This document shows positions 1-30,663 of a stretch of DNA of 30,663 bases, one piece after another. A program made the position numbers and the translations under genes. Within the stretch, counting starts at the first letter, position 1. The number at the start of each line of letters is the position of its first letter. The notes beneath the pieces were generated by a model. It searched no databases. It was not told the DNA's origin and was given only the letters and a program-made list of their open reading frames with translations. The stretch covers positions 1 to 30,663 of the forward strand of contig JBHLLT010000032.1 of assembly GCA_048938855.1 (NCBI GenBank), read 5' to 3'. Origin of the DNA: Promethearchaeota archaeon. Its GTDB lineage: Archaea > Asgardarchaeota > Lokiarchaeia > Sigyniarchaeales > SOKP01.

Positions 1-548
1 ATGGGTAGTGGTGCTCCAGGGTAAGGGATAATAAATTTAATAAGTACTTTGTAATCAATATAACCATCTTCTCCAGCCCCTAGTATTGCTTGTGCTTCAG
101 GTGTCAAGCCAAAACAATAAAATATTAAATCATAAATATCATACATAGTTAAAGGCGCATTCTTTACATCCAATTGTAAAGTTACCAAAGCTGTTCCATC
201 TGCTAACTCTCTTTCTTTGATATTTCCATCAATTATAGTATCTCCACTTACTAAACTATTTTCATACACCATATCTTCAACAAATGAGCCAAAACCGCAT
301 ATTTCATTGTCACAAGGCCAAGGAAATCCCATTTTGGCTACATAACCAGTATATGGGCTTACAAAATCAGCGAAAGCCCAATTTTGTTCACCCCACCAAA
401 AAAAGTTCCAATTAGGAATTAACCAATCATCTAATGGTCTCTCAGTTACCTTACCTTCGTTTGCTGTTACTACTGGTATAACACTGAAAATGAAGATTCC
501 TAATAATCCCAGAATAATTAATTTTGGTAAAATCTTGGATCTATTCAT
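1..548 (-). CDS. Secreted or membrane-anchored hypothetical protein, 3' end outside the window
   Basis: Missing from the ORF track because it runs off the window. Manual translation from ATG at 548 gives MNRSKILPKLIILGLLGIFIFSVIPVVTANEGKVTERPLDDWLIPNWNFFWWGEQNWAF..., open to the window edge, with a signal-peptide-like N-terminus (basic, hydrophobic, then VTA). Confidence 0.8.
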   Translation of the reverse strand, partial: MNRSKILPKLIILGLLGIFIFSVIPVVTANEGKVTERPLDDWLIPNWNFFWWGEQNWAFADFVSPYTGYVAKMGFPWPCDNEICGFGSFVEDMVYENSLVSGDTIIDGNIKERELADGTALVTLQLDVKNAPLTMYDIYDLIFYCFGLTPEAQAILGAGEDGYIDYKVLIKFIIPYPGAPLP

Positions 549-868
549 TTTTCTATCAACTCAAGTTCTTTTTCTAAATTTTTTTTTATTTTTTTTTTTT
601 GTTTGTTATTATAGCAGTTGAGATTTTTGATTGAATTAATTAACGTGCCATAACACATACTGAGTAGAACGTTTCGTATTTAAATGTTATGATCAAATTT
701 AAATATCTTAAATCGTTATGTATTATATAAGAATGAGGATTAATAACGTTCAATATTAAATGAAAATGTTTAGATTAATATAATATATTAATAAATATAT
801 CTTAACCAAATAAAAAATATTTAAATAAAAATTTAATATCAAAATTTTAAAGGAGTCTGAGAAATCGA

Positions 869-1597
869 GTGGATAAGAAATTTAGTAAAAATTTTGAAGA
901 AGAATGGGATAAATTAATAGCAAAGCATAAATTACGTTTTGATATCTGGGCTATCCTTGAACTTCATAATGAATTGAATGTTACTCAAATTACCCATTAT
1001 TTAGAACATAGTAAATCTACTGTTGCTAGACATCTTAAGCTGATGGAGAATGATGGTCTGCTTTTATCTAAGATTGGTGATGCAACAGTAGAAGGACGGA
1101 TACCTCCAAAAATCTATAAAATTAATCCAAAATTTAAAAAAAAAGAATTAAGGTCTGATGAATCAGATCTTTCAAAAGATCCTGAGAAACTCACACAATT
1201 TTTCAAAAGGGAAATTAATAATTACCGAAATTTAAGTTATAACATTACACAGTTATTAGATTACTTAGATCCATTATTAGATCTTCTTCAAGCGCAGTTA
1301 GGAGATATTAAAAAAGCCAAAAATACTTATGATAAATATCTCTCATATATAGACGAACCCATCTTTTTATATTTTGATAAGAAACGGGCTCAGAAACTTA
1401 TGGATCTAAGGACGGAGTATGTTTTCAAATTACACAAACTGGCTATGGATGAAGAATTAGATGCTGTAGAAGCATTTGTATATTTCGATATGTCTTTACC
1501 TCTTGCTGGTCTTTTTGAATTAAGAAGAAAAATTAAGCAAGCTCGAATAGATAAGGAAGTGGCAATTGAATTAGAACCATTAATCAAGAATTTTTAG
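869..1597 (+). CDS. ArsR-like winged-helix transcriptional regulator with a helical C-terminal extension
   Basis: RFDIWAILELHNELNVTQITHYLEHSKSTVARHLKLMENDGLL...KIYKIN matches the ArsR/HTH_20 wHTH pattern. AAGGAG lies upstream of the GTG start. Confidence 0.8.
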   Translation: MDKKFSKNFEEEWDKLIAKHKLRFDIWAILELHNELNVTQITHYLEHSKSTVARHLKLMENDGLLLSKIGDATVEGRIPPKIYKINPKFKKKELRSDESDLSKDPEKLTQFFKREINNYRNLSYNITQLLDYLDPLLDLLQAQLGDIKKAKNTYDKYLSYIDEPIFLYFDKKRAQKLMDLRTEYVFKLHKLAMDEELDAVEAFVYFDMSLPLAGLFELRRKIKQARIDKEVAIELEPLIKNF

Positions 1598-1816
1598 ATT
1601 TTCTCTCTTTTATCTCATTAATTATGAAATGAGAGCAGCTATTTTATTTTTTCAATCCTTTAGTTGATCAGAAAAAAATATAATCAAATAAATTTTTAAT
1701 AATTGGTAGAGGTATATAAATATAAGAAGTTCAAAATCTCGAAAAATTAAGAACAAATTGGAATCTTACTCCAAAAACGCAGATATTTAAAATTAATTAC
1801 TAGCTGAGGGCAATTA

Positions 1817-3226
1817 ATGTTAAGCGAGTTCTCTAAAATTAAACAACTTAAGGATGAGAGTAGATTTAAGGAAGCTCTTCAAATTATCAATGAACTGGAA
1901 AAAAACCATAATTTTTCAATAGATGAAAAATTTGAACTTTATCTTCTCAAGCATTCCCTCCTGTTTGAATTGGGGTATATGAATGAAGCTTTCACTTATT
2001 TGGATTTAGCAGAGGAAGAAAGAACTCATATAAAAGATAAACTCCAAATCTTCGATTTTCTCCTTTTTAAGATTAAACGTTTATTTATTCACGAAGAGAA
2101 CGATGAGGCAATTAAGATTCTTACGAAAGCTGAACGAATTCTTGAGACAATTAGTAATTTGTCATTAGTAGAATTTAAAGAGAGATATGCTTCTTTACTT
2201 CTAATAAAAGGGCTATATTATCTTAAGATAGGAAATAATGATCTTTCTATTGAATATGCTCAGAAGGTTTTAAAAATAGCTAAAGAAATTAATGATGAGA
2301 GGCTTAGATTACAAGCTTTTAAGTTATGGTGTTTTAATTACGGTTTTAAAGGTGATCATAAAAACGCTCTTAAAATTGGTAAAAATTATTTAGAATTGGC
2401 TAAGAAAGTAAATAATAAACAAGAAGTTATTGGTGCTCTTAATTCTTTGGGAATGACTCTCACTGAAAAAGAGGAATATGAACAAGCTTTAGACTATTTG
2501 GAACAAGGGTTATCAATATGTGATGAAATTAATAGTTTTAAAACAACCGCAGTTCTTACTTCTCTTTTTGATTTATATTTAAAAATAAACAATCTTGAAA
2601 AAGCTCAACAATGCCTAGTTCGTATAAAAAAGATCAAAAATCAAGTAAATCTAAAGTGGTTCGAGGATGCATATCATCTTGGAGAGGCAGAGTTCTTGAA
2701 AAAGAATTCTCAATGGATTAGCCAATTTAAGGCAAGAGAGATATTTAAGCAAATTATAAATGAAGAGGGTACATTCCTTGAATTCAATTATGTTGCCCTT
2801 ATACAACTTTGTGATTCATATTTAATAGAATTAGGCAACACAAATAATCTAAGAATATTAGATGAACTTCAACCTTATCTTACTCAATTAATGGATCTTG
2901 CCATTAGTCATCAATCTTATTGGTTACTTGTTGAAAGTTATTCATTTCAAGCTAAACTGAAACTTATAAATTTCGAATTTGGTGAAGCTATAAAATTTTT
3001 AGATCAAGCTTTATTAATAGCAAAGAAATACGGTCAAGACAGAATGGGCAAGCATATCATGAAAGAACGGGCTGAATTATCAAGAAATTTAATTAAATGG
3101 GAAAGATTAAAAGATACAGGAGCATCCATTTCAGACCGTATGGATTTAGCTCGCATTGATGAACAGATCGAACTTTTGCTTCAAAAGCGTAGATATTTAA
3201 AAACTATTAAAATATCTCAGGTATAA
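1817..3226 (+). CDS. Tetratricopeptide-repeat (TPR) protein
   Basis: Repeated helical hairpins such as ALNSLGMTLTEKEEYEQALDYLEQGLSIC and GLYYLKIGNNDLSIEYAQKVLKIA. GAGG lies upstream of the ATG. Confidence 0.8.
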   Translation: MLSEFSKIKQLKDESRFKEALQIINELEKNHNFSIDEKFELYLLKHSLLFELGYMNEAFTYLDLAEEERTHIKDKLQIFDFLLFKIKRLFIHEENDEAIKILTKAERILETISNLSLVEFKERYASLLLIKGLYYLKIGNNDLSIEYAQKVLKIAKEINDERLRLQAFKLWCFNYGFKGDHKNALKIGKNYLELAKKVNNKQEVIGALNSLGMTLTEKEEYEQALDYLEQGLSICDEINSFKTTAVLTSLFDLYLKINNLEKAQQCLVRIKKIKNQVNLKWFEDAYHLGEAEFLKKNSQWISQFKAREIFKQIINEEGTFLEFNYVALIQLCDSYLIELGNTNNLRILDELQPYLTQLMDLAISHQSYWLLVESYSFQAKLKLINFEFGEAIKFLDQALLIAKKYGQDRMGKHIMKERAELSRNLIKWERLKDTGASISDRMDLARIDEQIELLLQKRRYLKTIKISQV

Positions 3227-3371
3227 TAGTGATTTAATTTATAATTTTATTAAAAATAAAATTATTTTTGAAAAATCATTTAAAGCCTTCCTACCTAAAG
3301 TGATTCTTTTATAGTCAATAACTGTTAAATTCTAATTGAAGTTTACACAATCGTTACTTAGGTGAGAAAAT

Positions 3372-5522
3372 ATTACTACAATAGCGTGTTCATCATCTGT
3401 TTGTGAATTAGAGGAGGATGTAGAGAAAGCATCTTTTTTTGAAGAAAATTTCTGGTATTTCATTATTCCTGCAGCAATTTTACTTGGAATTTCCATATTA
3501 TTAGATTTTACTTTTAAAATTGGATTAATTGCTCAGATTCTCGCAATTGCTTCAGTTCTTCTTTCAAGTTCAGGAGTTGTGAAAGAAGCTATAGAAGATT
3601 TGAGTGAAAAGAAAATAACGGCTAATTTATTAATGCTTATTGCAGGTGTTGCATCATTTTTTATATTACATGGTCAAGAAGGTGCAACTGCTCTATTATT
3701 ATACGCTATAGCTGAAAGACTAGAGGTAATCACAACAGACAAATCGAGAAACGCTATTAAAGAATTACTGGAACTTGCTCCTGATGATGCATTATTAAAA
3801 TCGGAAAATGGGTATGTGAATGTCTCATCGAAAGAAGTCAAGATAGGGAATATCGTCGGTATAAAAGCAGGTATGAAAGTTCCACTAGACGGTGTTATTA
3901 TAAAAGGGAGTTCTTACTTTGATGAAAGTGCAATTACAGGTGAGTCCGTTCCAGTTTTCAAACAAGAAGGCGATGAGATTTTTGCAGCTAGCTTAAATAC
4001 TGATAGTTTTATAGATATAGAGGTAACTAGAGAAAGTACAAATACCATTGTTGCTCAAATAGCTGAAAGTGTGAAAGTTGCTCAACAAAATAAGAGCAAC
4101 CATGAACGATTTATAGAAAAATTTGCTAAATATTATACTCCTATTATTCTTTTAGCATCTATTTTAGTAATGGTTATTCCTCCCTTATTTGGTTTCAATT
4201 TTTACAATTGGTTCTATCGCGGATTAGTTCTATTAGTAGTTTCATGTCCCTGTGCTCTAACTCTATCTACACCTTTAGCAAATATAGCCTCTTTAACAAA
4301 ACAAGCACGAGAGGGGATTCTGGTGAAAGGTAATAAGTTTATCGAAAAACTTCAAGATGTTGAGGCTTTTGCATTTGATAAAACAGGAACCCTTACTGAA
4401 GGTAGATTAAAAATATTTGAAATTTATCCTTATAACGGTGCAAATAAAATGGATATAATAAATATTGCTGCAAGTTTAGAAGCTCTTTCTGAGCATCCAA
4501 TTGGAAAAGCAATAGTGAATCAAGCAAAAGAGATGCAATTAAAATTCCAAGCTGTTGATGATTTTGAAATCATAAAAGGAAAGGGTATTAAAGGAAATAT
4601 AAATGGTGAAATATTTTACGTTGGGAGCCAAACTTTTATTGAAGGATTGAATTATGAACTTCCTGTGGATGACCTTAAAGATATTCAAACCTCTGGAACT
4701 ATTCCCATTCTATTAGGAAACCAAAAACATTTGCTAGGAATAATCTCAATTCGAGATGTATTAAGGGTTTCTGCTCCGATCCTAATCAATGGATTAAAAA
4801 AGAGAGGTTATGAGACTGTATTAATTTCCGGTGATAATCAGAATGTATGTAACTCAATTGGAGCATGTTTAGATATTGATCAGGCTTATGGTGAACATCT
4901 ACCAGACCAAAAGCTTGAAGAAATAAAGAATCTAAAACAAAAATATAAAGGAGTAGCTATGGTAGGTGATGGCATAAATGATGCTCCAGCATTAGCTCTT
5001 GCAGACTTAGGGATTGCTATTGGAGCCTCTGCTACTGATATTACCTTAGAAACTGCGGATATCATAGTGATTGGGGAAGATTTGAAAAAAATTCTTACCT
5101 ATGTTGATCTCTCTAAAAATACTAATAAAAAAATAAGACAGAATATATGGACTTCTATTCTTGTTAAAATTTCATTTGCTATCTTGACAGTTATTGGTTT
5201 TATGACTCTCTGGTTAGCAGTTGGTATAGGAGATATGGGGGTTTCTTTACTAGTTTTACTGAATAGCCTAACTATTTTCCGTTATAAATTTAAATATAAG
5301 GAAATCGCTAAAGAAGAAGTAGAAAGTGAAGCCAAAATGATAATATGTGATAACTGTAAAACAAAAGATATTATACCGCAACATCATGGAAGAGATATGG
5401 TTCAGAAAGGAGATAAGTTAATTTGCTGGAAAAATATTCTTAGCAGTGAGGAGTTGGAAACTTGTAATGAAGAATTACCACTCCACTGCCCTTATTGTAA
5501 TAATAAGATGGAATTAAAATAG
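3372..5522 (+). CDS. Heavy-metal-translocating P1B-type ATPase (ZntA/CadA-like) with a C-terminal Cys/His metal-binding tail; start extended upstream of the ORF-track call
   Basis: Motifs TGES, CPC (VVSCPCALTLS), DKTGT, SEHP, SGDN and MVGDGINDAPAL, plus K in TM7 and DMG in TM8 as in the P1B-2 subfamily. The frame is open from 3366 and encodes CSSSVC and two extra TM helices. GGTGA at 3361-3365 suggests an ATT (3372) or ATA (3381) start; the exact start is uncertain. Confidence 0.9.
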   Translation: MTTIACSSSVCELEEDVEKASFFEENFWYFIIPAAILLGISILLDFTFKIGLIAQILAIASVLLSSSGVVKEAIEDLSEKKITANLLMLIAGVASFFILHGQEGATALLLYAIAERLEVITTDKSRNAIKELLELAPDDALLKSENGYVNVSSKEVKIGNIVGIKAGMKVPLDGVIIKGSSYFDESAITGESVPVFKQEGDEIFAASLNTDSFIDIEVTRESTNTIVAQIAESVKVAQQNKSNHERFIEKFAKYYTPIILLASILVMVIPPLFGFNFYNWFYRGLVLLVVSCPCALTLSTPLANIASLTKQAREGILVKGNKFIEKLQDVEAFAFDKTGTLTEGRLKIFEIYPYNGANKMDIINIAASLEALSEHPIGKAIVNQAKEMQLKFQAVDDFEIIKGKGIKGNINGEIFYVGSQTFIEGLNYELPVDDLKDIQTSGTIPILLGNQKHLLGIISIRDVLRVSAPILINGLKKRGYETVLISGDNQNVCNSIGACLDIDQAYGEHLPDQKLEEIKNLKQKYKGVAMVGDGINDAPALALADLGIAIGASATDITLETADIIVIGEDLKKILTYVDLSKNTNKKIRQNIWTSILVKISFAILTVIGFMTLWLAVGIGDMGVSLLVLLNSLTIFRYKFKYKEIAKEEVESEAKMIICDNCKTKDIIPQHHGRDMVQKGDKLICWKNILSSEELETCNEELPLHCPYCNNKMELK

Positions 5523-5615
5523 TATCTTGATTTTTCTCATTTTCTATATTTAATATAAATCTTAAAGATAAAATTACTCTATAAAGAGTATAAATATCGT
5601 ATTTTTTTTATGGAT

Positions 5616-7472
5616 TTATTTACCAATTAGTGCTTCAAATTCTTCTAAATTCCTAATATTGTTAAGTTTTTTATCTTCTACTGCTTTCTTAATATAACTT
5701 TCATCATACGCAATTACATTGGTCAGTAATTCTAATGCTTTTGCTTGGTTATTTCTAAGTGCTTCTAGACAAGCAAGATTATACATAACATTTAAATTAC
5801 CAGGATCTCTCTTTAATGCTTTATTTAGATATAATTCAGCTTTATCAAGATCACCTGAGATCAAAAATAAATTTCCAAGGTTGTTCTGAACATCAGCAAC
5901 ATTAAAGGAATAAGATTTTGGATCTTTGCTTGCAAAGATTTTAAAAATATTTAATGCTTCAATATAATACTTTTCTGCTTGCTCAAATTTTTGTAATTTG
6001 GCATTTACTAATCCCAGGGAATTTTGGATAAGTGCAATATTATATGTATATACCTCTGGATTGTTCTCTGCTAATTTCTGAGAGATTTGTAAAGCCTCAA
6101 TGAACATTGGTTCTGCCTCCTCAAATCTATTTAAACTAGCATATAAATCTCCAAGATCTAAAAAAGTTAGAACTAACTCGGGTAAAACTTGGTCAGGGAA
6201 GTGTTCTGCTAATTTTCTTTTTATTTTTAACGCTGCACGGTGCATTTCTTCTGCTTCTTCAAACTTCTGTAATTCAGTATAGGTGATGCCAAGATTGCTT
6301 AAAGTCTTAGCAATATCAATTAAGTACATATCATAATAAATCTTCGCCAATTTTCTGTAATTATCAATAGAATCAATTGTACCATCCTTAATATCCTCTA
6401 ATAAATCTAAATCAATACCAGCATTCCCAAAATCACTTATAATTGGGGGTTCATCAGGGAGATATATTCCATAATACTTTTTCATTAAATCATTATATGC
6501 CTTTAAATCATCGATATATGACTTTTCTATAGTTTTATAATCTGTTGAATGAAAATCTGGTGAATGTACATCGTAATACTGTTGTTCTAATTCTTTATAT
6601 GAACCCAATGCATCATTATATATCTTTTCTGCCTCTTCGAACCGTCTTAAATCAACATATAAGGTTCCAAGGTTTTTTTGAGTTGCAGCAATATAAGGTA
6701 GATAAATTTTGTAATATTTTTCAGCTAAATTTTTGTATATGTCTAATGCATCAAGAAAAATTTTCTCTGCATCCTCAGAGTTTCCTAGAATAGAAAAAAG
6801 ATTACCCACTACTATTAGTATTGGTGCTTTATATTTATCTTCAAGTACAAATAATTCTTCTGCAACATTTATTAATCTTTTATGTCGTTCGTCCAAATCC
6901 TCAATACTATTGGCAATAGTTAAAAATTCATTTACTATATCTTCAGTTGGATTTATTTTTGCCTTATAAAGTAAAATTTCGATTTGATCTTGGACATTAT
7001 CCTTGAGTCTTCTTAACTTTTTTTCATAATATTGTATTATATTCTCATAATTTTTGTTGTCAGCAAGTGGTTCTAGAATAAATTGTACTTCTTGAAAAGA
7101 ATACTTATATACATCTTCTTTACCTTCTATTTTCTTAAGGATTCCTGAATTAATTAAAAAATCGATAGATTTTTCTATATTTGGAAATCCGCAGCATGTT
7201 TTTATGGATCCCCCATCAATATTAGTAATAATTTCCATATTAATTAGTGCCAAATTCTTAAGTAATTCAAAAGCAGTAGGATTTGACGAGAAAACATCTT
7301 CAATGATTTGTATATATAATTGGAAAATTTGTTCTTTATTTATGTTTGGGTTAACAAATTCTAATTTTTCGAAGGTAATCTTTTTATAATTCTTTTTAAT
7401 AAATTTTTCTATACCCTTATGACCTTCAGGAAGCTTTTTAATAAACTCCAGTACTTTGTTAGGATATCTTAT
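5616..7472 (-). CDS. TPR-repeat protein (kinesin-light-chain-like 42-aa repeats); N-terminus extended beyond the ORF-track start at 7253
   Basis: Repeats YIAATQKNLGTLYVDLRRFEEAE, DIAKTLSNLGITYTELQKFEEAE and NIALIQNSLGLVNAKLQKFEQAE. The frame stays open upstream (IRYPNKVLEFIKKLPEGHKGIEKFIKK...) to a TGA at 7479-7481 that lies within AGTGA. Probable ATA start at 7472. Confidence 0.8.
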   Translation of the reverse strand: MRYPNKVLEFIKKLPEGHKGIEKFIKKNYKKITFEKLEFVNPNINKEQIFQLYIQIIEDVFSSNPTAFELLKNLALINMEIITNIDGGSIKTCCGFPNIEKSIDFLINSGILKKIEGKEDVYKYSFQEVQFILEPLADNKNYENIIQYYEKKLRRLKDNVQDQIEILLYKAKINPTEDIVNEFLTIANSIEDLDERHKRLINVAEELFVLEDKYKAPILIVVGNLFSILGNSEDAEKIFLDALDIYKNLAEKYYKIYLPYIAATQKNLGTLYVDLRRFEEAEKIYNDALGSYKELEQQYYDVHSPDFHSTDYKTIEKSYIDDLKAYNDLMKKYYGIYLPDEPPIISDFGNAGIDLDLLEDIKDGTIDSIDNYRKLAKIYYDMYLIDIAKTLSNLGITYTELQKFEEAEEMHRAALKIKRKLAEHFPDQVLPELVLTFLDLGDLYASLNRFEEAEPMFIEALQISQKLAENNPEVYTYNIALIQNSLGLVNAKLQKFEQAEKYYIEALNIFKIFASKDPKSYSFNVADVQNNLGNLFLISGDLDKAELYLNKALKRDPGNLNVMYNLACLEALRNNQAKALELLTNVIAYDESYIKKAVEDKKLNNIRNLEEFEALIGK

Positions 7473-7714
7473 CGTTAATCACTTCTAAGTCATGTAATTA
7501 ATATTGTTAAATTTCATTCTTTCATATTTAAATTTACTTAATAGTGATTCAAATGAGAGGTAAATTTATAAAGTGGTATTTTTTGATATCTCCCAAAGCT
7601 TTCAAAATGAGGTAAAGAATTAAATAATAAAATAGATGATCTTAGATTACCTAATTTTTTAATTAATTTATCTAATTTCTTCATTTGAAATGTTTACAAA
7701 AAGAGTTGAAATAT

Positions 7715-8428
7715 ATGACTGAAGTTCGAAAACATATTTGGATAATGCCCTTTATTGGAAGTATAATTACAGCAATTAGTCTTTTTACACCAACATTTTT
7801 ATATCCAGGAACGCCTGTTCCAGGAAATATGATAATTCGTTTTATGAATGGTTTTTATTTAATTGTTGGAGGAGGGTTTCCTGTACCATATTTTGTAGGA
7901 ATACCAAGTTTAATGATTGTTGGAATTGGGAGCATGATATTACTAGTTATTTCCACAATCATTTTGTTTATCTCACCTCTAACTCATAGAAATAAACAAA
8001 CACCAGGTTCTTGGATAGCTCTTAGTATTTTGCTTATTGGAGGGACAATTTTTTATATAGCTGGAACTGAATTAGGTTATTTCATATATCATCTTATTAA
8101 TTATGGCACGCCAGCTAGCTTTTTTCAAGGAGCTATCCCTAGCTTTGCAGTTATAGGGCCATTTATTGGTGGGGGATTGTCAATTATAGGATTTATTATC
8201 GGTAAAACTGTAGGGGGAGTAGAAAAAGTTGAAATAAAGCCAATTAGTAAAGCAGAACCTCCCGTTGTACAAGAACAACCTCAAGTTATAGAGGAAATAA
8301 GCCCATCAATTTCGGAACCAATCGAGGAACCTCATATGGTGAATTTCTGCCCTGTGTGTGGGGAAAAAATACCTGAAGCCGAAGCTAAGTTTTGCCCTGG
8401 ATGTGGATATAATTTAAAATCGGAATAA
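7715..8428 (+). CDS. Membrane protein (about 4 TM) with a Pro/Glu-rich linker and a C-terminal zinc ribbon
   Basis: Hydrophobic segments are followed by FCPVCGEKIPEAEAKFCPGCG. ATG 7715 is preferred over TTG 7685. Confidence 0.8.
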   Translation: MTEVRKHIWIMPFIGSIITAISLFTPTFLYPGTPVPGNMIIRFMNGFYLIVGGGFPVPYFVGIPSLMIVGIGSMILLVISTIILFISPLTHRNKQTPGSWIALSILLIGGTIFYIAGTELGYFIYHLINYGTPASFFQGAIPSFAVIGPFIGGGLSIIGFIIGKTVGGVEKVEIKPISKAEPPVVQEQPQVIEEISPSISEPIEEPHMVNFCPVCGEKIPEAEAKFCPGCGYNLKSE

Positions 8429-8469
8429 TTAATTTTTTTTTAAAGTTTTTTTTAATTTATGATTTGTTA

Positions 8470-9096
8470 TTATTTTAGTATCTTTCCTGTTTCCAAATAC
8501 CATAAATACAGATCTAATTCTGCCATATTTAACTCTAATTCATTTCCAATACTTTTTAAGACTTTTTCGATTTCTAAATATTTCGATTTTGTCATGGCTT
8601 TTGGTTTCTCTATTATATTATATTTGACCAATAGATCTACAATATGAAAATCTACAATTGCATACTCAGTATATCCAATATTTCGAAGAAAGTGACTTGC
8701 TTCTTTGTAGCCAATCCCTTTTACATTTTTCACTATCCATTCTCGTAGATTCATATCATCATTTCCTGATTTAATGATGTCCTCCAATAGAACAAGCTTA
8801 TCTCGTGCTTTGATAATAAAGCTAGAACGAACATTAGGAAAACGATAACCTAACTCTTTGAACTTTTTTGCCAATTCAATCTCAGAAAGAGTGAGGAAAT
8901 CATCTCCAATGTGATCATGCACCTCAATACATTTCATGGCACTACAATTAGCTGTCATTATGCAAAAACATAATTCTTTAAATATTTCTTCCTTTGAGGT
9001 CTCTTTAATAATACTAAATTCCAATAAACGAGAAACAATACGAGGTTTTACGTCACTATGTTTAAGAATTCGAATTTCATTGAGGAGTTCTTGCAT
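8470..9096 (-). CDS. ogg: 8-oxoguanine DNA glycosylase/AP lyase (archaeal Ogg2 family)
   Basis: FKELCFCIMTAN, GYRFPNVR, HhH motif VKGIGYKEASHFLRNIG, catalytic AIVDFHI, and C-terminal ELDLYLWYLETGKILK ending in the Ogg2 Lys. Confidence 0.93.
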   Translation of the reverse strand: MQELLNEIRILKHSDVKPRIVSRLLEFSIIKETSKEEIFKELCFCIMTANCSAMKCIEVHDHIGDDFLTLSEIELAKKFKELGYRFPNVRSSFIIKARDKLVLLEDIIKSGNDDMNLREWIVKNVKGIGYKEASHFLRNIGYTEYAIVDFHIVDLLVKYNIIEKPKAMTKSKYLEIEKVLKSIGNELELNMAELDLYLWYLETGKILK

Positions 9097-9205
9097 GGTT
9101 TCTAAAAGAGTATTCTAATTATAAAGTAATCAATAAAATTTTTAGGAATTTTAAATAATTATTATTAAAAAAAATAAGTTATATAGATTCTTTACTATAA
9201 TTTCT

Positions 9206-9290
9206 GCGGGAATTGCCAAGTATGGTCAAAGGCGATGGGCTCAGAACCCATTCTCATAGGAGTTCGGGAGTTCAAATCTCCCTTCCCGCA
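9206..9290 (+). tRNA. tRNA-Leu(CAG), intronless, no encoded CCA
   Basis: Acceptor stem GCGGGAA/TTCCCGC plus discriminator A; D arm GCC...GGC; anticodon stem ATGGG/CCCAT with loop CT-CAG-AA; long variable arm; T arm GGGAG-TTCAAAT-CTCCC. Confidence 0.96.
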
Positions 9291-9360
9291 TTTGATCTAT
9301 ATAAAAATCAAAATAATAATATACTAGGATAATTATATAGTAATATAACTTGAAAACTGA

Positions 9361-10074
9361 TTGACGCACATTATGCCCGATGATAAATTACCAGATCTAG
9401 ATAAAGAAAAAATAATTGTTTTTCAATATAATGATGAGTTAAATGAATTTCAAGAATTAGAACTAGCAGATGATATTGAAATACCCGAGCTTTTGGATCC
9501 CGATTTTGTTCTACTTTTTGTTGATCCTTCTCGTTATAGAGTGTGGATTTGGCATGGGAGTAATACTACAACAAGGATGAAATTTATTGCTGCTAAATTA
9601 GCACCCAGTATAAGGGACAGGTATGGAATTGGTTTTAAAATAAGTGCTGTCGATGAAGGTAATGAAACAGTAGGTTTCAAAGTAGCAGCAGGTATTGAAA
9701 AAGAAATTGAATATGTAGAAGCACAAACGGGTCCAGCTTATGAAGGAACTGAACAAGATTTAGCTTTACTAGAAAGTCTTTCAACAGAAAAAATTTTATA
9801 TCTTCTAGAAAAAACAGGTATCCCTGAGGGATTTGAACGAAAAATTGTTATAGTGAATAATAAAATTTATGGATACAAGGAATACGATAGAAATTATTTG
9901 GGTTCAGTTATTAGAGAAAAAAAGCTTTTCCCTTTAAGAGAAGAAATTGAAGATGGTCCCTATCTCGCAGAAGATTATGTCCCAAGAATGCTTTTTTCCT
10001 ACAATAACGTAGTATTAGTTGAATTATTACAAAAAACAAATAATAAACAACATAAAGAAGAAAACAATAATTAA
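9361..10074 (+). CDS. Single gelsolin-domain protein with an uncharacterised C-terminal domain (Asgard 1DGelX-like)
   Basis: ELLDPDFVLLFVDPSRYRVWIWHGSNTTTRMKFIAAKLAPSIRD...ISAVDEGNETVGF matches the gelsolin repeat (xWxG and the V-x-E-G-x-E...F end motif). The start is TTG 9361 or ATG 9373. Confidence 0.8.
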   Translation: MTHIMPDDKLPDLDKEKIIVFQYNDELNEFQELELADDIEIPELLDPDFVLLFVDPSRYRVWIWHGSNTTTRMKFIAAKLAPSIRDRYGIGFKISAVDEGNETVGFKVAAGIEKEIEYVEAQTGPAYEGTEQDLALLESLSTEKILYLLEKTGIPEGFERKIVIVNNKIYGYKEYDRNYLGSVIREKKLFPLREEIEDGPYLAEDYVPRMLFSYNNVVLVELLQKTNNKQHKEENNN

Positions 10075-10108
10075 TTTTAAAATTATAACCCTTTAAAATA
10101 ACGTAAGA

Positions 10109-10252
10109 ATGTCTCATGAAAGGCGTAGTCCTCCTTCAAAATACAGGACTTCAATAAGAAAAAGGCGTAAAAAAAGAAGAATTTTTGGAATTATTTTAAC
10201 AATTATTCTTTTTGGAAGTATTCTACTAGGTCTAGTTTTAATAGCTCTATAG
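10109..10252 (+). CDS. 47-aa tail-anchored small membrane protein
   Basis: Manual translation: MSHERRSPPSKYRTSIRKRRKKRRIFGIILTIILFGSILLGLVLIAL*. A polybasic run precedes one C-terminal TM helix, and the ORF is co-oriented between two + strand genes. Confidence 0.65.
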   Translation: MSHERRSPPSKYRTSIRKRRKKRRIFGIILTIILFGSILLGLVLIAL

Positions 10253-10322
10253 ACGCTTTAAAATGGTCTCAATTCATTAAATTTATAATTTTAATTCCTT
10301 TCCCTTAATTATCACATAGAAT

Positions 10323-11054
10323 TTGAGAATCAAATTGAAATTTAAAAAGATTGACATTATCTTCATAGTTTTACTTATCATATTAACAATAATCTCAATA
10401 GATCTCTTATTAAATGAATCACATAGAGATTTAATTGAAAATATTTCCATATATCCTCCATTTCAGGATTTAGGTTCAGGATTACTAATTACTTTTTTGG
10501 TTTGCTTGATTGGAAATTTGCTTCCCGTCCCTACTCCTTATACTTTTGTAGTTTGTTTTAGTGCTGAACCATTTCTGCAAATTCATTTTTTAATTCCACT
10601 TCTAGTTGCATTTATAGCTTCCTTAGGTTGTTTGATAGGTGAGATGGGAGGCTATTTTGTTGGAAGAGGTGCTGCTGAAGTGATTTCAGTTGAAAGGAAA
10701 GCTAATCTTAATAAATATCAGCAATATTTAATTGATCATCCTAAAATCGCCCCTTTTCTACTATTTTTGTTTGGGGTGACCCCATTAAATGATGATATGA
10801 TTACAATACCATTAGGTCTGATAAAATATGATGTGAAAAAAACAATATTTTGGGTATGGCTTGGAAAACTTGGATTAATGCTAATTTTTGCTTATAACTT
10901 GTTAAATATATGCATCTTCTTAGGAGGAGAAAATTGGATATTTAGTATAATTACCTTGTATTTCGTAGTTACTACTGTATATATTATGCTAAAAGTAAAT
11001 TTTGTGGATTTACTTAATAAATTAAGAAAAAGGAAAGAAATTGATAAAGAATAA
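10323..11054 (+). CDS. DedA/VTT-domain (SNARE-associated Golgi family) membrane protein
   Basis: GNLLPVPTPY, ASLGCLIGEMGGYFVGRG and FGVTPLNDDMITIPLGL...GKL are DedA-type motifs within multiple TM helices. Confidence 0.85.
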   Translation: MRIKLKFKKIDIIFIVLLIILTIISIDLLLNESHRDLIENISIYPPFQDLGSGLLITFLVCLIGNLLPVPTPYTFVVCFSAEPFLQIHFLIPLLVAFIASLGCLIGEMGGYFVGRGAAEVISVERKANLNKYQQYLIDHPKIAPFLLFLFGVTPLNDDMITIPLGLIKYDVKKTIFWVWLGKLGLMLIFAYNLLNICIFLGGENWIFSIITLYFVVTTVYIMLKVNFVDLLNKLRKRKEIDKE

Positions 11055-11073
11055 CTTGAATAAATGAATTTTA

Positions 11074-12597
11074 TTAAATCATTACATCTTTACCAGGCAA
11101 AGATACTGTACCTGCCCTTAATCCCTCTGCTTCCATATAATATTCAAGAGTTCGTTCTTCTACTTCTTTAATATAAGTTAGAAGTTTAGACTCAACTTCA
11201 GTTGATATATCTCTTGGAGTAAATCCATTCAATATCTGTTCTACTTTTTCTTTAGCAGATATAATAATATCTTTTGATCCTTTTTTACGCCAAGTTGTTC
11301 TCCTATCTCTATTGGTAAGTTTATGAATAGGCATATATAATTCTTGTTTCATAAATTTTCTTGTATGTCTTTCAGCTAAATAGTTAGAACCTGGTTTCTC
11401 GCTTGTAGCTACTTTTTTTATAGTTTCTAATCCAATTGTTTCTTCGTTTACATTAATTCCTTCCACCGCTCTTCTGACCATACCTGCTAATTCATCATCA
11501 ATCACGAGTAATTCTAAGGCTTCAACAAGAGTTGCTTCATAGGTCCCAGCACATGTTATGTAGTTTATACCTGCTTGAGCTGCTAGCAAGAGTGTTTGAT
11601 ATCTTTCAAAACCATTTTGGAGATCAAGTACTTTTGAATCGGTAACTAGTCCTGGTCCACGCGAGGGAATATTATAAAATCTAGCTAATTGAGCAATTCC
11701 AGCAGTAATCAGTCCTGTCTCAACGCTTCCCATGGCTGAATTACCAGAACGCATATCAGTAATATGAGACACTGTACCATAAAATATAGGCGCACCAGGA
11801 TTATAAATTTGAGAAAGAACTGCTCCTCCTATGATTTCTGCATTAGTCTGAGTTAGTAAACCTGCAAGAGTAACAGGAGCAGAAGTACCCGCTAAAGCTT
11901 CAGGGGGAATAATCGTAGGTTGTTTATATTTAGCGAAAATTTCAAATCCATTAGTCATAATTTGAGGAAAGTGTAAGGGGCTTGTTGGACTAAAATAACC
12001 TACCAATCTGGGCCTTTTAATTAATTCTTCATCTCCTCCGACAACTATCGATACCATATTCATCATATCTTGTGATGCTAATCTACCAATACAACCCATT
12101 CCGTACGGTTTTTTAGTATTTTTTGCCCATTGATAAATACAATGAGCATGTATAGCAGTATAAGATATATCATTAGGCCAAATATCTAAATTAGAGCAAC
12201 AAATATTGTCTAAATAATCTACAATTCGGATTTGCTTAATTGTATCCTCCAAGACAGTTTTTTTAACTCCACTTTTATGTGTTGGATCATAAATTTTTAC
12301 TGGAGTTCCTATTGTAGCAAATACCATACTTTCCATATTTATTCCAAAACTAAAACTTCCATCTGGACCATATAAGCTAAATGAATCGGGTACTGTTTTA
12401 AGGCGTTCTTTAACAAGTTCTTCAGGAAATTTAATAAACTTCGAATCAGAATTTGTTTCAGCTCCATTTTTTTCAAGTAAATCTCGTGTTTCTTTAGAAT
12501 CTATTTTAATGCCCACAGAGGACAAAAGCTCTAAAGATGCTGAATTTATTAATTCAATTTCATCTTTTGAAAGTAATTCTAATTTTTTCATTCTCAT
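11074..12597 (-). CDS. MttB-superfamily corrinoid methyltransferase, pyrrolysine-free (copy 1)
   Basis: PTSPL, AGTSAPVTLAGLLTQTNAE, PGAPIFYG, DMRSG...GSVE, TDSKVLDLQNGFE and LLVIDDE. There is no in-frame TAG. Confidence 0.9.
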   Translation of the reverse strand: MRMKKLELLSKDEIELINSASLELLSSVGIKIDSKETRDLLEKNGAETNSDSKFIKFPEELVKERLKTVPDSFSLYGPDGSFSFGINMESMVFATIGTPVKIYDPTHKSGVKKTVLEDTIKQIRIVDYLDNICCSNLDIWPNDISYTAIHAHCIYQWAKNTKKPYGMGCIGRLASQDMMNMVSIVVGGDEELIKRPRLVGYFSPTSPLHFPQIMTNGFEIFAKYKQPTIIPPEALAGTSAPVTLAGLLTQTNAEIIGGAVLSQIYNPGAPIFYGTVSHITDMRSGNSAMGSVETGLITAGIAQLARFYNIPSRGPGLVTDSKVLDLQNGFERYQTLLLAAQAGINYITCAGTYEATLVEALELLVIDDELAGMVRRAVEGINVNEETIGLETIKKVATSEKPGSNYLAERHTRKFMKQELYMPIHKLTNRDRRTTWRKKGSKDIIISAKEKVEQILNGFTPRDISTEVESKLLTYIKEVEERTLEYYMEAEGLRAGTVSLPGKDVMI

Positions 12598-12620
12598 AAA
12601 TATTTCACATCATATTCTTT

Positions 12621-13262
12621 TCATTTAAGTAATTCTTGTACTAAATTTACTGCTTCAATAGCATCGTCAGCCCATCCATCTGCACCAATTTGATCAGCCC
12701 ATCCCTCCGATGTGGGAGCACCACCAACGATAACTTTAAATTTTCCTCGTAATCCTCTTTTGTCTAATTCTTCAATAACTTGACGTTGAAAGTCCATTGA
12801 CATAGTTAATAAAGATGAAAGTCCAATCACTTGAGCATTAACTTCTTCAGCTTTATCTACGAATTTTGAAGCAGGAACTTCTTCTCCTAAGTTATAAACT
12901 TCAAATCCGTTCGAAAAAAGGAAACTCCCAACAAGATCTTTCCCAATACTATGAACGTCTCCCTCTACCGTCCCAATAACTACTATCCCCGCAGTTTCTT
13001 TGGTTTGACCTGATTCTTTAATCGCAGGATCTAAAACTTCATCAATTGCATTTTTCACTACATTAGCAGATCCAACTAAATCTGGTAGAAAAATTTCTTC
13101 CTCTTCAAATTGCTTGCCTATATATTGCATAACAGATCCGATGATCTTTAACAAATCTACAGCTGTGGCTTCTTTATTGTCGAGAATAGAACGACAAATT
13201 TCTTTCAGACCTTCCTCATCCCACTCTATAATAGCTTCTTTAATTTTTTCATCTAAAGTCAT
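12621..13262 (-). CDS. Corrinoid (cobalamin-binding) protein, MttC/MtbC-like
   Basis: N-terminal cap (FEEEEIFLPDL), B12 motif GTVEGDVHSIGK, and GLSSLLT, IVGGAP and IGADGWADDA. Confidence 0.93.
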   Translation of the reverse strand: MTLDEKIKEAIIEWDEEGLKEICRSILDNKEATAVDLLKIIGSVMQYIGKQFEEEEIFLPDLVGSANVVKNAIDEVLDPAIKESGQTKETAGIVVIGTVEGDVHSIGKDLVGSFLFSNGFEVYNLGEEVPASKFVDKAEEVNAQVIGLSSLLTMSMDFQRQVIEELDKRGLRGKFKVIVGGAPTSEGWADQIGADGWADDAIEAVNLVQELLK

Positions 13263-13385
13263 TTTGAACTCATTAAATCATGTTGTTTCTTCTTTTTTAT
13301 AATTGAAATTATGTAAAAAGTTTTATCTATATATTTAATATTGAAAAGCCATGCCAAATTTACTAAAATAATTTAAAAAGATAAT

Positions 13386-14672
13386 GTGAAAGTTATGCCA
13401 GAAATTAAAAAATCTTTTCAAGAAATAAATAAGGAGAACCGTAGTGAATGGGATAAACTAAAGTTTGATACTCAATTAATTCGTGCTGGCGAAGATCCGT
13501 ATCCTGAAACATCACATAGTATTCGAACACCTATTTATACTTCAAAATCATATACTTATTCTTCTTTAAGTGAATTAATGAGTAACCATTATCATTATTC
13601 AAGAACAGAAAATCCTACGGTTTATGCGCTAAACTATAAATTAGCAACGCTTCATAAAGGAGAAAGTGCGATCTCTGTAGCATCTGGAATGGCAGCAGTA
13701 CATCTTGCATGTTCAAGTATTTTGCAACAACGCGTTGAACGTATGCGCCCAGATAAAATTAAAAAAAAATTCCTAGAATCTAGACCTGAAGAGTATCCTA
13801 ATATAATAATTCATACTAATCAGTATGTTGATATTTACCGTATTCTTACAAAATTATACCCTCAAATGGGATTTGAGTGTAAAAGAGTTAATCTTTGTGA
13901 TTTAGCTGAAGTAAAGAAAAATGTTGACGAAAATACTAAATTCATTTTTCTAGAATCACCAGCAAATCCTTCCATTGACGTTATAGATATTGAAGCTTGT
14001 GCAAACATAATTCATGAAGTGGATGGTAAATGCATAGTTGATAATACCTTTGCTTCTCCAGCACTTCAATGTCCTCTTGAATTAGGTGCTGATCTTGTTG
14101 TAGAAAGCCTTACAAAATATATTAATGGGCATGGAGATTGTTTAGGTGGAGCCATAATTGGCCCAAAAAATGATATTCAAAATATTCATTTTTTCTGGCA
14201 TTCAATGCAAGGTCCTGTATTAAGTCCATTTAATGCATGGCTTATTTTGCGAGGAATTAAAACGTTAAATCTTCGAATGACTCGTCATTCCTTAAATGCA
14301 ATGAAAGTAGCCAGTTTTTTAGAAAGACATTCAAAAGTCATAAATGTGGCATATCCGGGATTAAAATCTCATCCAGGTCATGATATAGCAAAAAGACAAA
14401 TGAAAGATTTTAGTGGAATGATTGGATTTGAACTGGAATCAGTAGAAGCAAGCAGAAAATTTATAGAACTTCTAAAGTTAATTAAAGTTGGAGTATCCTT
14501 AGGTGATTTAACCTCTTTAATTGAATATACCTCAATTATGACAGGGTTAGAACTCGCACCATGGGAACGCAAGGCTATGAAGATTTCAAATACTCACTTT
14601 CGATTTTCCGTGGGATTAGAAGATCCAGAGGATATTATTGCTGATTTAGATCAAGCTTTAAAACAAATTTAA
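13386..14672 (+). CDS. PLP-dependent Cys/Met metabolism enzyme (methionine gamma-lyase/cystathionine gamma-synthase family), divergent
   Basis: YSRTENPT, SGMAAV, ESPANP, DNTFASP, ESLTKYINGHGD (PLP Lys), GVSLG and RFSVGLED. Confidence 0.9.
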   Translation: MKVMPEIKKSFQEINKENRSEWDKLKFDTQLIRAGEDPYPETSHSIRTPIYTSKSYTYSSLSELMSNHYHYSRTENPTVYALNYKLATLHKGESAISVASGMAAVHLACSSILQQRVERMRPDKIKKKFLESRPEEYPNIIIHTNQYVDIYRILTKLYPQMGFECKRVNLCDLAEVKKNVDENTKFIFLESPANPSIDVIDIEACANIIHEVDGKCIVDNTFASPALQCPLELGADLVVESLTKYINGHGDCLGGAIIGPKNDIQNIHFFWHSMQGPVLSPFNAWLILRGIKTLNLRMTRHSLNAMKVASFLERHSKVINVAYPGLKSHPGHDIAKRQMKDFSGMIGFELESVEASRKFIELLKLIKVGVSLGDLTSLIEYTSIMTGLELAPWERKAMKISNTHFRFSVGLEDPEDIIADLDQALKQI

Positions 14673-14729
14673 GTTCATAAAGTTAAAAATTATACTATAA
14701 AAAAATCAATTAAAAAAAAATTTACAATT

Positions 14730-16241
14730 ATGAAGTTAAACAAATTAGAAGCGTTAACACAAGAAGAAATTGAACTCATCCATGTAAAAACCCTTGAACT
14801 CTTAGAATCTATCGGAGTGAAGGTAGAATCTCCAGAAACTCGCAATTTTCTCAAAGAACATGGATGTTTTATAGATGATGAGAATGAACATTATATCAAA
14901 TTTCCTGAAGATCTTGTAATAAAGCATCTTAAAACTGTTCCTAGTTCTTTTTCATTGTGGGGTCATGATGCTTCGTTTGAGCTTAACATTGACACCCAAA
15001 CTGTCAATTTTGCAACAGTTGGAACCCCAGTGAGAATATATGATCCTGAAAGTAAAAAAGGAGTTCGAAAGACTGTCTTGGAGGACACAATTAAGCAAAT
15101 CCGCATTGTAGACGCATTAAAGAATATTCATTGTAGTCATGTGGACGTCTGGCCGAATGATGTCCCATATACTGAACTTCATTGGCATGCTATAAATGCT
15201 TGGGCACATAATAGTACTAAACCTTACGGTCTTGGCTGCCTCGGAAGAATAGCATCCCAAGATATGATGAATCTTCTTTCTATTATTGTAGGAGGAGAAG
15301 AGGAACTTAAAAAAAGACCTCGACTCATCGGCTTCTATAATCCGACTAGTCCTCTAATACATACTCAAATTTTATTGAATGGTCTTTTTATCTTTGCAAA
15401 ATATAATCAACCATTAATTGTGGCTCCTGCTGCTAGTGCTGGCTCAACAGCACCAGTAACTTTAGCGGGATTACTTGTCCAAGCTAATATGGAAACTTTA
15501 TCTGCAATTGTGCTTACTCAATTAATTAATCCAGGAGCACCAGTTTTTTATTCTTCGATGTCAGCACCAATGGATCCTTCAACTGGAAATGTTGCGTGGG
15601 GTTCCATAGAAACTGGTTTAATTACAGCTGCTACTGCTCAATTAGCCAGATTTTATAAAATACCCTCAAGAGGTCCTGGATTAGTAACAGAATCTAAATG
15701 TTTTGATATTCAAAATGGTCAAGAGCGTTTTATGACTCTTTTCTGTGCTGCTTCTGCAGGAATAAATTATATTACGTGTGCTGGGACGTATGAATCTTCA
15801 CTTTCCGAGGCCTTAGAACTACTTATAATTGATGATGAATTTTGCAGTATTGTTAAAAGAGGGCTGGAAGGTATAAGAGTTGATGAAGAATCACTAGCAG
15901 TTGAGCAAATAAAACAAGTTGCGACTTCACAAAAATCATATTTAAGTTTAAAACATACAGCTAAAAACACTCGAAAGGAACTTTTCGTACCTTTACTTGC
16001 TGATAGGGACAGAAGGACCATATGGGAAAGAGCAGGTGGCAAAGATATGATTGCAAGAGCCAAGGAAAAAATAGATAAGATTTTAAATACTCAAAAAGGA
16101 CCTGATCTTTCTGAAGATGTTGAAAAGAAGTTAAAGAAATACTATGAAGTGGTTTCAAAACGTACATATGAAGAATATCGAAGACTTGAGGGATTGGAAG
16201 ATTCTGATACCAAAATAGATTTACCCACTTCAGATGAATAA
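14730..16241 (+). CDS. MttB-superfamily corrinoid methyltransferase, pyrrolysine-free (copy 2)
   Basis: Close paralogue of 11074-12597 (shared KTVLEDTIKQIRIVD, IPSRGPGLVT and AGINYITCAGTYE). There is no in-frame TAG. Confidence 0.9.
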   Translation: MKLNKLEALTQEEIELIHVKTLELLESIGVKVESPETRNFLKEHGCFIDDENEHYIKFPEDLVIKHLKTVPSSFSLWGHDASFELNIDTQTVNFATVGTPVRIYDPESKKGVRKTVLEDTIKQIRIVDALKNIHCSHVDVWPNDVPYTELHWHAINAWAHNSTKPYGLGCLGRIASQDMMNLLSIIVGGEEELKKRPRLIGFYNPTSPLIHTQILLNGLFIFAKYNQPLIVAPAASAGSTAPVTLAGLLVQANMETLSAIVLTQLINPGAPVFYSSMSAPMDPSTGNVAWGSIETGLITAATAQLARFYKIPSRGPGLVTESKCFDIQNGQERFMTLFCAASAGINYITCAGTYESSLSEALELLIIDDEFCSIVKRGLEGIRVDEESLAVEQIKQVATSQKSYLSLKHTAKNTRKELFVPLLADRDRRTIWERAGGKDMIARAKEKIDKILNTQKGPDLSEDVEKKLKKYYEVVSKRTYEEYRRLEGLEDSDTKIDLPTSDE

Positions 16242-16259
16242 ATTAAAAAAAAAAGAAGT

Positions 16260-17624
16260 TTAAGCTGACTCTACTTTTTCTGCTTTTTCTTTATGAAGCT
16301 CTATTAATTTTTTTTTAATTTCCTGAACTTTTGATTTTGAAAAAGGATAAAAGTAGAGGCAAATTAGCGAAATCCCCAATGCTATACCAGGAATAACAAT
16401 AAACAGGAATCTGAGAGCAAAAGTTTGATCAATTAATGGATTGTAAACTTCCCAATCACTTTGGACAAACACAATCCCAATTGTTACAATTGATAAAATC
16501 ATCGAGAGTCGCATAAAGAAGTTAGTTATTCCAAAGAATGCTCCCTCACGTCGTACACCTGTCTTTAACTCATCATCATCAATGACATCAGCAATAATAA
16601 GGTATATAAAGTAGAGCATACCGCCAAATCCAATACCCATTAAAATTGCTATGATCAATACAATTTCATACACTGCAATAAACATCAATGGTAATGACGC
16701 AAAAAAGTACGCAACAATAGAAATTGCATAACCCCTCTTGCTTCCAAGTTTAAGATCCAACCATCTCCATAACACAACTGAAACTGCTCCAGCAATATAC
16801 ATTGCACCCATTATCAAAGAAGTATCAAATGCATCAATATTAAGTACATTCCTCCCAAATATTTGTACTAATGTCGCCAAAAGCAATAAAACATATTCAT
16901 ACAAAAAAAACATGATAGTATAAAGTACAAATCCCTTGTTTTTCATTGTGTATTTTAAGCTTTTTACGAATTTAAACTCGTGTTGATAGTCAAGTTTAAA
17001 TTCTTTTCGTTCAGTAACTCCCCATTTTAGAGAAACTATTAACGATGCTGCTATAATTATTGAGGTAATAATTCCGTTCATTAAATAGGTTGTTCTTGTC
17101 TCTGCAGACATAAGAACTAATCCTGGTACCAATGCAGCAAACAGTAAACCTACAACAGATAGTATTTGTTTAATCGTATTTACTTCAGATCGTTCTCCAA
17201 CTGTGGTATAAAGTTCAGGGAATAGGCTATCATAGGGGAGAGCGATCATAGTATAAAAAGTATCATAACACATTAACATTATAAGTAAGTATACAAAAGT
17301 TAGAACGTCATTTCCAGTGGGGGGGAGCCAGATAATAATTTCCAATATTAACATTGGAATTAAGCCAGCCATTATGTAAGGTTTTCTGCGTCCCCACCGA
17401 GTGTGAGTGCGATCTGATAAATATCCGATTATAGGGTCATTAAAAGCGTTCCATATCGTCCATAATACTGCAGCAAGCATATACCATCCAATGGGCAATC
17501 CTACAACTGTGAAATAATAAGTAAAAACATAGATATTAAAAGCAGTATTTATAAACCATTGAGCAAAACTTCCTAATCCAAAACTCCATTTTTGACCACG
17601 GCTAAATCGTTGTTCTTCAGTCAT
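16260..17624 (-). CDS. MFS transporter, GPH/MelB (MFS_2) cation symporter family
   Basis: WNAFNDPIIGYLSDRTHTRWGRRKPY and IIADVIDDDELKTGVRREGAFFG, with about 12 TM segments. AGGTG lies upstream. Confidence 0.92.
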   Translation of the reverse strand: MTEEQRFSRGQKWSFGLGSFAQWFINTAFNIYVFTYYFTVVGLPIGWYMLAAVLWTIWNAFNDPIIGYLSDRTHTRWGRRKPYIMAGLIPMLILEIIIWLPPTGNDVLTFVYLLIMLMCYDTFYTMIALPYDSLFPELYTTVGERSEVNTIKQILSVVGLLFAALVPGLVLMSAETRTTYLMNGIITSIIIAASLIVSLKWGVTERKEFKLDYQHEFKFVKSLKYTMKNKGFVLYTIMFFLYEYVLLLLATLVQIFGRNVLNIDAFDTSLIMGAMYIAGAVSVVLWRWLDLKLGSKRGYAISIVAYFFASLPLMFIAVYEIVLIIAILMGIGFGGMLYFIYLIIADVIDDDELKTGVRREGAFFGITNFFMRLSMILSIVTIGIVFVQSDWEVYNPLIDQTFALRFLFIVIPGIALGISLICLYFYPFSKSKVQEIKKKLIELHKEKAEKVESA

Positions 17625-17776
17625 CCGTAATTTAACACCTATAACTAAAATTTTATTGTGAAATTATTATTTTTTAATATACCTCTATCTAAACTTTAAT
17701 AAATATTAATTTTTTAGAAAAAGAGAAGACAAACAAGTCCAATATAATCTCTATAGATTACACGGAATATTTATAT

Positions 17777-17992
17777 CTAAGATTTAGAATATTTTTCAAT
17801 AATATAATTTTGCAGCGACCAAGCGTATTTTTCGAGGTTTAGAATCAATAGTTTTTGCTGAATTTCTCTTAAATATGGAACATCTAATCTTTTAAACAAT
17901 GATTTCAATTGATCGATAGTATCAAATATCTCTACAATAACTTTCCAATCAGAAGCCCAAGCTTTATCTTGTGGATATTCTAAAACTTCCAT
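17777..17992 (-). CDS. Small helical hypothetical protein (71 aa)
   Basis: Protein-like ORF filling an intergenic gap, co-oriented with its neighbours, with GAGGA upstream of the ATG. Confidence 0.7.
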   Translation of the reverse strand: MEVLEYPQDKAWASDWKVIVEIFDTIDQLKSLFKRLDVPYLREIQQKLLILNLEKYAWSLQNYIIEKYSKS

Positions 17993-18091
17993 TTTTATAT
18001 CCTCGGGTTATCCATGAAAATTCAGACTTATAAATCTTTAGATAATAGAGAATTTCTAAAAAAGAAAAAAATATTGTTAAAAATAATTAAA

Positions 18092-18652
18092 TTATGCTTC
18101 TTTTACGTTAATTACCACAGTCTCAGAAATATTTTGCATAATTCTTACTCTTTTTTTAGAATCTCCAGAATTTTTAATAATCCCAATAAGAAAATCGATT
18201 ATTAGAAAAGGAGAACTCTTAAAAACGTTATTAATAGCATAATTTCTTGAGCTCGTTGGGCTTAAAGTATTCTCATCTACAGTCCTGATTTTCATGGCCA
18301 TTTTCCCTACAGTTTGACCCTTTTTACCAGTCTCAAAGCCCCAGAAATATAAAAAGCCGAGCATCCAATCAAATGGAAATGAAACTGTCCACCAGCCACC
18401 AAAAGGATTAAAAATATTAAAAGGTATCCACGAAACAAATATAATAAGTGAGATTGAGGAACTAATTAAGCCAATGATGATGCCATCAATAATGAGGGCA
18501 ACTAATCTGCTCCAGAATCCTGCATATTCTACTTTACCTAGATCCTTTTTAATTTGTTCTTCTTTTACGCCCAAATCTGTTCCACAGAATGGGCAAAAAG
18601 TTGTAGATGGTTCCAATTCATTTCCACAATTAGGACAGAATTTTACAGACAA
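18092..18652 (-). CDS. Zinc-ribbon plus RDD family membrane protein
   Basis: N-terminal FCPNCG...FCPFCG, then RDD motifs YAGFWSRLVALIID and GQTVGKMAMKIR. Confidence 0.88.
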   Translation of the reverse strand: MSVKFCPNCGNELEPSTTFCPFCGTDLGVKEEQIKKDLGKVEYAGFWSRLVALIIDGIIIGLISSSISLIIFVSWIPFNIFNPFGGWWTVSFPFDWMLGFLYFWGFETGKKGQTVGKMAMKIRTVDENTLSPTSSRNYAINNVFKSSPFLIIDFLIGIIKNSGDSKKRVRIMQNISETVVINVKEA

Positions 18653-18757
18653 TCTGTTTTTACACCATATATTTTAACTTTGTATATTTGATTATTATTT
18701 TATTTATATCTTGGAAAGATTAATAACTTCTGGAGACCAATTTTATTAGAAAAAAGT

Positions 18758-19897
18758 TTATAAATACATCTGAAAATTACTTTCGATAATATCTTTTGTC
18801 TCCTTAAACTCTGAAACATTAATTAATTTATTAAGATCTTGGATTTCAGTTAATTCATTTCTATATTTTTCTTTAAATTCTTTAGCAAATTTATCCATTA
18901 ATTTTTTTAAAACTATATTTTTACGATTAGTAATTATTACAACAGCAAATCCAAGATTATCATAGTTAACTATAATATCTGAGTTGTCTGTTTGAAGTAC
19001 ATCGATTTGATCTTTAGGATCAACAAATTCAGAGAGAATATGGTTGATTCCTATTAGAATATTACCCCATACAGTTGAATCAACTTGGCTATTTTCAGTT
19101 TTAAATTGATAGGAATATAATAAAATCCCTGATTTATGGTAAATATTGATGTAATGAATTTTATTTGTTAGTTCTGAAAACATTTCAGGTTTTCGTAATA
19201 TCATATAACATATTGATAAGATATTAATCCACAAAGAAAGAAAATGTAATTCTCTAAATAACGACACTTGGAAAAAAATATATAAAATGTACATTAGGAA
19301 GGGGATGGAAATGATAAATGTATTAAAAATTAATGCTTTCACTGAATCTTTATTTCTTGCTTTTATATATATCATATAGGAAAATAAGAAGTAAAACAAT
19401 AGTGAAGATAATTGAAATACTACTATTATTACTCCAGTGAACATATCGAATGAAAAATTAATTATTGAAAGATCACTAACAAAAAAAGGTGGTGAATTAA
19501 GTGAATTAACTGATATTTGAACTGAATTAGGGGAAAAAAATGATCCAATTAATAACCCTGCCAAGGTAGTAAAAGTTAAAAAAGGAAAAGACGGAATCTT
19601 CTTAAATTCCTTTAAAAAAGAATAGATTAAAGAAGTAATAAACAAAGAGATAAATCCAGATATTAAAGATATTTTCCATAATAAGATATTGACGCTTTCA
19701 GAAATCAAAAGGAAAACAGACAACATATATAAAGAAGAATAGATCAATACAGCGTTGAAAATTGCTAAAAAGTTTAAAATTGTTGAAATTTTAGTACCAT
19801 ACTTATTATGATTTTTAACTATAGAAATCAGACTATAGATACTTACACAAAAGGTCGTTATAAACCCAATAATTATTATTAAAGAAATTATAGACAT
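18758..19897 (-). CDS. Seven-TM membrane protein with a C-terminal longin-like domain (paralogue B)
   Basis: Seven hydrophobic segments, then INIYHKSGILLYSYQF...GNILIGINHILSEF...AVVIITNRKNIVLKKLMDKFAKEFKEKY, which follows the longin beta-beta-alpha-beta-beta-beta-alpha-alpha pattern. Confidence 0.75.
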   Translation of the reverse strand: MSIISLIIIIGFITTFCVSIYSLISIVKNHNKYGTKISTILNFLAIFNAVLIYSSLYMLSVFLLISESVNILLWKISLISGFISLFITSLIYSFLKEFKKIPSFPFLTFTTLAGLLIGSFFSPNSVQISVNSLNSPPFFVSDLSIINFSFDMFTGVIIVVFQLSSLLFYFLFSYMIYIKARNKDSVKALIFNTFIISIPFLMYILYIFFQVSLFRELHFLSLWINILSICYMILRKPEMFSELTNKIHYINIYHKSGILLYSYQFKTENSQVDSTVWGNILIGINHILSEFVDPKDQIDVLQTDNSDIIVNYDNLGFAVVIITNRKNIVLKKLMDKFAKEFKEKYRNELTEIQDLNKLINVSEFKETKDIIESNFQMYL

Positions 19898-20105
19898 TTT
19901 AATTATTCACAATATAATTTATTTAGTTCTACAGATGATCTGATTTCAACAAATAACCCAAACTTTTCAATTATATTATTATTAATGAATATAGAAGATA
20001 CCGTTATAAATATAATTTTATTTATTATTGATAAAGTCTCATATCATTTTAATAAAAATTAGTAATAATAGAATATTTTTTTCAAAACTAAATGATCTGA
20101 TTAAT

Positions 20106-21206
20106 TTAACTGTTTATTATAAACGGTTCAAAAAACTCCAAAATTATATCTTTTGCATTCCTAAATTCTGAAGCATCAATAAGACCTGTCAGATTTTTCA
20201 ATTTCTCTTGATTCAAGTCAGTGAATTTCTTCATAAATTTACTCACAGCTTTATTAATAAAAGAATTTCTATGATTAGTAGTTAATAATAAAGCATAACC
20301 ATGTGTATTATCATATTCAAATATAATATCTCTGTTCTGCATTTTAATAAGTCCTAATTGATCTTTTTTGTTAATAAAATTTGAAAGAATATGGTTAATC
20401 CCTATTAAGATCGATCCTTTTAAGAGAGATTCATCGGTCTCAGTACCGGTTTCGAAATTATATGAATAAAGCAGAATTCCACTTCTATGGAAAATAATAA
20501 AATCATAAATTTTATTTGTTAGTTCAATGAACATAAATGGTTTTTTAATTAAATAATAAGAAACAAAAACAGCACCAAATATGTAAAAAGTAGCATAAAA
20601 ATATTTTATAAAATAATTTTTTGTAATAATATATGTAGAAAATAAGATAATAATAACACAAAACTCAAATGTAAGAGTACTTAACATTTTTTTTGATTTA
20701 TTATCTCGTATATTTGAATAAAATTTTATAATATTATAACACAATACTCCAATAATAACTATATTATAACTAAGAATCGAAATAAGAAGCACTAAATTCT
20801 GAAAGTTAAAAAAATAGAATCCATAGCTTAAAGTAATTGTAAATGAGTTAGGTATGAAGGCTAATCCTAATATAATCCCCATAAATAGTGAATAAAGGAG
20901 CATAGATAAAATTGCTTTCTTTTCATAATTGATTACAAATCTCTGAATTAGGCTCAACATACTTAATGAAAAAACCCAGAACAGTATTGTAAAATGCCAT
21001 AAAATAAGAGCTTGATCTTCTGTAAAATAAATCTCCGAAGATAAAAAGAAAAAAGTATTAAAAAATATTCCCAAAACAATATAAATCAATCCATTTAAAA
21101 AAATATTTAATTTACTCCCAAAATTCTCACGCTTTATATATAGAGAAAAGATGCCGATTAAAGAGATAATAACTGAAATTATAATCAGAATGATATCGAT
21201 TATCAT
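20106..21206 (-). CDS. Seven-TM membrane protein with a C-terminal longin-like domain (paralogue A)
   Basis: Seven hydrophobic segments, then FIIFHRSGILLYSYNF...GSILIGINHILSNF...YALLLTTN...AVSKFMKKF. Clearly homologous to 18758-19897. Confidence 0.75.
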   Translation of the reverse strand: MIIDIILIIISVIISLIGIFSLYIKRENFGSKLNIFLNGLIYIVLGIFFNTFFFLSSEIYFTEDQALILWHFTILFWVFSLSMLSLIQRFVINYEKKAILSMLLYSLFMGIILGLAFIPNSFTITLSYGFYFFNFQNLVLLISILSYNIVIIGVLCYNIIKFYSNIRDNKSKKMLSTLTFEFCVIIILFSTYIITKNYFIKYFYATFYIFGAVFVSYYLIKKPFMFIELTNKIYDFIIFHRSGILLYSYNFETGTETDESLLKGSILIGINHILSNFINKKDQLGLIKMQNRDIIFEYDNTHGYALLLTTNHRNSFINKAVSKFMKKFTDLNQEKLKNLTGLIDASEFRNAKDIILEFFEPFIINS

Positions 21207-21421
21207 ATTTTATCTATGAATTCCTATTACTCAGTCAAAAAACATATAGATTAATATTATTTAAATTTGATATGTTTTAAAATGTGCTTTTACAACATAA
21301 AAATTCTTCAATTTTAAAACACATCTTATAAATTTAATAGCTACTATTAAATTGTAAATAATAAAAATGAAATATTCTTATTATTTAAATTTAAGAAAAG
21401 GGATTCACTTTTCAATTCCGT

Positions 21422-23299
21422 ATGAAAGAATTTATTGATTATTTGGAAAAAGAAAATATTGTCGGACAACTAAAAAAACTCTATAATTTTAATTCAAGTG
21501 AACAAAATAATTCTAAATCCCTAACTAACATAATTAAAAAACTTTTTTCGTTTGATTCTTACTCTGGTATACAGATTGAAGATTCAGATATATTGACTGA
21601 AATTTATGAAAAGATTAGAACGCATCAAGAAAAAAAAAAGTATGGTGAATTCTATACTCCACCATCAATAGTTAAGTATATCCTAAATAGAATTGGTTAT
21701 AATGGTTTTACGTCAAAAAAAATAATAGATATTAGTTGTGGTTCTGGAAGCTTTCTCATACAAGTAATTAGGATATTAATTAAAAAACATCTTAAAACTT
21801 ATAATAGAGAACAGATTTCTGAATTAACTGTTAATGAAGCTAAAAGTATTATTTCAACCATAAAGGATAATATTTTTGGTATTGACATTAACCCAATTGC
21901 TTGTATCCTATGTCAAATTAATTTTTATTTCACCCTGTTCGAAATCTTAAATCATATAATATCTTTTGAGCCAGATTATCGCTTACCATGGTTTAATATA
22001 AAGAATTGCAATGCTTTAACGATGCATAGTGAAAAAAAATATGATTTTGTAGTAGGAAATCCTCCTTATTTATTCATTAGGGATATTCCCTTTGATCAAA
22101 GGTCAATTATTGAAATGTCAAATTTTGATACAAATGATGGTCAATATGACTATTATCAAATATTTATAGAACTTGGGATAAAAATGCTAAGACAAGGAGG
22201 TATTTTAGGATATATCGTTCCAGATTCGCTGTTAGCACTTTCAAATCGTTCAATTCTTAGAAAATATATATATGATAAAACAAAAATCAGAGAAATTTAT
22301 CATACTGGTCCAAAATTTAGTGATCCTATTGTTTCAAATATTATTATAATTTTGGAAAAGGAAAATAATGCATCAGAAAGAAAAAATAACTTAATTAGGT
22401 TGAAATACGCAAATCAATCTGAAGAGGTTCTTCCCCAGAAAATCATAGAAAAATGGGGCTATAAATTTTTAATTCATTTAAATGAGATTGATATTTTAAT
22501 ACTAGATCAATTAAACTCAGATTTTCCTAAATTAAAGAATTTGCAGGATAAATATAATGTAAAATTAATATTAGGCAGAGGGGTTGAGTTATCTAAAACA
22601 GGGAAAATAATTTATTGTGAAACCTGTAATAAATATTTCCCATTTCCTCAAAAGAAATTCAAATGTGATATTTGTAATTCAACTTTAAATGAAGAAAATA
22701 GTGAGAATATTATTTATGACGATATCCTTACAATAGAAAGGCAGGATAACTATCAATTATTTCTATTTTCAATTAATAGATATCAGATAACTCAATATAA
22801 ATATATTGACACTTCTAAGCTTGGAATTAATTATAAAGATTTCAATCTTTATAAAGATAGAATAATAATAAGGCAGATTAGTCAGAATGGCAAAATCTGT
22901 GCTACCTATGACAATAATTTATCTTTGACTTCTCAGTCGTTTTATAATTTAAGTATTAAACAATCCCCAATTCGGGAATTTAATAATTATTACTTATTAG
23001 GTCTAATCAATTCAACCCTTCTTTCCTATTTCTTCATTAAATCATTTGGAACGTATAAAAAATTATTCCCAAGAATTCTAATTGAGAAAATAAAAGATTT
23101 CCCTATCAAAGTTCCGAGTTCCAATAAAGAAAGGAGTATTGCTAAAAAAATAATAGAAAGAGTTAAACTTATTCTAAATCACTTAGATGATTTGGAAATA
23201 CACCAAGAAGCGATTGATTCTTTAGTTTTTCAGTTATATCAGATATCGGAAAATAATCAGAAATATATTATGAACTATATGAAAACTCTAAAAGATTGA
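21422..23299 (+). CDS. N6-adenine DNA methyltransferase (TaqI/Eco57I-like, gamma order) with a C-terminal target-recognition region and a zinc-ribbon insert
   Basis: GEFYTP, DISCGSGSFL, GIDINP, VGNPPY, GYIVP and YLLGLINS...FPI, plus CETC...CDIC at 22616-22675. Confidence 0.9.
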   Translation: MKEFIDYLEKENIVGQLKKLYNFNSSEQNNSKSLTNIIKKLFSFDSYSGIQIEDSDILTEIYEKIRTHQEKKKYGEFYTPPSIVKYILNRIGYNGFTSKKIIDISCGSGSFLIQVIRILIKKHLKTYNREQISELTVNEAKSIISTIKDNIFGIDINPIACILCQINFYFTLFEILNHIISFEPDYRLPWFNIKNCNALTMHSEKKYDFVVGNPPYLFIRDIPFDQRSIIEMSNFDTNDGQYDYYQIFIELGIKMLRQGGILGYIVPDSLLALSNRSILRKYIYDKTKIREIYHTGPKFSDPIVSNIIIILEKENNASERKNNLIRLKYANQSEEVLPQKIIEKWGYKFLIHLNEIDILILDQLNSDFPKLKNLQDKYNVKLILGRGVELSKTGKIIYCETCNKYFPFPQKKFKCDICNSTLNEENSENIIYDDILTIERQDNYQLFLFSINRYQITQYKYIDTSKLGINYKDFNLYKDRIIIRQISQNGKICATYDNNLSLTSQSFYNLSIKQSPIREFNNYYLLGLINSTLLSYFFIKSFGTYKKLFPRILIEKIKDFPIKVPSSNKERSIAKKIIERVKLILNHLDDLEIHQEAIDSLVFQLYQISENNQKYIMNYMKTLKD

Positions 23300-23311
23300 A
23301 TTTTAGCTAAA

Positions 23312-23479
23312 TTATTGATTTTTTTTTTTGGAATTGTACGTCTTTAGTATTTTATCCCATTTATCGGCTAGTTCCTCAAGATTCGTCCTTCTAAAAAGTT
23401 TAACTGCACGATCTAAGATATTAGCAATATTTTCCTCTATTTTCAAAATGTCTGGATCAGTAGATGAAGATTCTATCAT
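23312..23479 (-). CDS. 55-aa ORF, either a small protein or the 3' remnant of a larger gene
   Basis: MIESSSTDPDILKIEENIANILDRAVKLFRRTNLEELADKWDKILKTYNSKKKNQ* is amphipathic and helix-like. The frame stays open about 18 codons upstream without a canonical start. Confidence 0.45.
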   Translation of the reverse strand: MIESSSTDPDILKIEENIANILDRAVKLFRRTNLEELADKWDKILKTYNSKKKNQ

Positions 23480-23624
23480 AATTGAAAAATGATGAGATTT
23501 GAATTTAAAATAGAATGGTATGTAGAACTTGACTTAGGTATGATTTTAATATTATCTAAATACCTATATTTATATTATTTTTGTATTATCTAAGAATTTA
23601 ATAATAAGAAAAAGTTTAATACAA

Positions 23625-23741
23625 ATGGAACGGCTTCCTAGAACTAATCTACTGAAAGAATTTTTGCAGAATTATTTCAAAGAAGTTGAAGGTCTTCTAA
23701 GTGTAGCTATATGTGATCACATTCTTTTATATTGGCTATAG
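23625..23741 (+). pseudogene. Truncated roadblock/LAMTOR-like gene (N-terminal helix and first strand only)
   Basis: MERLPRTNLLKEFLQNYFKEVEGLLSVAICD resembles the start of roadblock domains (helix, then V.G....AI.D..G). It is followed by HILLYWL* instead of the rest of the domain. Confidence 0.5.
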
Positions 23742-23911
23742 ACTTATAGAAAATCTTTAAAAATCTACTTTTTGAAGGAATTTATTAATTTTTTGTATTA
23801 CAGATATTATAATTTTATCAAGAGTCTAGAAAAATTATTTAAATTCAGAAACAAATATTTATGATATTTACGATTTTAGTAATACTTTATTTTACTTAAT
23901 TGTAAAAAAAG

Positions 23912-25651
23912 GTGAATAAAATACAAACACAGCGATCTCCATATGATTCTAAAATTTGGTTAAAATCATATGATGAACATGTTAAACCAAGTTTGGAATA
24001 TCCAAGGGAAAGTCTTGGTAAATTATTTGATAAAGCAATCTCAAGATACCCCAATAGAGTAGCTTGTTATTTTATGAAAAATAAAATAATATTTGAAGAG
24101 TTTCGAAGTTATGTATATAGCTTTGCTACTTTTTTACAGAGAAATGGCTTAGTTAAAGGTGATAGAGTGGCGATTATGCTCCCAAATTGTCCTCAATACA
24201 TGGTAGCACATATCGGGACGTTAATTGCAGGCGGAGTTGCTTCAGGATGTTCACCCCTTTTAAGCCCAACTGAAATTACTTATCAATTAAATGATTCTCA
24301 AGCGAAATTCTTTGTTACTCTGGATGCGATTTATGCGAAAGTTTTAATAAAGATATTGGATAATGTGCCAAATCTTCAATCAATTATCACTACTAATATT
24401 GCTGATTATATGGGACTTCCTGGCGCTCTAGTATTCATTGGAAAATTAGCAGGAAAGATTCCAAAAGGAAAAGTTAAACCATATCCCGGAAAAGATGTAA
24501 TCGATTTCCAAGAAGTGATGAAAATACAAAAGGATTTTAAAATTCCTGATATTGATATTGAAAAAGATCTAGCTCTACTTCAATATACAGGAGGTACCAC
24601 AGGGCTTCCAAAAGGTACAGAACTAACCCATCGAAACATTATTTCAAATATGGAGCAAATTATAACTTGGATTGACAGAAAAGTAGCAGGTGAGGGTGAG
24701 ATTAACTTATCTGCTTTTCCAATGTTCCATTTAGCAGGATTAGCAATGAGTATGGTTACACTTTACATATCTGGACCACAAATTTTAATTGCAGATCCTA
24801 GAGATACCAAACACTTAATTAAAGAAGTAATCGATAAACATCCTAGTATAATGGTTAATGTACCGACTTTATATTTATCAATAAAAAACAGTCCACTAGC
24901 AGATAAAATTCCTGAATCCGCTTTAGATAGATTGGAAGTCTATATTTCTGGTGCGGCTCCATTCCCTGCTGAGGCAATTCGTGATTTTGAAACTTCGATG
25001 AAAGCAACAAATAAACTTATGGAAGTATATGGAATGACAGAGACATCTCCAATTTTAACTATGAATCCTTATCGTGGGAAAAAAAAAATTGGGACAGTTG
25101 GTATACCAGTACCAGATACCGAAATTCGAATTGTTGATGTTGAAACTGGGAAACAAGTTGAGCTTGGTAAACCTGGTGAGATAATTTGTAGAGGCCCTCA
25201 AGTCACTAGGGGGTATTACAATAAGCCAGAAGCAAATTCTAAAACGATCATTGATGGATGGTTTCATACTGGTGATGTAGGCGTTATGGATGAAGATGGT
25301 TTTATTACAATTGTAGATCGGACAAAAGATATGTTAATTGTTAGTGGTTATAAAGTGTATAGTGTTCATGTTGAGGATATCTTAACAAGGCATCCTAATG
25401 TTGAAATGGTTGCTATCATTGGTCTTACAGATCCAGAGCGCCCAGGCAGTGAGACTGTTAAAGCAATTGTCCAACTTAAAGAAGGCATCCAACTAAGTGA
25501 AAAAGTTAAAGAAGATTTGAAAAATTATGCTTCTGAACATCTCTCAAAATATGAAAATCCTAGAATTTGGGAATTTAGGGATTCACTACCCTTAACTACA
25601 GTTGGAAAAGTTTTGAAAAGAACATTAAGAGAAGAGATTGAAAAGAGTTAA
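23912..25651 (+). CDS. fadD: Long-chain fatty-acid-CoA ligase (FadD-like ANL enzyme)
   Basis: LQYTGGTTGLPKG, YGMTETSP, GWFHTGD, IVDRTKDMLIVSG and LPLTTVGKVLKR. Confidence 0.9.
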   Translation: MNKIQTQRSPYDSKIWLKSYDEHVKPSLEYPRESLGKLFDKAISRYPNRVACYFMKNKIIFEEFRSYVYSFATFLQRNGLVKGDRVAIMLPNCPQYMVAHIGTLIAGGVASGCSPLLSPTEITYQLNDSQAKFFVTLDAIYAKVLIKILDNVPNLQSIITTNIADYMGLPGALVFIGKLAGKIPKGKVKPYPGKDVIDFQEVMKIQKDFKIPDIDIEKDLALLQYTGGTTGLPKGTELTHRNIISNMEQIITWIDRKVAGEGEINLSAFPMFHLAGLAMSMVTLYISGPQILIADPRDTKHLIKEVIDKHPSIMVNVPTLYLSIKNSPLADKIPESALDRLEVYISGAAPFPAEAIRDFETSMKATNKLMEVYGMTETSPILTMNPYRGKKKIGTVGIPVPDTEIRIVDVETGKQVELGKPGEIICRGPQVTRGYYNKPEANSKTIIDGWFHTGDVGVMDEDGFITIVDRTKDMLIVSGYKVYSVHVEDILTRHPNVEMVAIIGLTDPERPGSETVKAIVQLKEGIQLSEKVKEDLKNYASEHLSKYENPRIWEFRDSLPLTTVGKVLKRTLREEIEKS

Positions 25652-25760
25652 TGAATAAATTTCTATTTTTTTTTTAATTCCATTTGTTTGAATTCAACAT
25701 CATTTTTTTAATCCGTGTTTAACTAACATTATTAAATCGATAAATTAATAATAATTAAAA

Positions 25761-25765
25761 GAGGT
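25761..25765 (+). promoter_or_regulatory. Shine-Dalgarno-like site (GAGGT) of the candidate selenoprotein gene
   Basis: Matches the archaeal anti-SD complement (GGAGGTGA). No comparably good site precedes ATG 25834. Confidence 0.6.
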
Positions 25766-25773
25766 TTTATGAA

Positions 25774-26694
25774 ATAGTACTCAAAATTGTATGGCATGAG
25801 ATTTTAGCTACGTGAAATACGCGTGGATACGTTATGGGTTTTTCAATAAAAGAGCTTACATACAAAGGAAAATACCTCATTTATTTAAGTGAACAGGAAT
25901 TAACCGGCCCTTGGTTTAGTTTTAAATTAGAAGGAAAAAAGATTGGTACAATTCCAGTGATCCTTAAAAATATTGAACCTACACCGATTTATAATATGGT
26001 TAACACCAGAACAGGAACACATATAAGTAGAATCACTCTTGATTTCAATATTACAGCGTATTTAAAGAAACTGGTAAAAGAAAAAAAAATATCTCCAATT
26101 CCGTTAGAAAAAAAAGAATTTGTTCGTGTATACAAGGATATCTTCAATCCTCGTAAAGTACCATATATTAATACATTTTTCACGTTAAAAAATATATCAG
26201 ATTTTGCACTGAAAGATTTTTCGATGTATTTTGTCTTTGATTTTGATATAAATGGATTAGCGGGATATGATAACGATCTCTCAGGTTATGACAAAGAAAA
26301 TGATATAATTTACCAATATGACAATACCGGTCTATATGGTGGATTCTCTCCCATTTCTAAATCTACCAACTTTGAATCATGTTTAACTAAAGATTTTACA
26401 GTTGATCAGAATAAAATGAATCTTTCCAATACGCTCCACAAAGGACCTGGAGAAATTTTATCTGCTTTACAAATTGAATTCATGACTATAGAGCCTGATC
26501 ATACATTTCAAACTGCTCTCGTTATATCTGGTGGAGAAAGCAAAGAAGAATTATTCGAAAATATTAAACAAGGAAAAAGTAACGCTATGAAGCATCTTCA
26601 TCAAGTAAATAGGTCTGTAAAATCAGACCAACGAAATCTTCAGGAAGAAGCATTTATTAAAATTAATCTCCAACAAGCCGAAGATTGTAAATAA
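25774..26694 (+). CDS. Candidate selenoprotein of unknown family (306 aa, Sec14 encoded by in-frame TGA 25813-25815)
   Basis: Upstream of ATG 25834 the same frame reads ATA GTA CTC AAA ATT GTA TGG CAT GAG ATT TTA GCT ACG TGA AAT ACG CGT GGA TAC GTT ATG (IVLKIVWHEILAT*NTRGYVM). GAGGT at 25761-25765 sits 8 nt before the ATA, and a SECIS-like hairpin follows the stop. Confidence 0.75.
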
Positions 26695-26774
26695 AAAATC
26701 CTAAATAATGACTCAAATAAAAAAACCATTTTGGAAAGTTATTTGATGAAAACTCTGCTCGAGAAGGATTTTTT
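26693..26774 (+). promoter_or_regulatory. Eukaryote-type SECIS element in the 3' UTR
   Basis: Helix I AAAAAATCCT (26693-26702) pairs with AGGATTTTTT (26765-26774). The core is ATGAC (26708-26712) opposite TGAA (26747-26750), giving tandem GA/AG. Helix II TCAAATAA (26713-26720) pairs with TTATTTGA (26739-26746). Unpaired AAAAA (26721-26725) precedes a mini-stem CCA-TTT-TGG. Confidence 0.8.
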
Positions 26775-26790
26775 AAAAAAAATTGATTAT

Positions 26791-27852
26791 TTAACCGATT
26801 TCATATATTTGGTAGTTAAGATGAAATATATTTCCTTCTTCACTATAATCTTTTATAGAATATAAGACAAGTTGAACTTCTTGTTTTGTTACTACAGGGA
26901 ATTTATAAAAAACAGAGTTATATTTTAGAACCTTGGAATTTTTTTTGTATTTCTCTATAAAATCAAGGTGTTGATTTATCCTATCATTATTTATATCATT
27001 ATTTAATTCCTTAATGGTTTCTATGTTTTTTTTAAAGACATCTTTAAATTCAGATTTCAATTCATACCCGATAGAATTTCTACCGGAAATCATTGCTGCT
27101 ATTGAAGTGGTTCCAGTTCCCCAAAATGGATCTAGTATAATATCTTCAAATAATGAAAACATATTGATCAAGCGATAAGGAATTTCCAGAGGGTAAGATG
27201 CTGATCGTTCCCTTAATTCAATTTGATTATTACTATTGAAATTAAGAGTTTGAGAAATTCCTCTTATATCATCCCAAATATCTGAAAACCACTTATTTCT
27301 TTCTTCCCAAAAGAAGGCACTATAATATCTATTTTTTAATTTGGGTTTTATATTCCTTATATTTTCTCCCTTTCTAAAAATTAAAATATATTCATGTTCA
27401 AGGGTAACATATGCGTTAGGGGGAAGCATACCTGAGCCCATAAATTTATTAGGGCTATTTGTTGGTTTTCGCCATAATACACCAGGTAATTGTATATAAT
27501 TTTTAGCTAGAAATGTATTAGCTATTTTGATATGATTCGGAAATAATTGAAAAGATTTTCCAATTTTTCTGGTAGCGTCTCCAACATTTATACATAAAAT
27601 CCCTCCAACTTTTAAAACTCGAGTAACTTCTGCCCACACTTTATCCAGCTCCTGATGCATCAAATCAAAGGCTCTCTTTCCGTCTCCGTTCTCAAGTGTA
27701 TGCTTAATCTCATTGTTTAAAGATGAAAATAATGGATCCCACATTTCAATCATAGGATACGGAGGTGAAGTTATAATTAAATCTATAGAATTAGACTCTA
27801 GTTCACTCATATCTGATGAATTTTTAAAAAAAACTTTATGAATAGTATCCAT
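26791..27852 (-). CDS. Site-specific DNA methyltransferase, beta class (SPPY, likely N4-cytosine)
   Basis: SIDLIITSPPY precedes ILDPFWGTGTT, with HEYILIFRKG and RNSIGYEL. Confidence 0.9.
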   Translation of the reverse strand: MDTIHKVFFKNSSDMSELESNSIDLIITSPPYPMIEMWDPLFSSLNNEIKHTLENGDGKRAFDLMHQELDKVWAEVTRVLKVGGILCINVGDATRKIGKSFQLFPNHIKIANTFLAKNYIQLPGVLWRKPTNSPNKFMGSGMLPPNAYVTLEHEYILIFRKGENIRNIKPKLKNRYYSAFFWEERNKWFSDIWDDIRGISQTLNFNSNNQIELRERSASYPLEIPYRLINMFSLFEDIILDPFWGTGTTSIAAMISGRNSIGYELKSEFKDVFKKNIETIKELNNDINNDRINQHLDFIEKYKKNSKVLKYNSVFYKFPVVTKQEVQLVLYSIKDYSEEGNIFHLNYQIYEIG

Positions 27853-28020
27853 ATTTGATGATCAAAGATTAAAAATTCAAATTCTATATATCAATATTTT
27901 ATTTAAAACTTATGTAAATTTTTATCAAAGAATAGATAAAGACAAGTCGTAGCACCGAAAATTTTCACATATTCATATTGAATACTTAATTATTTTAATA
28001 TATAGGGGAATTTAAAATTT

Positions 28021-29121
28021 TTAATTTAATAATTGAATAAAATATCCTATGATTCTCAATTTATTATCAAATCGATTAAAATCTGTTATAATTCCTTTTA
28101 ATCCAGATCCATTATGATAAAAAGTTTTATCAAATTTCATATTTACTATTCCAGAGTTTCCAGGAAGGATTTCATCTCCTTCAGTAAATTTGAATGGTGT
28201 AGATTTTAAATCTACCAGCGCATTATATTGAATCCCATTTCCTGGCTTTACAACATTATCCTTAGGTTTATAAAATTGATTAATAAAGACCCTTGCCTTA
28301 ATTTGGTGTTCTGATATGAATATTCCTTGATTAGTTAAAATGTTATCTCTACTGATATCTTCTGCGGAAATATTACCCTTTAATGCGAGACCTACTCGAT
28401 CACCTTTAATAGCCGTCTTAAAATCTCGATCATGCTTTTGGATACTTCGAATAATAACTTTTTTACTAGGGCCATCATACCCCGTTAATTCTAACATTTG
28501 GCCAGTGCTTATTTTTCCTTCCTTGACGATTCCTAAAATAACGGTTCCAATACCCTTTACTGGAAAAGCGTGATCTATTAAAATTTTCGTAATTCCATTA
28601 ATTTCGTTATTTAATTCTTCAGACCGTGAATGAAGTTCAATTATTTTCCTTTTCAACTTAATGTAATCTTCTTTAATCCTTAAATCGATTAATTGTGTAT
28701 CTTTTAAACTAGTTGTATCTAGAATTTTTTTTACTTTTTCCTTAAAATCTAATAATTTCCACTCATTTCTAGAAGTAATACCAGAAATTACTACTAACTC
28801 CTGAGTATTATATATTTGGTGAAATAAATCCATCCCCACAATAATTTCTCCTATTATAGAGTTTAAACCAATATCTAAATCTAAAACCAAAAGATGAATA
28901 TTAGTTAAGACCAGTGTTTGTAAAAAAGGTTTAATTTTATTAGGATAATCTAAAGGAGTCAATGCACAAAATACTTGGTTCAGCTCTGCATCAAGTCGAT
29001 TGTAAAATTGAATATCTGATTTTGTACCTGGTGCACCTAATGCTTGTCCAATAAGTTTATTATACTCTAAATTTGCTCCAAAAATTCCTACAATAAAATT
29101 ATGTTCCACAGATTCACTCAT
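28021..29121 (-). CDS. SelB-like/EF-Tu-fold protein with a degenerate G domain (aSelBL-like)
   Basis: Domain II motifs LIDHAFPVKGIGTVILG and IRSIQKHD...GDRVGLAL are present, along with GTKSDI and DYPNKIKP. GxxxxGKS/T, DxxG and NKxD are absent, and there is no domain IV. Confidence 0.8.
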   Translation of the reverse strand: MSESVEHNFIVGIFGANLEYNKLIGQALGAPGTKSDIQFYNRLDAELNQVFCALTPLDYPNKIKPFLQTLVLTNIHLLVLDLDIGLNSIIGEIIVGMDLFHQIYNTQELVVISGITSRNEWKLLDFKEKVKKILDTTSLKDTQLIDLRIKEDYIKLKRKIIELHSRSEELNNEINGITKILIDHAFPVKGIGTVILGIVKEGKISTGQMLELTGYDGPSKKVIIRSIQKHDRDFKTAIKGDRVGLALKGNISAEDISRDNILTNQGIFISEHQIKARVFINQFYKPKDNVVKPGNGIQYNALVDLKSTPFKFTEGDEILPGNSGIVNMKFDKTFYHNGSGLKGIITDFNRFDNKLRIIGYFIQLLN

Positions 29122-29263
29122 TAAATCTAAAAAATGTGATGTGAAACTAAAGTTTTACGACTAAAAAGGAAAACTTTAAATTTCACATTTTTAACCATGA
29201 TTTTAAATTCTTTATTCATCCATTTAAAAAGATTAAAATTAAATTAACTATTATTTGAATATC

Positions 29264-30663
29264 ATGGTTAGAACCGCAATGGTTAACCAAGTTATTTTGA
29301 TAATTCTTGATGATGTTCGCGCAGAGCATTTATTTAAATGGATGAATGAGGGAAAACTTCCAAATATAAAAAGAATAGCTGATAATGGTATTGCATGTGC
29401 TAATTGTGTTACTTCATATCCTGCTATAACTTTTCCTTGTTATGGTAATATAGTTACTGGCTCATATTCAGGGTATTTTCCTAAAGAGGGAAATGGAGTT
29501 CCAATGTATCACTGGTTAAATCGATCAGATCCTCCATCAAAGAGTAAAAAACCTCCTTTTATTCGTAATTATGGAGAACGATCGCAATTATTAAAGGTCA
29601 ACAAAGATATTGGAAAAAATGTGAAGACTATTTTTGAACAGTCCCTACAAGGGAATAAATTAAGCTCAAGCTGTTTTTTGTTTCGGGGAGCGTATTTTGT
29701 TGCAGCAAAAAATGTTTTTGATGTAGAGGGAATCTTTAATAATATTAAAATTGCATTTGAGCATCCTCAAAGTTATTTCCCAGATAAGGAAGTTCCATTA
29801 ATCAGTGTAGGATATATTTTCCAAACAGATGATATTATGCATAGGAAAGGATTCAATGATAACAATTATATTAATTTAATTATAAAATGTGATAAATATC
29901 TTGGATCTTTAATCGATACACTTAAAAAGATGGGACATTACGATTCTACAGCAATAGGTATCATTACAGATCATGGGAATTATCAAGCAAAAAATTTTTT
30001 TGACCTTGAACCATTCTTTCAACAAAAAGGACTAGTTCCATATGTTCCTGAAAAAGGAAGTGGAGATTTTGATTGTAACTTTGGCTCAGTTGGCTTCTTT
30101 AATTTTCCCGGAGAAACATGGCACCATCATCCTTCCATTCAAGAAATGCAAAAATTTAAAGTTAGCGGAAGTGGAAAAAAAGAAATAAATCTTTTTAAAA
30201 CTTTATGGGAGATTCCAGGAATTAAATATATGTACTATAGAGATAATAAGAATACACCAGAAAAAGGAACTATTCATATTGAATATTTTGAAAATGAATC
30301 CAGAAAAAAATACCATGGATTGATTGATTATCGAGGTTTTGGGAAAGATCAACAAACAAAATATAGCTTTGAAGGTAAGGATTTTTATCAATATAGTGAA
30401 AATGAAATTACTGCAAAGATTCTTGATAATAAGTATCATACTTTAGAAGAATGGTTAGAAGCCACAAACACTATAAACTTTCCAATATTAATTGATCAAA
30501 TTCCAAGATATTTTAAAAATCCTAGATCTTGTGATATTGTTGTTTCAACTTTAGGCGATTATTACTTCAATTATGAACACGGACATACTGTAGGAGATTC
30601 ACCATTCTCTCATGATATTGGAATTAGAGACTCTATGATTGTGCCATTTATTATTGGTGGTTC
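29264..30663 (+). CDS. Alkaline phosphatase superfamily protein (NPP/phosphodiesterase type), 3' end outside the window
   Basis: Missing from the ORF track because it runs off the window. Manual translation gives MVRTAMVNQVILIILDDVRAE...GKLPNIKRI...TSYPAITFPC...ITDHG...SHD, with metal ligands and a Thr nucleophile. An alternative ATG lies at 29279. Confidence 0.85.
   Translation, partial: MVRTAMVNQVILIILDDVRAEHLFKWMNEGKLPNIKRIADNGIACANCVTSYPAITFPCYGNIVTGSYSGYFPKEGNGVPMYHWLNRSDPPSKSKKPPFIRNYGERSQLLKVNKDIGKNVKTIFEQSLQGNKLSSSCFLFRGAYFVAAKNVFDVEGIFNNIKIAFEHPQSYFPDKEVPLISVGYIFQTDDIMHRKGFNDNNYINLIIKCDKYLGSLIDTLKKMGHYDSTAIGIITDHGNYQAKNFFDLEPFFQQKGLVPYVPEKGSGDFDCNFGSVGFFNFPGETWHHHPSIQEMQKFKVSGSGKKEINLFKTLWEIPGIKYMYYRDNKNTPEKGTIHIEYFENESRKKYHGLIDYRGFGKDQQTKYSFEGKDFYQYSENEITAKILDNKYHTLEEWLEATNTINFPILIDQIPRYFKNPRSCDIVVSTLGDYYFNYEHGHTVGDSPFSHDIGIRDSMIVPFIIGG

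Follow-up and report, generated by a model that had tools for sequence, protein, structure and literature searches.

We found that positions 25774 to 26694 of the stretch of Promethearchaeota archaeon DNA that was analysed (30,663 nucleotides in full; hereafter the window) very likely encode a 306-residue selenoprotein of an uncatalogued family, in which a UGA codon is read as selenocysteine at residue 14 (Sec14). The case rests on comparison; there are no expression, read-through or selenium data. Gene callers annotate only a 286-codon ORF on the + strand, the strand of every feature described here, running from the ATG at 25834 to the TAA stop at 26692-26694 (25834..26694), and the database entry for the gene is a 286-residue hypothetical protein. 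The proposed full coding sequence (25774..26694) begins at an inferred non-canonical start codon, AUA (ATA, 25774..25776), which lies 8 nt downstream of a Shine-Dalgarno-like GAGGT (25761..25765). It continues through a 13-codon N-terminal extension, IVLKIVWHEILAT (25774..25812), predicted to form beta-strand 1, to the recoded UGA (25813..25815), and then through six codons, NTRGYV (25816..25833), that depend on read-through of the UGA for their translation. An in-frame TAA at 25753-25755 sets the upstream limit of the open frame.

An initial annotation, made from the sequence alone, had pointed to the GAGGT, the ATA, the in-frame TGA, NTRGYV and a hairpin 3' of the stop, and all of these features are confirmed at the coordinates given here. 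Its reading of the locus as a 306-residue protein with Sec14 that gene callers truncate is also supported. Each of the 120 database relatives listed has a length of 281-287 residues and is thus cut short at the UGA. TGA serves as an ordinary stop as well in this DNA (GC 29.6%), where it ends 2 of the 20 long frames of the window and TAA ends 16.

Conservation of the UGA codon and the upstream frame

In 34 same-genus orthologues with 75-90% protein identity, we found that the TGA at 25813-25815 is invariant, and all four synonyms are used for the Thr codon that precedes it. The true stop in the same orthologues is TAA in 23, TAG in 7 and TGA in 4. Nucleotide diversity at codon positions 1, 2 and 3 is 3.73, 1.05 and 7.01 in the 13 codons upstream of the TGA, 1.47, 0.83 and 2.14 in the six codons downstream of it, and 1.48, 1.09 and 6.92 in the first 20 annotated codons. 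The changes in the NTRGYV codons are of the third-position or synonymous type (GGA/GGC, TAT/TAC, GTN/ATN/CTC), and the G-Y pair is kept in homologues that have a contiguous CxxC-containing frame. By comparison, these data show that the sequence is conserved as coding both before and after the UGA, and the conservation pattern of the UGA itself is well beyond what is expected by chance.

In a sister family (f2), the protein starts with Met and carries a CxxC motif whose second Cys aligns with the window TGA without gaps. In three further Asgard lineages (f3, f4 and f12), a TGA occupies the same alignment column, and in these lineages, as in g19, a genus within the window's own family, it stands in a C-x-x-TGA motif that follows a canonical ATG or GTG start. 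Cys is also found at the aligned column in homologues P0128, P0131, P0132, P0147, P0151 and P0153, and one f12 genome (L196) has Cys in place of the UGA. In a 25-row alignment, the Cys/Sec column is invariant and the penultimate residue of the protein, C305, is nearly so; among relatives in which the C-terminal tail is retained, almost all have C305, and the f12 relatives have no C-terminal Cys at all. The window protein itself has a lone Sec in the motif L-A-T-U, and the first Cys of CxxU is missing. We conclude from f2, f3, f4, f12 and g19 that the family ancestrally had CxxU or CxxC and that the first Cys was lost only in the window's genus and its closest relatives. A CxxU exactly where others carry CxxC is a classic sign of a redox pair.

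The initial annotation had proposed looking for conservation on either side of the TGA across relatives and for Cys at the UGA column in homologues, and both were found, the Cys as the second Cys of CxxC. Its statement that there is no CxxU/UxxC motif holds for the window protein and not for the family. It had also named two possible Cys partners for the Sec; the penultimate Cys is conserved in most relatives, and the other, in the motif ESC, failed, as it is not conserved outside the genus.

In a sample of 301 genomes from the Asgard phylum, the family is present in 138, and members with the UGA span two classes or more. Each same-family match of full length listed for this sample contains exactly one in-frame TGA; the exceptions are two hits, in G030 and G317, whose alignment to the profile opens only at position 14-15, past the UGA, owing to an intron-like insert there. 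Inserts of this kind, 28-32 nt long and frame-breaking, occur immediately after the UGA in at least six loci (five from genomes of the window's genus, one from a metagenome contig), and are compatible with the selenocysteine reading only if they are removed from the mRNA; such splicing is inferred, and there are no RNA data. The insert folds into a 4-bp helix (CUUG/CAAG) with 3-nt bulges on opposite strands, AAU and AAA (AUA in L007), plus a covarying inner helix. The full bulge-helix-bulge (BHB) motif appears in 4 of 5 minimum-free-energy folds, and L007 shows only the central CUUG/CAAG helix. When the insert is cut out after the second bulge nucleotide, the exact insert-less sequence results, and in L007 the Asn is restored. 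The distribution of the insert on the gene tree is patchy. A metagenome scan gave one further example (L187), and a pattern scan of genome contigs, whose pattern was too loose so that nearly all matches were due to chance, gave one real insert locus (L095, identical to L024).

There is no in-frame ATG, GTG or TTG within 25756-25833. At the start codon position, 31 of the 34 same-genus orthologues have ATA and three have ATT, with GGAGG(T), AGGAGG or GAGGT 7-9 nt upstream, and in-frame stops are frequent between this Shine-Dalgarno sequence and the ATA or ATT codon. The ATA aligns with Met1 of the CxxC homologues; genus g19 has a GTG one codon downstream of the ATA position, and f4 and f3 have ATG or GTG. 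The ATA start of the initial annotation is thus supported by its alignment with the Met or GTG starts of relatives, and we infer that AUA 25774 is likely to be the translation start, with comparative support only. Efficient initiation at AUA has not been established in archaea.

The SECIS element and the selenocysteine machinery

Directly behind the gene, at 26695..26774, we found a three-helix 3'UTR element that belongs to type II of the Asgard eSECIS-like elements and has an additional hairpin on its 3' side, identified by its covariation and architecture. Helix I pairs 26695-26701 with 26766-26772 (lower stem AAUCC/GGAUU) and can be extended into the stop codon. The core is formed by AUGA (26708-26711) and GA (26748-26749), and between them helix II pairs 26713-26720 with 26739-26746 over 8 bp and is capped by an A-run, AAAAA (26721-26725), and a CC/GG ministem (26726-27 with 26733-34). 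A side hairpin pairs 26753-55 with 26761-63. Asgard type II SECIS elements are defined by an AUGA/GA core, an A-run and a ministem (PMC11227280); the window element meets these criteria, but its extra 3' hairpin is not described there.

In UGA-bearing orthologues, the element begins 1-3 nt past the stop. Within the genus, 94.1% of alignment cells are paired, with 4 compensatory pairs; across genera, 97.5% of cells are paired, 11 of 15 pairs are compensatory, and none of 500 shuffles reaches the score. In contrast, when the pairing partners were slid as a control, only 24-53% of cells paired, as compared to 94-97.5% for the real partners. An eSECIS descriptor (AUGA, 8-9 bp helix, A-run, GA) matches without mismatch 14-21 nt past the stop in 31 of 34 genus loci, and has 0 matches at the equivalent place of the CxxC loci. 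Thus the prediction of the initial annotation that a SECIS would accompany only TGA-bearing orthologues was borne out in this comparison, as the element is present in them and absent behind CxxC loci. By comparison, these data show that a covarying SECIS lies behind the gene.

Both Sec-SelD genes of the same genome have elements of the same architecture directly past their stops. A covariance model of the SECIS element did not recover these SelD elements, and the likeness is architectural and judged by eye. Run over the whole genome, the model picked up two additional significant elements, and a third came from a local search of the locus that holds them; all of them belong to a single array of small ORFs, each ORF with one in-frame TGA, and the two extra elements that could be placed precisely adjoin stops of TGA-holding ORFs. 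A search of the window and the 3'UTR with Rfam returned no SECIS family, whether at the gathering score or with E relaxed to 10, a null result that says little if Rfam has no model built on Asgard SECIS elements. Within 400 nt of the UGA-bearing f4 homologues, no match to the eSECIS descriptor was found. As a separate observation, f4 and f12 loci have GC-rich hairpins with UAGC-type loops right past the stop, and so does the Cys-form locus L196.

The genome encodes a tRNA-Sec with anticodon TCA (61 bits), SepSecS about 200 nt downstream of the tRNA-Sec gene (366 bits), a SelB-like protein about 5 kb away (232 bits), a PSTK-like protein (133 bits) and two SelD genes with one TGA each. The PSTK-like and SelB-like matches are full-length, yet below the curated model cut-offs. 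By comparison, the selenocysteine machinery that the initial annotation had proposed to confirm is shown to be complete in this genome.

In the mechanism that we propose, translation would initiate at AUA 25774, and the SECIS at 26695-26774, about 880 nt downstream of the UGA, would recruit archaeal SelB and Sec-tRNA(Sec) to UGA 25813, so that selenocysteine would be inserted as residue 14. Translation would terminate at UAA 26692, which would escape recoding because it is too close to the SECIS.

Predicted fold and the proposed role of Sec14

In the AlphaFold model (pLDDT 90.4, pTM 0.89), residues 3-13 form strand 1, which is paired with residues 18-30, so that the Sec is located at the turn of the first beta-hairpin. 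A helical tail ends the protein, and the model has little confidence in the C-terminal tail (pLDDT <50). Foldseek matches reach E-values down to 6e-10 with probability 1.00. The fold matches the N-domains of GH15, GH94 and GH116 proteins with Z of 18-20 and rmsd of 2.6-3.6 Å over 216-237 residues, and these matches span model residues 1-280; mutarotase matches have Z of 12-13. The model therefore predicts a stand-alone supersandwich domain followed by a helical tail, and the guess of a galactose-mutarotase-type beta-sandwich in the initial annotation held as a predicted supersandwich fold. In Pfam and NCBIfam, no model matches the family and no member reaches the threshold of any Pfam family, and a sequence search of the PDB with the protein gave no match. 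A weak atlas lead (0.87) points to a cluster in which 10% of members have PF06165.

We take Sec14 to be a redox-active nucleophile because the ancestral motif is CxxU/CxxC. That it would be resolved by the penultimate Cys305 on a flexible tail is an inference that we put forward tentatively, and the complete proposal could well prove wrong. The geometry of Sec14 and Cys305 cannot be claimed, because the first Cys is lost and the tail is modelled at such low confidence. For the selenenylsulfide suggested by the initial annotation, the conservation of Cys305 fits a role as partner and goes no further; this too is inferred, and there are no chemical data. With respect to genomic context, the upstream neighbour in the window differs from that in most of the genus, and because this neighbour varies within the genus, no function is inferred from an operon.

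Alternative explanations and comparison with known systems

The alternative that survives best concerns the chemistry. Sec14 might be a metal ligand rather than a redox nucleophile, in a Cys/Sec metal or Fe-S site inherited from a CxxC/CxxCxxC hairpin. In favour of this reading, a common type of metal knuckle is a CxxC at the turn of a beta-hairpin, CxxCxxC is found in one clade (P0134, P0139, P0143), an extra conserved Cys is found near GPW/GPC in f4 and f2, and a D-F-D motif is invariant in the family alignment. However, only Sec14 and Cys305 are conserved in the genus, which is too few for a tetrahedral site, and Sec at the second position of CxxU is the usual redox arrangement (CxxU entries, PMC13188914). 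We consider a metal site unlikely.

A second alternative is that the UGA is a true stop that closes a 13-codon leader uORF, that the real protein starts at AUG 25834 and that the 3' element has another role. Gene callers annotate the locus in this way, the upstream frame has no canonical start, and at least six related loci tolerate frame-breaking inserts right after the UGA. However, the stretch of six codons from the UGA to the AUG shows the substitution pattern of coding sequence and has no start of its own, leader and body form one contiguous CxxC polypeptide in f2, and a TGA is found at the same column in three other lineages that have canonical starts. A true stop would drift among TAA, TAG and TGA, but this UGA is fixed in 34/34 orthologues. 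In the AlphaFold model, strand 1 of the sandwich consists of residues 3-13, and a uORF would require the same AUA start. We regard this reading as very unlikely.

Third, the N-terminal segment could be a decaying relic, in which a nonsense mutation was fixed in the ancestor of the genus and the protein works without strand 1. The genus no longer has the first Cys of the ancestral CxxU, and some relatives have an insert at this place, as this explanation would allow. In contrast, purifying selection acts upstream of the UGA in at least 34 species and eight further genera (position-2 diversity of 1.05 versus position-3 diversity of 7.01), the Shine-Dalgarno sequence and start position are maintained, and the conserved, covarying SECIS is kept. 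Even the insert-bearing loci keep the upstream peptide, the UGA and the SECIS intact, and no lineage with a frameshifted or stopped upstream frame and an intact body was seen. A relic is likewise highly improbable.

Finally, it is very unlikely that the 3' element is an intrinsic terminator of convergent genes or a C/D-box sRNA: it does end in a U-run between convergent genes and has weak Rfam C/D snoRNA-like matches (14-24 bits), but these scores are far under gathering scores, the element stays with the gene where the downstream neighbour changes, its AUGA/GA core, A-run and ministem are those of Asgard type II elements (PMC11227280), and in the source genome it co-occurs only with UGA-bearing genes. 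The C/D snoRNA identity was rejected because the boxes are not conserved among orthologues, in which the putative C' box reads UGAUGA, UGAGGA, UGACGA or UAAUGA.

Returning to the selenoprotein reading, seven Asgard selenoprotein families have been published, namely SelD, FrhA/VhuU, HdrA, FrhD/VhuD, Prx-like, AhpF-N-like and DsbA-like (Mariotti 2016, PMC4989117; Huang 2024, PMC11227280; PMC13188914), by surveys that relied on homology to known selenoproteins or covered other metagenomes (PMC11227280; PMC13188914). The present family was absent from the Asgard selenoprotein lists in the literature searched, and no selenoprotein precedent for a supersandwich fold was found there. Since the family occurs in 138 of 301 sampled genomes, with the UGA form in at least two classes, the Asgard selenoprotein catalogue is incomplete; homology-only searches overlook lineage-specific selenoproteins. 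The locus also exposes two systematic annotation errors in such genomes, truncation at the UGA and missed AUA/AUU starts, and the CxxC, CxxU and lone-U states in close relatives provide a natural experiment on the replacement of Cys by Sec.

The intron-like insert at the UGA of some relatives makes mRNA splicing of tRNA-type introns in Asgard archaea directly testable. By sequence and fold, it meets the definition of a BHB (tRNA-type) intron (bioRxiv 10.64898/2026.10.13.758758), and Asgard archaea have often gained tRNA introns (same source). Archaeal BHB introns include the Cbf5 pre-mRNA intron of Crenarchaeota. Compared with archaeal BHB introns, the insert interrupts a protein-coding gene, and the UGA codon is part of the central helix; some copies have a weak outer helix or none, and splicing has not been observed. 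A bolder, joint reading is that the family is an Asgard-wide class of selenoenzymes with a glycoside-hydrolase-type supersandwich instead of a thioredoxin fold, initiated at AUA in the window's own family, with some mRNAs spliced by the tRNA-splicing endonuclease before selenocysteine decoding; we see this as a proposition that could fall either way. If it is true, BHB splicing would be a precondition for selenocysteine decoding in some species.

In its predicted fold, the window protein is the same as the N-domains of GH15 glucoamylase/glucodextranase, GH94 cellobiose phosphorylase and GH116 beta-glucosidase (1lf6, 1ulv, 2cqs, 7w2t, 8rf9), and more distantly like galactose mutarotases. However, sequence identity to the GH15, GH94 and GH116 proteins is only 9-15%, and the window protein lacks their (alpha/alpha)6 catalytic domain; a common fold with these domains does not establish a common function. 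To our knowledge, no GH15, GH94, GH116 or mutarotase protein is a selenoprotein or has an N-terminal CxxC/CxxU hairpin. The relatives of the window protein swap CxxU and CxxC as do thioredoxin-fold selenoproteins with CxxU/UxxC motifs (SelW/Rdx-type, Prx-like, DsbA-like), but the window protein is an all-beta supersandwich plus helices with a lone Sec in L-A-T-U. In having one conserved Sec and a far-off Cys on a flexible end (U14 and C305), it resembles the MsrB1 type, in which a catalytic Sec is resolved by a distant Cys in another chain segment; it has no sequence or fold relationship to MsrB1, and the U14-C305 pairing is only an inference. The window protein is none of the seven listed Asgard selenoproteins, and its predicted fold differs from the thioredoxin, hydrogenase and Hdr folds. 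In its gene organization, however, it is like the Lokiarchaeia selenoprotein genes: its UGA aligns with Cys, a type II SECIS lies near the stop, as in SelD, and the same machinery would serve it.

The UGA codon and the start of the gene

In a 3.95-Mb Lokiarchaeia/Promethearchaeota MAG, the window corresponds to contig C47. On inspection of the sequence, the reading frame of the selenoprotein gene is open after the TAA at 25753 and runs through IVLKIVWHEILAT, the TGA at 25813-25815 and NTRGYV to ATG 25834, where the annotated ORF of 286 codons begins (ATG 25834 to TAA 26692-26694, + strand). A Shine-Dalgarno-like GAGGT (25761-25765, + strand) lies 8 nt before ATA 25774, a codon scan of the open frame in the window found no in-frame ATG, GTG or TTG upstream of 25834, and a hairpin starts within the stop codon and extends to 26774. 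The initial annotation had described this open frame with its GAGGT, ATA, TGA, NTRGYV and hairpin at the stop, and every element was found in place.

The comparison used 34 species-level genomes of the window's genus, from each of which we took the orthologous locus (75-90% protein identity). The TGA at the Sec column is unchanged in all 34 loci; the Thr codon preceding it varies (ACA, ACC, ACG, ACT), and the true stop differs among loci, with TAA in 23, TAG in 7 and TGA in 4. Nucleotide diversity at codon positions 1/2/3 is 3.73/1.05/7.01 for the 13 codons 5' of the TGA, 1.47/0.83/2.14 for the six codons 3' of it and 1.48/1.09/6.92 at the annotated 5' end. The NTRGYV codons include no start codon and are translatable only via UGA read-through. 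In the AT-rich window TGA is a normal though rare stop, ending 2 of 20 long frames. The initial annotation had proposed a hidden selenoprotein with an in-frame UGA and a 3'-UTR SECIS, to be checked by conservation on both sides of the TGA; that conservation held by codon position in the 34 loci, and the interpretation is supported. Taken together, the comparative evidence makes it very likely that this is a real selenoprotein gene, absent from the catalogues searched.

Opposite Met1 in the alignment, 31 of the 34 genus loci have ATA and 3 have ATT, with GGAGG-type motifs 7-9 nt 5' of this codon. In-frame stops often lie between the motif and this codon, which excludes an earlier start. ATA is mostly retained in other genera of the window protein's family, one of which has TAA directly before it. 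From this comparison we infer that AUA initiation at 25774 is the best reading of the start, and likely the correct one. Elsewhere in the window, a P-type ATPase frame (3366-3578, + strand) has 71 open codons with two transmembrane helices and no ATG, GTG or TTG; GGTGA lies 6 nt before ATT 3372, which is likely a second non-canonical start.

The SECIS element, the decoding machinery and the gene neighborhood

In all genus loci the SECIS element begins 1-3 nt past the stop (26695-26774, + strand, in the window) and consists, 5' to 3', of AAUCC, a short loop, AUGA, an 8-9 bp helix, AAAAA, a 2-5 bp ministem, the helix return strand, GA, a small CUC/GAG hairpin and GGAUU. Across the genus loci, 94.1% of cells are paired compared with 24-47% when partners are slid, with compensatory change at four pairs. 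When we aligned these loci to the model together with three paralogous elements and those of eight more genera, pairing was 97.5%, compensatory change occurred at 11 of 15 pairs with all three helices represented, and the covariation score was reached by none of 500 shuffles; this wider alignment was fitted to the model and leans towards it. A simple SECIS descriptor matched without mismatch at the same place in 31 of 34 genus loci and in none of the loci encoding CxxC.

Two internal controls support SECIS function. Both SelD genes of the window's genome (each G-U-x-CK) have an element of the same architecture past the stop, extra 3' hairpin included. Searching the whole genome with the SECIS model gave two more significant elements, and a search restricted to their locus added a third; all three (579-677, 1501-1595 and 2190-2288 of locus L064) are of the same three-helix type and fall within a single array of ORFs for small membrane proteins. 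This array, in the window's own genome (G000:C70:122715-125809), holds five two-helix membrane ORFs, all on the minus strand (670..876, 1601..1825, 1880..2089, 2298..2531 and 2555..2812), each with one in-frame TGA, and two of the three elements could be placed precisely, directly 3' of TGA-containing ORFs. We regard these ORFs as a second uncatalogued selenoprotein family.

The genome also encodes the Sec machinery: on contig C49, about 200 nt separate tRNA-Sec (TCA) from SepSecS, with a SelB-like gene 5 kb away, and there are a full-length PSTK-like gene and two SelD genes with Sec.

A Roadblock-Ras-like GTPase is the co-directional upstream neighbor in 18 of the 20 genus loci with enough flank. 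Its place is taken, both here and in the sister of the window, by an AMP-dependent ligase gene (23912..25651 in the window), and a GTPase remnant of 33 codons persists in the window (23622-23720, + strand, 64% identity). A convergent DNA methyltransferase downstream is common to at least 14 loci. Comparison of the genus loci suggested no operon or function from neighboring genes. A 366-aa EF-Tu/SelB-like protein (28021..29121, - strand), with domain 2 and no recognisable GTPase-domain match, is encoded 1.3 kb from the SECIS; its gene and the methyltransferase are again found together downstream in at least 5 short-flanked genus loci. An Rfam PYLIS_3 match (11547-11646, - strand; 41.7 bits, above the gathering score) falls inside a 507-aa MttB-like ORF (11074..12597, - strand) with no in-frame TAG, and likely reflects homologous coding sequence of a pyrrolysine-free MttB.

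Homologues and the insert after the UGA

In the sister family f2, the protein begins M-D-I-F-I-D-Y-E-T-I-C-I-N-C-Q-E-K-G-Y-S-F-G-Y; in a gapless alignment the second Cys of its CxxC corresponds to the window UGA and its Met to the window ATA. In the related families f4 and f3, C-x-x-TGA follows ATG or GTG starts. In f12, a family of another class (possibly Thorarchaeota, as the protein atlas suggests), C-x-S-TGA-G follows ATG, and one member has Cys instead of TGA. Within the window protein's own family, genus g19 keeps C-I-T-TGA behind a GTG one codon downstream of the ATA position. In the g19 loci L201 and L207, which show this GTG start and keep CxxU as C-I-T-U, the residue at the annotated start is F and not M, which would leave gene callers without an alternative AUG. 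A 25-row alignment shows an invariant Cys/Sec column and a nearly invariant penultimate C-terminal Cys. The initial annotation had suggested looking for Cys at the UGA column, a SECIS only behind TGA-bearing orthologues and the Sec machinery, and each was borne out (the second in genus loci compared with CxxC loci).

No AUGA/GA element was found behind the UGA-bearing distant homologues L025, L027 and L036 (f4) and L188-L193 (f12). These loci carry conserved GC-rich hairpins with UAGC-type loops in the first ~60 nt past the stop, as does L196, a Cys form of f12; the hairpins are possibly a second SECIS type.

When the phylum was sampled evenly, the family was present in 138 of 301 genomes, and every listed full-length match within the window protein's own family has exactly one in-frame TGA. 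Two further matches (genomes G030 and G317) start only at profile position 14-15, past the UGA, owing to an insert there. Such frame-breaking inserts of 28-32 nt lie exactly past the Sec TGA in five same-genus genomes and one metagenome contig (loci L007, L011, L023, L024 (=L095), L187 and L194), with upstream peptide, UGA and SECIS intact. The insert base is constant (CUUG ... CAAG, then CUUC/GAAG), and the inner helix is variable and covarying. Four of five minimum-energy folds give a 4-bp helix between two 3-nt bulges on opposite strands (AAU and AAA), which meets the definition of a bulge-helix-bulge motif, with the UGA inside the central helix; the fold of L007, where AUA stands in place of AAA, has the central CUUG/CAAG helix only. 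Cutting past the second bulge nucleotide leaves exactly the insert-less sequence, and for L007 this cut brings back the conserved Asn codon, in place of the Tyr that a naive boundary would give. The insert is scattered on the gene tree, requiring four gains or losses. The geometry, exact junction and scattered occurrence thus make a tRNA-type intron within a selenoprotein mRNA likely, as inferred from sequence and predicted folds, without RNA data.

Predicted fold, proposed chemistry and comparison with known systems

No family member has a Pfam, NCBIfam or PDB sequence match, and only 34 of 1.84 billion cluster representatives match. AlphaFold on the alignment (pLDDT 90.4, pTM 0.89) predicts that strand 1 (residues 3-13) pairs with strand 18-30, placing Sec14 at the turn, and that the final residues are disordered. 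The predicted fold matches the supersandwich that forms the N-terminal domain in GH15, GH94, GH116 and GH65 enzymes (Z 18-20), with galactose mutarotases at Z 12-13; the beta-sandwich of galactose-mutarotase type guessed initially thus held, as far as a model can say. Beyond Cys/Sec, several Gly, F50 and a D-F-D motif are invariant in the 25-row alignment. The central D-F-D part also occurs within much larger proteins (P0154, 623 aa, and open frames of 1,460-1,540 aa in f12 and f2 genomes), one of which has a HEIGH metalloprotease-like region at its C-terminus, so the supersandwich module is not unique to the selenoprotein.

The series CxxC, CxxU and lone U points to redox chemistry at the tip of the hairpin. 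Of the two partner Cys proposed initially, in ESC and at the penultimate position, the former is not conserved outside the genus; the latter, C305, on the flexible tail, is the sole other conserved Cys in this genus. A Sec14-Cys305 selenenylsulfide cycle would be the mechanism we favor most, though we put it forward tentatively, as it may well prove wrong. Its main rival is that Sec14 is a metal ligand, which remains possible.

The fold resembles that of the GH15, GH94, GH116 and GH65 enzymes, yet no catalytic domain is attached to the window protein. The core, A-run and ministem of its SECIS are the defining features of Asgard type II eSECIS-like elements (PMC11227280), and its decoding system is the one already known. 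Published lists of Asgard selenoproteins hold five families (PMC4989117) or seven (PMC11227280, and the same in the 2026 review PMC13188914), with nothing like this family among them; the 2024 survey searched solely by homology to known selenoproteins (PMC11227280). What is new relative to the literature searched is the protein family, the presence of this fold in a selenoprotein, and the start at AUA.
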